A stretch of 64,000 nucleotides of DNA, taken from the IMG/VR virus record IMGVR_UViG_3300025117_000032; one strand, given 5' to 3'. The first letter of the stretch is position 1. Each line of letters begins with the position of its first letter. This DNA comes from a virus. Shown here piece after piece: positions 1 to 64,000 of the stretch. The notes under the pieces were generated by a model, which worked only from the letters and a program-made list of their open reading frames with translations, ran no database searches and had not been told where the DNA came from. Both the position numbers and the translations under genes were made by a program.

Positions 1-381
1 TACTCGCATACCTTCCCCAATCGTCAAAAGATAATCTGCATCGTACCCATCGCCGGAAACAGGAATCTCAATACTAACATCCAACATTGTTACAGCGGGT
101 CTTTTACCCCTTGGTTTGTAGCCAAGGTTTTTAGCTAACCTAAGTACGCTGTTCCTATTCTGTGCTGAATCCAAAAACAATTCATTGAACTTTTGGTCAA
201 CATGGTAGGAGAGTATATCCCCAACATACGCTGGTATTTCCAATAGCATCATACCAACAGACGATTCTGAAAAGTCATTATACTGGTCTGGGTAGTTTAA
301 CTTGATGTAATTTTTCAAGTCAACCTTCAAAGAATCAAAGTCCCTATTGAAGTAGTTGAAGTTTATTTTTCTATCTGCCAT
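1..381 (-). CDS. Baseplate wedge subunit, T4 gp6-like (N-terminal part, runs off window)
   Basis: Own translation from ATG 381: MADRKINFNYFNRDFDSLKVDLKNYIK...DFSESSVGMMLLEIPAYVGDILSYHVDQKFNELFLDSAQNRNSVLRLAKNLGYKP, typical gp6/baseplate J N-terminus; next to gp25. Confidence 0.85.
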   Translation of the reverse strand, partial: MADRKINFNYFNRDFDSLKVDLKNYIKLNYPDQYNDFSESSVGMMLLEIPAYVGDILSYHVDQKFNELFLDSAQNRNSVLRLAKNLGYKPRGKRPAVTMLDVSIEIPVSGDGYDADYLLTIGEGMRV

Positions 382-387
382 ATCTGT

Positions 388-804
388 TTACACCCTTGTT
401 TCTATTTCGATGAAATCTTGTATCGTTTCATCTCTCTTCAGAGAAAAGTCTATCCTAATATTCATGATGTTGTTTTCCACATCTGCTGTTTCACTTTTGA
501 ATGATACATTGTTCACCACTAATTCTGGTATCCAATACGAAACCTTGTTTATGATATCTGTTCTGATTGCTTCAAAAGTGTTATCATCCAACTGCTCAAA
601 TAAGTAGTTCCTAATCATAGTGCCAAAGTTTGGCATCATTAGTCTTTCTCCTACACCAGTAAAAATTAGGGTGTATAGATTTGACTTGTACTTGTCAATG
701 GATGTTTTTGAAAGCTTGAAAACCCCATCCGTGTTTGTTCCAATGATGGGGTTAACAATGTTGAACGTCTTTTCTTTCCTGAATGCTGAATCCCTATTTT
801 TCAT
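388..804 (-). CDS. Baseplate wedge subunit, gp25/GPW family
   Basis: LIFTGVGERLMMPNFGTMIRNYLFE ... WIPEL motif. Confidence 0.9.
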   Translation of the reverse strand: MKNRDSAFRKEKTFNIVNPIIGTNTDGVFKLSKTSIDKYKSNLYTLIFTGVGERLMMPNFGTMIRNYLFEQLDDNTFEAIRTDIINKVSYWIPELVVNNVSFKSETADVENNIMNIRIDFSLKRDETIQDFIEIETRV

Positions 805-825
805 GTGTATACCCCTACAACATAA

Positions 826-1233
826 TTATCTTGACTTCACCCTTTTGTTGACTATCCCAGATTTATCGTCCGTCAATTCTTTCATCTTGTTCCTAGCATC
901 TGAAAACCAATCTGGAATGGGTGGTGCATTTGGCGGGTGTTTGTGGGTCATCATTATGTTGACAATCCACTTGAGGATTTCTACAAGGGACTCACCATAA
1001 ACAATTGATTCTGGCGTCCTGGTTGAACCCTTGGAAAACAGTTCAATGTCTTTAGCCAATACCCCTATCTTTTCCTCCAGGGCATTTAGGGATATTGATT
1101 CTGTTTCAGTTTGGGAGTTTGTCTTCAATATGTCACTGGTAATAAGAATGCTTCTGTCTTGTCTACACAAAACACAGTTCTTAGATTCCCCCCTTCCAAC
1201 AAACCCTATGTCATCATCCCTTAGAAATTTCAT
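826..1233 (-). CDS. Putative baseplate spike/hub C-terminal part (gp5-like)
   Basis: VYGESLVEILKWIVNIMMTHKHP (HxH spike-tip motif); ATGA overlap with upstream OB-fold gene. Confidence 0.55.
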   Translation of the reverse strand: MKFLRDDDIGFVGRGESKNCVLCRQDRSILITSDILKTNSQTETESISLNALEEKIGVLAKDIELFSKGSTRTPESIVYGESLVEILKWIVNIMMTHKHPPNAPPIPDWFSDARNKMKELTDDKSGIVNKRVKSR

Positions 1234-1637
1234 GCTCTGCCCACCGAGGTTCCTTTGTTTTTGTTTCTAACCGTCAAACCAAGCTCATTCATAGAAGATT
1301 CGTATGTTTCCGTTTCGGTATTGTCTCCTGTTAGTATTGGTCCTATCCAAAATCTATCAAAGGCTTTGTTCCACGGATTCTTACAAAAGCAAAGGACATG
1401 CTCCCCAACAAGTGGCAAGCAATGGAAAAAAGACGACATAAAAGGAATGCACCATGCTAGTTCTTTATCCCTAAAGCTATTGTCTACTCCATCTATTCTT
1501 ACCTTTATCCTTTTGCAGTTCCATGGATCCTCAACCGAAACAACTTTAGCATGGTACAAAATCTCTGTTTCCACCGCACTATTCTTGCTGGAAGAGTTGG
1601 CAAAGGTACACAACGATTGCAGGGTTTTATTACTCAC
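1230..1637 (-). CDS. gp5/VgrG-type N-terminal OB-fold baseplate protein
   Basis: AKVVSVEDPWNCKRIKVRI...LAWCIP...LPLVGEHV...RFWIG pattern. Confidence 0.75.
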   Translation of the reverse strand: MSNKTLQSLCTFANSSSKNSAVETEILYHAKVVSVEDPWNCKRIKVRIDGVDNSFRDKELAWCIPFMSSFFHCLPLVGEHVLCFCKNPWNKAFDRFWIGPILTGDNTETETYESSMNELGLTVRNKNKGTSVGRA

Positions 1638-1825
1638 TTTTTATCTACCTCTCCAAGCAATCCCCTATCTTTTAGCTCAACCAAAATGGCTGTGTATTCC
1701 TTCTTCAATTCAGAAAACTCAAGTAGCTTTGGCTCAATAGAATCGTATATGCTCTGAATCTTGTCTGACAAAAATCTTAGCCTATCCTTCAATTGGTTCT
1801 TTGACAGAATCTTTAGATCTCCCAT
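1634..1825 (-). CDS. Hypothetical coiled-coil protein
   Basis: Tightly packed ORF in operon. Confidence 0.6.
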   Translation of the reverse strand: MGDLKILSKNQLKDRLRFLSDKIQSIYDSIEPKLLEFSELKKEYTAILVELKDRGLLGEVDKK

Positions 1826-2064
1826 TATAGTATGTAACCCTTTCCTATTCCAGTTCCAGTGTGAAACCCAGGACTTCCTTGTGTGGTCACTTGAGTTGTA
1901 ACCATAACAACCCCATCCATTTTGATCTCTTGGATAATTGCCTTCATGATTTCTTCAACTAATCTAGCTGTATGAGATGGTTTCCCATCAACAGTTGAAT
2001 CCATTCCAAGTGAATCCAATTTATCCACCACTTGTTGTGCAGCCTTTTTGTAGTCTAATGCCAT
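1825..2064 (-). CDS. Hypothetical protein (possible baseplate/spike-associated)
   Basis: Packed ORF; Gly/Thr-rich C-terminus. Confidence 0.55.
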   Translation of the reverse strand: MALDYKKAAQQVVDKLDSLGMDSTVDGKPSHTARLVEEIMKAIIQEIKMDGVVMVTTQVTTQGSPGFHTGTGIGKGYIL

Positions 2065-2462
2065 TACTTAACCACCCTTAATCCAGACATGGAATCATCC
2101 ACGGTCTTTTTCTCATTTTTCAGATCCTTAACCAAAGCTTCAATGCTCTCTCTTTCTTCATCGGAAAAAGCCTGACTTGTTGCCTGGATTTTAAGGACAT
2201 AATCGGATAATAGTTTTGCAACCTTAATTGCATTATCCGTTGACTTTGAAGTTGAATCCAGGAAGCCCACAATGCTCTTTGCAAAGGGCTCAACTAGCAA
2301 CACTAACTCCCCACCACCAAGACCACCCATCGTGTCTATGGCCTCATTTAGGGCGTCATGGTGGGTCAGGGCAAGCCTTCTGTCCTCTTCAATATTCATC
2401 AATATATAGTTCAATATGAAGACAATGCTTTCACTGTCCAATGCTAACCTTTTTTCACTCAT
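2064..2462 (-). CDS. Hypothetical protein
   Basis: GGGGG RBS and TATTTAT motif upstream. Confidence 0.6.
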   Translation of the reverse strand: MSEKRLALDSESIVFILNYILMNIEEDRRLALTHHDALNEAIDTMGGLGGGELVLLVEPFAKSIVGFLDSTSKSTDNAIKVAKLLSDYVLKIQATSQAFSDEERESIEALVKDLKNEKKTVDDSMSGLRVVK

Positions 2463-2493
2463 TTTTTATATACCCCCTGTGGATAAATATTAG

Positions 2494-3171
2494 CTATCGA
2501 TTTGATCTATCGAATATCTCTTGTATTTTGTGGAGGGACTTGGTTATTTCCTTGGCAGTCAACCCTGTAAACTCCCTAGCTATAAAGTAAAACTGCCTCT
2601 TGTGCTGTATGTTTATATCCTGATAATTTTTTAACAATGTCACAATAGCCTCTCCAAGTTTATAGGTGTTACTGTCCAATGTCAGATCTCCCTCTAAAGC
2701 CCTCTCAATGTCCTCTGCTGCAACGGAGATTAGGAAGGAAAGGGATTCTACCTCACCCTCATATTCGTTGCCCACAAACAATCCTTGCTCATGTTCAAAC
2801 CCAACCACATCATCAATGTCAACAAAGGAGTTTATTTTCGTTTGGTTTTTGTTCTTTTTAGCAATCATGTAGTTTTTTGCTATTGTGCCATAATAGGAAA
2901 ACGCCTTTGTTTCCAAATCTGGATTGTATCTATCCATTTTATAGACAACAAAAACCATACAATCCATAACCTGTTCAGAAACATCTTCATTAGGTATGCT
3001 TAACCTATAGGTGAACATGATGTTTTCAACAAGTTTTTTAAGTGGCTTGTATAGGGTTTGCTGGAAAATTAAATCTGCTTTAGCTAGATCCACATTTTTC
3101 AACTGCAAGTATTCAACAACAGCACGTTCTTCTTTCTCTCCCCAATACTCCTTCTTTTTGAGTTTTACCAT
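2494..3171 (-). CDS. Late-transcription sigma factor, T4 gp55-like
   Basis: YW...KKLVENIMFTY...DCMVFV...RYNPDLETKAFSYYGTIAKNYMI region-2-like motif. Confidence 0.75.
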   Translation of the reverse strand: MVKLKKKEYWGEKEERAVVEYLQLKNVDLAKADLIFQQTLYKPLKKLVENIMFTYRLSIPNEDVSEQVMDCMVFVVYKMDRYNPDLETKAFSYYGTIAKNYMIAKKNKNQTKINSFVDIDDVVGFEHEQGLFVGNEYEGEVESLSFLISVAAEDIERALEGDLTLDSNTYKLGEAIVTLLKNYQDINIQHKRQFYFIAREFTGLTAKEITKSLHKIQEIFDRSNR

Positions 3172-3190
3172 TCTCTTTATCTCTCTAGTT

Positions 3191-3952
3191 TTACTCTATC
3201 TTAAGGGGCCTTTCTTCTTCAAAAAAGTATTCCCTTCTTACGGCACTAAGCCATTTTTCAACAATCTTCTTATCCAATTTCTTGTTTGTTTCAAAGGCAC
3301 CATCATCTGACAAATAATGAAAATGAGTTGCCTTTGGAACCCCACGAACAATGGCACCGTTATATATCATCCTCAATGCCCACTCATAATCATAGAACAC
3401 CTTGAAGGTTGTCTTGAATTTTCCCCACTCTTCGAAACACCTTGGTTTGATATAGCACCCATTGACAAACATGAAGTTTGATCTAAGCATCAAGTTGAAG
3501 TCGTATTGCCCATATTCATCAACCATGTTTGGAGCGAAGCAAACTTCATTCGACATTCCAAGCAATATTGGAAGGTTGTCGCTTCCATCCCCCTCTTTGC
3601 ATATACAAGCTAGGGGAGCTACAATGTCTGCATCCTGAAAGTCCTGTAGGTATTCTTTAAGTATCTTGCCAGAATTTGGGGTAAGCTGATCATCGAACTC
3701 AAGGATGCTTATGTAGTCTGGAGTTCCACTCATAGACGCATACCCAAAATTCACCAACTCTGGATAAGATTTGCTTTTGGAGTTAGCATTCAACAACACG
3801 GCTTCTCCAGGTAAAATCTTAGTCTTCATCCACTCAAAAATTTCACTGTCGCCGCAGACAACATAAACGACACACTCAATTACTGAATTTATAGCTTTGA
3901 TGACTCTCTCATCTTTTTTGTGAAGTGGTATAATGTATCTGATATCAAGCAT
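3191..3952 (-). CDS. Glycosyltransferase family 2
   Basis: YIIPLH N-terminus, LEFDD DxD motif, FYDYEWALRM. Confidence 0.8.
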   Translation of the reverse strand: MLDIRYIIPLHKKDERVIKAINSVIECVVYVVCGDSEIFEWMKTKILPGEAVLLNANSKSKSYPELVNFGYASMSGTPDYISILEFDDQLTPNSGKILKEYLQDFQDADIVAPLACICKEGDGSDNLPILLGMSNEVCFAPNMVDEYGQYDFNLMLRSNFMFVNGCYIKPRCFEEWGKFKTTFKVFYDYEWALRMIYNGAIVRGVPKATHFHYLSDDGAFETNKKLDKKIVEKWLSAVRREYFFEEERPLKIE

Positions 3953-5051
3953 CCTTTTCCTCCGTTTCTTCGATAATAGTTATCAAGTGTTCCAACTCTT
4001 TGATCCTATCTTCCCTGTATTCATTGTGGACTCTGATAATAGAATCCTTTTCTGCCTCTGGTGAATACAACATTGTTGCAGCTTCCATCGAATCCCAAAT
4101 CTTTTGCGGGATATCATTCATGATATACGCTTCAACCATTTTACCCATCACCAAAGCTACCCTGAATATATCTCCGTTTGGGGCAAGCCAACTATTATCT
4201 CCACTCATGTACTCTCTGCCACCAACACCATCCCAGCCTACCAACAAACACTTGGATAACCAAGCCTCAATTGGTGCTGTGCCCCAAGAACTAAACTCAT
4301 CGAAGTGGGCATAGAAAGCAGATTCACGCAAAGCAGAAGCATAATCTTCCCTGGATAGACCTTTGATTTCCTTGAATTGGATGAACCGTAGGTGGGGGAA
4401 AAGAGCATAGAATGTCTTGATCACATTGTATGACTTCAACCCACCATCCCTAGAGGGGATGAATGAAATTTGAAGCTTCTTGTCTGTCATCTTTTTCGGA
4501 GGGTAAAAATCGGCTGGATCAATCTTACCAACAACATTCTTTATCCTAAGAAATGGCATGATCATTTTCAGATAATCAGATTGGGTATTGGACACACTCA
4601 TGCAATCATTTATCCCATAGTGGTTCCAAAGAACACCAGGTTGCAAAGCATTCAACACATAATACCAGTTCTGACAAAACACGATCCTCTTGCATGGTGC
4701 ATTTTGCTTCTGTAGGTTTTCCATCAATTGAGGAAAGCCTTCTGGTATAAAAAAGAAATCCTCCATGTTTATTTGGAGTTTCCCATCGTCCAAATATTGG
4801 AAGATCACATCTTCAATTTTTCCGTCTTCCGTTTTTGGATAATACTCTTCAAGCCACTTTGGTTGAAACCCAGACTTTTGGTGCAAGACAACTGCCCTGA
4901 ATCCATTTTGGTTCATGCAGCGAACATGATCGTATGTTAGTTTGACTCCACCAGATTGTTTTTCGAAATCTGGTAAGAAAAAGTAGCTTGTGAAACTACC
5001 GTCCTCTACCTTTTTGATAACCTCCCTAACCCCATCTTTTGTTATCGCCAT
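3945..5051 (-). CDS. Glycosyltransferase, GT-B fold (GT4-like)
   Basis: SGGVKLTY, IPEG, FCQNWYY, SSWGTAPIEAW...VGWDGVGGREY. Confidence 0.8.
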   Translation of the reverse strand: MAITKDGVREVIKKVEDGSFTSYFFLPDFEKQSGGVKLTYDHVRCMNQNGFRAVVLHQKSGFQPKWLEEYYPKTEDGKIEDVIFQYLDDGKLQINMEDFFFIPEGFPQLMENLQKQNAPCKRIVFCQNWYYVLNALQPGVLWNHYGINDCMSVSNTQSDYLKMIMPFLRIKNVVGKIDPADFYPPKKMTDKKLQISFIPSRDGGLKSYNVIKTFYALFPHLRFIQFKEIKGLSREDYASALRESAFYAHFDEFSSWGTAPIEAWLSKCLLVGWDGVGGREYMSGDNSWLAPNGDIFRVALVMGKMVEAYIMNDIPQKIWDSMEAATMLYSPEAEKDSIIRVHNEYREDRIKELEHLITIIEETEEKDA

Positions 5052-5053
5052 AT

Positions 5054-5875
5054 TTAATTATCCTTTCTGTCATAAAAGACATATGTGTCAAGTTCTTCTT
5101 TGAATTCATCTGGATCACGGTTTCCTTTTGATTTGTTTGTTGAATCATCACACCAACAAACATTATCCAAATCCCTTGCCAAATCTGGATACTCTGATAC
5201 AGGCTTTATATGATCGATGGAAGCATTGACTCCCAATATAAGATCAAGTGTACTCCAATAACACTTACGATTTTGTTGTTCAAACAAGTTTTTCAGGTGT
5301 TCCCAATGTTTATTTGAACCAAGATTTCCGTAAGAACAACTTTTGAACCAACATTTTTCACAAAACAATTTGCTATTTTCCATCAATTCTGATCCGCATT
5401 TAACACACAGATCCATTTTTTTGTATTTTTCATACAAACCCCTATTGAGTTGGTTCATCTTATTTTTGTTGTTCTCTCTCCAAGCTTTACCAATTTGATT
5501 CACCTTATCTCTATTGTTTTCATAATATTTTTTACTATATTGCTTTATTTTGTCTTTGTTGGTTTCACGATAATTTTTTCTGTAGACCCTATTGTTCTCT
5601 CTCCAATTTTTTCCATACTGTTCCACTTTATCTTTGTTGTTTTCTCTCCAATTTTTCATGTAATCTTTGTTGTTTTCTTTCCAAGCTTTACGGCTCTCCT
5701 TCGCCTTATCCTTGTTGTTCTCTACCCAACTTTTGGTTGCAACACAATTACAATTCTTACACACATACTGCAACCCATCTTTGTTTCTCCTACTAACGTG
5801 AAACTGGCCAATAGGTTTTTCAATCCCACATTTAGGGCATACTTTCAACCCTGTTTCAAGATTAGCTTTTGACAT
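5054..5875 (-). CDS. HNH homing endonuclease with Zn fingers and helical repeats (paralog 1 of 3)
   Basis: CPKC..CKNC, repeats of WxENNKDKxKQY, CVKC..CEKC, ASIDHIKP...NVCWC...NKSK. Confidence 0.85.
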   Translation of the reverse strand: MSKANLETGLKVCPKCGIEKPIGQFHVSRRNKDGLQYVCKNCNCVATKSWVENNKDKAKESRKAWKENNKDYMKNWRENNKDKVEQYGKNWRENNRVYRKNYRETNKDKIKQYSKKYYENNRDKVNQIGKAWRENNKNKMNQLNRGLYEKYKKMDLCVKCGSELMENSKLFCEKCWFKSCSYGNLGSNKHWEHLKNLFEQQNRKCYWSTLDLILGVNASIDHIKPVSEYPDLARDLDNVCWCDDSTNKSKGNRDPDEFKEELDTYVFYDRKDN

Positions 5876-5876
5876 A

Positions 5877-6494
5877 TTATATCTTTAAAACTTTCTCTAC
5901 CCCAAGCAAATTGTATAGCTCATCGAATTGCCCCCCAGCTATATCCAAATATGGACACTCTATACTAGAGTTGAAATCATAGGGCACCTTTATTGCTCTG
6001 TATATTGATAAACCGTTGTGTTGTATTTGTTCCGAACAAAACGCATTCAGAACCATTGGACAGTCATCAACATAAATATCAAAATTTGCGTCTATTTTTT
6101 CTTGCATGGTGGGGAAAAACGCAAACTTGTCTAGCTTGCAGCCGTATTTTGACAACCAATGCAAGGTTGCCGTGATGGACCTTTGTTGTTGAACAGACGC
6201 AATAACAACCTGGACACCATTTTGTTTCGCCACATTGGCAAAGATATTCAGATCATCAATAACCCTTGGGTGTACCCTGCCAGATTTACCAAATATCTCA
6301 AATGGACGTTCCTCATACATCCAACTCAACATTTGTCCCCTATCACCAAAAGCCTTTTCCAGGGCATAATACTCTGACTTAAAACACCCCAAATAGGTAT
6401 CCACCTTATCAGGATGATCTATTTCCAAGAAGTATCCTATGTTATCGACTATGTTTCTTAGGGTTCCATCAATATCAAAACCAACTGTTATCAT
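5877..6494 (-). CDS. HAD-family 5'(3')-deoxyribonucleotidase (NT5C-like)
   Basis: GFDIDGTL and DIYVDD motifs; likely start MITVG after GGAGG RBS (ORF track extends to 6539). Confidence 0.75.
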   Translation of the reverse strand: MITVGFDIDGTLRNIVDNIGYFLEIDHPDKVDTYLGCFKSEYYALEKAFGDRGQMLSWMYEERPFEIFGKSGRVHPRVIDDLNIFANVAKQNGVQVVIASVQQQRSITATLHWLSKYGCKLDKFAFFPTMQEKIDANFDIYVDDCPMVLNAFCSEQIQHNGLSIYRAIKVPYDFNSSIECPYLDIAGGQFDELYNLLGVEKVLKI

Positions 6495-6557
6495 TTTACC
6501 TCCAATAAAAATACGGGTGAGACAAACTCCCACCCGCATATCTTACAACAAATATTA

Positions 6558-6905
6558 CTATTTGTCAAGCTTTTTCAAAAGAAATTCTACAGTTCTTTCA
6601 AATTTTTTAACCTCGTTTTTTGTTTGGTATCTATAGTCAACCCCCTCAACCAACACTGGAATTGGGTTCAACATGGGTCGATATGCCCCCCTAGTTTCAG
6701 CATCATCAAACCAAGCGTGTGAACCTTCACAAGCATACCACAAAGAATGCTTTTGAATCAAAGCATTGGCAACATCATTACCACAAAGACTCGAAACACG
6801 CCAAAGGATTAAATTGATAATCCCCTTTCGTTTATCCCCCAATGGGTATTTTCCCATGATCTCTGCTATTCCATTGTCTGCCCTTTGGTAAGCTTCGATG
6901 TTCAT
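6558..6905 (-). CDS. Hypothetical protein
   Basis: Packed ORF. Confidence 0.55.
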   Translation of the reverse strand: MNIEAYQRADNGIAEIMGKYPLGDKRKGIINLILWRVSSLCGNDVANALIQKHSLWYACEGSHAWFDDAETRGAYRPMLNPIPVLVEGVDYRYQTKNEVKKFERTVEFLLKKLDK

Positions 6906-6908
6906 GTG

Positions 6909-7463
6909 TCAACCAACCTTCTTTAAGTTTGTGAGCCTAATGATCTCTGCCCATCTGCTTATCCAATTTCTTTCCCCATGGGCATGTTCAAAGACAAATG
7001 TTCGATCTCCACGACCACGCAGTTTTGTGTACCCACTTGCAAGAGCCTTCGGAGAGAACGCCCCAAGCTTTTGTGTGCTGCCATTCTGGAACAGCAAAGC
7101 AATATCCCCCTGCCCCTCTTCTTTCCAAAGTGCAGCGTCTTGATTGTACTTAACAATCCACTTCTTGACCATACCCTTCAATTTACCATTGTCATTCTCG
7201 CCACCAATTATCAGAACAGAATCCTCTGTTAGTTCTTCCCCACTCTTTGGATCTTGCCATGCACCATCAAGAAAAACATAGCCATACCCAGCCTTTCTTG
7301 CCTCCCTAGCGATCTGCTTATTCAAGGCAATATTTTGTTCCTTGCTTCTCTCTTTGCTACGAAAAGCTGTGATAACCACAACAGGAATATTGTCGTTTTT
7401 AAAGTGACGATATACCCTGGACAAAGTTGTTTCATCTATCCCAGCCAACTCATTCAAATCCAT
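6909..7463 (-). CDS. Conserved phage protein (DUF3293-like)
   Basis: ETTLSRVYRH, VITAFR...N...L...GYGY..LDG.W..EDSVLI...KYNQDA pattern; AGGAG RBS. Confidence 0.55.
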   Translation of the reverse strand: MDLNELAGIDETTLSRVYRHFKNDNIPVVVITAFRSKERSKEQNIALNKQIAREARKAGYGYVFLDGAWQDPKSGEELTEDSVLIIGGENDNGKLKGMVKKWIVKYNQDAALWKEEGQGDIALLFQNGSTQKLGAFSPKALASGYTKLRGRGDRTFVFEHAHGERNWISRWAEIIRLTNLKKVG

Positions 7464-7653
7464 ATAGTCTCCTATTCTACTTCACAAAAAACAAACCCAT
7501 TATCACACTCCATTAAATATGCCTTGGTGTACCCACCTTGTTTCAATTCTCCCTGATTTGAAAACCCTTGCTTCAACCACAACATCAATATCGTCTATTC
7601 CAGGAGAAATGTAAACAAAAAAATGAAGAAAGTTTGAGATTTTTTTAAGTTGT

Positions 7654-8178
7654 TTACACCAACTTACCTTCTTTAAGCCACTTCTCTGTTAGCATGGTTA
7701 AGCTCACAGGAGAAAACTTCCATGGGTCAACTCCAACATCGCATCTAAACCCCTTATCCGGCACAGTACCGTGTCTGTGCCCATGAAGGTGTATGGAACC
7801 ATGACTCATGTTTCGCCAACTCTCAATTGGATAATGGAAGAGGACAACCAATTGCCCCTGGTCTTTTATCTCAAGGTAGGAATTTACAGACTTCCACCCA
7901 TCCCAATTTTTCATATTCTTGGCATCATGGTTGCCAATGATGAAATGCTTACGACCATTGATTTGCTTAAGGATATCTTTAACTTTTTCCCCACCATAAA
8001 AAGACACATCACCAAGGATGAATAGCTCATCATTTGGCTTCACCTTTTCATTCATTCCAGAAACAATGGCATCGTGCATTTCCCAGATAGTTTCAAATGG
8101 GCGATTGCAATACTTGATGATGTTGTTGTGGAAAAGCCTTCAAAGGTGAAAATCTGCGGTATAAAATCTTTCGCTCAT
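7654..8178 (-). CDS. Calcineurin-like metallophosphoesterase, interrupted at codon 13 (TGA + 6 nt)
   Basis: ATG 8178 MSERFYTADFHL*RL FHNNIIKYCNRPF in frame with downstream LGD, GNHD, HYP, HGHxH motifs. Confidence 0.85.
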
Positions 8179-8300
8179 TTCACCAAACCTCCAATCTTTC
8201 GTCCAATTAACCAACCATTATTTAGAAATTGATCAATCTCATTTTGACGAATCATTTTTGTTTCAACCCCATTGTTGATCCAAACTCTATTTTTTATCAA
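8175..8300 (-). pseudogene. Remnant C-terminal DNA-binding module of a homing endonuclease
   Basis: LIKNRVWINNGVETKMIRQNEIDQFLNNGWLIGRK aligns with the C-terminus of the 8571-9278 protein (RVWICKDDKTKMIRPDELTEYTNGGWLKGRK). Confidence 0.6.
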
Positions 8301-8475
8301 ACCCTTGTGTGTCCTTCTGCTTTCTCATCCAATCAATCCTATCCAACAGGATAAGGATCAATTCAACATAATCGTCCTGATCGTACTCCGTATTCAACAC
8401 CCGATATCGCAGCTTGCTGGTTACTGTCTTCGGCATACCACCACTATTCTTTACTCCGATAGTTAGCTTGTTCAT
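8287..8475 (-). CDS. Hypothetical protein
   Basis: GGGGGG RBS, packed ORF. Confidence 0.5.
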   Translation of the reverse strand: MNKLTIGVKNSGGMPKTVTSKLRYRVLNTEYDQDDYVELILILLDRIDWMRKQKDTQGFDKK

Positions 8476-8570
8476 TATTTACCCCCCAAGACAGGATATG
8501 CAGTTTCCTACACACAATGCCAAAAATATCAAAACCAGCATAAATTCAACATCTGCCAAATCCCGCTTTG

Positions 8571-9278
8571 TCATTTTGCCTTACCTTTTCTTCCTTTTAA
8601 CCACCCACCATTAGTGTATTCAGTTAATTCATCCGGGCGAATCATTTTTGTTTTATCATCTTTACATATCCAAACTCTATCCAATTTACCGTTCCTCAAC
8701 TTTTCTTTCATTTCTTTTGTTCCCATTGCCTGCTTTGTTTTAGTACTTATGTTTCTTTTTCTTTCTTCTGAAAATGGAACCCCGGTTAATTTTTCTCGTA
8801 TTTTTTCTTTGGTTTCAATTGATCGTGGTTTACTAGACCAAGGGCATTTTTTTCCTTTGTGTATTTTGCTCAATTTCTCTCTTGTTTCTTTACTATGGTG
8901 CTTACCCAAAAAACTTGGGATTCTATTTTCACCCTTTGTTCTATATTCTTTATCCATCCACTTTGCTTTTATTTTATCAGATATTTTTTTCTTTGTTTCA
9001 TCTGCACACCTACCAAAAGAATTTCCGCCATTGTCAATATTGTAACCAACATACTCATCTTTACTATTCAACTCTTTAATCCAATGCTGCTCTTTCTCAT
9101 TCAATTCTTCTTGTGAAGAACACTCGCATAGATTTTCACGAACAAAATTCTGTCTTCCATATTTTTTAATGGCAGCTTGTAATTTCAACCCCGATCCAAT
9201 ATATCGCTTATTGTTTATTGTTGTTTGCCCAACATAAATTTTACCATTTACCAAGTTTGTTGTCTTGTATATTATCAT
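8571..9278 (-). CDS. GIY-YIG homing endonuclease with NUMOD3 repeats
   Basis: IIYKTTNLVNGKIYVGQ...YIGSG...E...GYNI; HSKETREKLS. Confidence 0.9.
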   Translation of the reverse strand: MIIYKTTNLVNGKIYVGQTTINNKRYIGSGLKLQAAIKKYGRQNFVRENLCECSSQEELNEKEQHWIKELNSKDEYVGYNIDNGGNSFGRCADETKKKISDKIKAKWMDKEYRTKGENRIPSFLGKHHSKETREKLSKIHKGKKCPWSSKPRSIETKEKIREKLTGVPFSEERKRNISTKTKQAMGTKEMKEKLRNGKLDRVWICKDDKTKMIRPDELTEYTNGGWLKGRKGKAK

Positions 9279-9322
9279 TGAATTACCTCCAATAATAAAT
9301 ATATCAAGGGTTGGATTGAATC

Positions 9323-9886
9323 TTATTTTTTTGGTAGAGTCTTCTTAGGAAATGCTCTTGGTTTCTTAACCCCCCTTGTATGCTTATCAGCACAAATTGA
9401 TGCGACAAATGCATTTGGTTTTGTTACACATGGAACATGCAATGTACCCTCTACCCACCCCTTAACAGCATCATGGACTTCATTTGACTTATTCTCATTG
9501 TGAAGCCCAGGATCACTATTCACATCGGCATGAACCTCAAAAGGGATGTCCAGTTCTGTGAACAAAGGCTCAAGTCTTTGCGCCAGCTTAACAGAAATTT
9601 CAGCCTCCCTAAGAAGCCTTCTTTGCCTATTATCGTGCCTGTTCTCAAGGTGTCTGATATAGAATACCCTACCACCCTTACCGATACAATTCACATCGTA
9701 TCTATGTAGGGCAACACATTGAACCATTGAGGTAAATCTTTGTCCAAGGTTTTGGCTATCCGTACCAATGTAGGCAAAGACAAACCCGCCAGTTACTTGA
9801 GCTATTTGGTGGGTTTCCCTGATTGCTTGTTCAATGTCATTTACGGGTTCACCCTCAAGGGTTTTCCAGCCATTTATAACCGACAT
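9323..9886 (-). CDS. RNase H-like protein, YkuK/DUF458 family
   Basis: YIGTDSQ, GGRVFY, RLLREAEIS, EVHADVN, KPNAFVAS.CAD; likely start MSVING after GAGG RBS. Confidence 0.75.
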   Translation of the reverse strand: MSVINGWKTLEGEPVNDIEQAIRETHQIAQVTGGFVFAYIGTDSQNLGQRFTSMVQCVALHRYDVNCIGKGGRVFYIRHLENRHDNRQRRLLREAEISVKLAQRLEPLFTELDIPFEVHADVNSDPGLHNENKSNEVHDAVKGWVEGTLHVPCVTKPNAFVASICADKHTRGVKKPRAFPKKTLPKK

Positions 9887-10063
9887 GATTTTACCTCTTT
9901 TGAAGTATGTAAAACACAGCATCTCTTGTTGCATTCTCTGAAATTATGACCCAACCTTCATCCAAGCGTTGAAGCATTTCCTTACACGTTTTGCGATCAT
10001 TATACTCATGAAACGGGAGTATATACATTACATGATGAAAAGGTAATTTTGTTTGTTCTGTCA

Positions 10064-10330
10064 TTACTTTTCTCCTTTCACAACCTTACGGGAAACAAGC
10101 ACAACACTTTCAACATCAGAATATCTTGCAAAGGCATAACCATTAATGTCCCTAAAATAAACAAAAAGATGTGGATTCCCATTTTTTGTATAACTGTACA
10201 TAGAATAACCCACAACATTTGTTGTGTCACCATCTGCAAAGATCATGGTATAGGTATATTCTGTGTATGTTTTTGAACACTCACACCCACACAACATAAG
10301 CACCATAAAGGCAGCAAGTAACCACTTCAT
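10064..10330 (-). CDS. Putative lipoprotein
   Basis: MKWLLAAFMVLMLCGC lipobox-like signal (ORF track extends to 10369). Confidence 0.5.
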   Translation of the reverse strand: MKWLLAAFMVLMLCGCECSKTYTEYTYTMIFADGDTTNVVGYSMYSYTKNGNPHLFVYFRDINGYAFARYSDVESVVLVSRKVVKGEK

Positions 10331-10334
10331 TTCT

Positions 10335-10814
10335 TTACGTCCTTTCAAATTTCCAGACTTCGGCACCATGGTATTTTGCCCTCTTGGTTCCTATGTCTGT
10401 CAACAGGTCAACATGGTTGACCCACCTTGCATTCATGGTATCCTTGACAACCCACCAACCGGAATAATCACCAACATCATCAATGAAAACCATATCCCCA
10501 AACCTAAACGGACCACCCCATTGCCTAAGCAAATTTCTGGATAAGGCACAATACCTATAAGATCCAGCCTTGTTAATCTTTATCCTTGTGCCGTCTGCCA
10601 ATACATCTGGGTCCAAATCGGTTTGTGCAAGTAATGGTTGGTAAAGTGTCACCGTCACAACGTACTTGATAACATCAAGGTTTGACTTCGGTAAGACAAT
10701 AACCTCTGGTTGTGATATTTCCACATTGGGTTTTACAATACCATCTTTCGGAAAGAAAGTCAACAGAAAACAGAAAATAATTAGAAAGATCAATACTAGC
10801 AACACCTTCTTCAT
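10335..10814 (-). CDS. Membrane-anchored 3D-domain (cell wall lytic/binding) protein
   Basis: N-terminal TM; VTVTLY...QTD.DP...ALSRNL...FGD.V...VKDTMNARW...VDL. Confidence 0.75.
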   Translation of the reverse strand: MKKVLLVLIFLIIFCFLLTFFPKDGIVKPNVEISQPEVIVLPKSNLDVIKYVVTVTLYQPLLAQTDLDPDVLADGTRIKINKAGSYRYCALSRNLLRQWGGPFRFGDMVFIDDVGDYSGWWVVKDTMNARWVNHVDLLTDIGTKRAKYHGAEVWKFERT

Positions 10815-11026
10815 GTGAATGCCTTTTCACCAGCAAAGATATCGGCAGGGACAAGAACCCAATAATTGGTAAAAACAGTTACCATACCATCCTCACCAAC
10901 CGATGAAGTTATGTATTTTTCACCCCACTTCAATTCTACTTTATAAAACGGTGGAATGGTTGCTTGAACACCCCAATCCTTTATACAAATTCTTTCAAAT
11001 GTTTTCATTTTTGAAACTCCCGCCAA
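10811..11026 (-). CDS. Hypothetical protein
   Basis: Packed ORF. Confidence 0.5.
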   Translation of the reverse strand: MAGVSKMKTFERICIKDWGVQATIPPFYKVELKWGEKYITSSVGEDGMVTVFTNYWVLVPADIFAGEKAFT

Positions 11027-11325
11027 TCATCAATATCACCATAGGGGTCCGCTGGCAAATAGGGGTCTTTGTCCTCATACAACCCAAGCTGAATATCTCT
11101 AATGGTCTTCACCAAATTCAACACTTCGTTAAGAGACACCCCACCAAGCCCAACATTCACAAGCTTACGTCTAATAACCTCAATGTCCCTTCCGGTCAAT
11201 GGCTTGATTTCTATTTGATCACGCTCTTCTTGGTCTACTCTCAAAGCCCCCCTCAAGACAACAAACATGGCAAAGTTTAAGATCAAAGATAAGACACAAA
11301 GCACCAACAATGCAATTAACATCAT
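11005..11325 (-). CDS. Hypothetical membrane protein
   Basis: Hydrophobic N-terminal helix. Confidence 0.55.
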   Translation of the reverse strand: MMLIALLVLCVLSLILNFAMFVVLRGALRVDQEERDQIEIKPLTGRDIEVIRRKLVNVGLGGVSLNEVLNLVKTIRDIQLGLYEDKDPYLPADPYGDIDDWREFQK

Positions 11326-11972
11326 TTCACCCCCTTGGACTCTCTATACAGCTTCATTGTTTCAGGCACAATTGGTTCAATCAATTGTTCTATCGCCCTG
11401 GCATATTCCTGTATCTCCCATTGGGCATGTTCATCATTTCTCAACATCAAAAATTTCAGGAGATTGTTTAGGTCAACTTTTGCCTTAAACGTCACCATCA
11501 TGTTTTGAGGTAATGCCATTCTGGCCTGCTCATTGCAAACACCATTGCCCAGCAAAAAATTATATGCCAAGAAGGAGGTATCAACAACATTTATAAGTGC
11601 TGTACACATCATTATATCATCTTCAAATTCCCCGGTTGACGCTTGCTTGTTTTTATCATCCTGGAATCGCCATTTTTCTGGGTAGTAAAATGACACATTA
11701 TCTTTAGTGTATCTTCTACTTGTTTCACAATAGCTCCAAGTCCTATGTCTTTGCCATTGTCTAACAACAAATAATGGAGCCTTTACTATAAATGTAAACT
11801 CAACAAATTCAAATGGGCTTGTGTGCTTATTTTTCCATAGGTACGCTAACAGCCTCCTATCCCCAAACACTTCAGAAACCTCTCCCCTAGAAACTCTAGC
11901 CGCATTAACTACATCAAGATCCGTTCCCATAAATTTTTCTAACTCGATATATCCATTACCAAGAACAATCAT
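11322..11972 (-). CDS. thyX: FAD-dependent thymidylate synthase
   Basis: VVNAARVS, HTSPFE, RQWQRHRTWSYCETSRRY, EQARMALP, HAQWEI. Confidence 0.95.
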   Translation of the reverse strand: MIVLGNGYIELEKFMGTDLDVVNAARVSRGEVSEVFGDRRLLAYLWKNKHTSPFEFVEFTFIVKAPLFVVRQWQRHRTWSYCETSRRYTKDNVSFYYPEKWRFQDDKNKQASTGEFEDDIMMCTALINVVDTSFLAYNFLLGNGVCNEQARMALPQNMMVTFKAKVDLNNLLKFLMLRNDEHAQWEIQEYARAIEQLIEPIVPETMKLYRESKGVK

Positions 11973-12232
11973 TGTGGTACACCCCCAAAGATAAATAAAA
12001 CAAGTAAGATGACAGCCAATACTGATAAAAATATCTGGTCAATGTGTTCAACGAACCATATGTCAAATGGCACTTTTTTTGGCCTTTGATCAAAGCCAAG
12101 AAAGTCACATAGTCTATCTGCCGCAGGAAATTCACCGCGTTTTGGGTGCTTTGGTTGATTCACATGGCATCTATGATCCCTTGCCGCAGCCTCAACCTGC
12201 TTTGCGGTTGGTCTTCTTAGTATCTTGTTCAT
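11969..12232 (-). CDS. Hypothetical membrane protein
   Basis: C-terminal TM helix. Confidence 0.55.
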   Translation of the reverse strand: MNKILRRPTAKQVEAAARDHRCHVNQPKHPKRGEFPAADRLCDFLGFDQRPKKVPFDIWFVEHIDQIFLSVLAVILLVLFIFGGVPQ

Positions 12233-12831
12233 AGGATCACCCTTTCAGCAAATTTAGCAAAGTTTCTCTTTGTGTAAACAGTTCTACCATCTGCATAGAT
12301 CTCATTAACTATGGCCTTAAACTCATCTTGATGTATTATACTCAAAAAATCACAATATGTAGAATGCAGCAGCGGAAGTCTTTCCACCATTTGGTTTTCA
12401 CTGAAAAATATGTGATTTCTTATCTTCTTTGCCCGATTCCTATAATCCTCCCTCACTAATTCAACAAAAGATTGCGGATCTGTGTCTAACCACATCCAAG
12501 CAACAATCTCTTTTACTAATTTTTGTCTTTTGATATTTAAGGTCACAAATTCATCAAGATCTTGTCTAGCCTGCCATGGTGTCCAACTTCCATACACCAA
12601 AAGCTCACCAAAAATTCCCCCAAGGTTGCACAAATTCTTGACGTTTGTGAGGTTTTTCTTGATTGTGCCCAAATTTTTGAACGGAACATCATCAAATAGC
12701 GTATAAGCTTCAGCATAACCATCTTTCTTTAACACCATTCGACTTGGCATCAAAAAATTATCATGGGTCATGGAAGCAACTATGTGCCCAAACTCATGGG
12801 CAACAATCCTTTTATTTATACCATCAATCAT
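12229..12831 (-). CDS. Putative zinc metallopeptidase (M41/FtsH protease-domain-like)
   Basis: VAHEFGH (HExxH), LGGIFGELL..G...A.QDL. Confidence 0.6.
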   Translation of the reverse strand: MIDGINKRIVAHEFGHIVASMTHDNFLMPSRMVLKKDGYAEAYTLFDDVPFKNLGTIKKNLTNVKNLCNLGGIFGELLVYGSWTPWQARQDLDEFVTLNIKRQKLVKEIVAWMWLDTDPQSFVELVREDYRNRAKKIRNHIFFSENQMVERLPLLHSTYCDFLSIIHQDEFKAIVNEIYADGRTVYTKRNFAKFAERVIL

Positions 12832-12858
12832 GCACTTGAACCTCCTAATTTACTACCA

Positions 12859-12887
12859 AGTATACAGCAAATCAAGAGGAATGTAAA
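12859..12887 (-). promoter_or_regulatory. Sigma70-type early promoter
   Basis: TTTACA-N17-TATACT upstream of the 12831 gene with AGGAGG RBS. Confidence 0.75.
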
Positions 12888-12911
12888 GGATAAACTGTAT
12901 CTTGTTATATA

Positions 12912-13094
12912 TCAACCCTTTAGTATCTGATACATATCAGATGCGATTTGACATCTCATAATATGCACCCTACTTTCATCTAATGTTATCTGATTCTCTA
13001 CTTTTAGCATCCTATTTAGCTTTTCTTCAACCCTTTGTTTCTGGGTTGGGGTTAAAGACTCGTAAAAATCACGAATTGTTATTGCCATATTCAA
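12912..13094 (-). CDS. Hypothetical protein
   Basis: Packed ORF. Confidence 0.5.
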   Translation of the reverse strand: MNMAITIRDFYESLTPTQKQRVEEKLNRMLKVENQITLDESRVHIMRCQIASDMYQILKG

Positions 13095-14197
13095 TTACTC
13101 CCTCTGTATACCGCGTGTGGAGTAGCTTCATAGATTGACGATGGGGATATCCTGGTAAAAACAACATTCCCAATTGCATCTTCAAGCTTTTCCATGCCAG
13201 CATAGCTTAAACCAAACCTTATACCGTCCATTGTGGACTGAAAAACCGAAGAAGTTTCACCACGGTATGGAATTTCCATGGCAACACCCTCTATATTTTT
13301 GTCCTCATCCCTATCTAACTTCGCTTCTCTTGAAGCGGAACCCCTGTAGACCTTATATATCCCACCCTGCTTGTGAATCACTTCTCCAGGCGTCCTAGAC
13401 GTTCCTGCAAATAAATAGCCTGCCATGACACTGTTTGCTCCTGCTCCTATGGCTTTGAGGATGTCTCCTGTGTATTTTATACCCCCATCGGCTATGATAG
13501 TGGGTCTTTCAGTTGGCCCCAATGGGGGCAACCCCTTTGCCCAATTGTAAACATCTGCAATAGCTGTAAACTGTGGTACACCACAACCAGTTTCTAGGCG
13601 AGTACTACAAAGCGACCCCGGCCCCACCCCGACCTTAATTCCATCAACCATATGATCCCACAAATATTTTGCAGCTTCGGCTGTAGCAACATTACCAGCT
13701 ATGATTGGATAATCAATCGGAAATTTTTGCCGTAGCTTCCCGCAAAACTCCCCAACCATTGTGTGGTGTCCATGGGCAACATCAACCAAGAAAACCAACC
13801 TACTGTTTGACCCATATGATTCAAACACACCAACCACTTGTTCTGCAATCCACAAATCATGATCCTGACACCCAAGGGATATTCCAACAACCTTGACTTG
13901 AGATTTGAGTAACAACTTCACCCTCTCAATTAGATCATGTATATCATTGTTGAACCTATGGAGGAAACATACCCCACCATACTTGTTTGCATCTAACACC
14001 ATTTCAACATCCGATATGGTGTCCATGTTTGCTGGAATAACCGGATGGTCAATGTATATGTCTGACACCAATCTTGTCCTAGTCGTTATATCAGCCCTGG
14101 TCTTTGATTGAGAAAGACTAGGTACAATTTGCACATCATCAAATGTCAACGACTCAAAAGAATTTTCCGTGAACCAACCTGCTGTTCCTTTTATCAT
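13091..14197 (-). CDS. guaB: IMP dehydrogenase / GMP reductase family (no CBS domains)
   Basis: [57 protein letters not shown]; reaction direction (GuaB vs GuaC) not resolvable by eye. Confidence 0.85.
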
Positions 14198-15126
14198 GTA
14201 GCATCTCCGATCAGAATGTTTTTCAGTTTAGTATAGCACCTATCTGGAGAAAAGTCAACCACAAACCTAGCAAAATTTTCCTCTATGCTTGTTCGGTACT
14301 CTTCACTAGAGATCGGTATATCCATGTAGTATTTTAGAACCTTTGCTAAATCTTCTTTCTCTCTAAAGAAATTCTTCCCCCAGGGAACTATTGCCCTATT
14401 TGCTTCCGTGTCCCTAACCAGGATTGGCGTTCCAAGAAAAACGGCATCGACAACACTAAGCGGAACACCATTTCCATTGTAAGGAGAAATGAACAACTTG
14501 GACTTCTTGATTTTCCTATGCACCAATAAATTGGATTGTAGTCCATTGAACCTTACGTTGTTGAATGTCTCAAATGGCATTTCGTATGCGCTATATATGT
14601 CTAGGTTGTGATCTGGAATCTTTTCTTCATCCTCCCCTTGCCTCATATACATGGCAAAATAAGTTTTCACGACCTCTGCTATGTTGTCTGGATATCTAGT
14701 TGCGTTGCTCACAATAACAAAGTCGCCATTTTTTTCCAACACTTCCTCTCCACCCTTATACCAGAGAGATGGCTGAACCCTTGTTGGCAAATCCCATATG
14801 AAAACCTTGATACCCTTGTCACTCAACAACTCATACATATAATACGATTGACTTAACACTCCAACAACATCCTTGTTGTTCTTCACAAAGTCCACAAAGA
14901 TTGGAACCAAATGGCTGTCAATAGACTCAACAAAAATCCAAGTTGGTTTTCTAGTTTGTAAATCGGATGATTGAAGAACCTCATCCCACTCTATCAATAG
15001 TGTATCAGCTTCATCTGGGTCTGCCACAACCTCCAACTCTTTGTCTTTAATTTGCCTGGAAACTTTCCACATCTGATTTCCCCATGTGACCCATGGATAC
15101 TGTTTTGCTTCAATGTATAGTTTCAT
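14194..15126 (-). CDS. Glycosyltransferase-like, GT-B fold
   Basis: SKLFISPYNGNGVPLSVVDAVFLGTPILVRD; N-terminus paralogous to 15685-16578. Confidence 0.65.
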   Translation of the reverse strand: MKLYIEAKQYPWVTWGNQMWKVSRQIKDKELEVVADPDEADTLLIEWDEVLQSSDLQTRKPTWIFVESIDSHLVPIFVDFVKNNKDVVGVLSQSYYMYELLSDKGIKVFIWDLPTRVQPSLWYKGGEEVLEKNGDFVIVSNATRYPDNIAEVVKTYFAMYMRQGEDEEKIPDHNLDIYSAYEMPFETFNNVRFNGLQSNLLVHRKIKKSKLFISPYNGNGVPLSVVDAVFLGTPILVRDTEANRAIVPWGKNFFREKEDLAKVLKYYMDIPISSEEYRTSIEENFARFVVDFSPDRCYTKLKNILIGDAT

Positions 15127-15701
15127 TGGTTGTTCCTTTCAAATAACATTTGCATTACCGATTGATTAATATCATGATAACGAATCCTCCAACCATCACG
15201 CAAGAGGATTGGTATTAATAACCTCCCTTTACCGGCATTCAGACAATCGGGAGGAATATCATCCAATAGAATTAAAGACTTATCACCCAACCACTTCTTG
15301 GCGAAGGAATATTCATCAACCATTTCTTGTGGGTCATCTCCACCGTCCAAATACAAAAAGTTAATATTCCTATCTAAAATCTTATCCAAAAACTCTACTC
15401 CGGTCATAACATGATATTCAATCACATCTTTAAACTTAATTGTTATTTGTTTGCATTGGTCTATACAATTCTCATCTATGTCAATTGTGTGTACCCTACC
15501 ACCGAAATTTTTACAATACCACCCCCATGCGTTTGTTGCCCACCCATCTCCACTAGGACCACCACCATAACCCCCCCTGGTTGTACCAACCTCCACAAAT
15601 ATTGGGTCTTCTATGTGCATATCATGAAAAATTGTTAATGCACTAAAAAAGCTATCTCCACGCCCAATGTGTGTTATCTCTTTTCTAGGATCTGTAATCA
15701 T
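15123..15701 (-). CDS. Class I SAM-dependent methyltransferase (Methyltransf_24-like)
   Basis: FVEVGT, TIDID, FLYLDG, ILLDD...GKG. Confidence 0.75.
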   Translation of the reverse strand: MITDPRKEITHIGRGDSFFSALTIFHDMHIEDPIFVEVGTTRGGYGGGPSGDGWATNAWGWYCKNFGGRVHTIDIDENCIDQCKQITIKFKDVIEYHVMTGVEFLDKILDRNINFLYLDGGDDPQEMVDEYSFAKKWLGDKSLILLDDIPPDCLNAGKGRLLIPILLRDGWRIRYHDINQSVMQMLFERNNQ

Positions 15702-16578
15702 TATAAACCCCCACTATTAGCCTTTCGAACTCCCCAAATGCCACATCTCTCTTCCACATATCTAGTTGGTGATCCCCAATGCTAGGGTAGCTTGATCCAC
15801 AAATCAAACCATAAACATCATTCAATGCTTTCAACAAATGATCATCATCCGAAAAATATTTTGCTGTTCCTTGAAACACATCAACCATTGGTTCTATTGA
15901 TCTAACCATCGACCAAGTATTAAGCAACGTAGACTCTATTGCTGGAAGACCCAAACCCTCCCCAATTGATGGCATGATGGTTAATTTTGAAGATGCTATA
16001 GATGCAACCAACACTTCCTTTGGCATATATCCCATAACCTTTATTTGCTTATGCTTTGGAATGATGGGGCTCTCTGGCCCGCATAACCAATATAACCATC
16101 CAGCTTTTTCAAAATCTGAATCAATGAATGCTTTAGCTGCCACATCTAGTTTCTTTCCAGGATCACCCAATCTACAAAACGAAATAATTCTGTTTTTCCT
16201 TGGTATCCCCCTTAGATCGTCAACCATTTCAGAGGAAACTTGACTTGGGTAATAAAACATACCAGCATCTATTCCTCTTTCTTTCAGTTGGTAAATAACC
16301 TTTTTAGAAATAGCTGTAACCTTTGTGGCTCTCTTGCAAAAAGATTGCACATAGTTTTCTATCTCTGGGTTGCCACCCAACCACTCTGAAAAGTCAAGGA
16401 CATTAGCAATGACAATCTTTCTTTCCAAATGCCGCTCATTCAATCTCCAATTCCCTGGATCACACTGAAAGATAACATCGGCTTCATCTGCATTAGATAC
16501 AATGTCAAATTTTGACACTTTTTCATAATCACCAACCCACCCCCAAGGTCCGCGAAAACCTTCTATGTATAGTTTCAT
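15685..16578 (-). CDS. Glycosyltransferase family 4
   Basis: MPSIGEGLGLPAIES (E-x7-E). Confidence 0.85.
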   Translation of the reverse strand: MKLYIEGFRGPWGWVGDYEKVSKFDIVSNADEADVIFQCDPGNWRLNERHLERKIVIANVLDFSEWLGGNPEIENYVQSFCKRATKVTAISKKVIYQLKERGIDAGMFYYPSQVSSEMVDDLRGIPRKNRIISFCRLGDPGKKLDVAAKAFIDSDFEKAGWLYWLCGPESPIIPKHKQIKVMGYMPKEVLVASIASSKLTIMPSIGEGLGLPAIESTLLNTWSMVRSIEPMVDVFQGTAKYFSDDDHLLKALNDVYGLICGSSYPSIGDHQLDMWKRDVAFGEFERLIVGVYNDYRS

Positions 16579-17309
16579 TGTAGATAATACTTTTCAATTT
16601 GCTCCAACACTCTTGGGGGAACATCCTCAAGATTATCTGGGTTAGATTCCCATAGTTTGTTTCTGACAACGAACCAATTTTCCCCATATTCTTTTAGGGA
16701 CTTTCCATCACAGTTATCACTATCGGCAAACTTGATTCTATCTCTACCCTTTGTCCTAAGATAAGACTCACTTCTTATGTGCCCAAAATGAATAATACTC
16801 CATGGTAATAAAACGCACTTGTCTTCTCTCTTTACAGAAAGGGTTTCGTCAACCAATTTCCCATTCATCTTTATCCCAGAAGTCATATCAATAACCCTAT
16901 ATTGATAATCTGGATAGCCAATCTTGTTGTACTTATTGTGTGACCCCTGCAAATTAAATCTCTCCAAAATCCCAACCTTGGAACCAGAGGCACACATCAT
17001 TTTTACAATACAATCATTTGGCATCTCTTCAATGATTTCATCTGATCCCATGTACAAACAAAACCCTTCGTTAGACATTGCAATTGCTCTGTTCCATTGA
17101 GATGAAAAATCATCAAACTTGTGAACCAAAAGATTTACGCTTGGGTGCTTTGGTTTGAAAGCTATAACAAACTCCAATGTTCCATCTTCGTTTACTGTAT
17201 CACAAACAACATTGACTTCCGAGAAGTTGTCCATTGCCCACTCTAACCACATTGGAAGTGTGTCCATACCATTTTTTACTATCGTGCATACAGAAACATT
17301 ATCCTGCAT
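16575..17309 (-). CDS. Glycosyltransferase family 2
   Basis: SVCTIVKN, DGT, DFSSQWNRA, GSDE, PDYQYR, IIHFG. Confidence 0.85.
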   Translation of the reverse strand: MQDNVSVCTIVKNGMDTLPMWLEWAMDNFSEVNVVCDTVNEDGTLEFVIAFKPKHPSVNLLVHKFDDFSSQWNRAIAMSNEGFCLYMGSDEIIEEMPNDCIVKMMCASGSKVGILERFNLQGSHNKYNKIGYPDYQYRVIDMTSGIKMNGKLVDETLSVKREDKCVLLPWSIIHFGHIRSESYLRTKGRDRIKFADSDNCDGKSLKEYGENWFVVRNKLWESNPDNLEDVPPRVLEQIEKYYLQ

Positions 17310-18270
17310 TATGTATACTCAAATCATTATTGATCATTCTACCAACCATCTCTTTGAATGAGCAACTTGGTTTCCAACCCAATTTTTCCCTGGCCTTGGA
17401 TGAATCTCCGCATAGGTTATAGATTTCCGCTGGCCTCATAAACCGTTTGTCGCAATCAACATATTTTTTCCAATCATCTATACCAACATGAGAAAACGCT
17501 AACCTTACAAACTCTTCAACTGTGTGGTTTTCCCCTGTTGCAACAACAAACTCTTCCGGTTCATCACAACCCAATATCCTAACCATAGCATCAACATAAT
17601 CTGGGGAGTATCCCCAATCTCTTTTTGTATCCAAATTTCCAAGGGTTAACTTGTCTTTTTTCCCAGCCACAATCTGTGCTACACCATCTGTTATTTTCCT
17701 TGTTACAAATTCCAACCCCCTTCGTTCTGACTCATGGTTAAACAAGATCCCACAACAAGCAAACATTCCGTAAGATTCTCTATAATTTATTGTCATGTGA
17801 TGTGCATAAACCTTAGCTATTCCGTATGGACTCCTTGGTTTAAATGGGGTATCTTCGTTTGCCATTACACCAACATGATTCCCATACATCTCACTAGTGC
17901 TGGCTTGATATAGTTTGGTGTTTGGTTTAACCTGTCGGATCGCCTCTAGTATGTTTAATACACCAATTCCATTCACTTCACTTGTCTGATTTGGGATTTC
18001 CCAACTTGACCCAACAAAAGATTGTGCAGCCAAGTTGTAAACCTCATCTGGTTGAGTGTGGTCAATACAATTAGCTAACGATTTGGGGTCTGTTAAATCT
18101 CCGGTAATAAACGAAAAGTGGTTATTTCCAACTAGGTGTGCAGAATTTTTCCTGACGGGTGTTGAAACTCTTCTCTCCATACCATACACCCTATAGCCCC
18201 TGGACAACAAAAGATCCGCAAGATGTGACCCATCCATACCATTGATTCCGGTTATTAATGAAGTTTTCAT
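17299..18270 (-). CDS. gmd: GDP-mannose 4,6-dehydratase
   Basis: LITGINGMDGSHL, YNLAAQSFV, YQASTSE, PRSPYGIAK, ILFNHES, LGNLD.KRDWG. Confidence 0.95.
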   Translation of the reverse strand: MKTSLITGINGMDGSHLADLLLSRGYRVYGMERRVSTPVRKNSAHLVGNNHFSFITGDLTDPKSLANCIDHTQPDEVYNLAAQSFVGSSWEIPNQTSEVNGIGVLNILEAIRQVKPNTKLYQASTSEMYGNHVGVMANEDTPFKPRSPYGIAKVYAHHMTINYRESYGMFACCGILFNHESERRGLEFVTRKITDGVAQIVAGKKDKLTLGNLDTKRDWGYSPDYVDAMVRILGCDEPEEFVVATGENHTVEEFVRLAFSHVGIDDWKKYVDCDKRFMRPAEIYNLCGDSSKAREKLGWKPSCSFKEMVGRMINNDLSIHNAG

Positions 18271-19499
18271 ATTCTACTTCCTCCACCAATTATTTCAAAC
18301 TTTGGGCATGGAACAATGAATTTCCCCCCATTGTTTAGATACTCTTTTTCCCTCTTCACAAACTCACCAATAAAATGCCAAGGTAAAACAAGCATATAAT
18401 CTGGGTTGATCTTTCTCATTTCTTCTTCAGAGTAAATTGGAATGTTTGACCCAACTGTTCTCAACCCAAACTTAAACGGACTGCGTTCGGCTATACCGTC
18501 AACAAGTGTATCATTCAACCCGTACCATTGTAATAGTGTGTTGCCTTTGGTTGATGCACCATAACACCACATGCTTTTTCCTTGGGTCTTTATTTCTCGT
18601 ATGAACTCCATCGTCTGTTCTCTAAGCTTACAGATTTGTTCATAGAAGTTTAAGTATGGCTCAACTGTTGTCATGTGTTGAGCTTCTTCCATGTTTAGTA
18701 TGCTTTCAATTCTATATTGAGCAACATCCCTGAATGGTGAAGTTGCAAAATTGTAGTCACTTGATTTACATTTTCTAGCATACACCCTAAAGCTACCACC
18801 ATTAATATCATTCAATTTACAATCCACAACCTTCATTCCAACTTGGCTTAGTAGTCTGGTGATCGAAGTCAAATTGTAGTAATAGATATGTTCATGGCAG
18901 ATATTATCAAAGGCCAGTTGCCTTATCATTAGTGGGGTGTAACTCATTTGAATTACAAGCAACCCATCATCATCTAGGATTTTCTCAACATCATTGAGAA
19001 ACCCCATTGGATCATCTACATCATAGAACATTGCTATAATTGTTACAATCTTAGCTTGTTTCTCCCCAAATTTTCCAGATCTATATGCTTCCTCTGAAAA
19101 GTAATCTTGGATAACATCATCGGAAATCGCCCTGGATTCCTTTGTGTATGTACTATCTGCTGGATCTACACCAACCCTTATCATATTACTTGGGGTGTAT
19201 TTTAGAAGTGTTCCATCATTACAAGCAATGTCTAAGAACACATCCCCATCATCAATCTTTACCAAAGAAGGTAGCTTTTCTGCAATACTTTTCAACTCCT
19301 TAACCATTGTATCATTTATAGCAGACCTATACCAGTATTGGCCATACATCTTATTCGGATCAGTAGGAGATTCCAAACGTAATGCAGTAGTTTCTGGGTC
19401 AAACATCATCTTAAGTGGTTCTCTTCCACCCCTTGGTTTATCTCCTGGTTTAATAAAGTCTGAAACAAACAAATCTCCCAATGAGAACAACTCTACCAT
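18267..19499 (-). CDS. NDP-sugar C-methyltransferase
   Basis: YWYRS, LDIACNDGTLL, FDNICHEH, NGGS.R, YGASTKGNTLLQ, PDYMLVLPWHF, GGKFIVP. Confidence 0.85.
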   Translation of the reverse strand: MVELFSLGDLFVSDFIKPGDKPRGGREPLKMMFDPETTALRLESPTDPNKMYGQYWYRSAINDTMVKELKSIAEKLPSLVKIDDGDVFLDIACNDGTLLKYTPSNMIRVGVDPADSTYTKESRAISDDVIQDYFSEEAYRSGKFGEKQAKIVTIIAMFYDVDDPMGFLNDVEKILDDDGLLVIQMSYTPLMIRQLAFDNICHEHIYYYNLTSITRLLSQVGMKVVDCKLNDINGGSFRVYARKCKSSDYNFATSPFRDVAQYRIESILNMEEAQHMTTVEPYLNFYEQICKLREQTMEFIREIKTQGKSMWCYGASTKGNTLLQWYGLNDTLVDGIAERSPFKFGLRTVGSNIPIYSEEEMRKINPDYMLVLPWHFIGEFVKREKEYLNNGGKFIVPCPKFEIIGGGSRI

Positions 19500-20152
19500 T
19501 TAATCTCCCCCCCAATATTACGCAAAATCTTAATACAGTCTTGATGAGCCATCGACGATGCAGAATACCCCAAACAATGAAAAAACCTTGGCCCAACCCA
19601 CCAATCTTCCCACTCCCATTTTTCCACATTAACATGATTGCATGGTCTACACTGTGGCCCATATGGGCTCCAATTTTTACTACAAGTCTTTACATCTTTG
19701 AACAACAACCCATATCCATGGTCAAAAAGAATTTCTCTGGATAATACTCGCCTTGTCTCATCCCCCAAATAAGCATCATGTTCAAATGTCATCACATCAA
19801 ATGTAAACCCGTTGTTAGTTAGAAGGTTTAAACAGCTTACACTAGCATCATCAACATCTAGTGATATGTAATTAAAATGCTTGCCCGGTTTAAACTTCAA
19901 CAGTATTTTTACGAATGGATCTTCCCTTGAAACATCAACACAAAAACACGGTGTCTTCCTGCTAGAATTGTTCATAGCATCTGCTAAGTGTTGTATTGAA
20001 TCAAATGCTAAACCAGACCACCCAATAGACTCAAGACTTGCTGTGTTGTTCCCAACTATGGGATCAGCACTACCCAAATCCAAGAATGTTCCCCTGTTGC
20101 CAAGTAGAATATGGGCAAATTGATCTTGCATTTCCATACTAGTATAGTTCAT
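19493..20152 (-). CDS. FkbM-like methyltransferase
   Basis: QDQF..GTFLDLGSADP...NT..LE..GWSG, YISLDVD, MTFEHD, WEDWWV; likely start MNYTS (ORF track extends to 20206). Confidence 0.75.
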   Translation of the reverse strand: MNYTSMEMQDQFAHILLGNRGTFLDLGSADPIVGNNTASLESIGWSGLAFDSIQHLADAMNNSSRKTPCFCVDVSREDPFVKILLKFKPGKHFNYISLDVDDASVSCLNLLTNNGFTFDVMTFEHDAYLGDETRRVLSREILFDHGYGLLFKDVKTCSKNWSPYGPQCRPCNHVNVEKWEWEDWWVGPRFFHCLGYSASSMAHQDCIKILRNIGGEIKW

Positions 20153-21036
20153 TGTAAAATCTCCCTGGCACAATCTATCACACGGTTTGGTTTCACCATG
20201 CTGCAACTGTTTGGGTTGAAAAACGATTTACCATTCTTGTTTTTTGGCTCAAATGCCATTGGGTTTTCAGTATGCCCCTTTACCCTATGGTATGTTAGAA
20301 TGTGAATAGCTGGCATTGAATACGCCCCAATGATCCACATTGCGCCAGAATCAGAACCAATTACCAAGTTACACTCTAACGCCAACCGAATTTGGTCAAA
20401 TAAAGATGTGTTGGTGTGTCTCTTTGTTACACCCGCAATAGTTGGCTCTGTGATCCAACCAAAGTGGTGGACATCATACTCTTTCAACCCAGAAATAACC
20501 GCTTCCCACCACTCGACTGTTGGGGATCTACTTGGTTCTGACCCATAATGTGCAAATGGAAAAATGGCAATACTTTTTTTCTTGGGAGCGTTGATTACCT
20601 CCAAGTTAGAGTACCCATGGTTTTCTGGGATATGAAGTGTAGAGATATCAACCCACCATTTTGTAAGAGTTGGGTATTGCTTAGATTCTGGAATGGTATC
20701 CCATATGCCAGCCATTCTAAAGTTCTGCTCAACGCTACTAATTTTATTGAACCAAAACAGATCATCTACCGAAGGGGCCTCATTAATTTGAATGTCACAA
20801 GATTCCTTCAAAGCTTTGTCGTTACTTCCAAGACTTTCCCAGCCCTCCGTAATATAGATTTTGTCTATGTGTTTTTGTGATATATAAAGTGGAGCAGCCT
20901 GGGAATTTTTTCTGTGGATTACCCAATTAACATAGCTGTCTTTGTGTTGTTCTTTGATGTAATCCAAAATAGTTAAACCTATTATTGTGTCACCTATGAT
21001 GCCCGCTCGTATGCCCCAAATTTTAACATTGCTCAT
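20149..21036 (-). CDS. Glycosyltransferase family 9 (heptosyltransferase-like)
   Basis: IIGDTI, LVIGSDSGAMWI; likely start MSNVK. Confidence 0.75.
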   Translation of the reverse strand: MSNVKIWGIRAGIIGDTIIGLTILDYIKEQHKDSYVNWVIHRKNSQAAPLYISQKHIDKIYITEGWESLGSNDKALKESCDIQINEAPSVDDLFWFNKISSVEQNFRMAGIWDTIPESKQYPTLTKWWVDISTLHIPENHGYSNLEVINAPKKKSIAIFPFAHYGSEPSRSPTVEWWEAVISGLKEYDVHHFGWITEPTIAGVTKRHTNTSLFDQIRLALECNLVIGSDSGAMWIIGAYSMPAIHILTYHRVKGHTENPMAFEPKNKNGKSFFNPNSCSMVKPNRVIDCAREILQ

Positions 21037-21810
21037 ACTAACCCAAACCCCCATCCATCTAGGAACACATAATCACCAGGATCCTTGGGGTGGTTGAACA
21101 TTTTTTCCGCTGGTTTTTCATACCTATTGGGGTACACCACAACTTCTTTTCCAGCGAAAGCTGCTAGTGTCTTTCCCCATGAATCAGCACCTATGAATTT
21201 TGAACAGCTTCGTATTAACCTAAATGAATTCTCAAAGTCTGTCACCCACACATCACCAAAGGGTTCTCCTATTTTTTCCTTGTCCTTCTTTGACCCAATC
21301 AAACAAACTCTTCCATACCCAGAATACTCATTGGCAATGGAGTTTAACACAACCCTTGGAATCTCTTTGATCTTTGTTGGATCATCGGCACCACCAAAAG
21401 GCTGAATGACCGTCAACACTTGCTCATTTGGTATCGGGAAAGCCCATGCTGGGTATCGTTTCACTCCGTAGTAATCAAACACATTTGTCTTTCCACACTC
21501 AATCCAATCTTCAACATACATAAACTGCCTTGGTGTTACACCAGACCCAACAAAATTTGGGTGTTGAACAAGAAGCTCCCAAATAATCGGACTAGTGTGA
21601 AATGATGCTCTAGGGTAAAACCACCATTTTTTCACCTTTGGAAACTGCTTGGATATCTCTCTGATTGTGGTTACATTGTTGCACACAAAAACAACATCTG
21701 TGTGAGAATCAATGTTATCGTAAAATGTTGCCATCAGTAAAAAAAAAATCACCTAGACCACCTATTCCAAAATAGAATTTGTTCTCTACATTTGCTAACA
21801 ACCCTTGCAT
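21033..21810 (-). CDS. GT9-like glycosyltransferase, +1 frameshift in T10 tract
   Basis: ATG 21810 MQGLLANVENKFYFGIGGLGDF joins FLLMATFYD... if the T10 run (21739-21748) were T9; FIGADSWGKTLA motif. Confidence 0.75.
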
Positions 21811-21815
21811 GAAAC

Positions 21816-22550
21816 TCATTTTTTCTCCCATCGTTTTTTCTGGCTTAAACTCATTTTTAATCTTACTTCTTCTGATACTGGTTTCCTTTTTTTAGCAGCC
21901 TCACTCATTTTTTTTCTCTCATTTGGATCGGAAAAGCGTTTCTTAATTGCCACTGATAATGCTTCTCTATGAGATTTAGATTTTTTTCCCCCATATGAAT
22001 TTTTATACCACCCACGTTTGCTTTTTTCTAACCTTGTTTCACTTATCTTTTTCTTCGTTTTTTCACTATGTTCTTTTCCATACATTCCATTTGTTTCTCC
22101 TGTTAATCTAACTCCATACATTGGGTTGTTTTCTCCAGAATATTTCCCTTTGGCTTTTTCGCTCATTTTTTTCTTTGTTTCTTCGCTGTGTTTTTTTCCA
22201 TAAAATGGGTTTGTTTCTCCTGTTAATCTAACTCCATACATTGGGTTGTTTTCTCCAGGACTTGCCCCATCTCCACCAAGAGTTTGATTATATCCAGACC
22301 TAAATGTGCAATATTCTTCGATGTACTTTATTTCTAGTTTTCCAAGCTCCTCAAATAACAAAGTTTCATCAATTTTTTCTATGGAAAAATTTTCACTTCC
22401 ATATTTCCTGATTGCTCTTTGTATGGAACAATTGATTTTTAATGAGTTTGCATCATATATGTGTTTAAACCACCTTTTTTCCATAGTAAGAGTTGTTTTA
22501 CCAACATACTGTTTTCCATTTATTTTGTTTGTTATCAAATATATTACCAT
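21816..22550 (-). CDS. GIY-YIG homing endonuclease with NUMOD3 repeats
   Basis: VIYLITNKINGKQYVGKT...RAIRKYG...GYNQTLGG; HSEETKKKMS. Confidence 0.9.
   Translation of the reverse strand: MVIYLITNKINGKQYVGKTTLTMEKRWFKHIYDANSLKINCSIQRAIRKYGSENFSIEKIDETLLFEELGKLEIKYIEEYCTFRSGYNQTLGGDGASPGENNPMYGVRLTGETNPFYGKKHSEETKKKMSEKAKGKYSGENNPMYGVRLTGETNGMYGKEHSEKTKKKISETRLEKSKRGWYKNSYGGKKSKSHREALSVAIKKRFSDPNERKKMSEAAKKRKPVSEEVRLKMSLSQKKRWEKK
22090..22258. repeat. 49-bp exact direct repeat inside GIY-YIG gene
   Basis: 22090-22138 equals 22210-22258 (encodes GENNPMYGVRLTGETN twice). Confidence 0.9.
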
Positions 22551-22598
22551 TTACAACCTCCACTAATAAATACTAGTAGAAAGTCTCCAAATCCATTA

Positions 22599-23210
22599 TC
22601 ATTGTATCTTTGCCCACCTTTCTTTTTCAAACTGGCAGGCTTGCATGTCCGCTTGGTGAAGTAATAATGCCAACCAAGTTTCCTTGTGTGCATAGGGTTT
22701 GTTTTCTGGGGTGTATTGCCCATCGTGAATAATAATGGCTTGGTATTCTTCATCGGTAAGCTTTACACCAAAGTCTGTTAGGAGTTTTACGGATCTGATT
22801 GCTGTGCCAAGATATATAAGACTCTCATTATGCTCATACATCATCCCAAGCTTTTCTCTGTGCCACTGTGATTCATTGGGGAGGAAGTAATCTTCATTGA
22901 CCGTACCAACCTTTCCCAAATCATGAAACAGCCCACAGACAATGATTGAATCTTGGCTAATGTTTTTCTTGTTTGCCATAGTTGAAAGATTGGAATACAC
23001 CCTCATTGAGTGTTCCAACAACCCACCTGGGAAACAGTTGTGGTATTCTAGTCTGTTCGATGCTGGGGCAACAAAAAACCTGTTCCCAATCTCTGCCATC
23101 AAGTTCTCGATAGCAATCAGATTTTCAGTATTCTTTATCCCCTTGACAATCTCCGTGAATTTTTCAGATAGCTCTATGATTCTGCTATCTTCCAACCTAA
23201 ACTCTTTCAT
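22599..23210 (-). CDS. HD-domain phosphohydrolase
   Basis: APAS..YHNCFPGGLLEHS, LFHDLGK, HDG, LHQAD. Confidence 0.9.
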   Translation of the reverse strand: MKEFRLEDSRIIELSEKFTEIVKGIKNTENLIAIENLMAEIGNRFFVAPASNRLEYHNCFPGGLLEHSMRVYSNLSTMANKKNISQDSIIVCGLFHDLGKVGTVNEDYFLPNESQWHREKLGMMYEHNESLIYLGTAIRSVKLLTDFGVKLTDEEYQAIIIHDGQYTPENKPYAHKETWLALLLHQADMQACQFEKERWAKIQ

Positions 23211-23245
23211 GACTTACCTTCCTATAACTTGTTTGTAACACACTC

Positions 23246-23274
23246 ATTATACCACATTCACCAAAAAATGTAAA
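23246..23274 (-). promoter_or_regulatory. Sigma70-type early promoter
   Basis: TTTACA-N17-TATAAT upstream of HD gene. Confidence 0.8.
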
Positions 23275-23279
23275 GGTTT

Positions 23280-23984
23280 TTATAGATAAACCCAATCTTT
23301 CCATTTTTTTGTTTTTGACTTTAATCTATTACTAATTGTCATTCTGGTAACACCAAACACCTTGCTTGCTTCATCTAAAGAATCAAACTGTCTACAACCA
23401 ACAACAAATGACTTATGTAGTTTGTGATTTTTACCACGCATTTTATCTGAAAACGATTCTCTATCTCTTTTTTCCCAGGATTTAGAAATCCCCCTGGATT
23501 GTTTTACTTTGAACTCTAGGCTCTCCATTATTCTTTTTTGTTTGTGCCTAAATTCACTATTTCCCCATAACTCGTTCATTATCTCTCTTGCCCTATTTTT
23601 TCTTTTTGGGGTGTTTTGTAATTTCTTTTGCGCTTCACACAATCTTTTTTTTGTCTCTGGACTATTCATCCTTAATTTGTGTTTAGTTTTTGCTTCGTTT
23701 GACCATTCTCTTCCACTAATTCCCCCTGTTTCTAGGTTGTATGTGTCTCTGCGAAAAACCCACTTGTGGTCAACATATTTTTCTTCTTCAATCATTTCTT
23801 CGTATGAAAACAACTCAACCAATATCTCCCTACTAAAGTTTTGTTTTCCATATTTTCGGATTGCTTTTGTAAGCAACACCCCTGACCCCAAATACCCATC
23901 ATTGAGATTTTTTGTTTTATGAACGCCCCTGTATTTTTTTCCATTTATCAAGTTTGTTGTTTCATAAAGAATGTAATACATCAT
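23280..23984 (-). CDS. GIY-YIG (Seg-like) homing endonuclease
   Basis: ILYETTNLINGKKYRGVHKT..LNDGYLGSG...TYNL..GG; C-terminal HTH (F.SL.EA..FG). Confidence 0.88.
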   Translation of the reverse strand: MMYYILYETTNLINGKKYRGVHKTKNLNDGYLGSGVLLTKAIRKYGKQNFSREILVELFSYEEMIEEEKYVDHKWVFRRDTYNLETGGISGREWSNEAKTKHKLRMNSPETKKRLCEAQKKLQNTPKRKNRAREIMNELWGNSEFRHKQKRIMESLEFKVKQSRGISKSWEKRDRESFSDKMRGKNHKLHKSFVVGCRQFDSLDEASKVFGVTRMTISNRLKSKTKKWKDWVYL

Positions 23985-25131
23985 GTTGAAAGTATTTTTC
24001 TATACCACTCACACCTTTCATTTGTAACATGCTCCAATGAATATTTTGGGTATACCAACTTATACAAATTTTCTGACAACTCTTTTCTCATTGCATCATC
24101 TAGTATCAGTTGCCGAATGTATTTGTGCCATAGCTTATGGTTTTTCCTTGGGTTGACCAACAACGCATTCTCCCTATGAGTTAACAACTGCTTGTAGACA
24201 TACAAATCAGATGCAATCAACGCTTTTTTGCACATACCAGTTTCAATTATCTTCAATTCAGACTTGCACTCATTGAATGTGTGTTCATCTAGCGGTGCCA
24301 AGCAAATGTCCACATGCTTATAGTGGTTTCCATATTGAGTTATGGGAAGTGTTGTCCTTCTTACATACTGTTCTGGTGTTGCCTTACCATTGTCGTTGAA
24401 TATGGCTTCAAATTTGTTCCATATGGACTCTTCTGGGGTTATTTTCCTTGTTCTTTCCTCTTTGGTTAGGGGATGTAATTCAGTAACAGTTCCCCTTGTG
24501 TCATATCCACACATAACAACCTGAATCTTACTAGCAATCTCCTTATCATTGAACAACACATTGAAAGTGCCCTTGATTTTGTCCAAATCTCTCTCATGAC
24601 TTGAGCCACCAATCCAACCAACCCTAACTCTATCTGATTCTGTGGTTGGGTTTTGCCACATCTTCAAATTGGGATCAATAGCATTTGGTATGATGTGAAC
24701 ATTTTTGTTTATGGTCCTTCTTATGTGTTCTGCATAGATTTCTGTGGTTGTTGTAACCCAATCAGCGCACCTTAGATTTTCAATGATTTGGTGATGGATA
24801 CCCTTCGCCACAACCATGTGATAAGCTGGGTGCCCAAAAAACGGCAGCCAGAAGTCGTCAATATCAGAAACAACAATCGCACCGGCTGTGCGAAATTTAT
24901 CAGCCCATAGTGGGGTTGTTTCAGGTTCGGCGATGCGTCTGTGATAGTGGACAATATCAAACTCCCCTATATCGTCCTCTGTTATTGGTTGCATTAGTCT
25001 AATGTCAACCTCAAACTCTTCCCCATGGTTTTTTTGTATCTCTTGTGCAACCCAAATTGATCGGTAAGCTAATAGTGCCCAACACCATAAGAATCGCTGG
25101 GTATGATTAAAATTCTAATTTTGTTGGGCAC
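23981..25131 (-). CDS. GT-B glycosyltransferase, interrupted after codon 20 (TAG + 5 nt)
   Basis: GTG 25131 MPNKIRILIIPSDSYGVGHY [TAGCTTAC] RSIWVAQ... continues in frame into ORF 23981-24994 (DIDD, GWIGGSSHERDL, FNECKSELKIIE). Confidence 0.85.
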
Positions 25132-25138
25132 TATTTGA

Positions 25139-25696
25139 TCACCCACCTTTAATGAATCTGTCATATCTTTCATATAACTCTTCTTTCGTTATTGAACACT
25201 TTGCGTGCTTCGAACTGTTTTCCCCACGATATATTATGCTAAGATTGATAACGCAACCAATTATATGCGGGGGAACATCTTGTTTAAACCCCTCTAGGAC
25301 ACTAAAATTATGATCCAATGTGTATCCAGATGGTTGCAATATGTGTTTTGTTTGGATATATTCACTGTAATTTTCCAGTAAAGATATATCGGAATGCTTT
25401 GTGTACAAATTTACCAACTGTTTATATGCTTCCCATTTTGTTTTTGCAGAAAGTGGTGTCCAATATCCAGTTGACTCATGGTGGACCCTTATGCTATCTC
25501 TATTCTTTTCGTAAAAATTTTTTGATGCATCTGCGATTTTCATTAAACCAGGGTGGCATTCTTTTGTTAAACCTTTATTCCATGTGTCTAATCCAGAATG
25601 AGCGCAAGGTCTGCATTTCCAATTTTTATGCCGCCTTGTCCAATATCTTGGAAAAACTCTAATTAACCCACAGCCAACACAAGTTGCAGTATACAT
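25139..25696 (-). CDS. Putative HNH-type homing endonuclease
   Basis: CxxC..CxxC, WNKGLTK, YTLDHNFSV..GF...NL...ENSSK. Confidence 0.7.
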   Translation of the reverse strand: MYTATCVGCGLIRVFPRYWTRRHKNWKCRPCAHSGLDTWNKGLTKECHPGLMKIADASKNFYEKNRDSIRVHHESTGYWTPLSAKTKWEAYKQLVNLYTKHSDISLLENYSEYIQTKHILQPSGYTLDHNFSVLEGFKQDVPPHIIGCVINLSIIYRGENSSKHAKCSITKEELYERYDRFIKGG

Positions 25697-25762
25697 CTAT
25701 TCACCCCCACACAATAAATATGCAGTTGGGGTCATTTTTGCTCTACCAATAATCAGTAGTGT

Positions 25763-26122
25763 TCATATTATGTGTAAATTTTCCTCTCCATGAAACTCGA
25801 CAAACTTCTTTATGGTGTCCCTTGTGCCATGTCCTGGATCTCCAGGGGCAGCGATGAGAACATCCGAAAACTTTGCTATATCCGTGTTACAAACAAACCC
25901 AGCACGCTTACCGTGCGTTTTCCAATCAGCAGGAAACTCAAGGTATGGTAGTTTACGATCAAGATGGATGTAGTGGGCAAAGCTATCCGCACCCCTGGAA
26001 CAACCACCAGAGCATATCCAATCTCCTGGTTGGTATATCACATCGAACACTTCCAGAATTTTCAACAATGTATTTGGGTTCTCACGATTCCTAGAACCTA
26101 CAATACCAATGATTTTCCCCAT
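25763..26122 (-). CDS. SLOG-superfamily protein (YspA/DUF2493-like)
   Basis: IGIVGSR, SGGCSRGAD, FPADWKTHGKRAG...N..IA..SD, GT..TI. Confidence 0.8.
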   Translation of the reverse strand: MGKIIGIVGSRNRENPNTLLKILEVFDVIYQPGDWICSGGCSRGADSFAHYIHLDRKLPYLEFPADWKTHGKRAGFVCNTDIAKFSDVLIAAPGDPGHGTRDTIKKFVEFHGEENLHII

Positions 26123-26125
26123 AAC

Positions 26126-26392
26126 CTACCACATATCCTCACTGGTTAAAATAGACCCAATCAACTTTTCCCCAACTTGACCACTAGATTTAGCAATAAC
26201 CAACGCTTCATCACGCAACACAAACCTACCACGACTAGTTAAAAATCCTTGACCGAAAGACCTAACTGGTATACCAGTTTCATCGAATAGCATGTGGATT
26301 ATGTTGTGGTGCCGATTTGGTCTTTCTAGTGCGTGAATTTTTCCGTTTAGCTTTATGGCAGCGCACTCAATTATCTCATTCACAGAACACAT
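26126..26392 (-). CDS. Conserved phage protein
   Basis: CAAI...RHH...QGFLTSRGRFV.R.EA..IA...L.SEDMW. Confidence 0.7.
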   Translation of the reverse strand: MCSVNEIIECAAIKLNGKIHALERPNRHHNIIHMLFDETGIPVRSFGQGFLTSRGRFVLRDEALVIAKSSGQVGEKLIGSILTSEDMW

Positions 26393-26525
26393 CCTCTCTC
26401 ATGTAATCAATGACTGATCGTAGGAGATTCCAATCCCTTGTGGCATAGGCTTCCTCCAACATCTTTATCCACTCTTCTCTTTTTCTATTACCAATGTCGG
26501 CATGTATGGAACTAATAATGCTCAC
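26376..26525 (-). CDS. Hypothetical protein
   Basis: Likely GTG start (MSIISS); packed ORF. Confidence 0.45.
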   Translation of the reverse strand: MSIISSIHADIGNRKREEWIKMLEEAYATRDWNLLRSVIDYMREDVFCE

Positions 26526-26696
26526 CTGTAACCAACCTTTCAAATAAATGGGGGGCAATCATGTTGCATATCTTCCGCTCCGCTCAATTACCCCCGCTCG
26601 ACTCCGCTCATGCTACTTCCTTAACCACCAAAAAAGATCGATCAAGGAAAGAGCCAATACAAGTTCAAACCCAAGCATTTGACATCACCACCTTCC

Positions 26697-27935
26697 TTAC
26701 TTCAGCATTCCCCTCACTTGAGGATTTTTCATTAGCCTGTTAACAAACTCATCTATCTCCTGTGGTGTTTCTAACTTGAAGTGGTTGCCATGCTTGTCTG
26801 TTATTTCTTCCTTCATGGTTGCCTTGATGATTTTCTTTAACCCAGCAACTTTGTCTTTCTCAAACTCAAGGTCTATCTCTTTCTCACCAATGATCACATA
26901 AGGCATTTCTGTTATTATATCATAACTCTTCTGTCTTGTAAAGTATTTTCCCTCAACCAAATAAATTTTCTTGGATCCAAGTTGCCTGTACATCTCATAG
27001 TTCTCATGGTACATCAACCGATACATTCTCTCTTCTGCTGGAGACAACCTACCCTTTTCTTTGAAGTAGTTGTATAGCTTCACCTTTTCTTCTGGCGACA
27101 TCTTTACTATTGTCTTTTGTTTGATTGCCTTCATATGCTCTTGTCCATTGTCAACACTCAAACCAACACTACTAAGCCAATCTTCCCCCATTCCCTTTAA
27201 AGGCTTTCCTGACAACACATCTTTGATTGGATATAGGATAGAGTTCTTAGCATCGTTGAAAAAATCATTTACCCTTATAGCTTTTTCCGATGCTGCTTGC
27301 ATTCCCTCTGCGTTTATGTATTTACTTGCATTGGTTTCGCCCTTTCCTTTGATGGCAACAATAACATCTTTGGCAGGAATTTCAATTCTCCAATTCAATA
27401 TGATGATTGGCCTTCTTCTTTTTCCAGGAACCATATCACGATTTTTGATGTGACCATTGTGTACTTCCTGTATGTCCAGCAACACCTTTTTCAAACTATC
27501 CCTGGGTGGATAAACCCAAAAACTAATCAGCTTTTTTTCAGGCCAAAATCTTCCTGGATACTTGAAGTTTCTTCTACTCCTACCAAGTTCCCGGTGGGTT
27601 GTTCCTTGATGTTCACTAACCTTCATTTCACCATTGAGATATCCGAATGCATAATTCTCTTTGGAATCCCAATAAAAGGAAACCTTCTTTGCCTTCACAC
27701 GATCTGGGTTTTCTTTGATAATCATTTTAGTCCCTTCATCTATTGTTTTCAGTTTGGTGTAATACTTTGGATCCTCTTCCAAATGAGCAAGCACAATCTT
27801 CAATAAATCAAGATTGGAATCAACCACATCAAGTTCATCGTCTGTATCGTGTTCTTTTTCTACACCAATACCCATCTTGATTTGATCAAGATCAAATTCG
27901 TCCATTCTCTTTTTTATGCTTGCTGGAATTTTCAT
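26697..27935 (-). CDS. Virion-associated-like protein with N-terminal DUF5661-like domain
   Basis: GIGVEKEH...KIVLAHLEEDPKYYTKL. Confidence 0.6.
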   Translation of the reverse strand: MKIPASIKKRMDEFDLDQIKMGIGVEKEHDTDDELDVVDSNLDLLKIVLAHLEEDPKYYTKLKTIDEGTKMIIKENPDRVKAKKVSFYWDSKENYAFGYLNGEMKVSEHQGTTHRELGRSRRNFKYPGRFWPEKKLISFWVYPPRDSLKKVLLDIQEVHNGHIKNRDMVPGKRRRPIIILNWRIEIPAKDVIVAIKGKGETNASKYINAEGMQAASEKAIRVNDFFNDAKNSILYPIKDVLSGKPLKGMGEDWLSSVGLSVDNGQEHMKAIKQKTIVKMSPEEKVKLYNYFKEKGRLSPAEERMYRLMYHENYEMYRQLGSKKIYLVEGKYFTRQKSYDIITEMPYVIIGEKEIDLEFEKDKVAGLKKIIKATMKEEITDKHGNHFKLETPQEIDEFVNRLMKNPQVRGMLK

Positions 27936-28639
27936 TGGGTGTTACAACGCTTTCTGTCATAAAAAACCAACTCATTAAGTTCATTTTCAAATTCACTTAG
28001 ATCACGATCATTTTTTGACTTATTTGTTAATGAATCACACCAGCAAACATTTTTCAGGTTTTTTGCTAATTCTGGATACCTTGATATTGGTTTTATGTGA
28101 TCAATGGAAGCATTGACTCCCAAGATAAGATCAAGCCCTGTGTAGGCACACTTATGATTTTGTTCTTCAAACAGGGTTTTTAGATGTTCCCAATGCTTTC
28201 TTGAGCCAAGGTTGTTATTGGAACAACTTTTGAACCAACATTTTTCACACAATGTGTTACTATTTATCATAAGCTGTGACCCACATTGGGTACACAGGCC
28301 AGATTTTTTATATTTTTCGTATTTGTTTCTTGTATATTGTTTCATTTTATCTTGGTTGTTTTCCATCCAAGCTTTTTGGCATTGTTTCATGTGATCTTTG
28401 TTGTCTTCTCTCCAAGCTTTGTTGTACTGCTTAATCTTATCTTTGTTAATCTCATAATACTGTTTTATTTTATCTTTGTTGTTTTCACTGTAAATGTTAC
28501 CTTGGTTGTTACAACAATTTTTGCACCAACTATTCAACCCATCTTTATTTGCTTTCTTAGTACAAAATTGCTCAATAGGTTTCTCAATCTTACACCTTGA
28601 ACATACTTTCGTTCCTGTTTCAAAATTAGCTCTTGGCAT
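27932..28639 (-). CDS. HNH homing endonuclease (paralog 2 of 3)
   Basis: Same architecture and high similarity to 5054-5875. Confidence 0.85.
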   Translation of the reverse strand: MPRANFETGTKVCSRCKIEKPIEQFCTKKANKDGLNSWCKNCCNNQGNIYSENNKDKIKQYYEINKDKIKQYNKAWREDNKDHMKQCQKAWMENNQDKMKQYTRNKYEKYKKSGLCTQCGSQLMINSNTLCEKCWFKSCSNNNLGSRKHWEHLKTLFEEQNHKCAYTGLDLILGVNASIDHIKPISRYPELAKNLKNVCWCDSLTNKSKNDRDLSEFENELNELVFYDRKRCNTQ

Positions 28640-29021
28640 TTATCGCTCCCAAATTATATTTTTTTAGTAGGTTCTCGACATCTTCGTCTGTGTGCCCAAA
28701 TTCAGATTCAGTTACAACTGGACCACCCTCTTTGGCGAACCATTCTAGTATTCCAATGCCCCTTGTGATATCCACCCTATCACTAGTTTCCTCTATTGGG
28801 GGCACCTTAACCTGTTGTCTGATTTCTTCAATGTCACCATATGGGTTTAAGGTCTTCTTTTTTGTAGAACCAAACTTTGGTGTAGAAGAAATGTTCTCTT
28901 TTAAGGACGGTTTTGCTATTGTGGTTGGCAGCTTTTGTGCTTCATTTATTGTCAATAGCACGGATGGTAGTGCTTCAATTAGGGCTTCCTTTATTATGGC
29001 CTTCAGTTCCGATCTTTTCAT
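28626..29021 (-). CDS. Hypothetical protein with MKRSELKxII leader
   Basis: N-terminus shared with 51101-51409 and 61905-62768. Confidence 0.6.
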   Translation of the reverse strand: MKRSELKAIIKEALIEALPSVLLTINEAQKLPTTIAKPSLKENISSTPKFGSTKKKTLNPYGDIEEIRQQVKVPPIEETSDRVDITRGIGILEWFAKEGGPVVTESEFGHTDEDVENLLKKYNLGAINAKS

Positions 29022-29275
29022 TGCTTACCCCCTATACCAGCTAACTCCAACAACCTGTTTTTCTCTTTAACATCTGCTGTTGGTTCCTTGGGTTCACTAG
29101 ACAACCCCAACGATTCCATTATCAGTCTAACCTTATCTTCAACAAACCCACCCTCATTGATTTCACCATAAACTAGGTCATGCTGTTTCATCAAAAAAAT
29201 AAGCTTCTTGTCACCCTCTTCTAGCATCTCCAATATTACTTCTTTGATTACCTTATCAACATCTAATTTTTTCAT
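29018..29275 (-). CDS. Hypothetical protein (putative head-internal)
   Basis: MKKLDVDKVIKEVILE...RLLELAGI; ORF track extends to 29326. Confidence 0.5.
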   Translation of the reverse strand: MKKLDVDKVIKEVILEMLEEGDKKLIFLMKQHDLVYGEINEGGFVEDKVRLIMESLGLSSEPKEPTADVKEKNRLLELAGIGGKQ

Positions 29276-29276
29276 G

Positions 29277-29564
29277 TTACATCTTGCCCCCAAGTCTGTT
29301 ATACAGAAATGTGGTTTCCTCGACAAACTTAGCTTTATTGTTTGGGTGAACTCTCTCTGAGGTTTTGTTTGCTGACAAGTACAAGGTTAAGAACCCATCA
29401 AAATCAACACCCTCTTTCACCATTGATTTGTTAACCACCAAGTATGAAAAATTCCCAACTGAAATTTTGGTTACAAAGCTACTCATTTTTCTTCCGCACC
29501 AAGTTCCATTTTCCAAAACCAAGATGGGATAACTATAGAGCTTGTGGTAAAATGGTTTGTTCAT
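29277..29564 (-). CDS. Hypothetical protein
   Basis: Packed ORF. Confidence 0.5.
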   Translation of the reverse strand: MNKPFYHKLYSYPILVLENGTWCGRKMSSFVTKISVGNFSYLVVNKSMVKEGVDFDGFLTLYLSANKTSERVHPNNKAKFVEETTFLYNRLGGKM

Positions 29565-30145
29565 TAAGCATCACCCCTGTATTCTTTGATTAGATCCATC
29601 ACAATGTTTCCTGGGCAGGCTGGCTTACCAAAATCACAATGCCCATACACACTAGTCCTGGGTAAGGTAAGCTCCTTGGTGAGATGATTCAAGAGCCCCC
29701 TCAAGCTTCCTAGTTGTGCCTTTGTTGGTTCTGATTTTCCAACATGACCTGGACCAGTAAAATCTCCACACAACATAATTCCAATAGACGTGGTATTCTG
29801 ACCAGCACAATGCCAAACAACATCTGTGTGATCGTTAACCTTATACACTGTTCCATCTTTTTCTATGGTGTAGTGATAAGCTATTTTTGGTGCCCCACCT
29901 TTTTTCAAATGGGAGTCCTCACTAATATGGTAGTTGTTAGTTGCAACAGTTGTACCCTCTGCTAATTGCTGGTGGTTAATTATCTTCTTGATTCTACTTA
30001 GATCCCTTTGCCCCCAGATATGAGTTTGCCCGCTGTACTTTGGGTTAACAGTTAGTTCTATTTCATTGATTTTGAAGTCACCAGATATTGCCATAAGCTT
30101 CTCCTTGATTGCCACGAATAGTTTTATGAACGCAAACAATGTCAT
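29564..30145 (-). CDS. N-acetylmuramoyl-L-alanine amidase (Amidase_2), putative endolysin
   Basis: IINH, IAYHYTI..DG, WHCAGQN..SIGI...GDF, PT.AQ, VYGHCDF..PACPG. Confidence 0.9.
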   Translation of the reverse strand: MTLFAFIKLFVAIKEKLMAISGDFKINEIELTVNPKYSGQTHIWGQRDLSRIKKIINHQQLAEGTTVATNNYHISEDSHLKKGGAPKIAYHYTIEKDGTVYKVNDHTDVVWHCAGQNTTSIGIMLCGDFTGPGHVGKSEPTKAQLGSLRGLLNHLTKELTLPRTSVYGHCDFGKPACPGNIVMDLIKEYRGDA

Positions 30146-30148
30146 ACC

Positions 30149-30718
30149 CTAACCAACTTTGCGTATTGGAAAAATTGGTGGCAAAGCCACAACGATAACA
30201 TCTGCATCTTCCAAACATCTAACTGTGTGTTTTATGTTATGGGGAATATACAAACAATCCCCACGCTTTAAAATGTTGGTGTAGGAGTTACTTACAGATA
30301 TCTCCATTTTTCCGTGTAGCACATAAAAAAATTCAGAAGAGCTATGGTGACAATGCTCCCCTAGATAATACCCAGAGTTAATTTTTGAATGAAAAAAATC
30401 ATAACCCTTGTCTGTCTTGTTACCAATAGACACAATCTTTGCTCCATCACCTATTTTTTTTTTAAGTGTGGGGGTATCCATACAATGAAAATCAATGTTT
30501 TCTATACCAAATTCATCTATTAGAGATGTTATATCATTGTCCCATTTTTCATACAAATCTTCGAATCTTTTGTCAGTTGCAAATCTAAACTTTGCTAATT
30601 TATGCAGGGCAACTTTGTAGAAGATAAAAAACATAGTGATACCGATTATACTAACCACAAAACTAGTCATCACAGTCACCCCCACTCTTATCCTTGAATT
30701 TTTCTTGAGCCATAGCAA
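30149..30718 (-). CDS. Membrane-anchored cupin-domain protein
   Basis: TM helix; EHCHHSSSEFFYVLHG...GDCLYIPHNIKH. Confidence 0.75.
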   Translation of the reverse strand: MLWLKKNSRIRVGVTVMTSFVVSIIGITMFFIFYKVALHKLAKFRFATDKRFEDLYEKWDNDITSLIDEFGIENIDFHCMDTPTLKKKIGDGAKIVSIGNKTDKGYDFFHSKINSGYYLGEHCHHSSSEFFYVLHGKMEISVSNSYTNILKRGDCLYIPHNIKHTVRCLEDADVIVVALPPIFPIRKVG

Positions 30719-30887
30719 TAACTACACCAAAGGATTTATTACACAAAGATATCAGTGAATCCAATCTATCGCTAATTCTATTCATCTCATTTTTCATATA
30801 TGCAAAGATAAAATAAAATGCTACCCCAGCAGCACCATATTTTTCTACAAGTTGACTAGCAACATCAGCAACATTCAAGTCCACCAT
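30663..30887 (-). CDS. Putative holin-like membrane protein
   Basis: Single TM (YGAAGVAFYFIFAYM) plus coiled coil, near amidase. Confidence 0.45.
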   Translation of the reverse strand: MVDLNVADVASQLVEKYGAAGVAFYFIFAYMKNEMNRISDRLDSLISLCNKSFGVVIAMAQEKFKDKSGGDCDD

Positions 30888-30895
30888 ATTCCACC

Positions 30896-31072
30896 CTATT
30901 CTTTTTTGTCGTCAATAACATCTTTGAGTTTTCTACGAATAGTTGAACCAAATGGGGCATCGTATCCTGCAACATTAGCTGTTGTATTAGCTGGAGATTC
31001 TTCGTCTATCAAGTTATCATACATATCTGATACAACACTTCTTATCAAATCCTTTAACTCTTCTTTTGTCAC
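30896..31072 (-). CDS. Small putative prohead-core-like protein (58 aa, not in ORF track)
   Basis: GTG start MTKEELKDLIRSVVSDMYDNLIDEESPANTTANVAGYDAPFG...; GGGGG RBS and TATTTAT upstream. Confidence 0.6.
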   Translation of the reverse strand: MTKEELKDLIRSVVSDMYDNLIDEESPANTTANVAGYDAPFGSTIRRKLKDVIDDKKE

Positions 31073-31111
31073 CTAAGTAAATCCCCCATTGATACATCAC
31101 ACAGATAAATA

Positions 31112-31342
31112 TCAAACAACCCCACCAATGTCTTGTACTATTTCAGCATCGTGTATCTTGCTGCATATTAAATACTCCTTACCACCCCCAAAATTGGAGT
31201 TTGACGCCAATAAAATAAGGCTCCCATGGGAGCCTTCGCATCTCCCTAAAGCAACCTTAGCCCCATCCTTGTCTTCATTTTTCAATCTAACTAGTATCTC
31301 ATATTTATCCTCTCCGACTTCTACTGTTTCCAACATCGGCAC
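31112..31342 (-). CDS. Hypothetical protein
   Basis: Packed ORF. Confidence 0.5.
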   Translation of the reverse strand: MPMLETVEVGEDKYEILVRLKNEDKDGAKVALGRCEGSHGSLILLASNSNFGGGKEYLICSKIHDAEIVQDIGGVV

Positions 31343-31860
31343 CTTACCCCCATTTTTTTGAGAAAGTCTATTGGATCTTGAGAATAGACCTCTCCATACA
31401 CCACTCTAGTTATGCCTGCATTGATTATCATTTTGGCACAAAGCATACAGGGTGAAGTTGTCACATACATAGTTTTATCACCAGGATGATTTTTATCCAG
31501 TTTTATCATGGCATTCATTTCAGCATGAATACAGGTACACCTTGAAGTACCAATCATCGGTAAACTCACCCCATTGATTGTGCTTTCTCCACAATATTCG
31601 CAGGAATCATTATCATCACCTGCGGCACCGCCATTATAACCAATAGCCAAGACCCCCTCATTGTTGGTTGGAACAATAACACACCCAATTTTCCTACCTG
31701 GGATCTTGCAGGTTGACCGGAGGGCAATTTTTTGAGCAAGCCCCATCCATATATCGGCCCAAGGGGGGCGACCGCTAGAAGTCACCACAATGGCTCCCAA
31801 CATATACCCCATCAAATGTAAATTTACCGTATTGATCCTCAAATATGGGGGAGAATCCAT
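31321..31860 (-). CDS. dCMP deaminase
   Basis: RSTC, IGCVI, GYNG, IHAEMNA, SPCMLCAK; true start probably downstream of 31860. Confidence 0.9.
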   Translation of the reverse strand: MDSPPYLRINTVNLHLMGYMLGAIVVTSSGRPPWADIWMGLAQKIALRSTCKIPGRKIGCVIVPTNNEGVLAIGYNGGAAGDDNDSCEYCGESTINGVSLPMIGTSRCTCIHAEMNAMIKLDKNHPGDKTMYVTTSPCMLCAKMIINAGITRVVYGEVYSQDPIDFLKKMGVRCRCWKQ

Positions 31861-32122
31861 GTTTTAGACCAATGGAAACCATTTTACCATCTTTTTGTAT
31901 GGCTTCCACATTATCTTGTATTGTTGGAACCCAAACCGATACAGATTTGCCATTAATAACATGGCGTTTCTCCATCAGCCTACTTGGATATTCATCCTCA
32001 ATAGCTTCCATCGCTTCTGCTTTTCCATCATCAAACCCTTCTTTGTATGCCTCATCAATTGCGTTTTCAATCGAATCTTGATCATCATAATTGACATTTG
32101 GGTAACTGTAATACCTTCCCAT
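31775..32122 (-). CDS. Hypothetical protein
   Basis: Packed ORF with RBS. Confidence 0.5.
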   Translation of the reverse strand: MGRYYSYPNVNYDDQDSIENAIDEAYKEGFDDGKAEAMEAIEDEYPSRLMEKRHVINGKSVSVWVPTIQDNVEAIQKDGKMVSIGLKHGFSPIFEDQYGKFTFDGVYVGSHCGDF

Positions 32123-32123
32123 T

Positions 32124-32930
32124 TCAAACCACCTTTCGTTTGTATTCCTTTAGCACAGACCGAATCTTGCTCCACGATACATTAAACTCTACAGAAATTT
32201 TTCTGTATGATAATCCCCCCTCCCTCAATACCAACATTCTTTCCATTTCCAATTCTGTAAACACAATTGTTCTTGATTTTATTAAGTTCTCAATATGTCT
32301 TGAGGATTTTTTCTTTCCAATCAAAGAATCACTAATTTTTTTTCGTTCTTCATTTGATGTAAATCTTCTTTTTGCAGAAATAGATGCAGATTGTTTAAAT
32401 TTTTCCAAATTTTCGGGTGTTATTTCTGCCCAGCGTTTTATTTGGGCTACCCTCATGTTTTGTTTTGCTTCGTCTGTCATCTTTTTTCCAGTATTCGCTA
32501 AAGTTAATCTCTCCCCAAACGATTTTGGATATTTCATTCCAATATGGGATCGACTAATTTTTTTCTTTGTTTCTAATGATGGGTTTATGGTTCCATTTTT
32601 TCTTTTTGTTTCCAAAATTTTACCAATGGTTTCCCGAGTCATTTTTCCAACTCTACCACCATGATCGTTATTATATCCAGACGCATATGAACCAAACTCG
32701 CCAACATATTTCTGTTCCAATATATTCAATTCTTCTCTTGTTTTCCCACTACATAAAACTTTCCAAGTGAAATTGTTTTCCCCATATTTCCTAATTGCAC
32801 AATGAAATGTTGCAGTTGACCCGTTTTTTGCAGATCTAAGGTGCTGTTTTTTTCTAATATCCAACTCAAATTTTGTTTGACCAATATATTGTTTTCCATT
32901 AATTAAATTTTCCGCTATATAAATAATCAT
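32124..32930 (-). CDS. GIY-YIG homing endonuclease with NUMOD3 and C-terminal HTH
   Basis: IIYIAENLINGKQYIGQT...AIRKYG...GYN; GLSYRKIS. Confidence 0.9.
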   Translation of the reverse strand: MIIYIAENLINGKQYIGQTKFELDIRKKQHLRSAKNGSTATFHCAIRKYGENNFTWKVLCSGKTREELNILEQKYVGEFGSYASGYNNDHGGRVGKMTRETIGKILETKRKNGTINPSLETKKKISRSHIGMKYPKSFGERLTLANTGKKMTDEAKQNMRVAQIKRWAEITPENLEKFKQSASISAKRRFTSNEERKKISDSLIGKKKSSRHIENLIKSRTIVFTELEMERMLVLREGGLSYRKISVEFNVSWSKIRSVLKEYKRKVV

Positions 32931-32953
32931 GACTTACCTCCAAAAAATAAATA

Positions 32954-35422
32954 TCACGAAGTCATGGTTTTATATTCATCAAGTATCGGTTTTATATAAC
33001 TAATATGAGAAAATTCTTTTAATGGCGTGAACACCTGTTTATCAAACACCAAATCATAGTCAATCTCAAAGACATCCTTCCTCTCATCAATTAAGTGTAG
33101 GTCTTCCTGCAACAAACAAATTGCCGTTGTCCTCAACCTTGGTTTTTTATCATCTTCAACCTTGGATCTTATGTAGAACATCAATGGGATATCCCTGTAT
33201 GTAATATTTGTTCCAAGATGTTCATTGGCAAACTTAGCACCCTTTACATGCTGGGGTTTGTTCTTAAATTTATCAAACGGCATCCCAAATTTCTTGAAGA
33301 TACCCAATGATTCTGGTGGCAAGGTTTCTATCTCTTGTCTTAAGTCAACCAAGGTTTGGGTTGTCAAATTTCCCCTGACAACCAATTCAGTTATCTCGTT
33401 CATCCTTGCTCTCAAGAATTTTGGTGTATCCTTTCGTATGATGTTCAACCCATGAATGTACTTCTTTCCGCTTTCACGTTCTATTCCATAGTACCTCTTC
33501 TTTGAATCCCCAAAATAGATAACCTCAAGATCCTTTTCATATTCAAGTTCCATCATTTCATATTCGGGTAGGGGATATTTGTTGTACCTTGGAATAAAGA
33601 CCTTTTTGAGCGTCTTATTGAAAATCTCCACCCAAGATCCTATGTCTTCATTCGATCTCCCAGATTGTTTAAAAAATGATGAGTCAGTGTCGGCATATAT
33701 GACTTCAAACCCATCCTGATTGAGATTATCCATTGCATAATTCAAAGCTCTCCTAGCAAAGAATGTTATGGCATCTGCAACCTCAATCTTATACAGTCTA
33801 AAAAACCTAAAACCAAAGGTTCCATAGGCAGAGTTCAAAATGATTTTCAATGCATACTGGTGCTTGTCTAGCGCATTAAGTTTAACAGGATCCTCTTCTG
33901 TTTTCATCAATTTCTTTATGCGTCTACGTTCCCCATACATCTCTTTCAGGATCTTTGGGAGTACCCCAACCCTATTTGTGTGGGCATAAAACAGATACCG
34001 TTTTCCAACCAACTCATCACTGTATCCAGTATCAACATACTTCACCTTTTTCTTGTCAAGCCTTTCGATAATCTGTTCAATGGTATACCCATTTTCTTCT
34101 GCCTGTGCTTGCGAACAGATAAAGGTTTCCGGCGACAAATTGAAACTCATAACTGTTGTTGGGTATAGTGATGCATAGTCAACCAAACCAATGTCACTAT
34201 ACAACCCCGGTTTTGGATCCAAAACAATGGCACCCATGTAACTTTCTTTTTCAGATGGGTTTTTGGTTGGCAAAACCACTTGCCCACTACATTGCGACAT
34301 GATATAGCTGTCCACAATTGAAGACTCGTTCATTGCGCTGTCAAGCGTTGTAATATTTGTCATTTTCTGGACCAAACAGAACAGGTTGAATATTCCTAAC
34401 CTATCATCAATTTCCTTTAGAATCTCAACATCCCTAAACCCATATCGAATAAACCCTGGATAATCATCTTTCCAGTTTTTCCAAGTTACCTCTGTTAACT
34501 TTTCTATATCTGGATCCTCAATTATCTCAACTGCTGCCGTAGCTAATTTGTTGTTGGATAAATTGTAGTTCATCTTTTCACTGACAGCAATCAACATATC
34601 AATGTGATCAAGCCCAACCGTGTATGTTGCCCATTGTTGATCCCTTGGTTTCTTGTAACAGTTAACCAATCGGTCAACCATCCCACCACTCTCCCTTATG
34701 GTGTTATACATAGGAGACATTTGGTTGTAATCAATGTGCAAAAGCTTACAACGATTCACAATGTATGGAAGATCAAATTGAGAAGACCACCAACCTGTTA
34801 CAACATCAACGCTGTAGTCTTCTAGGAAAGCAAAAAACGAGAGGATAACATCTTCCTCATCCTTGCAAAAGACAATTATCTTATCCCCAGACTCTTCAAT
34901 CTTTGTTTCCTTAAGGTTTTCAGTTTCGGTTTCATGCCATGTGAACATGACATATTTTTTTTCACCGGATAGATATCCTTGAATGGAAGTGATCGGTGCC
35001 TTTGGATTGTCTGGACCCATAAATGTAACATCGTCTGTGAATGTTTCAATGTCAAAATAGAAGATGTTTCTATCCTTGGCATCTGCCCATTCAAACTTTG
35101 TTGTCATAAGGTACTTGAACTCTGGTCGAATATCCGATTCGTATATGTAACCTGGATAGAGTTCTGCTAGAGATAGTTTTTCCCGAATGCTTGTGTATTC
35201 TACCTTAACAACGTTCTTGCCGAAGATAGACTTATACCCAACCGATTCTGGTATTTCCATTCTAGGAAACCTGTCTAAATTTCCAACCTGGGATTCATCA
35301 AAGTAGAACCAATCCCTAAATTCGGATTTCAGATGAACCCGCTCACCGGAATCTGACACACCGAACCTATGGATAACCCAATCGCCGTAGGAAAATTCAG
35401 AACACACCCTTGTTAACTTCAT
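32954..35422 (-). CDS. Family B DNA polymerase
   Basis: Exo FDIET, FDLPY; Pol DYASLYP, KIILNSAYG, YADTDS, KKRY. Confidence 0.95.
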   Translation of the reverse strand: MKLTRVCSEFSYGDWVIHRFGVSDSGERVHLKSEFRDWFYFDESQVGNLDRFPRMEIPESVGYKSIFGKNVVKVEYTSIREKLSLAELYPGYIYESDIRPEFKYLMTTKFEWADAKDRNIFYFDIETFTDDVTFMGPDNPKAPITSIQGYLSGEKKYVMFTWHETETENLKETKIEESGDKIIVFCKDEEDVILSFFAFLEDYSVDVVTGWWSSQFDLPYIVNRCKLLHIDYNQMSPMYNTIRESGGMVDRLVNCYKKPRDQQWATYTVGLDHIDMLIAVSEKMNYNLSNNKLATAAVEIIEDPDIEKLTEVTWKNWKDDYPGFIRYGFRDVEILKEIDDRLGIFNLFCLVQKMTNITTLDSAMNESSIVDSYIMSQCSGQVVLPTKNPSEKESYMGAIVLDPKPGLYSDIGLVDYASLYPTTVMSFNLSPETFICSQAQAEENGYTIEQIIERLDKKKVKYVDTGYSDELVGKRYLFYAHTNRVGVLPKILKEMYGERRRIKKLMKTEEDPVKLNALDKHQYALKIILNSAYGTFGFRFFRLYKIEVADAITFFARRALNYAMDNLNQDGFEVIYADTDSSFFKQSGRSNEDIGSWVEIFNKTLKKVFIPRYNKYPLPEYEMMELEYEKDLEVIYFGDSKKRYYGIERESGKKYIHGLNIIRKDTPKFLRARMNEITELVVRGNLTTQTLVDLRQEIETLPPESLGIFKKFGMPFDKFKNKPQHVKGAKFANEHLGTNITYRDIPLMFYIRSKVEDDKKPRLRTTAICLLQEDLHLIDERKDVFEIDYDLVFDKQVFTPLKEFSHISYIKPILDEYKTMTS

Positions 35423-35783
35423 TGATTTCCCTCATCCACTCTATTGCACCACAAGTTGGGCAAATGTGTTTGTGCCTATCTTTTCCACGGAACAAATTTG
35501 TATGATCATATTTCATTTTTCCCTTACGGCAAACCAAGCAATACTTCAAAACATTTGTGAGTCGATAGTAGTCAAGACGTTGATCATCTTTCACCCAGGA
35601 CATGGAAACCCATTTTTCTTTTGTCCCCCTTACTGTGAAGAAATCAGTTGTGAAATATCCACCCTCAATCCAGCCCACTGTTTTCCACCACTTACGTTCT
35701 GGCCCAATTTTTTTGGGAAGCCAAAGAAACTTTCTCTTCAGCTTCCTCTTGTGGTTTGGGTATATGGTTTGTTTCATTTTCAA
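35397..35783 (-). CDS. Hypothetical Zn-ribbon protein
   Basis: FLWLPK motif; CLVC...CPTC. Confidence 0.55.
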   Translation of the reverse strand: MKMKQTIYPNHKRKLKRKFLWLPKKIGPERKWWKTVGWIEGGYFTTDFFTVRGTKEKWVSMSWVKDDQRLDYYRLTNVLKYCLVCRKGKMKYDHTNLFRGKDRHKHICPTCGAIEWMREINEVNKGVF

Positions 35784-36502
35784 ACCCCTTGCTTTCCAAT
35801 CTTGTTTCCATCATCATTGTCTTCTTCCCTCAAGCATGATGTTGAGATAGACATATTATCAAATGCACTTCTAGTGCCAACAGCATCGGCAGCATAACAC
35901 CATGTAAATGATGGATTAAAACCATATGCACGACTTGTGGCAAAGGCATCTTGGTTAGCTGCCAAGAAAACGAATTCCCAATTATGGCAAGACCTTTGGT
36001 GACTCACCATATCGTTTATCTTTTGGGTTGTGAATTCCTTTGAACAGTTCTCTTGCCCATCGGTAAGTATAGCACAGATAACCCTTGGTCTGCAACAATT
36101 ATGTTCCCCCGATCTATGCGAATCATAGTGGTAAGTTTCCTCTTCAACTTTCTTGTTAACCATGTTGATCGTCCTACCAATAGCATCATTCAAAGCAGTC
36201 ATACCCCTTGGAACAAACGATGCATTGGTTAGTTCTCTTGCCTCTCGAATGGGTACATGATTGTAAACACACTCATACTGGTCGTCAAATTGAATCATGG
36301 TAAGATATGCATTGCCCCCCATTTCTTTTTGCTGCCTCAAAAATTCATTGAACCCACCAATGGCATCCGAACGAATGTCAGACATACTCCCAGACCGATC
36401 CAAGATAACCACGATTTCTACAAACTTCTCTTTCATTTTCTTCTCTCTTTCCTGTTCACACCAACAATCATACCAATTTCCCCATTGATCTTCATAACTC
36501 AT
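35780..36502 (-). CDS. von Willebrand factor A domain protein
   Basis: ILDRSGSM MIDAS, PRGMTALNDAIG, ILTDGQEN.S.E, WEFVFLAAN. Confidence 0.9.
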   Translation of the reverse strand: MSYEDQWGNWYDCWCEQEREKKMKEKFVEIVVILDRSGSMSDIRSDAIGGFNEFLRQQKEMGGNAYLTMIQFDDQYECVYNHVPIREARELTNASFVPRGMTALNDAIGRTINMVNKKVEEETYHYDSHRSGEHNCCRPRVICAILTDGQENCSKEFTTQKINDMVSHQRSCHNWEFVFLAANQDAFATSRAYGFNPSFTWCYAADAVGTRSAFDNMSISTSCLREEDNDDGNKIGKQGV

Positions 36503-36915
36503 GTCCCTGTACTCCCAAATTTTCCCTCACCCCTTGGAGTATCATCTAGCTCTTCAACCAAATCTGGTAAACCAACCCAACATGGCACAACAACTAGCTG
36601 TGCAATCTTCTCACCAATTTTGTAGGTAAAGGGAAGCTCTCCATTGTTGAACATATGAACCAACAGTTCACCCCTATAACCAGAATCAATAACACAAGCA
36701 CCTATTGTAAGCTTATCTTTTGTTGCCCTGCCAGATTTCTCTTTGACAACCCCAACATAACCCTCTTGAATAGCCACCGCTATTCCTGTTCTCACAACCG
36801 CATCTTTACCAGGATGAATACAACCATTGCTTATCGTGTAAAGATCCAACCCAGCGTCACTTGGATGCGCTCTTGTTGGAACGATAGCACCATCTACCAA
36901 TTTCTTGACCAGCAT
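36499..36915 (-). CDS. dut: dUTPase (trimeric)
   Basis: DAGLDL, KSG, VIDSGYRGE, IAQL, RGEGKFGSTG. Confidence 0.95.
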   Translation of the reverse strand: MLVKKLVDGAIVPTRAHPSDAGLDLYTISNGCIHPGKDAVVRTGIAVAIQEGYVGVVKEKSGRATKDKLTIGACVIDSGYRGELLVHMFNNGELPFTYKIGEKIAQLVVVPCWVGLPDLVEELDDTPRGEGKFGSTGT

Positions 36916-36934
36916 AGAACCCCCTTGTTTGGTA

Positions 36935-36963
36935 ATGTTACACTATTTCAGCATAGATGTAAA
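36935..36963 (-). promoter_or_regulatory. Sigma70-type early promoter
   Basis: TTTACA-N17-TAACAT upstream of dut. Confidence 0.6.
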
Positions 36964-37097
36964 GGTTTTCCTTCACTATTTACCACAAAAAATGCGGAAG
37001 CCTTTTCACCGCACCAGCATTTCATGTTTTTTTCTAGTAAGACATCTCCAACAGGTATGATTATAAGACGTTTACACTTTGGACACAAATACATCAT
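36948..37097 (-). CDS. Small Zn-ribbon protein (49 aa, not in ORF track)
   Basis: MMYLCPKCKR...MKCWCG. Confidence 0.5.
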   Translation of the reverse strand: MMYLCPKCKRLIIIPVGDVLLEKNMKCWCGEKASAFFVVNSEGKPLHLC

Positions 37098-37166
37098 TTA
37101 CTTTTTCTTCCGATCAGCATATCTCCGTATGCGGGTTAATCGTTATTTATTGGTTACTTTTCCAAC

Positions 37167-38054
37167 CTATATTTGCACAACCAAGTCAGTCTTTTTTGGT
37201 ATTGGATATCTTAGACCATCGTGTTTGTATGTGGTGGGTCCAGATTTAACAAGGACTATATCGTCACCTTCATCTGGGTATCTAAACTTATCCCCAACCT
37301 TCAACTTTGAAAATGGAACTGTATCATTTTTCTCAACACCCTCTTTGACTGTTTCAGCAAGGTTCTTACCCCTTCGCATACGGTAAGCAACCCGTTCTTT
37401 GACTGTCCTATAGCTCTTATCCAAGGCCACAACACTTATGTAGGGTTTCCCATCTTCCTCATTCAACTCACTGGAAACATGCACCCCAACATAGAAACCA
37501 GCATCCTCGTATACAAGGTAAGCACCTTTTAACAACTTCTTACCCTTCTTGAAATTTCCATCTCTTTCAAGTTTGATGTTGTTCTTAAGATCCTTGGACA
37601 ATCTTGGATCTGTATAATGCAATTGGGTTATCCTCTTCAATGAGGGATAATGCGCCTTGAATGATTCGTTTACATCTATTCTTTTCATGCTGCTTACCTT
37701 TCTTTCGGTCAATAGTTTACCATAGAACTCTCTTTTTTCTCTTACGCTGGGCTTCCTCAAGCTTGCCCGCATATACTTTCGATACCCTTTACCAACTGCA
37801 TACCAAGCTGTTTTCTTGACAATGTTGTAAAACTCTTCGCCATCCACACCTGGAAACGTCCTTATTAACGTCCTTAGTCTTTTTATGTACCATTTTGATA
37901 AATAGTTGGTATTTATCCCCTCTATGTATCTTTCTCCATCATCATAGAACACCAGGAGCAATGGTGATTTATCGTTTTTCCACCCACCAACCTGTCCAGG
38001 TCTTTGTTTCTTGCCATAAACAAACGACAATATTGATCCGAATTTGTAGCTCAT
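37167..38054 (-). CDS. DNA end protector (T4 gp2)-like protein with C-terminal extension
   Basis: G..L.FVY...W.ND..PLLLV...EGINTNYL...Y..I...RKY resembles the gp2 GLNLHYL region. Confidence 0.5.
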   Translation of the reverse strand: MSYKFGSILSFVYGKKQRPGQVGGWKNDKSPLLLVFYDDGERYIEGINTNYLSKWYIKRLRTLIRTFPGVDGEEFYNIVKKTAWYAVGKGYRKYMRASLRKPSVREKREFYGKLLTERKVSSMKRIDVNESFKAHYPSLKRITQLHYTDPRLSKDLKNNIKLERDGNFKKGKKLLKGAYLVYEDAGFYVGVHVSSELNEEDGKPYISVVALDKSYRTVKERVAYRMRRGKNLAETVKEGVEKNDTVPFSKLKVGDKFRYPDEGDDIVLVKSGPTTYKHDGLRYPIPKKTDLVVQI

Positions 38055-38644
38055 GTTTCTTTTTTATCCTGTATCTTCTCAACTAAGTTTTGGTTTTCTA
38101 CGTTATAGTATATGTATGTAAATATATTTCGAAAGCTCGAACGAACATACTTTCTGTATCCCTTGGTTATCGCAAACCTAGCTGTCCTCCTAAGGATATG
38201 GTAGAACTCTTCCCCATCAATACCAGGAAACCGTTTCATGATTAGCTTTAACTTGTGAACATAAAACCCAGACAAGTAATTCATATTGATACCCTCAATA
38301 CGATCCTTTGGCATATCATCCCAGAACACCAATAGGTTTGGTTTCCGGTCCACCTTCCAACCACCGATCTGTCCTTGAACTTGCTTGTTTCCATATACAA
38401 ATTCAAGGACTGTTCCATACGGAATTTTTTTCACAATAGAGTATGACTTCCTAATCATACCTGGGGGGATTGGTCTTCTATATTTGATTGGAGCAAGCTC
38501 TGGTTTCTTGGCAAACTTACCCCTAACATCCCTGGCAACCTCTCCAGTGATGACAACCTTCTTGGTAAACTTACCCTTGACATCCCTAAATGAATGTTTG
38601 GCACGCTTTGGCTTGAATGCCTTATGTGGTTTTTTGGCTTTCAT
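38051..38644 (-). CDS. DNA end protector (T4 gp2)-like paralog with basic N-terminus
   Basis: Core clearly paralogous to 37167-38054; RDVKGKF/RDVRGKF repeats. Confidence 0.5.
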   Translation of the reverse strand: MKAKKPHKAFKPKRAKHSFRDVKGKFTKKVVITGEVARDVRGKFAKKPELAPIKYRRPIPPGMIRKSYSIVKKIPYGTVLEFVYGNKQVQGQIGGWKVDRKPNLLVFWDDMPKDRIEGINMNYLSGFYVHKLKLIMKRFPGIDGEEFYHILRRTARFAITKGYRKYVRSSFRNIFTYIYYNVENQNLVEKIQDKKET

Positions 38645-38825
38645 TGAACCTCTTCACAATCTCATCCATGTATGCTTGTTGCATTTTTTCAGCAAACTCA
38701 TGGATTTTGTTCTTCCTATGGTTCAAGCTTTCTGCTCTTAGCTGGTGATTTTCTTTCTTCAATCGGTTCCTCTTTTGAGCTTTCTTTTGCTTGATCGCCA
38801 TTGAGTGTTTGTTCGGCTTTTTCAT
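38622..38825 (-). CDS. Small basic hypothetical protein
   Basis: Lys/Arg-rich packed ORF. Confidence 0.45.
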   Translation of the reverse strand: MKKPNKHSMAIKQKKAQKRNRLKKENHQLRAESLNHRKNKIHEFAEKMQQAYMDEIVKRFNESQKTT

Positions 38826-39096
38826 TGTATACCTCCAACAACTTGTTAAAAACTTCCATGAACATCTCTGAAAAATTTATGTTGCCTAGATCCTCTAGCA
38901 CATACACACTAGGAATACTTATCTTCCGTTTGGTGTAGACTTCCCTCTTTACCTTGTCTGGTCTTTTTGCTGGCAAGGGTTCCCCTGGAAAATCTATGAC
39001 CTCATTCCCAGCATGAATGGTTGTGTACTTATCCGTATCAGACTCTAGTTCCTTTAGTTTAAGATGTTGGCTTCCTCCTAAAAATAGTACCTTCAT
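38716..39096 (-). CDS. Hypothetical protein
   Basis: Packed ORF, GGAG RBS. Confidence 0.5.
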   Translation of the reverse strand: MKVLFLGGSQHLKLKELESDTDKYTTIHAGNEVIDFPGEPLPAKRPDKVKREVYTKRKISIPSVYVLEDLGNINFSEMFMEVFNKLLEVYNEKAEQTLNGDQAKESSKEEPIEERKSPAKSRKLEP

Positions 39097-39457
39097 TTTT
39101 CTCCCTCCAATTCAATCATCAATATCTTAGCGTGTTCCAAAATACTTTCACCCTCTGGAACGCAAAGTATTTCTCTTAACTCATACAAAATTTCTTCTGC
39201 ATCTTTTTGTGGTTCTACCATATCATTCCATGTAGGTACGATACCATTTCGCACAAAAAAATCATTTTCAAACATAATATCCTCCATTTCTGAATCGTCT
39301 TCTTCAAAGAGATCATCGTACTCTTTTTCGAAGTTTGGGTTATCTTCTAGGGCACACTCCCATGAACAATACCCCTCTGACAATGGGTGAAGACCACGAT
39401 TCCACCCACAACTACCACACCAATGAAACCCCTCCTACACCTTTTGCATTCACTCAT
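39093..39457 (-). CDS. Zn-finger protein requiring -1 frameshift at G GGT TTC
   Basis: MSECKRCRRGF (frame 0) + HWCGSCGWNRGLHPLSEGYCSWEC... (-1 frame, ORF 39093-39383). Confidence 0.6.
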
Positions 39458-39459
39458 TT

Positions 39460-42400
39460 TTATACCTCACATGATCCTGTTTTGCACTCTTCATTAACAA
39501 CCTTAACCAAATCTTTGTTCTTAGCATACAACTCAACATTCTCTTCTGTTGTTGGTATGGCAACCAATGGTTCATTAGCTCTTGACCCAGCACGATACAA
39601 TGTCAACCCCTTCAAGCTATCGCTGTAATTCAATATCAACTCCATCAAATTATGGTAGTCATAGTCCTCTGGGAGATTTATGGTGTTGTGCGAAACTATC
39701 CCATCTATTAGGTATGAATGAGTATCTTCAACTGAAATATCCCACACCTGTTTAACTCCAACACATTCTATTGACACCACCTTTACACAAGTAACATTGG
39801 AATCATAACCACTATACCCAAGATTTTTCAAGGATTCTTCAACCATAAAACCACCACACAAATTCATGGACCTCTTAAAATTTCTTCTCTTATACGATTC
39901 AGTGGTTCCAACCCCAATTAATTCAACCAATTTTTCTCTATCTTCTTCCTTAACAAACCTCTGAATCCATTTTCTACCTCCACTTGGTAACTTGTGGCTT
40001 TCAATTGGAATTAAATCACAACCATCGTTATAATATATGGAAATTCCATAAGACTTATTTGATTTCAACCCGGTCTTAACTTTCTTTTCCCCAAAATAAT
40101 ATTGGTATCCCAACCCGGCACAAATAGAAATGCATTTCTCAGCTATGTCTTTTGAATACCCCTCATAAATCACAAGCTTTCCGGTGTCATTAATTTTGTA
40201 TCCATCTAAGGTTAAGCCCCTCAAAAAATGTTTCTTCACAAGATTATTTGAACACATAATTTCACCTGGGACCACCTTGTCTACACAATTAGAACCAAAT
40301 TTATCTCTGAAGTGTTTAACCATTACTCTTGAATTTATGTGGTGCGACTTAACACCAGATCTTTTGTCAACCGAAGTTTTCGGTTCTACCCCAAAACACT
40401 TAACAAAAAGGTTGTCAATCAATTCACCAACAATATGATTTTTTTCAACTATACCAACAGAGTTTTTATTTGTATATCCATCTGCTAACCACATACCAAG
40501 AAATAAGGCAAAATCTTCGTCCATATGCGTTGGGTAATCTTTTACCCAATTGTTTGGTCTATCAATTTTTTTGTATTCAAACAAATTATCGTTCAACATT
40601 GGCGTTGTATTATAAAACACCCTATCTCCAATATCTAAACTTGTTACCCCCTCCCATCCGTTTGGTGTTTTAAATTTGTGGTTAAGAGAACATTTTATTT
40701 CTCTTCCGTTAGAAAACTTAATAGAATAGCATTTTTTTCTTCCTCCATTATATACACTTACAACTTTTTTCATACAGCCATTTTCATCCAAAACCATAAT
40801 CCCATCATGTGGAGTGGTAAATGTATCTTTTGGAATGTTCTTTGTTTTTGCTATATCTTCTATTTTTATAGTGCCGAAATTTGTATTAATTAGCGTTCCT
40901 TCGATGACACATTTGCTTATTGCCTGATCAACATAATCCTGAATGGCTGCTTGAACCGCAATGTGTTCCTCTGGGGTTACATCATAAGCCCCAACGATAT
41001 GCTCCCATTTGTTTCCGCTATTAACAGCCCTTGCGAACATTGGGTCAACCACAATCTCTTCTGCTATGACATTATCAACTCTATACTTTCTCCTATACAT
41101 AGGTGAGAAGATTGGTTCAATCCCGCTAGACGTTCCGGCGATCATGGATATTGTCCCGGTTGGAGCTATGGAAAGAATAACAGCATTCCTTATCCCGTAC
41201 TTCTGTATGCTCTTCAAAATTCTAGTTGGTAGCTTCTTCACAAAGTTATTGTCTATGTATTTCTCATAGTTAAACTCTGGAAAAGACCCCTTGGTTTTTG
41301 CTGTATCTATACTTGCCTTGAATGCTTCGTTGCGTATGGTTGTGAACAACCTCTCTATGAACTCCAAAGACTCTTCCGATCCATATCTATACCCAAGCTT
41401 GATTAGCAAATGGTGAAGACCCATGACACCTAGACCTATTCTCCTAGACCTCTCTGCTACGATCTTTGTCTCTGGAGTTGGATAAACGTTCATGGTTAGT
41501 ACATTGTCCAACATCCTCACGGCAATCCCGATCACCTTTTCCAACAAAGACCAATTCACATCATCCGTGACTTCATCATACATCAACCCAAGGTTGATGC
41601 TTCCCAAGTTGCAGTTTCCATCATCGGGAAGCAAGGCTTCTGTACAATTTCTTGTTAACACCATACTATATTTGTTGTTTCCATTTTTATCAACTGTTGG
41701 ATTACCAATGCAGAAAAAATTATGGTGTTTTAGTACATTCCCGCAATATACATCTTCAACACCTATTTTTTCAACAGACACAACCCTATGGTTGTTTAAA
41801 CCATTTAAGTCTATATGATGAACACACTCATCTGGTCCAATTTTAACACCAGTTCTCAATTCTACTTGGATATTGTGCTCTGTTCTTCTATTACCACTAT
41901 GGGAAATCCAATTATAATATTGGGATTTTGGTTTATTCCAAAGTTTCTGTTTCCACATTGTCATTGAATGTATTGAATCGTTATTTTTCAATTGTATACA
42001 AGTTTTCTCTGATCCATCTTTCATTATGAATTTGTGTTTGTCATTTACATCTAAGTATGTTCCATCGGAAAATGAAACTCTATAGATGTCATTCATTTTT
42101 CCAGTTTTCCGTATGTTTTCCATTTTTGATATTGATAGACTTCCATTGTTGTCAACACAATATACGTCAGTATCCTCACCAATTTCTGATAATTCTGAAA
42201 TCTTAATTGGATCTCTCCCATCTGCAACGGCAACCAATGTATCCCCAACTACACATGGATTGCAACTGCTATACTCTTCAAAATACTTGGTTGCAAAATT
42301 GTTCTTTATGTTATCGACAAACAGGAACCCAGGTTCACCGGACTCAACTGCATTCTTGCAAATGGTATCCCACAACTCTTTGGCTTTGATGTTTGTCAGA

Positions 42401-43182
42401 CCAACCACTTCAAAGGTATCTTCCCAATGAAGTCTAAAGAAATTTTCTGCTGTCTTCAAAGCAGTTTCTTCGGATGTGGCAACCACATAAATTTCGTCCT
42501 CAATACCCTTAGATGTTCTCTTTAGCAGATACCTATTGAACACCTGCCCCCTAAATTCAAACACCCAATCCTTGTCTGCTTTCACAGCCTCAAAAAACTT
42601 ATTGAAGTAATTCACACTAATATTGTGGTTGTTCAACTCATGCAAAGTCAACTTTACATTCAAAAACTCTTGAACATCGGGGTGTGGTATATCCAGGTTG
42701 GCTATTAGAGCCACCCTCCTGCCCCCACCCGACTTTATCTCATTACCAATGGCATCTATCTTCCTTATCTCTGAAACGACTCCTGGGGCAACCCCTTGGA
42801 CACCCTGGATAGGATCCCCCTTTGGTCTTATGTTGCTGTAGTTTGTTCCAACTCCCCCACCAAATGTAGAAATTAGATACATATCGTGCATAAGCTTGGC
42901 AATAGAGTGCCGGTTGTCCTCAACATCCTTGCAAAAGCAATTCAACAAACCACCAAGTCTTCTGCCCGACCCATACAGAACCCTTCCACCTGGAAAATAA
43001 TAACCATTTGACAAAACCCAATTAAACCTCTTTTCCCATATAACCATATCTCCATTGTGTTCTGCTTTTGATAAATGATTCGCTACCCTTCTTGCTACCT
43101 CTTCCCATGTTTTTTCTGTTGGCAATGCGTATCTTTGTGCCATTATGCTCCGTTGAAAATCACTCATCTCAAATTTATCCAT
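39460..43182 (-). CDS. nrdJ: Ribonucleotide reductase, probably class II (B12-dependent), with two inteins
   Basis: FPGGRVL..LLNCF, GGGVG, NP/CTE active site, CNLGSINL, RRIGLG, IAPTGT, C-terminal CxxGxC; no ATP cone; no beta subunit in window. Confidence 0.85.
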   Translation of the reverse strand: MDKFEMSDFQRSIMAQRYALPTEKTWEEVARRVANHLSKAEHNGDMVIWEKRFNWVLSNGYYFPGGRVLYGSGRRLGGLLNCFCKDVEDNRHSIAKLMHDMYLISTFGGGVGTNYSNIRPKGDPIQGVQGVAPGVVSEIRKIDAIGNEIKSGGGRRVALIANLDIPHPDVQEFLNVKLTLHELNNHNISVNYFNKFFEAVKADKDWVFEFRGQVFNRYLLKRTSKGIEDEIYVVATSEETALKTAENFFRLHWEDTFEVVGLTNIKAKELWDTICKNAVESGEPGFLFVDNIKNNFATKYFEEYSSCNPCVVGDTLVAVADGRDPIKISELSEIGEDTDVYCVDNNGSLSISKMENIRKTGKMNDIYRVSFSDGTYLDVNDKHKFIMKDGSEKTCIQLKNNDSIHSMTMWKQKLWNKPKSQYYNWISHSGNRRTEHNIQVELRTGVKIGPDECVHHIDLNGLNNHRVVSVEKIGVEDVYCGNVLKHHNFFCIGNPTVDKNGNNKYSMVLTRNCTEALLPDDGNCNLGSINLGLMYDEVTDDVNWSLLEKVIGIAVRMLDNVLTMNVYPTPETKIVAERSRRIGLGVMGLHHLLIKLGYRYGSEESLEFIERLFTTIRNEAFKASIDTAKTKGSFPEFNYEKYIDNNFVKKLPTRILKSIQKYGIRNAVILSIAPTGTISMIAGTSSGIEPIFSPMYRRKYRVDNVIAEEIVVDPMFARAVNSGNKWEHIVGAYDVTPEEHIAVQAAIQDYVDQAISKCVIEGTLINTNFGTIKIEDIAKTKNIPKDTFTTPHDGIMVLDENGCMKKVVSVYNGGRKKCYSIKFSNGREIKCSLNHKFKTPNGWEGVTSLDIGDRVFYNTTPMLNDNLFEYKKIDRPNNWVKDYPTHMDEDFALFLGMWLADGYTNKNSVGIVEKNHIVGELIDNLFVKCFGVEPKTSVDKRSGVKSHHINSRVMVKHFRDKFGSNCVDKVVPGEIMCSNNLVKKHFLRGLTLDGYKINDTGKLVIYEGYSKDIAEKCISICAGLGYQYYFGEKKVKTGLKSNKSYGISIYYNDGCDLIPIESHKLPSGGRKWIQRFVKEEDREKLVELIGVGTTESYKRRNFKRSMNLCGGFMVEESLKNLGYSGYDSNVTCVKVVSIECVGVKQVWDISVEDTHSYLIDGIVSHNTINLPEDYDYHNLMELILNYSDSLKGLTLYRAGSRANEPLVAIPTTEENVELYAKNKDLVKVVNEECKTGSCEV
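39685..40911 (-). mobile_element. Intein with LAGLIDADG endonuclease (409 aa) in RNR
   Basis: AISK|CVIEGTLI...FLGMWLADG...FLRGLTLDG...GIVSHN|TINLP. Confidence 0.92.
41647..42255 (-). mobile_element. Intein (203 aa) at RNR active-site Cys, with truncated HNH remnant
   Basis: SCNP|CVVGDTLVAV...VNDKHKF...VHHIDLNGLNN...VLTRN|CTEAL. Confidence 0.9.
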
Positions 43183-43185
43183 GGT

Positions 43186-44613
43186 CTAATCCTCCAAGTC
43201 CTTCAATAAGGACGCTATATCAACGGAACCACTTCTTAATATATTGCTGCTGTGATCTAGCACATTTCTTACTGCCGTATTCACATCATGTTGCCGATCC
43301 CTGTTTTCTAAATCTTCTTCATCCAACCCAACTTCATCAATTGTAAAATTCATGCAAGTGGTGTCAAATAAACCAGTAAAGGCAACCTTATCTTCACCCA
43401 TTCTACTCTTGGCTAAAAAGTAACAAGCCATACCCAACTCTCTTAGCCTTGGGGATCTTCCAATAGAAATCACTAGGTCTGCCGTGAAAGCCTTTGCCAA
43501 TGCTTCTGATATTGTCTTCAAAGCAACAATAGACACATCCAAACCATCACGATTAGTTTGTGTAGCAGACCATAGGGGCAAAGATTCCTCTCCTGCCCAC
43601 CCCCTAAGCTCCTTTATTATGGAATCAATCTCAAATCTGTACTCACCATATTTTCTAGTTGGTTTTATCAAATCAGCATAATCAACAATTATCATGGATG
43701 GATTTATCCCCATGGCCCTAAGTTGCGCTAGGTGGTTTTTCAAATCAGCAATACTGGAACCCATAGTTGGAAATTCTTTGATGATAATTTCTGGTTTATG
43801 CACAAATCTACTGGATATTTCCTGTACCTTTGCCTCAACTTGTTTCCTATACTTTCCATCTGCATCCAACATTAATTTGGTCAACGGTATTCCCGTTATC
43901 TTTGAATCCAACCTCATACCAAAAGGAATCTCTTGCAATTCGAATGAGTATATGAGGGGGGTTCCCCCATTCATAAAACAAGCATACGCAAGGTGAGCAA
44001 GCATAAAACTTTTTCCAACCCCTGTGCCGCCCATGATCAAACCTAATTCTCCACTAGACAACCCACCAGCAATATACTCTTCGTCCAACATGGGAAAACC
44101 AGTTGGTATTGGATGCCTCCTTGCTGTCGTTCTCCCCAAAACATTTTTCACATACATATGTCCTATGTCTCTAGTTTGCCCGACCATCAAAGCCCTCTGG
44201 ACTATCTGTGATATCCTATCATAGTCTTCCTTGTCCAGCAAGTTAACCGACTCAAGAATGGCTCTTTTCATGGCTTGTTGCTTACAGAACTTAACGGTTT
44301 CCTCAACAATGAATTTCTTGTCCACACCATATTCACGTTTCGAGATATCATTAATCTCACCCAATAAATATTCCCTCTTGATTTCATCTTCAATTTTTGT
44401 GTTGAATATGGTTGTCAGGTTTTCGAAAGATGGTATTGTTGTATACTGTTTGTTCCATTCAACAATTGTTTGAATCATTACACCAAAATTTTCGTTGCTG
44501 AAAAAATCTGGCTTCAAGATATCTAAGACTTGTAATGCAAATTTTGAATCATTGATGATATGATATATGATTTTTTTCTGAAATGCTTCTCCGAATTTTT
44601 CAAACGAATCCAT
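43186..44613 (-). CDS. Replicative DNA helicase, DnaB/T4 gp41-like
   Basis: IPTGF, GGTGVGKS, IIVDYAD, WSATQTNR, KSR.G. Confidence 0.92.
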   Translation of the reverse strand: MDSFEKFGEAFQKKIIYHIINDSKFALQVLDILKPDFFSNENFGVMIQTIVEWNKQYTTIPSFENLTTIFNTKIEDEIKREYLLGEINDISKREYGVDKKFIVEETVKFCKQQAMKRAILESVNLLDKEDYDRISQIVQRALMVGQTRDIGHMYVKNVLGRTTARRHPIPTGFPMLDEEYIAGGLSSGELGLIMGGTGVGKSFMLAHLAYACFMNGGTPLIYSFELQEIPFGMRLDSKITGIPLTKLMLDADGKYRKQVEAKVQEISSRFVHKPEIIIKEFPTMGSSIADLKNHLAQLRAMGINPSMIIVDYADLIKPTRKYGEYRFEIDSIIKELRGWAGEESLPLWSATQTNRDGLDVSIVALKTISEALAKAFTADLVISIGRSPRLRELGMACYFLAKSRMGEDKVAFTGLFDTTCMNFTIDEVGLDEEDLENRDRQHDVNTAVRNVLDHSSNILRSGSVDIASLLKDLED

Positions 44614-44639
44614 ACAGTCTACTTTCTCTTTTAGGTGTC

Positions 44640-44683
44640 AAAAAATCCCACCACCAAACTCCATACAAGCCTAGTGGTGGGAT
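44640..44683 (-). terminator. Putative intrinsic terminator after porin-like gene
   Basis: 10-bp stem ATCCCACCAC/GTGGTGGGAT (44645-44654, 44674-44683), 19-nt loop, then U run on minus strand. Confidence 0.55.
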
Positions 44684-44715
44684 CTACTGTGTTCTACTAG
44701 TAACTATTCAACATC

Positions 44716-45567
44716 CTAAAATGTTGCAACAAACTGCATAACAATTGGATTCAACCCCTCATCTAGCTTGTATTCAACCGAAGCTGTTACCCTTTCAGAA
44801 AGGTCCATGTATGCGCCATACACCCAAGCATCTGGGTTGTAAACAAATTCAGAGTATCCATTGATGATATCGGCATTGTCTCTCACATTATAGTATCCAG
44901 CAAACAACCCAACCTTATCAAAGATCCCTGGGCTTGTTACACCCTTTGCCCAAAAGTTTCCATTGTCAGGCATATACTCACCCATGAAAGACAAGTTTGC
45001 AAACAACGATTCATACTTGAACAATCCCCCAACCACAAAACTCCCGTATGTAGTTTTCAAAGAGTCAACATCGTTGTAGCTAACAAACACTTCCAACCCA
45101 TCTTCAAACAAATTCACACTTGTCTTGACAACGTACTCTTCTGATCCCTCAAGGTACATTCCTTCTACAGAAAGTATATCATACCCTGTATCCAAATGTA
45201 AACCTTTTGCAATAAAATCTCCCCTTGGTGCCGTAATAAACACGGACTGATCCGGTCTTTGCATATGCATGAACCCAATGGGCACAGCCTTTTGACCAAT
45301 GGCCCAATTCAAATCGAACAGGCTAAACTTGATGTTAGCTTCCTCAAACTCTAGTGTGTTTAGGTCTTGATTCCAAACACCATAAAGCTCAAAGGATTCT
45401 GCATTGCACCACCCAGCAACGTAGGTAAGATCTGTTGAAAGGTTCTGTGCATCGTTGTCTACATTAACTGTAGCATCAATAGCAGCAGTACCACCAAAAT
45501 CCCCTGCCAACACTGGAAAGGCACCCATCATTGCAACCACCATAACCAACAAAATTTTCTTAATCAT
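44716..45567 (-). CDS. Outer-membrane beta-barrel (porin-like) protein
   Basis: Sec signal peptide, alternating aromatic beta strands, IGQ..VPIG motif of porins, C-terminal Phe (MQFVATF). Confidence 0.65.
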   Translation of the reverse strand: MIKKILLVMVVAMMGAFPVLAGDFGGTAAIDATVNVDNDAQNLSTDLTYVAGWCNAESFELYGVWNQDLNTLEFEEANIKFSLFDLNWAIGQKAVPIGFMHMQRPDQSVFITAPRGDFIAKGLHLDTGYDILSVEGMYLEGSEEYVVKTSVNLFEDGLEVFVSYNDVDSLKTTYGSFVVGGLFKYESLFANLSFMGEYMPDNGNFWAKGVTSPGIFDKVGLFAGYYNVRDNADIINGYSEFVYNPDAWVYGAYMDLSERVTASVEYKLDEGLNPIVMQFVATF

Positions 45568-46599
45568 GTTTCATTCTCCTTTGTTTGAACACCAGTTCTG
45601 AAAATGTATGTTCCCAATCCTCATAGTATTTCACTTGATGGTTTAGTTTGTCACCCAGGAACATCATCCTCAATCTGATATCGTTAAATCGTTGTGGTTT
45701 ACTGTTCACCAATTCATCAATTTGTTTCTTGGCTTGGAGACTGATATTAACTCTTGTCAATTGCATCAATTCCCAATTAGCCTGTATCAAATCTTGGTTG
45801 TCAACCACAACCTGATATTTGCCCAACATTTTCCCAGCGTTACCACTGTCCAAAGCGTGTTGAGCCATGTTAACCAATTCCGTCACGTTCTCAATCTTTT
45901 CTATAGAGACAATCGGGAACATTTTGAGATAAGTCTTTTCCCCTATTCCCTTTACACCAGAAATCCCATCACTCTTGTCACCATTTAGACACTTGAAGTA
46001 GATATGATTCCCAGGTAAATATCCATGCTTGCTGAAAAAAGCTTTCTCGTTTGTCAACATTTTCACTGTTGGATTGTAGCATGAAACTCTCTCATTTACC
46101 AACTGCTTGAAATCAGCGTCAGTTGAGTAAATAATAGCTTCACAATCTTTTTCCATCGAACCAACAATCTCTGCTATGATATCGTCTGCCTCTACATATG
46201 GGATTGATATTACCTTGATTGGCAACACCCCCAAATATTCTGAAAGACGACCTAGCTGGAATGAGAAGTTTGTATCCCTATCGTTCTCATTCAAAAAATC
46301 GTAAGCTTTCACCACCCCCTTTTTGAATTCCTTTTTCCTGTTTGCTTTGTAGTTTTTATTCTGGAGCTTCCTCTTTAGTCCAGAGTTTGGTCCATCCATT
46401 ATAACATAAACTTCGTCAGGAGTAAACATATTAATGGCAGTTTTCATGCTACGGAGTGTTCCAAATACAGCACCATAATGTTCACCATCAATGTTTGTAA
46501 CTTCCACGACATGAAAGCTTCGTATGAACATGCCTAATTATAGAAATCAACCAGTAACAATTTTTTCCTATAATTATTTACTATCCGATTTCTATCCAC
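45560..46599 (-). CDS. 5'-3' exonuclease / T4 RNase H-like, interrupted after codon 21 (TAG + 2 nt)
   Basis: GTG 46599 MDRNRIVNNYRKKLLLVDFYN [TAGGC] MFIRSF...; YKANR, EADDIIA, STDADFKQL, GDKSDGISGVKGIG. Confidence 0.88.
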
Positions 46600-46655
46600 T
46601 TGCATCACCCCACCTTCTCTCCCAAACCATCTTGGTTAATATACTAATTTTCTAA

Positions 46656-46985
46656 TCAATCAGCAATAACCTTTTCATTTATCATTCCATTTCTGATTAG
46701 GGTGTCAGCCAAAACGTGTGCTATTCTGTCAAGGTTTGTGTGCCCCTCTTCTCCCTCAAAACATTTCAACTTGAAGTCCGTTTCTACAGCATGAAGAACC
46801 TCATATATCAACGTCTGAAACTTATCTTCTGGGGTTCTTGTTCCAGAATATATGCGTATGGTTCTATCCCAGAAATCTATCTGACCCCAAAGGGAATCTC
46901 GCTTATGACCATCTACATCGGATGGTCAATCACAATATTCTATTTTGTAAATGAACCCACCAACGTTTATCTTGCTCATTGGCAT
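46656..46985 (-). CDS. Phage metallopeptidase-like protein with in-frame TGA at codon 20 (recoded or pseudogene)
   Basis: MPMSKINVGGFIYKIEYCD*PSDVDGHKRDSLWGQIDFWDRTIRIY...TLIYEVLHAV..., single frame of 110 codons. Confidence 0.6.
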
Positions 46986-47584
46986 TATGAAACACCCCTT
47001 GCAAAATCTATCGCCATCTGTTTAGCATCTTCCATTGTTTCAGCAACCCATTCCCCACGACCAAAATCTTCTGGGTAATATTTGGTTTCAAGCTCTCTAA
47101 TATTAATGTCTTCATCTACGCATTCCCAAGATACCATTACAACTTCATCACCATTAGCATTGAAAGCCCACTCTGCCCTAACATTCTTGCGACCTTTATC
47201 ACTCCAAAAATCTATGGAACACCTTAAAGCATCATCTCTATCCTTTGGTTTATAGTGGCAGTCCCCAAATTTACAAGTAGACCCAATGGTAAAACCATAG
47301 ATTGCACGGTGCGACCAACCAAACCATTTATTGTCAATAGTACAAAACCCAATTGAACAAACAGAATTACCTGGGTTAGCAAGCTCTGGCTTTATGCCCA
47401 TCTTCTTGCATAACTTAACTGCATCTTTTGGTTGCCCTATGAGTAAACCACCCTCTGTGAAAGCTTGTTTCAGGATAATTTTTTCACACCCATGAGCATC
47501 CTCACCACTATATTCCACATCTTTTAAGACATACCCAAACTTTCTCATGTGTCTTTCTTTTAGAACCTTTTTAGTTTCCATCAT
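46985..47584 (-). CDS. Conserved phage protein
   Basis: CSIGF...KWFGWSHRAIYGFTIGS...AKQMAIDFA. Confidence 0.7.
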   Translation of the reverse strand: MMETKKVLKERHMRKFGYVLKDVEYSGEDAHGCEKIILKQAFTEGGLLIGQPKDAVKLCKKMGIKPELANPGNSVCSIGFCTIDNKWFGWSHRAIYGFTIGSTCKFGDCHYKPKDRDDALRCSIDFWSDKGRKNVRAEWAFNANGDEVVMVSWECVDEDINIRELETKYYPEDFGRGEWVAETMEDAKQMAIDFARGVS

Positions 47585-47714
47585 GATACCTTCTTTGGTT
47601 TACAATTTTTGATCTCTCTGCTATTGGGTGCGCCTGCCAAAACCCCACAATCTCGGATATATCGTAACTCAAAATATCAACCTATGTATGCTTTTTACCA
47701 TACTAAAAAAAATG

Positions 47715-47927
47715 CTAGAACCCACTTTCTCTGTATTCGAAGACCTTCTCTATTGACCTTTCCCGTAGGGCAGCTTCAATCAAACCACACATATCTTTCA
47801 TCAATTGATTCAACCTAAGTGAATAGATGATGTTATCGTTAAATTCAGTGACCGTTGCCTGTCTGGTAGCCACCATTTTGTCGTCAACCTTCAAAATCAA
47901 TTGAAAACTATGCTCTTTGTTGCTCAT
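47715..47927 (-). CDS. Hypothetical protein
   Basis: AAGGAG RBS. Confidence 0.55.
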   Translation of the reverse strand: MSNKEHSFQLILKVDDKMVATRQATVTEFNDNIIYSLRLNQLMKDMCGLIEAALRERSIEKVFEYRESGF

Positions 47928-47941
47928 AACCTATCTCCTTG

Positions 47942-49066
47942 TTAATCCTCTGACTCGGGTTCCCCTATCATAATATCCTCATCACCAAAAGATTTTGGAC
48001 CTATGATGTATGCCTTAGCTAATGCTTCTTTCAATTCACGCTGAAACACTTCCTCTTTCCATAACGATAAAAATTTTCTCTTGGTGAACTCAACATCTGT
48101 CCCCGTTGATGGAGATACAAATTTATACGTTTGGCCTCCACACTTTTTTATTACATCAACCCGAACGGCTGAATCCCAAATTGTCTCTTCATCATCAATC
48201 CAGGCACCAAGCTTATCTCCCCACTTCATGTAATAATACATGGTTCTCATTGGTGGCGCAACCTTGTTCTTCTTAACATCACACTTTACGATCTTACCAA
48301 TTTTATTTTTGTCCACATCTGTTATTTCTTTGAAGTGCGTCAACCTAAGTCTAACACTTGAATGAAATGGTATTGCTTTTCCACCTGGAGTTATTTGGTT
48401 ATCCCCATATGTTACACCAATATTTGCTCTAAGCTGATTGATAAACACGAGGTATATATTGTTGTCGGCTACAACTGACATAAACTTTCTCAACCCTTGC
48501 CCCAACAGTCTAGCTTTAAGTCCTATTGTGGCATCCCCATAATCACCTTCAACCTCAATCTTGCATGGTGTTGCTGCAACTGAATCCCATACTATGCAAA
48601 GAGGCGGTCTATCTTTGGTCTTACTTTTCTTGAAGTTGTTTGATATGGCCTCCATAGTTTGAAAAACCTCTTCAACCGTATCCACTTCAACATGAATCAA
48701 TCTATTAACATCCACCCCACAAGCTTCCATTACCTCAAGTGACCCAGCGTGTTCCGTGTCAATAAGAACTGCTGCCCCACCTTTTCTCTGGCAGTCTGCT
48801 ATGATATAGTTTCCCATCATAGATTTCCCGGCACCCTCACCACCTGAAATTTCAACCAACCTACCCTGGGGAATACCACCAACCCCAACACGATTTGATA
48901 ACACAAGGTCAAGCATCCATGATCCAGTTGACAACCAATTTTCAACATTGACATTTGCATCTGTCATGAAACAAGCTTTGCCAGTTGACTTAAAACTAGC
49001 AAAACCAGACTTAATATCCTTGAGAAGCATACCAGAAAAATCATCTATTTCTTTTGCCACATTCAC
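47942..49066 (-). CDS. recA: RecA/UvsX recombinase
   Basis: STGS..LD, GIPQGRLVEISGGEGAGKS, IDTEHA, VWDSVAA, FINQLR, TPGGKA..FHSSVRL, KNKVAPP. Confidence 0.92.
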   Translation of the reverse strand: MNVAKEIDDFSGMLLKDIKSGFASFKSTGKACFMTDANVNVENWLSTGSWMLDLVLSNRVGVGGIPQGRLVEISGGEGAGKSMMGNYIIADCQRKGGAAVLIDTEHAGSLEVMEACGVDVNRLIHVEVDTVEEVFQTMEAISNNFKKSKTKDRPPLCIVWDSVAATPCKIEVEGDYGDATIGLKARLLGQGLRKFMSVVADNNIYLVFINQLRANIGVTYGDNQITPGGKAIPFHSSVRLRLTHFKEITDVDKNKIGKIVKCDVKKNKVAPPMRTMYYYMKWGDKLGAWIDDEETIWDSAVRVDVIKKCGGQTYKFVSPSTGTDVEFTKRKFLSLWKEEVFQRELKEALAKAYIIGPKSFGDEDIMIGEPESED

Positions 49067-49407
49067 TCCAACCTTAAAATGGGTTTCAAATTATTTTCTA
49101 TGAAAGTTTTTATTGATTCCAAAGAAATGTTCCTTGGACAATCTTCAATCGAAAAGTAACATGTGCTAGATGGACCACCCTCTAGTTTTTGTTCTATGTT
49201 GAACACATAGGAGTAGATTTTTGTATCGTCACCCAACAACTGTAAGTATCTCTTGTCAACAAGAAGGGCAGACTTGGCAACATTCTTGTTACCAAAGGGA
49301 CGGAAGAAAACAAATCCATCCGTCCCTTCCCCCACGACCTCAACAATAAGCCCATCGATGGATAGCCCGGTTCCCCTAATGATATACACCTTTGGTTTAT
49401 TTTTCAT
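49063..49407 (-). CDS. Hypothetical protein
   Basis: Packed ORF. Confidence 0.5.
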   Translation of the reverse strand: MKNKPKVYIIRGTGLSIDGLIVEVVGEGTDGFVFFRPFGNKNVAKSALLVDKRYLQLLGDDTKIYSYVFNIEQKLEGGPSSTCYFSIEDCPRNISLESIKTFIENNLKPILRLE

Positions 49408-49410
49408 GAG

Positions 49411-50217
49411 TTAGTCTCCAAGCAAGTTGCTTAGTCTGGATTTGAAGTCACCTTGATCAGATTTCTCTTCCTCTTGAACCACCACGGAATCATCTTCCGG
49501 TGGAAAATCAGTTTCATCTTCTTCAACTGGATCTGTTGAGAACTTACGAACGATTTCCTTAAGCTCTTGGTATGACTTAACAGGAAATGCTTTCTTGTCA
49601 TCCTCTAAGTAGTTTGGAGTAGACTTTAGCAAGGCTTCAATGTCAACTTTCTTAGCCAACAACTTGGACTGTGTTGGAAACACATCAAACTGCGGTTGGT
49701 CAAATTCTTCCTTCGTCTTCTTGGGAACAGTCCAAATTTCAATGTCCCGTCCTGTTGCAACATCGGAAAGGTGTCCCCACTTGGGGTCCTCAAACTTTTC
49801 CAACAAAGCCTCATAGATTTGAACGCCATAACCCCAAAGCTTAATTCCAGCACTCTCGTTCCCACGTTCGATAACAGGGGAGTATGCACGAAGTCTTGCT
49901 TTGATTTTCTTGACCATGTTCCATGCTTCTTGTGAACCAATGTTTTTCAACTCATCCACCATTTCACAAATGGGGCAGGGATCACCGTTGGTTTTCAATG
50001 GGCAAAGAACGCTGCTGTTTCCAGCAACCTTATAGTGCCAATACACTTTGAAGAAGGGGTATCCATCTGGATCGTGGATATAAGGAATTTGCCGTATAAC
50101 CTTTTTTGTCCCATCTTTCGGAGAGATACAAAACACATCGCTTTTTTCTGTGTTTGTATTCTTCCTGCGTAAGTTCTCAAGTTCTTCTGCTAGTCTGCTT
50201 TTCTTTTGTTCTGCCAT
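49411..50217 (-). CDS. Single-stranded DNA-binding protein, T4 gp32-like
   Basis: H..CP...DPCPICE Zn site, LWGYG..IYE, D..TGRDI, acidic tail. Confidence 0.8.
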   Translation of the reverse strand: MAEQKKSRLAEELENLRRKNTNTEKSDVFCISPKDGTKKVIRQIPYIHDPDGYPFFKVYWHYKVAGNSSVLCPLKTNGDPCPICEMVDELKNIGSQEAWNMVKKIKARLRAYSPVIERGNESAGIKLWGYGVQIYEALLEKFEDPKWGHLSDVATGRDIEIWTVPKKTKEEFDQPQFDVFPTQSKLLAKKVDIEALLKSTPNYLEDDKKAFPVKSYQELKEIVRKFSTDPVEEDETDFPPEDDSVVVQEEEKSDQGDFKSRLSNLLGD

Positions 50218-50302
50218 GTGTAAACCTCCAATGGTTCATTTGTTTTAGCTGTTTAGCTATGTTATCATACCACTATGGTACGAATCGTTGTGTGTAATGA
50301 TA

Positions 50303-51094
50303 CTATGTTTTGCTCTGCTTGTAAAGCTTTTTGTCGTAAAAAACTTGTATATCAAGTTCTTTTTTGAATTCATCTGGATCTCGATTCTGTTTTGAACAAT
50401 TTATTGAGTCATCACACCAACAAATGTTGTTTGGATCTCTTGCCAACTCTGGATACTCTGACCTTGGTTTTATGTGATCAACAGAAGCGTTGATCCCCAA
50501 GACAAGATCAAGCATCGTCCAATGGCACTTATGCCCTTGTTGTTCAAACAAGTTTTTCAGGTGTTTCCAATGTTTGCTTGAACCAAAAGCAGAATAAGAT
50601 TTGTGTTTGAACCAACATTTTTCGCAATATGACTTGCTATTTCCCATAAGTTGTGATCCACAATCTACACACAAACCAAACTCTTTACGTTTTTCATACT
50701 TGTTTCTTGTATATTGTTTTATTTTATCTTTGTTTATCTCATAGTATTTTTTAATGCGGTTTCTATTGACTTCTCTCCAGTTTTTGTTGGCTAGTTTTAT
50801 TTTGTCTTTGTTGGTTTTTCGATAGTTTTTTGCATATTGCTTTATTTCGCCTTTGTTGATCTCATAATATTGCTTTTTTTTGTCTTTGTTGTTTTCGTAG
50901 TAAATTTTTTTATGTTGGTTCATTTTGTCTTTGTTATTTTCATACCAATTTTTCATTGCAAGACAACCACAACTTTTGCAAAAACCTTGTAACCCATCTT
51001 TGCTTCCACTACAACTAAAAAATTGATCAATAGGTTTTTCAACCTCACATTTGGGGCACAATTTCAATCCTGTTTCAAAATTAGCTTTTGGCAT
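50303..51094 (-). CDS. HNH homing endonuclease (paralog 3 of 3)
   Basis: Same architecture as 5054-5875 and 27932-28639. Confidence 0.85.
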   Translation of the reverse strand: MPKANFETGLKLCPKCEVEKPIDQFFSCSGSKDGLQGFCKSCGCLAMKNWYENNKDKMNQHKKIYYENNKDKKKQYYEINKGEIKQYAKNYRKTNKDKIKLANKNWREVNRNRIKKYYEINKDKIKQYTRNKYEKRKEFGLCVDCGSQLMGNSKSYCEKCWFKHKSYSAFGSSKHWKHLKNLFEQQGHKCHWTMLDLVLGINASVDHIKPRSEYPELARDPNNICWCDDSINCSKQNRDPDEFKKELDIQVFYDKKLYKQSKT

Positions 51095-51100
51095 CGGATT

Positions 51101-51409
51101 TCATCCCCCAAAACTATATCTCAAAATAATATCTGCCGCATTTGATAACCACTTTATTCTTGGCTTTGCTTCCTTCAACTGTTTCAGTTGATCTTTGGAT
51201 AATCCACCCAGATAGTTGTGGAACTTCTTGTATGCTGGGGCAGTTGGGTCAACAGTATTGATCTTAGAAAACTCAACTCTCAATTTATCTAACTGATCTT
51301 CTGAAAACTTCATCTGATTTTCTATGATGCGTTTACTATTTTTCTTGTTTGGTTTGTTTTCTTCTAACAAACATTCTATGATAATACTCTTTAGCTCTGA
51401 TCTTTTCAT
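51101..51409 (-). CDS. Hypothetical protein with MKRSELKxII leader
   Basis: MKRSELKSIIIECLLEE. Confidence 0.6.
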   Translation of the reverse strand: MKRSELKSIIIECLLEENKPNKKNSKRIIENQMKFSEDQLDKLRVEFSKINTVDPTAPAYKKFHNYLGGLSKDQLKQLKEAKPRIKWLSNAADIILRYSFGG

Positions 51410-51421
51410 CTACAATTTCTC

Positions 51422-51820
51422 CTATGAGTTAACCTTCACTAGCCTGATTGGAACAGACACCAATTTGCCACCACGAATAATCAGGAAGGAATTTTCATAG
51501 TCTCCCCAATTTACGTTGTAGCTCTTATCTAAATATCCCCCATTCTTGTTCTTGATTAACTCATTCATTGCATTTAGGGAGTAGAGGGTATTGGTCTGCT
51601 TTTTTCTATGTATGCTAATCGTGTTCTTCCAAATGGTTGAAAACCTCATGTTTGAAAACTCTGGGTTTAAGTTGTAGGAAAGGATATATTCTGCATTGTC
51701 GTCTTCATTTATGAACACAAAAATTTCATTCTTGGCTAAGTTCAACATACTGGATATTTGATCAATCGCTTTATGTAGTTCATCCTTTTGAACAAAGGAT
51801 GCGAGAAGTAAAAATTTCAT
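51422..51820 (-). CDS. Conserved jumbo-phage protein
   Basis: NTISIHRKKQTNTLYSLNAMN...G.LD..Y.VNW..Y.NS. Confidence 0.7.
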   Translation of the reverse strand: MKFLLLASFVQKDELHKAIDQISSMLNLAKNEIFVFINEDDNAEYILSYNLNPEFSNMRFSTIWKNTISIHRKKQTNTLYSLNAMNELIKNKNGGYLDKSYNVNWGDYENSFLIIRGGKLVSVPIRLVKVNS

Positions 51821-51821
51821 T

Positions 51822-52754
51822 TTATAGCTCCAACATGGAAGTCAAACCCCTCCCTATTTGAATGCCAACTTCTAAGTGGTACTCTGGGTGGATATTTTCC
51901 ATGGTTCTCTTGATAACTCCTATACTGTTCTCCAATTGTGATTTGTCCACATCGAAATATATGGAGTCAAACCTATGAAAAAGGATATGGGTTTTCTTTA
52001 AACCCAATAAATCTATGGAGATTAGATCATCAATCAACAACTCTGTACCTATTGATTGTATGATATTGTTAAATATAGAGCTTTCATCCTTGGGATAAAT
52101 CTTTCTCCCATATGAGTTGACAACATACCCTGTTTTTCGGAACATCTCAATCTTGGTTTTGTTGTATGCTTCTATGTAGACCCTTAGATTTGAGAAAACA
52201 TCAAATATTGACCTAAGAGATTCCTTGTCATATTTCTTTGAATCAACCAGGGATTGACACATCCTGATAACAGATTCTTCCCTTGCGTATAGAAGCGTAG
52301 AATCGATCACCTTGGCTTCTGACCTGGGAACACCCAATGTATCGGATACAAACTTATGAATGTCCTGGGGGCAATCTGGAACGTTTAGGAGGCTTCTGAA
52401 TATGTTGTACTCATGTACCTTGTAATCAAAGACCACAATATACCCATCCTCATACCTAGATTGTATACTCTTTAGGACAATAGGGTCAGATTCATTTATT
52501 AGGTTAACATACCCCTTAACAGCAAATATCCTAAAGGTTCTTTTATCCCTTCCATAGTATTTTGATCTTATGTAGTTATTATTTTGAACTGCTTCTTGAT
52601 ATACTTTCACTAAGCTGCTTTTTTTCTTATGCTTATTAAGACAGTAATGGACATAGAGTGCATTTGTGTTTATATGCACTATACAGTTATTTAAGATGCT
52701 TTCAGCTATTAATGAGCTTATGTTCCTTTTATATGTAGATTGTACTATATTCAC
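51822..52754 (-). CDS. Divergent family A DNA polymerase-like domain
   Basis: Motif A VVFDY...E, DIH, motif B R.EAK....LLY, GYV.NSYGRK, N.IIQS, motif C-like FHRFDS. Confidence 0.65.
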   Translation of the reverse strand: MNIVQSTYKRNISSLIAESILNNCIVHINTNALYVHYCLNKHKKKSSLVKVYQEAVQNNNYIRSKYYGRDKRTFRIFAVKGYVNLINESDPIVLKSIQSRYEDGYIVVFDYKVHEYNIFRSLLNVPDCPQDIHKFVSDTLGVPRSEAKVIDSTLLYAREESVIRMCQSLVDSKKYDKESLRSIFDVFSNLRVYIEAYNKTKIEMFRKTGYVVNSYGRKIYPKDESSIFNNIIQSIGTELLIDDLISIDLLGLKKTHILFHRFDSIYFDVDKSQLENSIGVIKRTMENIHPEYHLEVGIQIGRGLTSMLEL

Positions 52755-52763
52755 TGTAACCCC

Positions 52764-52848
52764 TTAACTGCTTTTTAGATATTAGGTACTTTAACTGCTT
52801 TTTAGATATTAGGTACTTTAACTGCTTTTTAGATATTAGGTACTTTAA
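52764..52848. repeat. 3 exact tandem 27-bp repeats next to AT-rich tract (candidate origin)
   Basis: TTAACTGCTTTTTAGATATTAGGTACT at 52764, 52791, 52818, then TTAA; AT-rich 52861-52900. Confidence 0.9.
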
Positions 52849-52927
52849 GCTACTAAGCTCTTTATAATATATAAGATAAATAAGATATTCTTTTTTTCTT
52901 CGCCGCTACGAAAGTATAGCAGAGAAA

Positions 52928-53665
52928 TTAGGATTTGTAAAGAAAATTTTGAAAGATTTTTTCAAAAGACCCAAATTTTTTCACAATGTAAACCAAAATT
53001 TCCTGTTTCGATAGGTTTCGTTGGGATTCAAACTGCTTGTGGATGCTGTCCATGGTTAGAATTTTACCACACAACGCCTGACACGCATCCTGTAGGACAA
53101 TGGGAATCACCTTGCAACTCTTGATATCTACATCTTCATTACTAAAAATCATACAAGATTTGCCACAACCATTTATCAAATCAACAACTAGTTTATCTGG
53201 ATCCATGCCAAGATACACCAGGGAGTCCTTTTTCATTGAAAAGATGGTTAGTTTCCCGCTATCATCAATGCACAGGTATATCTCATACCTACCATTGTGA
53301 ATAAAAATCTTCTTGGTTTTCTGTAAGAAAAACTCAAGGGGGTCTAGCTTATCAAACATCAAGTCTAAGCTAACATCTGTGCACCTGAAAAATTCATCCA
53401 GGGTTTTCTTGACAAATTTATCAACCCAACACTCATGAGGGATCTCTTGTTCCGAATAAGACCAGTAGTAATATTGATTGATCTTTGTATCGTGGCCAAC
53501 TGAATCACCAAAGATTTCTTTGGCTAATTTTTTTCCATAAATCAACGTTGGTTTGTCAGTTTTTACTTGACTTATGCCGGAACATATGTTAATATGTGGG
53601 GTGTCGTATTCTCTTAGTTCACCAGGAACCTTTTCAGAACCGATCAATACGTTCATTAGAACCAT
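52928..53665 (-). CDS. Hypothetical protein
   Basis: AGGAG RBS; KPTLIYG motif. Confidence 0.6.
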   Translation of the reverse strand: MVLMNVLIGSEKVPGELREYDTPHINICSGISQVKTDKPTLIYGKKLAKEIFGDSVGHDTKINQYYYWSYSEQEIPHECWVDKFVKKTLDEFFRCTDVSLDLMFDKLDPLEFFLQKTKKIFIHNGRYEIYLCIDDSGKLTIFSMKKDSLVYLGMDPDKLVVDLINGCGKSCMIFSNEDVDIKSCKVIPIVLQDACQALCGKILTMDSIHKQFESQRNLSKQEILVYIVKKFGSFEKIFQNFLYKS

Positions 53666-53677
53666 TGTTTGTTACTC

Positions 53678-55444
53678 CTATCCAAATCCACCAGTGCCAA
53701 TAGCATCATTTACATTTGTTTTGTGTTCGCTTGATGGGAATACCATTTCTCTCCAATTGAAGCTAGGCACAACCAACTCATCTGGAACATCATTCGTGAC
53801 ATTTTGATCACTCGTTGCAGCCCTACTACCATCAACAAACGTCTTCGTTTGGATCAACTTCATCGCAGTTGTAAACACATTCTCATCAATCTCATGTGTG
53901 AACTCAATGACCTTGTATTTTCCACTCCACAACATTCCACCCAAGTTCAAATCTATGTCATCAAATAAACTTACAGACGGGGTTCCCAAGATAACCATTC
54001 CAATTTCTTTTGCCTCTTGGGCAATGAATTGATACATGGATTTTATGTTGTTTATCAAGGCTGGGGTTGACATTGACATTTCTGTTCCATCTTTTCCAGC
54101 CATCTTATCTGCTGATATAGCATTGTAGATGGTAAACTCACCAGAGTCAATGCCGGCGTCGATTGATATTATCACATTGTTGTTTGAATGTATATCAAAA
54201 CTTGCGTTTTTGTTGAATATGCTTTTGAATGAACTCGCAACTTGAGTCTCTTGCATGGTGTTTAGGATGCTAGGAAATTCGTATGAGGTATATTCCCCAA
54301 TGTTGTTGAAACTGGATTGAAGGATCGTCCACTTCATCTTTCCTTCTTTGTTGACCACATCTGGAGTTTGCCAAATTGTGAAACCATTTTCAGAAAGCAT
54401 ACTGTCAATCATCTGCAATACACTAGTGTTAGCATACTCTTCAACATTCCAAAGTTTGTTCAATGTTTCTGTGTTCTGCATTGCACCCTGGGAAAAATCT
54501 CTTGCCAATTCTGTTCCATTTGTTGTGGACCCATCTTGCAGCACAATATCAAAGCAAATCAACCTTATGTCATCTGAACTTGGGATATCTGTTTCATCCA
54601 CAAACAACATTCTACTTGAAAGAGCTATTTCATTTGTGGTTGGTTGTGCTTCCTCACTCTCGATAACATTACTCTGCCCATTCAAACCATTGACGACTTT
54701 AATCCTGGCAAACTTTTGTTCCGTTCTACTGGTCATTTGGTCTGGGTTTATGCCGTCTTTCAAGACACCACTTTTTATGTTCCTCACCAAAGTCTTCGAT
54801 GCCTCTAGCAAAATCTTAATGGTGTTAGCCAAAGATTGGGGGTGTAACCAAACTCCATCCGAATTGCAATATTGTGCCCCAGGTATACCAGATGAAACCT
54901 TCATGTTATCACCTTCACCACGAACATAATAGTCGGTAGGGTCATAGTCAGTATTAGTTGTGCTTACGTTCATTGCATTTTCTGCCAGTGTCTTAATTGC
55001 CCCAACCTTTATGTCATCTAGCAACAAAGAGTTTGTGGATATCAATTGTAGTTCAAGACCAAAGGTTCTCGTGTCACTAGCATAAGTTAAAGATGGTCTT
55101 CCAGCCAACATCAAATCAGACAGAGTTCCTTTGAAATATTTGCTCTCTCCACCGTCACCAGCCCAACCATATTCCAGCTTAAATTTTTCAGAGAACATCA
55201 ACAGTCTATTCAACAGACTAGAATCATCATCTGCTTCTATTACTAAGTCCTGGGATAGGGTTATGCTGGCGACTGCTTCAACATATGATCCCTTGTTATT
55301 GATCGTGACTTTGTTCAACCCATAAAACGAAACAGGGTTTCTCACAAAAATGTTCGAGTTGCTACCGCCGATAACAATGTCTTTGTGGGTGGACCTACTT
55401 ATTTTTGTTAGTACAGCAAAGGGAACTAGATTTGAGTATGACAC
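53678..55444 (-). CDS. Putative baseplate hub (gp27/late control D-like)
   Basis: LEYGW; C-terminal ILGTP.V...D.I.L..SGKYKVIEFTHEI...FTT; tail-gene context. Confidence 0.6.
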   Translation of the reverse strand: MSYSNLVPFAVLTKISRSTHKDIVIGGSNSNIFVRNPVSFYGLNKVTINNKGSYVEAVASITLSQDLVIEADDDSSLLNRLLMFSEKFKLEYGWAGDGGESKYFKGTLSDLMLAGRPSLTYASDTRTFGLELQLISTNSLLLDDIKVGAIKTLAENAMNVSTTNTDYDPTDYYVRGEGDNMKVSSGIPGAQYCNSDGVWLHPQSLANTIKILLEASKTLVRNIKSGVLKDGINPDQMTSRTEQKFARIKVVNGLNGQSNVIESEEAQPTTNEIALSSRMLFVDETDIPSSDDIRLICFDIVLQDGSTTNGTELARDFSQGAMQNTETLNKLWNVEEYANTSVLQMIDSMLSENGFTIWQTPDVVNKEGKMKWTILQSSFNNIGEYTSYEFPSILNTMQETQVASSFKSIFNKNASFDIHSNNNVIISIDAGIDSGEFTIYNAISADKMAGKDGTEMSMSTPALINNIKSMYQFIAQEAKEIGMVILGTPSVSLFDDIDLNLGGMLWSGKYKVIEFTHEIDENVFTTAMKLIQTKTFVDGSRAATSDQNVTNDVPDELVVPSFNWREMVFPSSEHKTNVNDAIGTGGFG

Positions 55445-55445
55445 A

Positions 55446-55745
55446 CTACACCTGGTTCCTTATTTCATTCAAGACATCTGCAAGTGGATAGGGAACTCGT
55501 ATTACTTCCCCGGCTTCTATATCAAACTCTATGTGGTAATTATTGGCAGCTAAGATTACCCACCAGTAGTTTGGTGAGCCATATACTCTATTGGATATCA
55601 AGTCAAGCCTATCCGCACTATTGTATGTAAGAAACACATCTGTTTCCCGATCCAATATTTTGTAAGGTGGGGTGTTTGGTGGGGGAACATTATCCTTACT
55701 TTTTTTCAGGTTGAATATTTCCCTGTATCTGTTAACAACAGCCAT
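55446..55745 (-). CDS. LysM-like baseplate protein (gp53/tail X-like)
   Basis: DRLDLISNRVYGSPNYWWVILAAN...G.VIRVP. Confidence 0.85.
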   Translation of the reverse strand: MAVVNRYREIFNLKKSKDNVPPPNTPPYKILDRETDVFLTYNSADRLDLISNRVYGSPNYWWVILAANNYHIEFDIEAGEVIRVPYPLADVLNEIRNQV

Positions 55746-55747
55746 GC

Positions 55748-57271
55748 TTAACTCACACTATCTTTGTCAAAGTTGTAGAAGTCTTCGCTGTCTGCGGACA
55801 ATGAAGCTCCATGTAATAGTTTACCATTCAAGGTTATCTTCATAATCATAGGCACGATATCGTTGTCATTCAAATCCCAAATCAATGGATCATAGGAAAA
55901 GTTTGTGGACTCTATTATGCAATAGATTCCCCTGAACATTGAACCAACCCATAGCCTGCAATATGGTGCTGATTGGTATTTCCCGTAAGAATATTTTGGT
56001 CTTTGGCATTGGTGTAAGAAGTTCTTTCTTTTTGCCACTTCACTCTTTGTTAGCAATGGATACTGTTCCCCATTCGGACCCGTTAGTTTGTTTCTCATTG
56101 GGTTTGTTCCCAACTCTTCTAGTAAGCCCTTTCCAGAATTCGGTCCAAAGTCTCCAACAACTGGAATGTCTCCCCCGTCTGCAAATAACATGAAATCCAT
56201 GGTGAAGGTTCTCTCTGCCCTTTGGTATGTGTATATGTCCTCACTTCTGTTTATTAGGGAGATACTATTCCAGGAAGCAGAATCTTCTTCGTTGATGCTT
56301 TCAATGTATGCCGGGAAACTCATAGTTTTTCCATTGGCTAGGTTCATAATTTTGAAATCAAACCCAGGTGCCTCTAAATCAGAGGGTTTGTACTCTGGAC
56401 CCCCAAACCTATTTGGTAAATATTTGTTCCCGTATGTTCCACCAAAGCTGGGTCCAAATTTTGGTATGATTGGTAGTTTAATCGGTCCAGTTGGGATTGG
56501 GAATTTGATTGTTCCGTTTCCACCTTGGTTTGTTAAGGCTTTTTTGAGTTGACTTGATGGGTCAAGTGAACCAATATCAGAAAAGAAACTTTCAACATTA
56601 CCAAATATCTTTGATGTATCAAGTAAGTTTGTTCCCAAAAACGACTGTTCCTTGGATAGTCTGTTGCCTTTCAATTGATGCAATTTTGCTAACATCGAAT
56701 GCTCTATTGCTGTCTGGGTGTTGGTTACAACCGATGCTCTCCTTATGGAATCGATCATCATGCTTGCTGGTATCTCTTCAAACGGTCCAACCGTTCTAGC
56801 CATCAAAGCTTGAAGCTGTTGGATAGAAGCTTCCACCGCAGAATCTTTTGCCTCATTCAAAAAGTTACCCAAGGTTTCGGTTGGATTCTGGATAAGTGCA
56901 ACCGTATCTTCCACAATGTTGTCAATTCCAAAGCTAGAAAGGGATAGACTCCCAAGTACGTTTCCTATGGCATCACCAAGATCATCAACCGATGGTAACA
57001 ATTGGGGTTTGTTGTTGGACTTGTTTTCCTCAAGCTTCTTTTTTCTCTCATCTTCTGTTCCAATTCGCTCCCAAATTGTGTCATATTGTTTGAACATGGT
57101 TGACAAAGCTTCATAAGCTATTGCCGATCTTTCCACAATGGTACTTTCGTTAACATATCTGTCAACAACCTCGAAAATTTCCCCAATCAAACTTGTATTT
57201 TCATCATAAGTGTCAACAATAGGGTGTCTTCCACCTAGCAAGCTATCATCAATTTTGCGATCAGACATCAT
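55748..57271 (-). CDS. Putative tail tube initiator / baseplate protein
   Basis: FPAYIESINE..SASWN....RSE..YTY..AERT, P.CRL.VG.MF, I.S..FSY...WD. Confidence 0.55.
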   Translation of the reverse strand: MMSDRKIDDSLLGGRHPIVDTYDENTSLIGEIFEVVDRYVNESTIVERSAIAYEALSTMFKQYDTIWERIGTEDERKKKLEENKSNNKPQLLPSVDDLGDAIGNVLGSLSLSSFGIDNIVEDTVALIQNPTETLGNFLNEAKDSAVEASIQQLQALMARTVGPFEEIPASMMIDSIRRASVVTNTQTAIEHSMLAKLHQLKGNRLSKEQSFLGTNLLDTSKIFGNVESFFSDIGSLDPSSQLKKALTNQGGNGTIKFPIPTGPIKLPIIPKFGPSFGGTYGNKYLPNRFGGPEYKPSDLEAPGFDFKIMNLANGKTMSFPAYIESINEEDSASWNSISLINRSEDIYTYQRAERTFTMDFMLFADGGDIPVVGDFGPNSGKGLLEELGTNPMRNKLTGPNGEQYPLLTKSEVAKRKNFLHQCQRPKYSYGKYQSAPYCRLWVGSMFRGIYCIIESTNFSYDPLIWDLNDNDIVPMIMKITLNGKLLHGASLSADSEDFYNFDKDSVS

Positions 57272-59686
57272 TTATCTCCTTGCAGATGGGATCAATTTGA
57301 TAACCCTCTTTGAAATTTTATCCACCAAAACATCCCCATCCAATTTTACTTCTGTTTTCAATTCAACGGGAATGTATTCCATTTGTTTGTTCATTACTAC
57401 AGTCAAACCCCTTATGGCGTTGGTTAATTCGTTGGTCGAAAGATCCATGTGCTGTGTCTTTGGTGAAGCTGGGGTTGAGTTAAAAATCCCCCCTGTTGCA
57501 ACCATGGCACCATATCCGCCGGCCATTGCAAACATACTAGCACCAATCTTGAATGGGTTTGATTCAGATAGGATGGTTGCTAAGTTGCCTATGTTCTCAA
57601 GAGACTTGTTAAACACTTCCCCTATGGGAACAAACTTTGTCATTGCCGAACCAAGCAACCACATGGCTCCAGACATAACACCAATTGCGATTGACCCACC
57701 AAGGATTGCTGGGGATATTGTACTTAACAATGCAGCTATAGCACCAAGCCCTGCAATTCCAGCGGTCATAATACCAAGTTCTTTCCATCCAACATTAGCT
57801 TTCTTTAGTTTACTTAGAGCATCACTCATTATCCACACAGCACCAGCTAAGATCAACATTGCTGCTGCTCCTGCTAACCATTGTTTGGCTTGTGCTGCCA
57901 TCATCTTTGAATTGAAAGCCCCTTGGTTTGTGAATCTTCCAGTAGCAGGATCTCTCATTTGCGATGCACCCATTGTCCTACTTGCTTGTCCAGGTACCCT
58001 TGGTTGTCTTGTTGATCTTGCTACATTTGGGTTAACTATTTGGGCACGATTTGTTAGTCTTCCGGTTGCTGGATCTCTAACTTGGTGTATTTCTTTTCCA
58101 CTAAAGGTAGAGAAAAGTCTTGATACCCTTCCTCCCCTACTTACCTTCCCTAGTTGTTTTTGCTTCCACATGGAAAAACCATCTGGCCCAAGATTAGATG
58201 CTCCAGCCAAACCATGCTTATAGACATTAAGTTTTCCAGCAACGAATTGTTTTACTTTCCAGGCTTTATCAAATACAAACCAAGCAATTGCAGCCCCGGT
58301 TAAGGTCTTCACCAGTGTTTCGTTTTTCATTGCCCAACCAACAAGTTTCCCCAACAGACTTACGATTGGTGCTACTGCCCACCATATACCTTGCACCAAA
58401 GGAGAAACAATATCAAATATTGCTGTTGAAAATTCCTTAAGGGGTTGCTTAAAACCAGACAACAATTTAGTTATGAACCCAACACCTTTTTGAATTGCTG
58501 GAAATGCTTTTTCAGCTAGTGAGTTGATGGTTGTTGCTAAGAGATTACTCAACGAAACCTTTATTTGGTTTAGGTAGTCCCTGTTTTCTCTTGCTAATGT
58601 TGTCATGTCAATCCACTTTTGGGAAGACATACCAGTGTTCATAGCTATTCTCTTGGTTGCCTTTAGCAACTCTTCCCTATCTAGCCCAACCAATGGTGCC
58701 AAGTTATCAGCAATGTCTATTCCGATTTGAGAAATGTTTCCACTCTTATCAGTGTATCTTTGCATCTTATCAAGAACACGCTTCAACAACATTGTGGAAT
58801 CTCCACCCCTAGCAGACGCCATCAATGCTCTCATGTCTATATTCATACCAAACCTAGAAGCCGTCACCGTTGCTTGCATAGCTTCCTGGAAATTCCTATA
58901 CTTGTCTGTTGCCCCCACAACTTTTTCCAGGTTAACTCCGGCTCTCTCTGCAAAGATAGCCATGTCTTTTACGTTGCTCATACCAACCTTGGATGATATG
59001 TTGAATTTGTACATATACTTGGCAATACCAGAAACTTGCTTCATGACTTCAATGTAGTTTAAGTTGTATTGCCCAGAAGATTCCACCAACCTGTTTGACC
59101 AATCAGTTATTCCCTTGGCGTCTTTTTTTCCGAACATAACAAGGGATCCAACCAATTCGGAAGCATCGCTACCCTTTAGATCAAACACATCACCGATCAA
59201 GGCTGTGGTGGAGGTTAGGTCTTTGATGTTGAAGGGTGTTTGTATGTTTCTGAATTCAGAATACAGTCCCTTGAATGCTTCATAGTTATCGTTTAGGGTG
59301 AACCCATATTCAGATAGAAGTTCATGCTGCCTCATTAGACCACTTAAGAATCCGGTCTGTCTGTCAATGGTTATACCCATTTCCTTACCAAGCAAAACCT
59401 TTACACCAACTATTTCACTACCCAAGTGGGCAATAGAATCCGCGACAGAAGACAGAGACAAGATTTTGATTGGTTCCTTGACAAAGAATTTTAGCTGGTC
59501 TGTTATGGTTTGCTTGGTGGATTTTATACCTTGAGCATGTCTTTTTGTTATCGCATCAAAGGCAAGTATCCCAGCCATGAACATACCAGCACTACTCTTG
59601 AATGTCTGGGATGATTTCTTCATCTTATCCGAAGACTTAGACAACTCTTCAAACGCATCTTGATTGCCAATATTTTCAAAGTCCAT
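57272..59686 (-). CDS. Tape measure protein
   Basis: Long helical Ala/Gly-rich protein with hydrophobic segments, C-terminal V.LDG.V; likely start MDFEN after CAGGAG RBS. Confidence 0.75.
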   Translation of the reverse strand: MDFENIGNQDAFEELSKSSDKMKKSSQTFKSSAGMFMAGILAFDAITKRHAQGIKSTKQTITDQLKFFVKEPIKILSLSSVADSIAHLGSEIVGVKVLLGKEMGITIDRQTGFLSGLMRQHELLSEYGFTLNDNYEAFKGLYSEFRNIQTPFNIKDLTSTTALIGDVFDLKGSDASELVGSLVMFGKKDAKGITDWSNRLVESSGQYNLNYIEVMKQVSGIAKYMYKFNISSKVGMSNVKDMAIFAERAGVNLEKVVGATDKYRNFQEAMQATVTASRFGMNIDMRALMASARGGDSTMLLKRVLDKMQRYTDKSGNISQIGIDIADNLAPLVGLDREELLKATKRIAMNTGMSSQKWIDMTTLARENRDYLNQIKVSLSNLLATTINSLAEKAFPAIQKGVGFITKLLSGFKQPLKEFSTAIFDIVSPLVQGIWWAVAPIVSLLGKLVGWAMKNETLVKTLTGAAIAWFVFDKAWKVKQFVAGKLNVYKHGLAGASNLGPDGFSMWKQKQLGKVSRGGRVSRLFSTFSGKEIHQVRDPATGRLTNRAQIVNPNVARSTRQPRVPGQASRTMGASQMRDPATGRFTNQGAFNSKMMAAQAKQWLAGAAAMLILAGAVWIMSDALSKLKKANVGWKELGIMTAGIAGLGAIAALLSTISPAILGGSIAIGVMSGAMWLLGSAMTKFVPIGEVFNKSLENIGNLATILSESNPFKIGASMFAMAGGYGAMVATGGIFNSTPASPKTQHMDLSTNELTNAIRGLTVVMNKQMEYIPVELKTEVKLDGDVLVDKISKRVIKLIPSARR

Positions 59687-59774
59687 GTGTATCTCCTGTT
59701 TCATATAAATAATGGGAACCATAGAAAATGCGCCATATTTAATTGAGAAACCAACATTAAGGAGTTGATGCTTC

Positions 59775-60269
59775 ATGGCAATAGAAATGCTAAGACCCGT
59801 ACCAATTAGTTCTGAGCCTAAAAGACAGAATAGGTTTTACCTAGACATACCTGGAATCACAGACGGAGAAAACTATTGGATGGTAAAGTCTGCCAATAGA
59901 CCGACTGCCACAGTCAACGAAACAGAAATACCATATATGAATACTAGTTCATGGGTTGCTGGTCGTTCAATCTGGGAACAATTGGATATTACATTCATCG
60001 ATTGCATTGGTCCATCGACTTCCCAAAGAGTAATGGATTGGATAAGATCATGTATAGAACATTCAACTGGTAGAATGGCGTATGCCTCTAACTACAAGAA
60101 ACAACTTTCATTGTACTTGCTTGATCCTGCTGGGGAAATAGCTGAGCAATGGACCTTGAACGGAGCCTGGGTAACAAACGGAAACTTTGGATCATTGGAT
60201 TATAGTACAGAAGACCTAGCGGAAATAACAATCACGATAAGGTTTGACTACGCAGTGCTTAATTTTTAA
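59775..60269 (+). CDS. Tail tube protein, T4 gp19-like
   Basis: EPKRQNRF, RP, AGR..WE...ITF.D, W, YKK, LDP.G...EQW.L.GAW, FG.LDY, I.ITIRFD. Confidence 0.88.
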   Translation: MAIEMLRPVPISSEPKRQNRFYLDIPGITDGENYWMVKSANRPTATVNETEIPYMNTSSWVAGRSIWEQLDITFIDCIGPSTSQRVMDWIRSCIEHSTGRMAYASNYKKQLSLYLLDPAGEIAEQWTLNGAWVTNGNFGSLDYSTEDLAEITITIRFDYAVLNF

Positions 60270-60324
60270 ATTGTTTGTTTCCAACGAGTTACGAAGAAAA
60301 GCACAATCGAATGTAACTCTAACA

Positions 60325-60357
60325 ATCCTCCTGCATATTTATTATGTGTAGGAGGAT
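60325..60357 (+). promoter_or_regulatory. RBS-sequestering hairpin with putative late promoter (ATATTTAT) in loop
   Basis: ATCCTCCT (60325-60332) pairs with AGGAGGAT (60350-60357); ATATTTAT at 60335-60342. Confidence 0.7.
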
Positions 60358-60363
60358 AAATTT

Positions 60364-61185
60364 ATGCAACATAAATGTTGGGTTTGCGAAAGCACATTTG
60401 AAAAATACGATTCACTTCGTAGGCATGTTGGTAGGGCGCACAAAATACATTCGTCCGAAGTGTATGTTAAAGTAAACCTTGATGGGGTCTATCCAATTTG
60501 CGCTTGTGGTTGTGGTGAAAAATTGCCATGGACAAACAAGGGCTTTCTCAAATATATTCGCGGCCATGCATCTAGGGTGAACAACAATTGGGGTCACAAT
60601 CCAAAGGCAGTTCAAAACTCAACTGATACCAGAAGGGAACAATATAAAAGTGGCCTTAGAACGGTTTGGAATAAAGGTTTAACCAAAGAAGATCCTAGGG
60701 TTTTAAAATACATTGTTGGAATGAACACAGAAGAAAGATCTAAGAAGATATCAGAAACAACAAAGGGAAAAAAGAAAACTGGAAAAGCTTTAATTGCTTC
60801 CAGAAACAATATACTAAACTTCCACAAAAGCAATCCAAAATATAGCGGGCTTGAAAATAAATTTGAGTTTATATTAGATAAGCTTGGTGTAAAGTATGAA
60901 AAGCAGAAACAATTGGTTTATGGAACTTTTGGGGTTAGAATTTATGATTTTTGTATTCCATCTAAGAATATTTTGATAGAAGTTGATGGTGATTATTGGC
61001 ATTGCAATCCGTCTATTTTCCAAGATGGACCAATAAATAAAACCCAAACAGAAAATATAATAAACGATGCGTTGAAAGAAAAGTTGGCAAAGATAAGGGG
61101 ATATACATTAATCAGGTTTTGGGAACAAGATATAGTAGACACACCAAATGCTATTTTTGATGATTTGTATGAGAAAATAAAGTGA
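60364..61185 (+). CDS. Homing endonuclease, DUF559/Vsr-like PD-(D/E)XK, with Zn fingers
   Basis: C2H2 finger, CACGCG, WNKGLTK, YDF..IEVDGDYWH...D..K...G..LIRFWE. Confidence 0.8.
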   Translation: MQHKCWVCESTFEKYDSLRRHVGRAHKIHSSEVYVKVNLDGVYPICACGCGEKLPWTNKGFLKYIRGHASRVNNNWGHNPKAVQNSTDTRREQYKSGLRTVWNKGLTKEDPRVLKYIVGMNTEERSKKISETTKGKKKTGKALIASRNNILNFHKSNPKYSGLENKFEFILDKLGVKYEKQKQLVYGTFGVRIYDFCIPSKNILIEVDGDYWHCNPSIFQDGPINKTQTENIINDALKEKLAKIRGYTLIRFWEQDIVDTPNAIFDDLYEKIK

Positions 61186-61625
61186 TGACTTACAAAAGAA
61201 AACGGAACCCTCATGCTTATGGTGTGAGGGTTTTGCTTAGGAAACGTCCTCAAAATAGCCTAGAAAAACGGTTTGAAAAGATCCTCATTGAATTGGGGGT
61301 TGACTACAAAAAGCAAGCCGTTGTTTGGGTGAGTTTAATCAGGGGTCACAAAAAATACAAAGTGTACGACTTCCAAATACCATCCAAAAAGATCCTCATT
61401 GAAATAGATGGAGACTATTGGCATTGTAACCCCAAAAAATATCCAAACGGCCCCATAAACAGAGTCCAAAAAAGAAACATTCTGAATGATTCCATAAAAG
61501 ACAGAGTTGCTATTGCGTATGGTTATCAATTAATCAGGATATGGGAAGACGATATCAATAACAACACAAAAAATGTAACCAAAAGCCTAAAGAAAGTTAT
61601 TGGCAAAATAAATCTACCCACTTGA
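61182..61625 (+). CDS. DUF559/Vsr-like nuclease, tandem paralog (nuclease domain only)
   Basis: YDFQIPSKKILIEIDGDYWHCNP...GPIN..Q..NI.ND. Confidence 0.8.
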   Translation: MMTYKRKRNPHAYGVRVLLRKRPQNSLEKRFEKILIELGVDYKKQAVVWVSLIRGHKKYKVYDFQIPSKKILIEIDGDYWHCNPKKYPNGPINRVQKRNILNDSIKDRVAIAYGYQLIRIWEDDINNNTKNVTKSLKKVIGKINLPT

Positions 61626-61651
61626 TAATCCTGTCAACCTGTCAATTTTAG

Positions 61652-61903
61652 TCAAACTTCTGTGGTTTTCACCTTTTTTGTTGGCCTCTTTGGCTTTCCA
61701 ACCTCTAGCTCTTCATTAGAAGCCTCTAGCTTGCCCTCTGCTGAATCTTCTGCCTTTGGCTGGGGCTTTGCTTCCACCTTTGCCTCTGGTTCGACAGGAG
61801 CCAACCCAGGGGTTTCACCTATCACTTCTGGCCCGGCATGATCTTGAGCCAATTTTGCTCTCTGTCTCTCCCAACAACTCATCTTTGAACTGTATATTCC
61901 CAT
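61652..61903 (-). CDS. Hypothetical low-complexity protein
   Basis: Pro/Glu/Lys-rich packed ORF. Confidence 0.55.
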   Translation of the reverse strand: MGIYSSKMSCWERQRAKLAQDHAGPEVIGETPGLAPVEPEAKVEAKPQPKAEDSAEGKLEASNEELEVGKPKRPTKKVKTTEV

Positions 61904-61904
61904 T

Positions 61905-62768
61905 TTATACCTTACCTTTCTTCTCTAGTTTTCTCTTTACATCATATCTGATATCATATACAAGAGAAAATTTGCCATCTGTTGGGGAAGCTCCCCCAAC
62001 CCATCTGAATTTTATTATCCTGTCTACCCAACCATTTGCGGATTCCCCATTAGCCTTGTATGACAGAACAGATTTTGCCAATTCTTTAGCATAACCCATA
62101 ATGACATTCTCTCCAACTCCACGGCCAGAATGTAGTTTCCTGAAATTGTCTCTAGATATACACAACTCTGGATCAATACTAAGATATACAACTGTTGTTG
62201 TGTATCCCTCTTGTTTTGCTTTCTTGAATCTTTCTGCTGCTTTCTTTACGTTTGTTCCTGTTGTGTCAATGATCAGTATATTTCCAGCCTTAACTATCTT
62301 TAAGTCAAACAAATCTTTTTCCATTTTGATTGCTAATTCTCTGATATCAAAATAAACAGAATAGTATGGTTTGAAAAATGTCTTGACAAAGGTGTTAAGT
62401 CCACTGTCTTTGTTTTCTTTCCACCAAGCCCAAGTTATCGGTAGTGCAATTGAACTCTTTGTGTATGGGTTATCATATCTTGTTGAGCGTGTGAATTCAT
62501 CAAAATCATTTTGTGTCTTTACGTTTTTTTCAATGTAATCATAGTGTTCTTTTGCTTTTTGATATTGAAGTGCCTTTACTTGTGCATCACTATTGCTAAC
62601 ACTGTATGATTTAAACCCAGCAATATATTTACCCAAAATTCCACTACTGATAAGACTACTCTTTCCAGAAGCCGGAAGTCCCATCAACATTACACATTGC
62701 TTTCCCATGTCTGATTTGAATTCAAGCAAGCACTCTTTGATCAAATTTTTCAATTCAGTATGTTTCAT
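61905..62768 (-). CDS. P-loop kinase, zeta-toxin/AAA_33-like, with MKxxELKxxIxE leader
   Basis: MGLPASGKS, NSD, IIDTTG, GY...VYL....ELCISR...R...GR.V. Confidence 0.7.
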   Translation of the reverse strand: MKHTELKNLIKECLLEFKSDMGKQCVMLMGLPASGKSSLISSGILGKYIAGFKSYSVSNSDAQVKALQYQKAKEHYDYIEKNVKTQNDFDEFTRSTRYDNPYTKSSIALPITWAWWKENKDSGLNTFVKTFFKPYYSVYFDIRELAIKMEKDLFDLKIVKAGNILIIDTTGTNVKKAAERFKKAKQEGYTTTVVYLSIDPELCISRDNFRKLHSGRGVGENVIMGYAKELAKSVLSYKANGESANGWVDRIIKFRWVGGASPTDGKFSLVYDIRYDVKRKLEKKGKV

Positions 62769-63007
62769 TTTTTCTTTCCAGCTTTGGCAGCAGCTTCAAC
62801 TGCCTTTTTTATGTTCTCTATCTCATTGACGGTTCTATCTATGAACCACTTTCTCTGGTAAACAGGTAACAACCTAGCATCCGACAAACTAAACTTGCCG
62901 TGAAAAACTAGCTGGAACAACTCTTCCAAGAGATACTTTTTATCATCAACTGTCAGGCCAAAAAAAGTTTTCCCGTAGGGGGATAACCTCCTTGGTTTCG
63001 TTTCCAC
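62765..63007 (-). CDS. gp51-like hub/tail assembly chaperone, probably made by frameshift from upstream gene
   Basis: FFGLT...LLEELFQLVFHGKFSLSD..LLPVYQRKWFI; no clear RBS; overlaps T7 run. Confidence 0.65.
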   Translation of the reverse strand: METKPRRLSPYGKTFFGLTVDDKKYLLEELFQLVFHGKFSLSDARLLPVYQRKWFIDRTVNEIENIKKAVEAAAKAGKKK

Positions 63008-63749
63008 AGAAGGTGCAAGTGGAATCCTGGACCATCATGATTCCAGGTTCAATTGAGTTAGCATACTTTCTGAATGCCTTGGTATCCTTGACAGGCATGG
63101 TGCTAACAAAACTTGTGATGGTTGCCAAATCGTTGTTACCATCAACCTCCTTGATCATAGCTTTTATCTTCAAGGATTCTGTTTGGTCAACATTTCCCCC
63201 AACCTTCTTCTTGATATCCTCAACCTTCTTAACAATCTCTGATTCATCTCTTGCTGTCAAGAGTCTAAATCTAATCTTCTTGTTTGTCTGGGGAAGGGTC
63301 ATAGAAAACAAACCATCACTATCTGGGTCTTCTGCTAACTCTCTTACTTCCAACTTTGACAAGTCGAATTCCTTTTCGTACCTCTCTCCGCATTGCGAAC
63401 ACAACACTTGAACAGGATACTCCGCACCATATCCGGTTGACCTTAACCAAATGATGATTGCGTTTCTATCCCCAAGCAAAAAATCACCTGGGTCAATTGT
63501 CTTGTTCTTGAGGACACTCCTGATAAGAACATCAAGCATCTTTCCACTTTGTAGCAAGTTTGGTGAAGTCAAAATGTCTTCTTCCCTTGCTGTCAAATAA
63601 TGAACCTCAACACTACTCTTGCCAACCAATGTTCCGGTCTTGTATAGCAACCCCTTTGATGGTAATTCAATCACATCGAAAGGTATGTCAAAGACACTTG
63701 AGGAACCACCCTTTGGTTTTATTTCGCCGGGTTTCATAACGTCATCCAT
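62946..63749 (-). CDS. Baseplate hub assembly protein, T4 gp26-like
   Basis: IELPSKG, LTAREEDIL, LLGDRNAI...R..GYG.EY, CxxC..DL, CxxC...P....FFWP. Confidence 0.8.
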   Translation of the reverse strand: MDDVMKPGEIKPKGGSSSVFDIPFDVIELPSKGLLYKTGTLVGKSSVEVHYLTAREEDILTSPNLLQSGKMLDVLIRSVLKNKTIDPGDFLLGDRNAIIIWLRSTGYGAEYPVQVLCSQCGERYEKEFDLSKLEVRELAEDPDSDGLFSMTLPQTNKKIRFRLLTARDESEIVKKVEDIKKKVGGNVDQTESLKIKAMIKEVDGNNDLATITSFVSTMPVKDTKAFRKYANSIEPGIMMVQDSTCTFCGNETKEVIPLRENFFWPDS

Positions 63750-63764
63750 GTAACTCTCCTTTGG

Positions 63765-63995
63765 TTATTTCTTTTTCTTTTCTTGATACTTTTTTTCTAA
63801 ACCTGGGTTTGTGAATGCTGCTTCGTTTGTTTCCTCGCTCTTTTCATTGAATCTGCTTGTCAACGATTTGAAGTCAAAATCCGATATGACATAAAACGTA
63901 AAGTCACCATACATCTTGAACTCATGCACAAACTTTCCACCCATGACACGCTTTCTGCCAACATTGGTTATGAACTTACTCTTCTTTGACATCAT
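63765..63995 (-). CDS. Hypothetical protein (start may lie beyond window)
   Basis: ORF at window edge. Confidence 0.45.
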   Translation of the reverse strand: MMSKKSKFITNVGRKRVMGGKFVHEFKMYGDFTFYVISDFDFKSLTSRFNEKSEETNEAAFTNPGLEKKYQEKKKK

Positions 63996-64000
63996 CTGTA

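Follow-up and report, generated by a model that had tools for sequence, protein, structure and literature searches.

The phosphoesterase locus

The window (the whole 64,000-nucleotide stretch of viral DNA analysed here) encodes on its minus strand a calcineurin-like metallophosphoesterase whose reading frame is broken, after its first 12 codons, by a stop codon. A Shine–Dalgarno sequence, GGAGG (8192-8188, minus strand, as are all features of this gene), can be read directly from the DNA 9 nt 5′ of the start codon, ATG (8178-8176). The first piece of the open frame (8143..8178) translates as MSERFYTADFHL, which aligns to the consensus MSKKWYTxDFHL and contains the motif-I metal ligands D9 and H11. 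Its last codon, CTT (Leu12, 8145-8143), is the proposed take-off codon and is directly followed by the stop, TGA (8142-8140), by AGG (8139-8137) and by a second CTT (8136-8134), the proposed landing codon. TGA, AGG and this second CTT make up a 9-nt coding gap (8134..8142), beyond which the second piece of the frame (7654..8133) resumes in the same frame with TTC (F), then CAC AAC AAC ATC, and runs to the natural stop, TAA (7656-7654), which is in frame with both ATG 8178 and the second CTT. This second piece encodes H17 and the motifs GD, GNHD, H and GHxH. Gene callers give only its 3′ part, a 141-aa ORF at 7654-8079. If TGA-AGG-CTT or, equivalently, CTT-TGA-AGG is skipped, the product reads ADFHLFHNNII, which is the family consensus, and the 12 nt at the site (CTT-TGA-AGG-CTT) would specify a single Leu.

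The family assignment is supported by a match of the whole frame to phrog_547 phosphoesterase (E 6e-45) and by a profile match to PDB 1xm7, a solved Aquifex protein (E 4e-19); a Pfam search with the phosphoesterase returned no match. Following the gap, G56-D57, G82-N83-H84-D85, H115 and G133-H134-x-H136 are found in order, in columns that are invariant or nearly invariant in the alignment. Residues D9 and H11 are required in the calcineurin-like phosphoesterase superfamily. With D9 and H11 before the gap and H17 after it, the DxHxxH spacing of the window protein is correct only when the 9 nt are skipped.

There is no sign of decay in the gene. Its product deviates at one of 67 highly conserved columns, compared with 0-3 in intact close relatives, and a good Shine–Dalgarno sequence and a stop/start overlap with the preceding ORF have been kept. 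The 21 codons lying between the gap and ATG 8079, which include H17 and the NIIKYCNRPF block, are conserved like the rest of the gene. The enzyme itself is nonetheless likely to be dispensable to the phage, since an in-frame deletion has removed the entire motif from one relative, L009.

The 9 nt are an insertion in a conserved motif

When the window protein is aligned with 34 homologues from metagenomes (identity 57-76%, with a few at 41-53%), a three-column gap falls opposite the 9 nt in every one of them (34/34): the homologues read D-F-H-L-F-H-x-N-I-I-K-Y-C-N-R-P-F, or a close variant, where the window reads DFHL-stop-R-LFH. At the DNA level, an alignment with six relatives shows the same 9 nt to be extra in the window. 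The closest relative, L090, has 73% DNA identity to the window over the phosphoesterase gene. The comparison was extended to about 130 more distant loci. The spacing of DxHxxH is that without the insert in 67 distinct IMG/VR loci, which were located by the DxHxxH pattern, and in PDB 1xm7, and the motif is uninterrupted in the IMG/VR loci whose N-termini were printed. At least 80 metagenome loci are ungapped at this codon apart from two: L149, a soil contig whose single-base frameshift is the only frameshift exception among the distant loci, and L170, an N-terminally truncated copy. No homologue examined has extra residues at the position of the gap. Because the 34 close homologues and about 130 distant loci read DxHxxH without interruption, the 9 nt are shown to be an insertion into this conserved motif. 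Two apparently truncated homologues, P0028 and P0031, were rejected as such; their starts had been miscalled and both genes are intact.

Among 16 contigs on record, six assemblies (Logan, JGI and ENA) made from different samples have the 9 nt in identical form, and a form without them was not found in the contigs of four further runs. As all runs were compared as contigs, minor variants without the 9 nt are not excluded. Over 2-6 kb, contigs with the 9 nt match the window at essentially 100% identity; they represent one clonal groundwater/soil phage, known from sites in five studies, in whose population the insertion is stably maintained. That a single clonal phage is involved rules out an artefact, yet provides no evolutionary replication, and the near-complete identity of the carriers means that selection since the insertion cannot be measured. 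There is no RNA run among the runs that carry the sequence.

The stop codon is equally real. TGA is the commonest true stop in the window (30 of 70 long coding-strand ORFs end with it), and the long ORFs are intact under table 11; an alternative genetic code or selenocysteine was rejected on these grounds. We also rejected the arrangement of take-off codon, stop and landing codon as evidence when taken alone, as chance alone yields 115 instances of a codon followed by a stop, a short gap and the same codon on the window's coding strand. With the pattern so common, it is homology and recurrence that carry the case.

Gaps at the same codon in other family members

An IMG/VR scan with the pattern D-x-H-Leu-stop-Leu-x-H-x-N-I-I identified three genes of the same family that have 6-nt gaps at the same codon as the window: L191 (CTT-TGA-CTT, read as DWHL, stop, LKHRNIIKYCNRPF), L192 (CTT-TAA-CTA, its frame cut by the contig end) and L193 (CTT-TAA-CTT). 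Their predicted hop products are 30-41% identical to the window's protein, and in L191 and L193 the frame continues uninterrupted to the natural stop and retains the later motifs. Since L192 and L193 are themselves related (54%), about three independent gapped lineages remain besides the window.

Recurrence at this codon, with matched Leu codons, is thus shown. The take-off codon is CTT in all four gapped members (p about 0.001, from the window's Leu codon usage), the landing codon is a Leu codon in all three of the real 6-nt gaps (p about 0.002) and the stop comes directly after the take-off codon in every gapped family member. A control pattern allowing any landing triplet added only random non-gene, non-coding matches. 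A control scan of IMG/VR for 9-nt gaps yielded no second example, leaving the 9-nt form as a singleton that is confined to one clonal phage. No gapped genes were found in 596 Gb of prokaryote genomes, all 20 matches being random.

These results bear on an earlier, sequence-only reading of the locus. Its coordinates, its choice of ATG 8178, the CTT-TGA-AGG-CTT site and the codons that it gave as following are all confirmed. Its core claim, that 9 nt lie inside DxHxxH and that a CTT-to-CTT hop restores the consensus, has held on the grounds of homology and recurrence, and the DxHxxH spacing that it gave for the family is found in the homologues and in PDB 1xm7. It had also stated that readthrough of TGA would add three residues, which is correct; no homologue has such residues. 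The check that it proposed, an alignment of homologues at DxHxxH, was run and found each of the 34 close homologues ungapped there, and neither of the outcomes that it named as refuting the idea (homologues with three extra residues, or sequence without the 9 nt) was found.

Homing-endonuclease genes and relics upstream

Directly 5′ of the phosphoesterase lies a 41-aa ORF (8175..8300, minus strand) whose TGA overlaps the phosphoesterase ATG (ATGA). Over 32 aa its product shares 53% identity with the C-terminal end of the GIY-YIG endonuclease of the window (E 9e-11), and it weakly matches the tail of an HNH-endonuclease PHROG. From this similarity we conclude that the ORF is the relic, a C-terminal tail, of a homing endonuclease that was once directly 5′ of the phosphoesterase. 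Between the relic and a conserved 31-aa membrane peptide is a 62-aa ORF (8287..8475, minus strand) for which no informative relatives were found. It replaces an unrelated 60-aa ORF in the nearest relative, and a strain variant, L002, has a 20-nt deletion within it.

The GIY-YIG/NUMOD3 homing endonuclease itself (8571..9278, minus strand; Pfam and PHROG matches) is intact and free-standing, and has been inserted between an RNaseH-like gene and the 31-aa ORF, 0.4 kb upstream of the phosphoesterase. The window has four GIY-YIG genes in total. L090 has neither this GIY-YIG gene nor the relic, and its DNA similarity to the window begins at the ATG.

The gapped relatives were inspected at the same position. 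In L191, the upstream ORF, which overlaps the phosphoesterase start, encodes a LAGLIDADG-like endonuclease (Pfam 3e-7, PHROG 3e-17). The ORF directly upstream in L192, joined to the phosphoesterase by a stop/start overlap, encodes an HNH endonuclease (PHROG 7e-14), whilst that in L193 encodes 88 aa of unknown kind. Counting the window's relic, an endonuclease is found upstream in three of four gapped loci, compared with a recognisable homing endonuclease in this position in just one of the 67 ungapped IMG/VR loci (Fisher p 3e-4). The association of same-codon gaps with homing-endonuclease genes is therefore shown.

As a separate observation, the upstream ORF of L193 and a window ORF at 25139-25696 both touch phrog_23051; no similarity between the two was detectable.

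Two further stop-first gaps in the window

The phosphoesterase is not the only interrupted gene in the window. In a glycosyltransferase gene (GTG 25131), 8 extra nt, TAGCTTAC (25071-25064), lie between the segments encoding GVGHY and RSIW. The site reads TAT-TAG-CT-TAC, so that the flanking Tyr codons, TAT and TAC, are synonymous. These 8 nt are absent from two intact homologues (56-59% identity) and from eight more distant ones. In a flap endonuclease/RNase H gene (ATG 46605), 5 extra nt, TAGGC (46536-46532), lie between LLLVDFYN and MFIRSF, the gap being defined relative to two isolate phages. There is no matched landing codon in this case, and an ATG comes directly after the gap. A single-protein query of IMG/VR returned no relatives of the flap endonuclease.

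Each of the two gaps is preceded by a hairpin that ends at the last sense codon (z -5.4 and -5.2 for the pair), and the glycosyltransferase hairpin was absent from the eight ungapped relatives that were folded. Together with the phosphoesterase, then, three enzyme genes in the window are interrupted in their first 12-23 codons by very short stop-first inserts, a set of breaks that random decay can hardly explain.

Some relatives of the glycosyltransferase have ORFs that start oddly, at ...GHYRSIW or ...RSIW.

RNA structure at the gap

The sequence-only reading had pointed to two possible structures around the phosphoesterase stop. The first pairs GGTGAAA (8178..8184, minus strand), which overlaps the A of the start codon, with TTTCACC (8145..8151, minus strand), which ends on the first base of the take-off codon. 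This claim held in that the two arms are exact reverse complements and the 7-bp stem is present in the minimum free energy (MFE) fold, but the stem is weak: at -10.7 kcal/mol (z about -0.6) it is no more stable than shuffled sequence, and the equivalent 60 nt fold as well or better in eight of 67 (12%) ungapped relatives. The second, a mini-hairpin pairing CCT with AGG around the stop (CCT-TTGA-AGG), failed as a structure, having only 3 bp and not appearing as such in the MFE fold. Significant local RNA structure at the window gap is therefore not supported, and the mini-hairpin is negligible.

Elsewhere the stems are stronger. L192 has a stem of -24.3 kcal/mol (z -5.2) and L193 one of -29.0 (z -8.8), ending at the take-off codon, against an ungapped background of -5.9 +/- 3.7 (gapped versus ungapped, Mann-Whitney p 0.002). 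The geometry of the window stem matches that of these strong hairpins and of the hairpins at the window's glycosyltransferase and flap endonuclease gaps. L191 has a weak stem that may be no more than a by-product of the coding sequence, as the ungapped L007 has a similar one. For gene 60 of phage T4, it has been proposed that mRNA refolding in the wake of the ribosome drives it forward (bioRxiv 10.1101/2024.12.09.627546). Because the 3′ arm of the window stem abuts the P site, control of initiation is as open a possibility here as forward drive, and the mechanism is not established.

A proposed ribosome hop

The explanation that we favour, by a modest margin, is that ribosomes hop from CUU to CUU over a micro-gap linked to a homing endonuclease. 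The hop is an inference, there being no protein, ribosome or RNA data that bear on it. In this view, the 9 nt would have arrived with, or been selected because of, the homing endonuclease formerly located directly upstream, of which the C-terminal tail remains. By splitting the conserved DxHxxH-coding DNA, a typical homing-endonuclease target, the insert would protect the carrier genome from cleavage. This role in immunity is inferred, as are cleavage of the site by an endonuclease and its blocking by the insert.

Translation would start at ATG 8178, probably coupled to that of the upstream ORF via the ATGA overlap, and proceed for 12 codons, which leaves peptidyl-tRNA-Leu paired with CUU in the P site while UGA occupies the A site. 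In a fraction of ribosomes the tRNA would then let go of CUU, pair again with the second CUU after a slide of 9 nt and allow decoding to continue from UUC, giving a product (...ADFHLFHNNII...) with normal DxHxxH spacing; those that do not hop would terminate after 12 residues. The hairpin ending at the take-off codon may bias movement in the forward direction or control initiation, and is weak in the window gene. How efficient such a hop might be is likewise a matter of inference, and no protein product has been seen. The predicted junction peptides would distinguish the possibilities: a hop would give FYTADFHLFHNNIIK whilst readthrough would give a peptide of the FYTADFHLWR type. ADFHLFHNNIIK is likewise a predicted junction peptide of a hop in the native phosphoesterase gene.

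Several points count against a hop: the 9-nt form is a singleton, the hairpin in the window is weak, the enzyme is probably dispensable, and evidence from protein, ribosomes or RNA is lacking. With only 12 residues made before take-off, a nascent-peptide signal of the gene 60 type is impossible. Unstimulated stop-hops in E. coli have been described as low level (10.1101/2024.12.09.627546), and the UGA-A stop context is not known to be a weak terminator.

Alternative explanations

A bolder form of the same idea is that several endonuclease families carry a minimal, portable bypass module in which a hairpin is followed by CUU as take-off codon, a stop, 0-3 more nt and a Leu codon for landing. 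Such a module would immunise catalytic-motif DNA without killing the host gene, a principle that this phage would use in three genes (phosphoesterase, glycosyltransferase and flap endonuclease), and would act within the first dozen codons without any nascent-peptide signal, making natural stop-hopping a common decoding mode in phages. Taken as a whole, this reading goes a little further than we would be prepared to bet on.

Of the explanations that do without a hop, the one that survives best is that the gene is dead or bears an immunity scar: the insert would kill the nuclease target, or be a repair scar, and the dispensable phosphoesterase would be inactive. The matched CTT would then be a side effect of how the insertion arose, of which the 4-nt direct repeat CTTT...CTTT is the sign. 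This remains a possibility. In its favour, the insertion is a singleton in one clonal phage, the CTTT direct repeat flanks GAAGG, the window hairpin is weak, the adjoining segment is itself decaying (the variant with the 20-nt deletion), L009 has lost the whole motif through an in-frame deletion and the phage is rich in endonucleases, as its four GIY-YIG genes attest. Against it, the window phosphoesterase shows no decay, and three other lineages are gapped at the same codon, with intact downstream frames in L191 and L193. Furthermore, the landing codons are synonymous and not always identical to the take-off codons (CTT to CTA in L192; TAT to TAC in the glycosyltransferase), which fits selection for tRNA re-pairing better than it fits target-site duplication. 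The stop, moreover, is always immediately after the take-off codon, and three enzyme genes in the window are broken alike within their first 12-23 codons.

It is unlikely that ribosomes terminate at TGA and re-initiate downstream, for example at ATG 8079 to make the 141-aa ORF. A product of this kind would lack motif I and may have a different catalytic role or none, or it may act as a split enzyme with the 12-residue peptide. Two points can be made for this explanation, namely that the 141-aa ORF is the one annotated by gene callers and that the flap endonuclease gap, with its direct ATG and lack of a matched landing codon, resembles a stop-restart arrangement. However, there is no start codon with a usable Shine–Dalgarno sequence within about 60 nt 3′ of the TGA, only TGGGAA preceding ATG 8079. 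In addition, 21 conserved codons, covering H17 and the NIIKYCNRPF block, would go untranslated, and D9 and H11, which the enzyme superfamily requires, would be lost from the product.

Readthrough or recoding of UGA (as Trp, Cys or Sec, or under an alternative code) would add three residues, giving DFHL-X-R-LFH. In its favour, the reading frame is open before as well as after the UGA, and UGA is the leakiest of the bacterial stops. Even so, this explanation is very unlikely: no homologue examined has an insertion at this point, all three codons being absent, TGA is the most used genuine stop in the window, and the 6-nt relatives use TAA as well as TGA, which excludes UGA-specific recoding as a common mechanism.

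Finally, an assembly or sequencing artefact is virtually eliminated as the source of the 9 nt by the identical sequence in Logan, JGI and ENA assemblies from different samples, and there is no point in its favour.

Significance

Were the proposed CUU-to-CUU hop to prove real, several consequences would follow. Useful or efficient bypassing would not need the elaborate signals of gene 60, and there would be an explanation for the ability of homing endonucleases to attack DNA encoding catalytic motifs while leaving the host gene unharmed. Genes of this type would be wrongly and systematically called truncated in annotations, as with the 141-aa ORF without metal ligands reported here, and one phage with three gaps would constitute a natural comparison set. 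If there is no hop, a hotspot of immunity to homing endonucleases would still be indicated by the repeated occurrence of Leu-stop-Leu insertions at one codon.

Comparison with known systems

In T4 gene 60, a 50-nt insert protects the carrier against the element's own nuclease, MobA, and in the MobA/gene 60 cassette endonucleases of different families interchange at one position (bioRxiv 10.1101/2022.08.31.505936). The window gap is like gene 60 in that a conserved region involved in metal binding is split by an insert that homologues lack (bioRxiv 10.1101/2022.08.31.505936; PMC5009743), with an endonuclease gene or its decayed relic upstream, and it meets a gene 60-type criterion in that the block is absent from homologues whilst its flanks form one continuous conserved protein. 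There are also clear differences. The window gap is 9 nt rather than 50 and the putative hop is in frame. Only 12 codons precede take-off, so the requirement for a nascent-peptide stimulator about 25-30 residues from the P site is not met, and there is no take-off stem-loop inside the gap. The host gene and the endonuclease families differ too. Those working on T4 gene 60 have long expected shorter counterparts, and a signal of this kind could hardly be much smaller than the window site, with its 12 nt, one Leu and 12 codons.

Synthetic stop-hops (Weiss, Dunn, Atkins and Gesteland 1987, in PMC5009743) share with the window site matched codons flanking a stop, a Leu take-off codon of the CUU type and a block that as a whole specifies one amino acid. 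Unlike the window site, which is natural and uses 12 nt, they were engineered, low-efficiency lacZ constructs with 9 nt per Leu. According to a 2016 review (PMC5009743), no natural in-frame stop-hop was known, and we found no later report of one in the literature searched (full text).

The 10-nt inserts in the terminase of Streptomyces phage Hau3 are similarly short blocks, absent from homologues, that interrupt conserved junctions (PMC10732093). Bypassing there was inferred by alignment and is supported by mass spectrometry in E. coli, with a stem-loop and a Shine–Dalgarno sequence proposed as stimulators (PMC10732093). In contrast to the window, however, the A site in Hau3 holds a hungry sense codon, UUA, and the frame changes; the role of the bypass, proposed to be regulatory, is tied to the bldA tRNA and has no endonuclease link (PMC10732093).

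In prfB (RF2), a +1 frameshift takes place at CUU UGA C, where peptidyl-tRNA-Leu unpairs and re-pairs. Programmed frameshifting of this kind has been reviewed (PMC5009743). The window gap has the same pair of codons, CUU in the P site and UGA in the A site. The prfB tRNA, unlike that proposed here, re-pairs on the overlapping UUU (+1) with help from a Shine–Dalgarno sequence 3 nt upstream, and in the window a +1 shift would lead into a dead-end frame, restoration of the protein needing a move of 9 nt. The byp elements of Magnusiomyces capitatus mitochondria (PMC5009743) are also short inserts that are bypassed and that occur in several genes per genome, but they are mitochondrial and 27-55 nt in length, the A site holds an unused codon and the pairing rules are relaxed.

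By analogy with these systems, and with rather more to be said for the view than against it, the window gap may be seen as a natural relative of the synthetic stop-hops and as a miniature of the gene 60/MobA arrangement. What would be new, the hop itself being inferred, is an in-frame form with 9 nt and the presence of three gaps together in a single phage.

Related phosphoesterases with gaps or other lesions

Three IMG/VR relatives of the gapped phosphoesterase (L191, 2021-2578; L192, 4894-5256; and L193, 5378-6001 on the minus strand) carry a 6-nt Leu-stop-Leu gap at the codon that matches the gap position in the window. In two of the three, a gene encoding a LAGLIDADG-like or HNH endonuclease lies immediately upstream, and in L193 a hairpin of -29 kcal/mol takes in the entire 11-codon first piece and has the AUG in its loop. 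A fourth relative (protein P0019, L009:405-896) has a 27-nt in-frame deletion that takes out the entire WYTxDFHLFH block to give MSKKSDNIIKY, a different lesion from the insert in the window but at the same hotspot. Finally, a soil metagenome member of the family (L149:1440-1530) has a single extra T located exactly between DTHF and GH (CAT TTT CGG...), which could be either a +1 frameshift site (UUU C, then CGG) or a sequencing error.

Homing endonucleases and the upstream region

The 64-kb window encodes four paralogous GIY-YIG homing endonucleases, all on the minus strand (8571-9278, 21816-22550, 23280-23984 and 32124-32930), the third of which overlaps the 3' end of a gapped glycosyltransferase gene. 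Upstream of the phosphoesterase, a 62-aa minus-strand ORF (8287-8475) is flanked on one side by a 31-aa membrane peptide and on the other by the endonuclease relic, the remnant of a GIY-YIG C-terminal tail. The relic reads in the +1 frame relative to this ORF, across GAT AAA AAA TAG. In one strain variant (JGI 3300025073; L002:2480-2790), the 62-aa ORF has lost 20 nt, and a CGAT repeat flanks the deletion.

The gapped glycosyltransferase

The gapped 5' region of the glycosyltransferase gene spans 25064-25131 on the minus strand, with a GTG start at 25131 and the body ORF at 23981-24994. Here an 8-nt insert, TAGCTTAC, lies between TAT and TAC codons and separates GVGHY from RSIW; intact homologues lack it. 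A 10-bp stem 5' of the insert begins at the start codon and reaches the take-off codon, the last sense codon before the stop (dG -22; z, the stability score against shuffled sequence, -5.4); it is absent from eight ungapped relatives. In several metagenomic relatives the ORFs have odd starts, at ...GHYRSIW or ...RSIW, suggesting further gaps, an inference from the ORF starts alone.

The minus-strand ORF directly upstream of the glycosyltransferase (25139-25696) and that directly upstream of the gapped phosphoesterase in L193 (5998-6264, also minus) both match the C-terminal part of phrog_23051 (E 3e-11 and 8e-3, respectively), a family whose function is unknown. The two ORFs show no detectable similarity to each other. 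Conceivably, these ORFs represent an unrecognised mobile-element gene.

Gene neighbours of the phosphoesterase

In ungapped relatives (upstream ORFs of L010-L089), the direct upstream neighbour of the phosphoesterase is often a gene of RNA-repair type, encoding RlaP, an RNA ligase, a PNK-like AAA_33 kinase or a cyclic-phosphate processing receiver domain, and RtcB is found near the phosphoesterase in L007. Taken together, these neighbours hint at a role for the enzyme in RNA end-healing, possibly to counter anticodon nucleases. In the window, a minus-strand gene of the S-adenosylmethionine lyase family (anti-restriction type, 6909-7463) lies immediately downstream, with ThyX (Thy1; 11322-11972, minus) upstream.

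A split flap endonuclease

In the region 46529-46605 (minus strand), TAGGC splits the flap endonuclease/RNase H gene after its first 23 codons (...LLLVDFYN) and is followed immediately by ATG (MFIRSF...). A strong hairpin (z -5.2) extends to the AAT codon. The gap has no matched landing codon, and a stop-restart split is therefore conceivable instead of a hop. The same site is uninterrupted in the homologues of Microcystis phage Mel-JY01 and Flavobacterium phage immuto.

Between this split gene and the RecA/UvsX-like gene sits an inserted gene of the Tad6 family (type I Thoeris inhibitor; 46985-47584, minus; Pfam E 1.5e-46); in Mel-JY01 and immuto, the nuclease gene directly adjoins the recombinase gene.

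Follow-up and report, generated by a model that had tools for sequence, protein, structure and literature searches.

We identified a glycosyltransferase gene, on the minus strand of a 64,000-nucleotide (nt) stretch of phage DNA (hereafter the window), that is interrupted near its 5′ end by a gap opening with a stop codon and has, upstream of the gap, a hairpin whose 3′ arm covers the last codons before the stop. Relative to intact homologues the gene carries 8 surplus nt, landing codon included, inside an invariant protein motif. We infer from comparison of related alleles that the interruption probably belongs to a homing-endonuclease cassette, and that its immunity insert is probably decoded by short-range ribosome hopping, with the hairpin re-forming behind the ribosome as the driver. 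With somewhat less assurance, we favour the broader reading that the window and its relatives hold a natural family of programmed 5–12-nt ‘stop-hops’, in which the 3′ arm of a hairpin ends at the take-off codon and the skipped element is the immunity insert of an HNH cassette.

The order TAT-TAG-CT-TAC, and the continuation after an 8-nt skip in frame with the open reading frame (ORF) that ends at 23981, had been proposed in the original prediction, and both were confirmed by reading the minus strand (Table 1). A skip of exactly 8 nt gives a product of 380 amino acids, compared with 379–383 amino acids in intact homologues, and restores PSDxxGVGHYRSIW, the consensus of 35 homologues, so the N-terminal motif that had been described for this group of glycosyltransferases holds. 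Intact homologues begin MxKIKVLIxPSDxxGVGHYRSIWPAQEIQKNH. The C-terminal domain of the resumed frame matches Pfam Glycos_transf_1 (PF00534) at 28.9 bits, above the cut-off of 26.4, and the PHROG glycosyltransferase family phrog_7162 matches at 3e-36; together with the glycine-rich loop at the N terminus, the domain above the Pfam threshold places the protein among the GT-B glycosyltransferases (Glycos_transf_1 or GT4-like). Gene callers report a 337-amino-acid ORF from the ATG at 24994, and all of the gapped genes described here are truncated or split in this way by such programs. Searches against cultured phages returned only an 82-nt match to a capsid gene (blastn) and, with the glycosyltransferase as query, identities of at most 31% (tblastn), leaving no cultured relative for comparison. 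The best explanation of these sequences is that the gene belongs to a large, T4-like phage of groundwater that has not been cultured, that it would encode a functional GT-B glycosyltransferase, and that it was invaded by an HNH homing-endonuclease cassette.

Table 1. Features of the interrupted locus in the window, and gaps in the window allele and its relatives (gaps written as take-off/gap/landing resume)
Feature	Position	Strand	Sequence or basis
N-terminal segment, ends ...KIRILIIPSDSYGVGHY	ends at TAT 25074–25072	minus	sequence read
Take-off codon TAT (Tyr), last codon of N-terminal segment	25072–25074	minus	sequence read
Coding gap TAGCT: stop TAG (25071–25069) and CT (25068–25067)	25067–25071	minus	
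Landing codon TAC (Tyr), synonymous with take-off codon	25064–25066	minus	
Resumed frame, CGA (Arg, 25063–25061) to stop, 360 codons of GT-B glycosyltransferase	23981–25063	minus	
Candidate HNH-type free-standing homing endonuclease, 185-amino-acid ORF between neighbour gene and glycosyltransferase	25139–25696	minus	
Conserved neighbour gene, 119 amino acids	25763–26122		
5′ arm of 14-bp stem, AATAGTGCCCAACA	25135–25122	minus	inverted-repeat search, fold
3′ arm, TGTTGGGCACTATT: codons for GVGHY and first T of TAG, ending 1 nt past take-off codon	25084–25071	minus	
Small inner hairpin in loop, 25116–25111 with 25095–25090	25090–25116	minus	minimum-free-energy structures
3′ strand of outer helix, UUACC, over landing codon; pairs with GGUGA at 25143–25139	25063–25067	minus	minimum-free-energy structure
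Candidate start ATG, in frame with N-terminal segment, overlapping nuclease ORF	25171–25173	minus	ORF 25173–25069
Alternative candidate start GTG, within 5′ arm	25129–25131	minus	
Shine–Dalgarno-like AGGTGGG, 10 nt upstream of GTG 25131	25142–25148	minus	
Gap, window allele			TAT/TAGCT/TAC CGA
Gap, L004			GGT/TGAAT/GGA CAC
Gap, L009			GGT/TAACT/GAT CAT
Gap, L010			GGT/TAAATT/GAT CAT (in frame)
Gap, L011			GGT/TAAGTTATT/GGT GTA (in frame)
Gap, L013			TAT/TG/AAC AGG
Gap, L014			GGT/TAATT/GGG GTT
Gap, L032			GGA/TAATGA/GGT GTC (tandem stops TAA TGA, in frame)
Gap, L038			GGT/TAATT/GGA GTA
Gap, L040			GGT/TAGCTT/CGC CAT (in frame)
Gap, L041			GGT/TGAATT/CGC CAT (in frame)
Two gaps, L035			GGT/TAACTA/GGT and TAT/TAGG/TGC
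Two gaps, L037			GGT/TAACT/GGT and TAT/TAGT/TGC
Two gaps, L039			TAC/TG/AAC and TAT/TAAG/TGT

The interrupted sequence is identical and free of variants in contigs from four sequencing runs, which belong to four studies of groundwater and soil metagenomes, and recurs in separate ENA and Logan assemblies; the source of the window may be among these samples. This agreement means that the locus is neither an assembly error nor a fold-back chimera, the artefact that the original prediction had itself raised.

The arrangement recurs in relatives. Homologues that are listed as short in the protein database were traced by fetching their DNA and reading the upstream region in three frames; scans of IMG/VR supplied only four loci, and most alleles came from a metagenome scan and exact-protein look-ups. 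Thirteen further interrupted alleles, 56–83% identical in amino acid sequence, contribute 16 more gaps, for a total of 17 gaps in 14 alleles. These gaps fall at four positions within seven codons (Y/F-G-V-G-H-Y-R), with surplus lengths of 5, 7, 8, 9 and 12 nt, and in every case the take-off codon, for Gly or Tyr, is immediately followed by TAA, TAG or TGA as the start of the gap. Gaps that keep the frame (L010, L011, L032, L040 and L041) occur alongside gaps that shift it, and a single gap nucleotide separates L009 from L010; only a mechanism that is independent of frame fits this mixture. At 8 of the 17 gaps the landing and take-off codons are synonymous; at the remaining nine, two of the three anticodon positions can pair, and the resume point comes from the protein alignment alone. 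The gaps are short and AT-rich, and a search of them for a Shine–Dalgarno-like motif revealed none.

On both sides of the gap the gene appears to be maintained as protein-coding sequence. The resumed frame is complete in all 14 alleles (357–370 codons), with dN of approximately 0.27, saturated dS and dN/dS of at most 0.28, which indicates purifying selection; the ratio is an upper-bound style figure drawn from 16 finite pairs, dS being saturated for most pairs. Upstream of the gap, the protein sequence of the N-terminal segment is kept through synonymous changes that include switches between TCN and AGY serine codons, and in the alleles with two gaps the four or five codons between them stay in register. 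Because the cassette moves horizontally, some of the divergence among alleles may date from times when the gene had no interruption.

In the window the gap coincides with a 14-bp perfect inverted repeat whose 3′ arm contains the GVGHY codons and the first base of the stop, as the original prediction had noted, and this pair sits within a 32-nt inverted repeat that is 81% complementary. Folding the RNA from 25160 to 25040, a check that had been suggested with the prediction, gives a stable hairpin (−39.6 kcal/mol, z −5.47); the 87-nt core is more extreme (−33.3 kcal/mol, z −7.35), and none of 200 shuffled sequences is equally stable. Among 1,568 background 9-nt windows from the same genes there is no perfect stem of 11 bp or more, and the probabilities per site of stems of at least 9 bp and at least 7 bp are 0.005 and 0.07, respectively. 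The small inner hairpin in the loop could act as a nucleator of the main stem. When the outer helix forms, the gap lies in an internal loop of the minimum-free-energy structure, and comparable outer helices are predicted for L010, L011, L032, L038 and L041.

Each of the 17 gaps has its own perfect Watson–Crick stem of 7–14 bp, the 3′ end of which lies at −3 to +1 nt relative to the final base of the take-off codon. The three alleles with two gaps have two nested stems: the inner one reaches to the first take-off codon, and the outer one to the second. Arm sequences vary from allele to allele: the 3′ arm reflects the local choice of codons, and the 5′ arm changes to match it. Covariation among relatives, the other comparison that had been called for, is evident: in the site-1 stem 91.7% of cells are paired, compared with 18–40% in slid controls, four pairs have changed on both sides and none of 500 shuffles scores as high, and in the stem of the window itself (site 3) 96.4% are paired, compared with 31–47% when slid, with three compensatory pairs. 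These counts refer to the site-1 and site-3 stems; the core of the site-2 stem is invariant. In the MAFFT alignments, the site-2 group (A4) and L038 (A3) had their 5′ arms placed wrongly. Fold z-scores range from −2.3 to −7.6 in the 14 gapped alleles and from −0.75 to +1.5 in the equivalent stretch of six intact alleles, a comparison that somewhat favours the gapped alleles given that their segments were chosen around the stems. The best stems in the six intact alleles are of 5–6 bp, and these alleles have no gap, no such stem and no nuclease gene. Across the 17 gaps we saw no ruler-like relation of stem length or offset to gap length. The comparison as a whole, with 17 gaps in 14 alleles, covarying stems and intact alleles that have neither, strongly supports the hairpin-aided hop from TAT to TAC over 8 nt that the original prediction put forward.

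Where translation of the N-terminal segment would begin is less clear-cut. A GTG does lie in the 5′ arm, as had been observed; it has a good Shine–Dalgarno sequence, but its proposed status as the start codon was not confirmed. An in-frame ATG further upstream (25173) is an equally good candidate. The stem might, as was also suggested, pair with a GTG start and thereby limit initiation. The presence of GTG in the arm is explained by its complementarity to the His codon CAC; in L013, in which the His codon is CAT, the corresponding triplet is ATG. An equivalent in-frame ATG with its own Shine–Dalgarno sequence is present in 12 of the 14 gapped alleles (L004 has GTG there, and the ATG of L010 is out of frame), and it persists in L035, L038 and L039, from which the nuclease gene is gone. 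This retention, nuclease-less alleles included, argues for a 14-residue leader that would be translated through the 5′ arm from ATG 25173. The GGTGA motif is conserved in every gapped allele.

Directly upstream of the glycosyltransferase, all 14 gapped alleles have a homologue of the 185-amino-acid ORF or a 3′ remnant of it (the last approximately 40 nt), and none of the six intact alleles does; the glycosyltransferase gene lies immediately next to the conserved neighbour gene in two of the latter, L006 and L043. An alignment of seven homologues shows invariant CxxC...CxxC and DH..N..N..K motifs, and four of the seven carry NUMOD3. Fold comparisons gave weak matches in which HNH nucleases dominate, the best being the Gme HNH nicking endonuclease (Z 4.4, rmsd 5.0, 69 residues), and tblastn found distant relatives in T4-like Klebsiella and Raoultella phages, partly annotated as homing endonucleases. 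For the ORF in the window, Pfam returned nothing at E ≤ 0.1, a profile search of the PDB returned chance matches only and Foldseek returned no match at E ≤ 0.001. From its motifs and weak fold matches, we regard the ORF as a candidate HNH-type homing endonuclease.

The nuclease has diverged further (31–66% identity) than the glycosyltransferase (56–83%), and in L014, L035, L037, L038 and L039 it has decayed or disappeared while gap, stem and glycosyltransferase gene persist. Gapped L032 and intact L042 share 83–95% nucleotide identity downstream of the gap and 62% in the 14 codons (42 nt) upstream of it; this break is the signature of a putative cassette border. The presence or absence of the nuclease gene among otherwise collinear relatives, its position between genes and the identity break at the putative border are features of a MobA-like cassette.

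We propose that the cassette comprises the nuclease ORF, a short leader with the 5′ arm, the first glycosyltransferase codons and the tiny insert TAG CT TAC. By lying within the DNA that encodes GVGHYR, the insert would destroy the target of the nuclease and render the carrier immune, and the homing-endonuclease context would in this way explain why the gap exists. A ribosome arriving at the gap would hold TAT in the P site and the stop TAG in the A site; slow decoding in the A site may then allow the peptidyl-tRNA-Tyr to release its codon. The 5′ arm, already outside the ribosome, would zip with the emerging 3′ arm and pull the mRNA forward, the tRNA would re-pair 8 nt on at TAC, and decoding would restart at CGA to yield one protein of 380 amino acids, or 394 if translation starts at ATG 25173. 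While the take-off codon occupies the P site, the ribosome still encloses the 3′ arm, and a move of 5–12 nt would therefore allow just part of the stem to form.

The gene might instead be inactivated or dispensable, with the gap as collateral damage of the cassette and the hairpin serving another role, such as repressing translation or stabilizing or processing the nuclease mRNA. Scars can remain after invasion by a homing endonuclease, the 5′ arm is located at the ribosome-binding region and accessory glycosyltransferases can be dispensable. We nonetheless consider inactivation unlikely, given the uninterrupted 357–370 codons and dN/dS of at most 0.28 across all 14 alleles, the conservation in register of both the short N-terminal segment and the four or five inter-gap codons, and the decay of the nuclease, but not of the glycosyltransferase, in five alleles. 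At all 17 gaps, moreover, the stem ends within 4 nt of the take-off codon, a tracking for which a repressor at the start site would have no need. A protein made in two pieces, with an N-terminal peptide of 20–34 amino acids and a C-terminal fragment whose translation restarts past the stop or at ATG 24994, the two assembling or the fragment being active by itself, seems to us decidedly unlikely. It has a precedent in the T4 topoisomerase gene that is split by MobA, gene callers annotate the 337-amino-acid ORF from ATG 24994, and a TTG overlaps the gap in L004; but start codons after the gaps are not conserved, whereas the protein sequence encoded by the 24 codons from the resume point to ATG 24994 is. 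Alleles with two gaps would also release a peptide of four or five residues, and the first β-strand and glycine loop of a GT-B fold would be unlikely to work as a separate 20-mer.

Conventional recoding would require a −1 or +2 frameshift at the out-of-frame gaps and readthrough, a suppressor tRNA or an altered code at the in-frame gaps. The second frame is open from approximately 25112, such that a −1 shift anywhere in the 44-nt overlap would join the frames, and the first codon of the gap is a stop everywhere. Yet no X XXY YYZ slippery heptamer or equivalent is present at CAC TAT TAG, elements as alike as L009 and L010, which are 1 nt apart, would call for two different mechanisms, and readthrough would have to pass the tandem TAA TGA of L032. 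All three stops are used, and the same codons end neighbouring genes; a tRNA scan of the window found no tRNA gene, and thus no phage suppressor tRNA there; and one to four extra residues would be expected inside the invariant motif. We therefore judge conventional recoding highly improbable. The least probable account is that the nucleic acid itself lacks the surplus bases or has them excised, through RNA editing or processing, transcriptional slippage, a subpopulation of insert-free DNA or an assembly artefact. The contigs of the four runs show no indel variant, the independent assemblies agree, and different gaps occur in 13 diverged alleles; there is no homopolymer at the site, no known system excises 5–12 nt from bacterial mRNA, and the gap is not bracketed by the hairpin.

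Short-range hopping aided by the hairpin has partial counterparts in known systems. To our knowledge, gene 60 of phage T4 has long stood alone as an established example of programmed bypassing among phages. The locus described here resembles gene 60 and its MobA cassette in having a non-coding insert near the 5′ end of an enzyme gene, adjoining a free-standing homing-endonuclease gene, here a candidate one. As in gene 60, a stop comes immediately after the take-off codon (often Gly), here at 17 of 17 gaps; a matched landing codon stands beside the resume codon, here TAT to TAC in the window, with synonymous pairs at 8 of 17 gaps across alleles and two of three positions at the others; and a stem-loop can form upstream from mRNA leaving the ribosome, here the 14-bp stem (z −7.35). 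In the T4 MobA cassette the 50-nt gene 60 insert protects its carrier from the nuclease and ribosomes bypass it (Manning & Atkins, 10.1101/2022.08.31.505936), and pairing of mRNA at the ribosome exit has been proposed as a forward driver for gene 60 (Wills et al., 10.1101/2024.12.09.627546). The locus also shares with the MobA cassette its presence or absence among relatives, the hit-and-run decay of the nuclease and the sharp identity break at the insert.

In other respects it departs from gene 60. The gap is 5–12 nt rather than 50, and the host gene and nuclease family are different. The stem-loop 3′ of the take-off codon, at the take-off or A site, that gene 60 requires is absent here, the take-off codon being instead at the 3′ end of the stem with no hairpin 3′ of it in the 5-nt gap, and there is no Shine–Dalgarno-like GAG before the landing site. 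No nascent-peptide signal was recognized in the 20–34 residues before take-off; in the gapped alleles this region consists of the conserved glycosyltransferase N terminus and a variable leader, and no KKYK-like motif was seen there. The 3′ arm includes the take-off codon and is strongly conserved, whereas the 5′ stem-loop of gene 60 lies 9 nt upstream and is poorly conserved. Up to two gaps per gene occur here, at four alternative positions. A 2022 survey found only gene 60 homologues (10.1101/2022.08.31.505936), and a 2016 review stated that shorter natural counterparts had long been presumed but that none was known (Atkins et al., PMC5009743). Our literature search found no paper that describes a short, hairpin-linked, stop-led gap element. 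The recurrence of such tiny gaps in diverged relatives, each with its matching hairpin and with the candidate nuclease gene or its remnant alongside, argues for a short-range version of T4 gene 60 bypass, for which no natural counterpart is documented (PMC5009743).

Two further systems share parts of this design. In synthetic or low-level ‘stop-hops’ in Escherichia coli, 9 nt specify one amino acid, and no natural use of them is known (PMC5009743). There, as proposed here, a peptidyl-tRNA skips a stop and reaches a matched codon located a few nucleotides downstream, independently of frame and triggered by a slow A site. Those events are unprogrammed and inefficient and have no stimulatory structure, whereas each hop predicted here has a covarying hairpin and the gene would depend on it. 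Bypass inserts named byps are found in the mitochondria of Magnusiomyces capitatus (PMC5009743; 10.1101/2022.08.31.505936). Like the gaps reported here, they are numerous mobile inserts in essential genes, with imperfect take-off and landing matches (two of three positions) and the possibility of several inserts per gene. They differ in being mitochondrial and 27–55 nt long, in having an unused sense codon in the A site and in spreading like GC clusters, and they have neither a homing endonuclease nor a start-proximal hairpin.

If hopping occurs as proposed, these loci would represent a minimal bypass element for which neither a take-off stem-loop nor a long gap is needed, and they would make more general the notion that a homing endonuclease shields its carrier by means of an insert over which ribosomes have to pass. 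The locus offers 17 natural variants in which gap length, frame, stop, landing codon, stem sequence and position all differ, a ready-made mutational series for asking whether a hop can be driven solely by mRNA pairing at the ribosome exit.

At least two more genes of this genome have similar gaps, and this suggests that the strategy may be general within a clade of uncultured T4-like phages. A phosphoesterase gene reads CTT/TGAAGG/CTT, with a 7-bp stem ending at −2, and an RNase H-like gene reads AAT/TAGGC/ATG, with a 9-bp stem ending at −3; both fit the pattern.

Three gapped glycosyltransferase alleles from relatives have lost the HNH gene, a candidate homing-endonuclease gene upstream of the glycosyltransferase, by deletions that end just 5' of a Shine–Dalgarno sequence and an ATG (L035:1330-1400, L038:1255-1300 and L039:1330-1400). 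This ATG matches the frame of the N-terminal segment, and all three retain a leader of about 15 codons that includes the 5' arm or arms of the hairpin stem. The pattern suggests that translation of gapped alleles begins at this ATG. The start-like codon of the 5' arm complements the His codon of the 3' arm (window 25129-25131 versus 25075-25077): CAC pairs with GTG in the window, L035, L037 and L039, and CAT with ATG in L013 (L013:1545-1547), the complements of both His codons being valid start codons.

L032:1354-1423 and L042:1501-1571 form a natural pair, with and without the cassette of nuclease ORF, leader, first glycosyltransferase codons and gap insert, respectively. Their glycosyltransferases are 95.6% identical in amino acid sequence, and the pair could serve as immune allele and substrate in a nuclease assay. 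Among cultured phages, the HNH-like ORF has a single match at 96% coverage, with 29% identity, in Campylobacter phage vB_CjeM_WX1 (OP654737.1, 154015-154539); it adjoins or overlaps a gene annotated as the alpha subunit of class Ia ribonucleotide reductase.

Directly downstream of the glycosyltransferase, two GIY-YIG/I-TevI-like ORFs bracket an HD-domain gene (22599-23210). The region is a selfish-nuclease hotspot.

Gap-like interruptions also occur in other genes of the window. At 46529-46605 (minus strand), ...LLLVDFYN of an RNase H/FEN-like gene is followed by TAG GC and then ATG TTC; as this ATG lies immediately 3' of the gap, re-initiation is a live alternative to a ribosome hop here. At 8134-8184 (minus strand), the D-x-H motif of a metallophosphoesterase gene contains CAC CTT TGA AGG CTT TTC, with an in-frame surplus of 9 nt and identical take-off and landing codons (CTT).

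Nuclease genes and gap-associated stems in the window
Feature	Position	Strand	Detail
GIY-YIG/I-TevI-like homing-endonuclease ORF	21816-22550	minus	phrog_314, about 1e-40
GIY-YIG/I-TevI-like homing-endonuclease ORF	23280-23984	minus	phrog_314, about 1e-40
GIY-YIG nuclease gene	8571-9278		upstream of metallophosphoesterase gene
Metallophosphoesterase-gap stem, 7 bp	8184-8178 with 8151-8145	minus	3' end 2 nt short of take-off codon's end
RNase H/FEN-like-gap stem, 9 bp	46595-46587 with 46548-46540	minus	3' end 3 nt short of AAT's end

Follow-up and report, generated by a model that had tools for sequence, protein, structure and literature searches.

The flap endonuclease gene of an uncultured groundwater phage is split on the minus strand into a leader ORF of 23 codons and a body ORF of 323 codons, separated by the five nucleotides TAGGC. 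The gene lies in a 64,000-nucleotide stretch of IMG/VR virus record IMGVR_UViG_3300025117_000032, referred to here as the window. Comparison of this gene with its relatives suggests that leader and body encode a working enzyme that would be decoded by a short, hairpin-assisted translational bypass, and on balance we favour a true hop of +5 nucleotides from DFYN to MFIR. Our confidence in this hop is kept modest because the landing triplet, GGC, is a poor one and because Met takes the place of the Leu found in close relatives.

Structure of the split gene

A reading of the sequence alone had described a nuclease gene broken between ..KKLLLVDFYN and MFIRSF by TAGGC, and both the ORF analysis and separately assembled contigs confirm this arrangement (Table 1). 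The same reading had held the remainder of the nuclease, in ORF 45560–46531, to be intact, and this proves correct: the 323 codons of the body retain DG, EADD, STDADF and GDKSDG, which are the family-invariant acidic motifs. The body matches Pfam PF02739 (5_3_exonuc_N) with 87.6 bits against a cut-off of 34.3 (E 1e-24). The match begins only at position 11 of 164 in the profile; the body thus lacks the first strand, and it is the leader that supplies this strand and its Asp. PF01367 (C-terminal helix-hairpin-helix, SAM-fold), a domain present in all the homologues, is matched by the body at 33.5 bits (E 6e-8), below the cut-off of 40. The set of metal-binding carboxylates is complete only when leader and body are joined, the first catalytic Asp being encoded solely in the leader ORF, by the codon GAT at 46548–46546.

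Uninterrupted homologues of 49–62% identity read ..LL[VI]DFYNLFIRNF.. with no break. The closest of them, P0002 (62% identity), has KILLIDFYNLFIRNFHVVEVTNIDGEHYGG where the window has KLLLVDFYN, TAGGC and MFIRSFHVVEVTNIDGEHYGA. The DFYN segment of P0002 aligns to residues 13–28 of Taq polymerase, RVLLVDGHHLAYRTFH, and by way of P0002 the leader segment aligns with Taq residues 13–20; the spacing from Asp to Arg is the same even in Taq. We take the Asp of this segment, in P0002 and in the leader, to be the equivalent of the metal ligand Asp18 of Taq. Since DFYN-MFIR is in register with the DFYN-LFIR of the homologues, deletion of exactly five bases restores a complete enzyme. The Met at the resume position replaces Leu in comparison with close relatives, and Met is common there in distant uninterrupted homologues.

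The leader has a strong ribosome-binding site, and comparable GGTGG-type sites lie upstream of the leaders at loci L004, L005, L006 and L169, at which AAT is likewise the final leader codon. No ribosome-binding site is present before ATG 46531. Readthrough of TAG in frame would add 29 unrelated codons before the next stop. TAG ends 10 of the 52 long minus-strand frames and is thus an ordinary stop in this phage; reassignment of TAG was ruled out on this count, and gaps of 4 and 5 nt would remain out of frame regardless. No tRNA genes were found in the window.

The gene forms part of a replication module with the order recA/uvsX-like gene, small ORF, Tad6-like gene, nuclease, 283-aa ORF and dnaB-like helicase. 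The 283-aa ORF (44716–45567, minus strand) overlaps the nuclease stop by 8 nt and has a signal-peptide-like N-terminus and no Pfam match; it is syntenic, at 283–296 aa, after the nuclease gene in most relatives. The 199-aa protein encoded between the recA-like and nuclease genes (46985–47584, minus strand) matches Pfam Tad6, a type I Thoeris inhibitor, with E 1.5e-46; at this position the relatives have just an ORF of 70–90 aa or a homing-endonuclease gene.

Table 1. Features of the window and gap alleles of the nuclease gene (take-off codon / gap / resume codon)
Feature	Position in window	Strand	Remarks
Shine-Dalgarno-like AAGGTGG	46610..46616	-	4 nt upstream of leader ATG 46605
Leader ORF	46537..46605	-	23 sense codons, ending ..RKKLLLVDFYN; aligned with N-termini of uninterrupted homologues
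Proposed take-off codon AAT (Asn)	46537..46539	-	final sense codon of leader
Coding gap TAGGC	46532..46536	-	stop TAG 46536-46534, then GC 46533-46532
Putative landing triplet GGC	46534-46532	-	last triplet of gap
Body ORF	45560..46531	-	323 aa + stop; resume codon ATG 46531-46529
Rod-like RNA hairpin	46540..46595	-	-15.9 kcal/mol, z -4.62 vs dinucleotide shuffles
Alternative hairpin	46535..46576	-	arms 46576-46565 / 46546-46535; repeat of 12 nt, 92%
Four GIY-YIG/NUMOD3 paralogues	8571-9278, 21816-22550, 23280-23984, 32124-32930	-	tblastn, E 1e-9 to 1e-37
Allele of the window (WIN)			AAT / TAGGC / ATG
Allele L004			AAT / TAGGTAAAC / TTG
Alleles L005 and L006			AAT / TAGC / TTG
Allele L169			AAT / TAAC / TGT
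Allele L171 (L091 = same allele)			ATG / TAACTG / AAT
Allele L173			TAT / TGAAT / AAC
Allele L045 (distant, 37% identity)			CTT / TGACTA / AAT

The five bases in other assemblies

The product of 323 aa is recorded, identical, on 13 contigs. The 281 nt spanning the gap are identical in contigs of three other samples (one from ENA and two from JGI), and Logan contigs from groundwater and soil runs of different studies cover the gap with zero differences; some of these contigs may derive from the window's own source, and the comparison is one of contigs, not raw reads, so that minor variants are possible. All contigs of the phage are identical at the gap, with no within-lineage variation, and there is no homopolymer at the site. 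A check for the presence of the gap had been proposed together with the sequence-only reading, and at the level of contigs, not reads, TAGGC recurs in other samples and studies with no gapless version. That the gap is a sequencing or assembly artefact is therefore extremely improbable, given the identity of the ENA, JGI and Logan assemblies. The public runs listed as carrying the phage include no RNA datasets. A nucleotide search of a phage collection and a single-protein scan of viral contigs gave no match.

Stop-led gaps in related nuclease genes

Further alleles were sought among roughly 60 close family members (E below 1e-60), the contigs being inspected where the called N-terminus was odd or short. 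Seven other alleles were found, with stop-led gaps of 4, 4, 4, 5, 6, 6 and 9 nt situated at the window's codon or the preceding one. A stop codon opens the gap right after the last sense codon in all eight alleles, and all three stops are represented. Removal of the gap restores the family spacing D-x-x-N-x-F/Y-I-R in each allele with no indel. The leader motif is kept via synonymous changes, and all the bodies are intact, with the invariant acidic residues. An insertion of 1–3 residues at the gap site occurs in none of the 58 uninterrupted homologous proteins checked, and beyond the gap alleles no insertion at this site is visible among about 160 loci listed. A maximum-likelihood tree built from 60 proteins requires seven or more changes of gap state, and in it the sister of the window (61% identity) is uninterrupted; by this comparison the gap site is a hot spot, and its alleles appear to be largely independent.

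Six deposited proteins, P0007, P0016, P0017, P0033, P0048 and P0052, have wrong or truncated N-termini. The starts called in the gap alleles are TTG or ATG codons past the gap or lie in an overlapping frame (MTSIIS.., MISIIS..), and as a result the database versions of these proteins lack the catalytic Asp. P0022 and P0042 were rejected as truncated examples: their genes are uninterrupted and the gene caller had begun too late. Viral contigs were also scanned twice with degenerate patterns, L-x-DFYN with TAG or TAA after it; of the roughly 200 loci returned, none had a nuclease gene at the match.

At a further locus, L168 (2466–2510), the nuclease gene is broken six codons downstream by the loss of one T from a T-run (AAT TTT TGA), so that a −1 shift would be required to read it. 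This gene has no hairpin, and its immediate upstream neighbour encodes a homing endonuclease. A slippery-site frameshift, an error and a fresh lesion are all conceivable explanations.

A hairpin abutting the proposed take-off codon

The rod-like hairpin of the window ends directly before the take-off codon, its 3′ arm being made up of the codons for (V)DFY. Its outer stem pairs 46595–46585 with 46550–46540 and its inner helices pair 46583–46572 with 46562–46552; the inverted repeat 46540–46557/46578–46595 is the outer stem of the minimum-energy structure. Two inverted repeats had been pointed out earlier, and both exist, but only 46540–46548/46587–46595 is conserved in the relatives, the other being peculiar to the window phage. 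The latter corresponds to an alternative hairpin that is not seen in relatives and cannot form together with the conserved one; its 3′ arm takes in the take-off codon plus the first two bases (UA) of the stop. Relative to the conserved hairpin, this arm reaches 5 nt further in the 3′ direction, an offset equal to the gap length; the agreement may be a coincidence.

For comparison between alleles, the 70 nt ending at the last sense codon were folded in each case. All eight gap alleles have a rod-like hairpin with a 3′ arm that ends 0–3 nt before the stop, and their z-scores are −3.8 (WIN), −1.7, −1.9, −2.6, −2.7, −7.0, −7.7 and −4.3. The hairpin is present in none of the 11 relatives without a stop-led gap (ten uninterrupted genes and L168), for which z ranges from −1.5 to +1.4. 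The two sets of z-scores are fully separated (Mann–Whitney p 1.3e-5).

The 3′ arm is formed by conserved codons (D-F-Y, D-A-M or D-G-L), and the 5′ arm, in the unconstrained start of the leader, tracks it. The arms are GATTTCTAT / ATAGAAATC in WIN and L006, GACTTCTAT / ATAGAAGT in L005, GATTTTTAT / ATAAAAAT in L004 and GATTTCTAC / GTGGAGATT in L169, while those of L171, L173 and L045 are unrelated sequences. The arms thus differ between lineages yet remain complementary, G·U pairs included, and an RNAalifold analysis of five alleles gave double compensatory changes in 4 of 14 consensus pairs, with the window arm misaligned. Because the stems contain G·U pairs and bulges, these observations point to selection on the hairpin as RNA and not as a DNA palindrome. 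Fold-back copying at the DNA level, as an origin of the inverted repeat, was judged unlikely on the same features of the stems. On the 3′ side, the window has a 9-bp hairpin 12 nt beyond the ATG; folds of the 60 nt downstream, examined for a 3′ barrier structure, do not separate the gap alleles from the uninterrupted genes.

Two other stop-led gaps occur in the window phage, both on the minus strand, and they repeat the layout of the nuclease gap, the second more weakly than the first. In a glycosyltransferase gene (25064–25151) the arrangement is TAT / TAGCTTAC / CGA, and a 13-bp hairpin ends at the take-off codon (z −5.8). In a phosphoesterase gene (8134–8222) it is CTT / TGAAGGCTT / TTC, with a 7-bp stem only, which ends 2 nt before the stop (z about 0).

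Putative landing codons and a model for the proposed hop

In four of the five gaps of at least 6 nt, the take-off codon and the final triplet of the gap are synonymous (p about 8e-4), a count that includes the glycosyltransferase and phosphoesterase gaps of the window phage. In L169 the landing triplet AAC, which overlaps TAA, is also synonymous with the take-off codon, and the full list of matches comprises L004, L169, L045 and the glycosyltransferase and phosphoesterase gaps. The four distinct gaps that follow an Asn take-off codon (TAGGC, TAGGTAAAC, TAGC and TAAC) all end in C, which is the base that pairs best with G34 or Q34 of tRNA-Asn.

The landing triplet of the window, GGC, has no base in common with AAT, and its pairing with the Asn anticodon would be limited to G·U, G·U and C-G; it is the poorest take-off/landing match among the alleles found. 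The sequence-only reading had itself considered its case weakened by the unmatched landing codon, and we agree, GGC being the worst fit to the hop rule. With this poor landing and an ATG as resume codon, the window allele is the weakest of the set. The central claim of that reading, that DFYN is joined to MFIR by skipping TAGGC, has nevertheless gained strong comparative support from the eight gaps, their specific hairpins and the exact spacing, and we retain it as the main idea, in the form of a proposal.

We propose that one process of pausing, re-zipping and re-pairing would explain all eight alleles, which share the stop, the hairpin and the spacing. In the window, translation would begin at ATG 46605 of the leader and pass through the long hairpin for 23 codons, whereupon the ribosome would pause, its P site holding peptidyl-tRNA-Asn on AAU and its A site UAG. 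During the pause the basal stem of the hairpin would be unwound, with its 3′ arm in the E site and the exit channel. The stem may then re-zip behind the ribosome, pulling the mRNA forward; the peptidyl-tRNA would release AAU, the ribosome would move by 5 nt, and the tRNA might re-pair at the last triplet of the gap, GGC, before decoding resumes at AUG 46531. The predicted product is a single chain, ..LLLVDFYN-MFIRSF.., with the catalytic Asp in place and a tryptic junction peptide LLLVDFYNMFIR. The yield of such a bypass could be small, since spontaneous stop-hops in Escherichia coli constructs are described as low-level events. Neither a nascent-peptide signal nor an internal Shine-Dalgarno site was identified at the window gap; the leader has an RKK run before LLLVDFYN, and the same basic residues are found in uninterrupted homologues.

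A more tentative proposal, to which we give considerably less credence than to its contrary, is that refolding of the hairpin, and not a cognate landing codon, sets the hop distance, and that stop-hops of 4–9 nt are recurrent in phage replication genes. If this is true, peptidyl-tRNA-Asn would resume beside GGC without normal re-pairing, a landing-independent form of bypassing that is so far undescribed.

Alternative explanations

The most serious competitor of the hop is termination followed by reinitiation, which had also been put forward in the earlier reading. Ribosomes would stop at UAG and restart 2 nt on at AUG 46531, giving a 23-residue peptide and a 323-residue body that would make up a two-chain enzyme or, alternatively, a truncated protein with another role. 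A stop-to-ATG distance of 2 nt and a body with no ribosome-binding site are the classic geometry of translational coupling. Moreover, the resume codon is start-capable (ATG or TTG) in WIN, L004, L005 and L006, a TTG overlaps the stop in L173, and the substitution of Met for the Leu of close relatives is confined to the window. L169, however, resumes at TGT and L045 and L171 at AAT, and the next usable start would delete invariant residues. With three alleles resuming at non-start codons, reinitiation cannot be the general mechanism. It would, in addition, leave a body that lacks the first β-strand and the equivalent of Taq Asp18, and we know of no case in which a peptide of 23 residues contributes a central strand in trans. 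Nor does it predict a gap-specific hairpin or synonymous landing triplets. The earlier suggestion thus fails for the family and retains some force for the window allele, which does have an ATG; for this allele we consider it unlikely.

A second possibility is that the gene is dead or dispensable. The gap would then be a tolerated inactivating insertion, such as a repair scar left by a homing endonuclease, with the 5′ nuclease of host Pol I acting as substitute. Phage RNase H/FEN enzymes can indeed be non-essential, as is the case for T4 rnh; the identity of all contigs of the phage would allow the lesion to be recent, and the landing match is poor. Against this, every family-invariant acidic residue is preserved within 323 intact body codons, and the leader keeps its ribosome-binding site, its motif and a hairpin with z −4.6. 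The same architecture has arisen or persisted in at least seven lineages with intact bodies, and decay would not retain a gap-specific hairpin with compensatory changes. We regard an inactive gene as quite unlikely.

Programmed frameshifting, finally, would cross the window gap by a +2 shift with GGC in the A site (DFYN-G-MFIR, junction peptide LLLVDFYNGMFIR) or by a −1 shift (DFYN-LG-MFIR, junction peptide LLLVDFYNLGMFIR); the 4-nt alleles would call for +1 shifts and the in-frame alleles for readthrough. An A-site stop with a refolding 5′ hairpin is known to stimulate forward shifts (PMC3639245, PMC6321510), and the frames overlap openly from TAA 46540–46538 to TAG 46536–46534. Yet three mechanisms would be needed for one conserved architecture. 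The products would carry 1–3 extra residues at a point where no homologue examined has an insertion and where the spacing from Asp to Arg is the same in Taq. For re-pairing in the P site, GGC at +5 is a better target than UUA at +2 or UAA at −1, and the synonymous landing triplets are left unexplained. Frameshifting is, in our estimation, distinctly unlikely. Removal of the gap at the RNA level by splicing, editing or polymerase slippage was set aside in view of gap lengths of 4–9 nt, the lack of a homopolymer and a hairpin that leaves the gap outside it.

Homing endonucleases and the probable origin of the gap

GIY-YIG/NUMOD3 homing-endonuclease genes immediately precede the leader in L005, L006 and L168, and one lies near the uninterrupted nuclease gene in L170. 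With the endonucleases of L006, L168 and L170 as tblastn queries, four paralogues were found in the window (Table 1). None is situated between recA and dnaB, the paralogues being 13–38 kb away. Those at 8571–9278 and 23280–23984 adjoin the phosphoesterase and glycosyltransferase stop-led gaps. By analogy with the relatives, the nuclease gap is probably a scar or an immunity mark of homing-endonuclease traffic at a conserved site. If the gene 60 system is taken as a guide, the gap might shield the site from cleavage. The non-adjacent paralogues of the window recall the gene 60 element, for which a 'hit and run' situation has been described (bioRxiv 10.1101/2022.08.31.505936).

Implications and comparison with known systems

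The eight natural alleles vary in gap length, stop and take-off codon, and their uninterrupted sisters provide built-in controls. Such a set could test whether pairing in the exiting mRNA drives ribosomes forward and how close a match the landing codon must offer. There is also a consequence for annotation, in that gene callers truncate or mis-start all the gap genes, and essential phage enzymes are thereby annotated without a catalytic residue. To our knowledge, programmed bypassing in phages is limited to T4 gene 60 and its homologues, together with one partly tested case in a Streptomyces phage.

As to the protein, the window gene resembles the FEN/5′–3′ exonuclease family (Taq Pol I 5′ nuclease, T5 D15, T4 RNase H) in that PF02739 is detected above its cut-off, with PF01367 detected below its own, and in that the body keeps the conserved acidic residues, and its context is that of a recA/uvsX–FEN–dnaB replication module. 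It differs from the family in that the first strand, with the Asp, sits in a separate short ORF.

The coding gap of T4 gene 60 is 50 nt long and is part of the MobA homing-endonuclease element (bioRxiv 10.1101/2022.08.31.505936; 10.1101/2024.12.09.627546). A 5′ stem loop lies 9 nt before the take-off site, and pairing in the exiting mRNA has been proposed as the forward driver (bioRxiv 10.1101/2024.12.09.627546). The nuclease alleles share with gene 60 a sense take-off codon followed at once by a stop and a gap inside an essential replication-type gene; in L005 and L006 the gap is, in addition, linked to a free-standing homing-endonuclease gene directly upstream, and the gap has a repeated origin at one site. 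In contrast to gene 60, the nuclease gaps are only 4–9 nt long and leave no room for an A-site stem loop within the gap, there is no internal mini Shine-Dalgarno sequence, and the nascent chain is only about 23 residues long. The nuclease hairpin abuts the take-off codon (0–3 nt) and is a conserved feature, whereas the 5′ stem loop of gene 60 is not conserved between clades. The window allele departs further, its take-off and landing codons being unmatched and no endonuclease gene being adjacent.

In the terminase genes g6/7/8 of the Streptomyces phage phiHau3, two inserts of 10 nt are proposed to be bypassed, with a 5′ stem loop as the proposed stimulator, and mass spectrometry detected the junction peptide in E. 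coli when UUA was replaced by UAA (PMC10732093). Here too the non-coding blocks are short and lie in a phage gene, the gap is opened by a slow or unreadable A-site codon and a 5′ stem loop is present. The natural trigger in phiHau3, however, is the rare sense codon UUA, with sensing of host growth phase proposed and a flanking Shine-Dalgarno interaction, whereas the nuclease gaps of 4–9 nt have a true stop as the proposed trigger and no evident regulatory logic.

In synthetic stop-hops in E. coli, as related in later accounts, peptidyl-tRNA skips a stop and lands on a synonymous codon, such that nine nucleotides are decoded as one amino acid (Weiss et al. 1987 via PMC10732093; PMC5009743). The CTT TGA CTA of the L045 allele has the same form. 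Spontaneous stop-hops in E. coli constructs are described as low-level (bioRxiv 10.1101/2024.12.09.627546), and a 2016 review knew of no natural in-frame stop hop (PMC5009743). The synthetic cases are laboratory constructs without stimulators, whereas the natural alleles have a dedicated hairpin and some, with gaps of 4 or 5 nt, are out of frame.

When a hairpin refolds just 5′ of a shift site, shifting becomes more frequent in the forward (+1) direction and less frequent in the −1 direction, and this holds for 70S ribosomes too (PMC3639245, PMC6321510). The internal Shine-Dalgarno sequence of prfB and such refolding upstream hairpins resemble the model proposed for the nuclease alleles in that a duplex just behind the P site favours forward movement, prfB also having an A-site stop. 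They differ in that they produce a one-base shift to an overlapping codon, whereas the hop would change register by 4–9 nt with no extra residue.

Overall, the kind of event proposed here is already known from the 50 nt of gene 60, the 10 nt of phiHau3 and the synthetic stop-hops. What appears to be new, as judged from the alleles compared, is the very short gap of 4–9 nt, in some cases out of frame, with a hairpin abutting the take-off codon as the one conserved candidate stimulator. The apparent recurrence of the device at a single catalytic-motif site would likewise be new, as would an allele, that of the window, in which the putative landing codon is not cognate.
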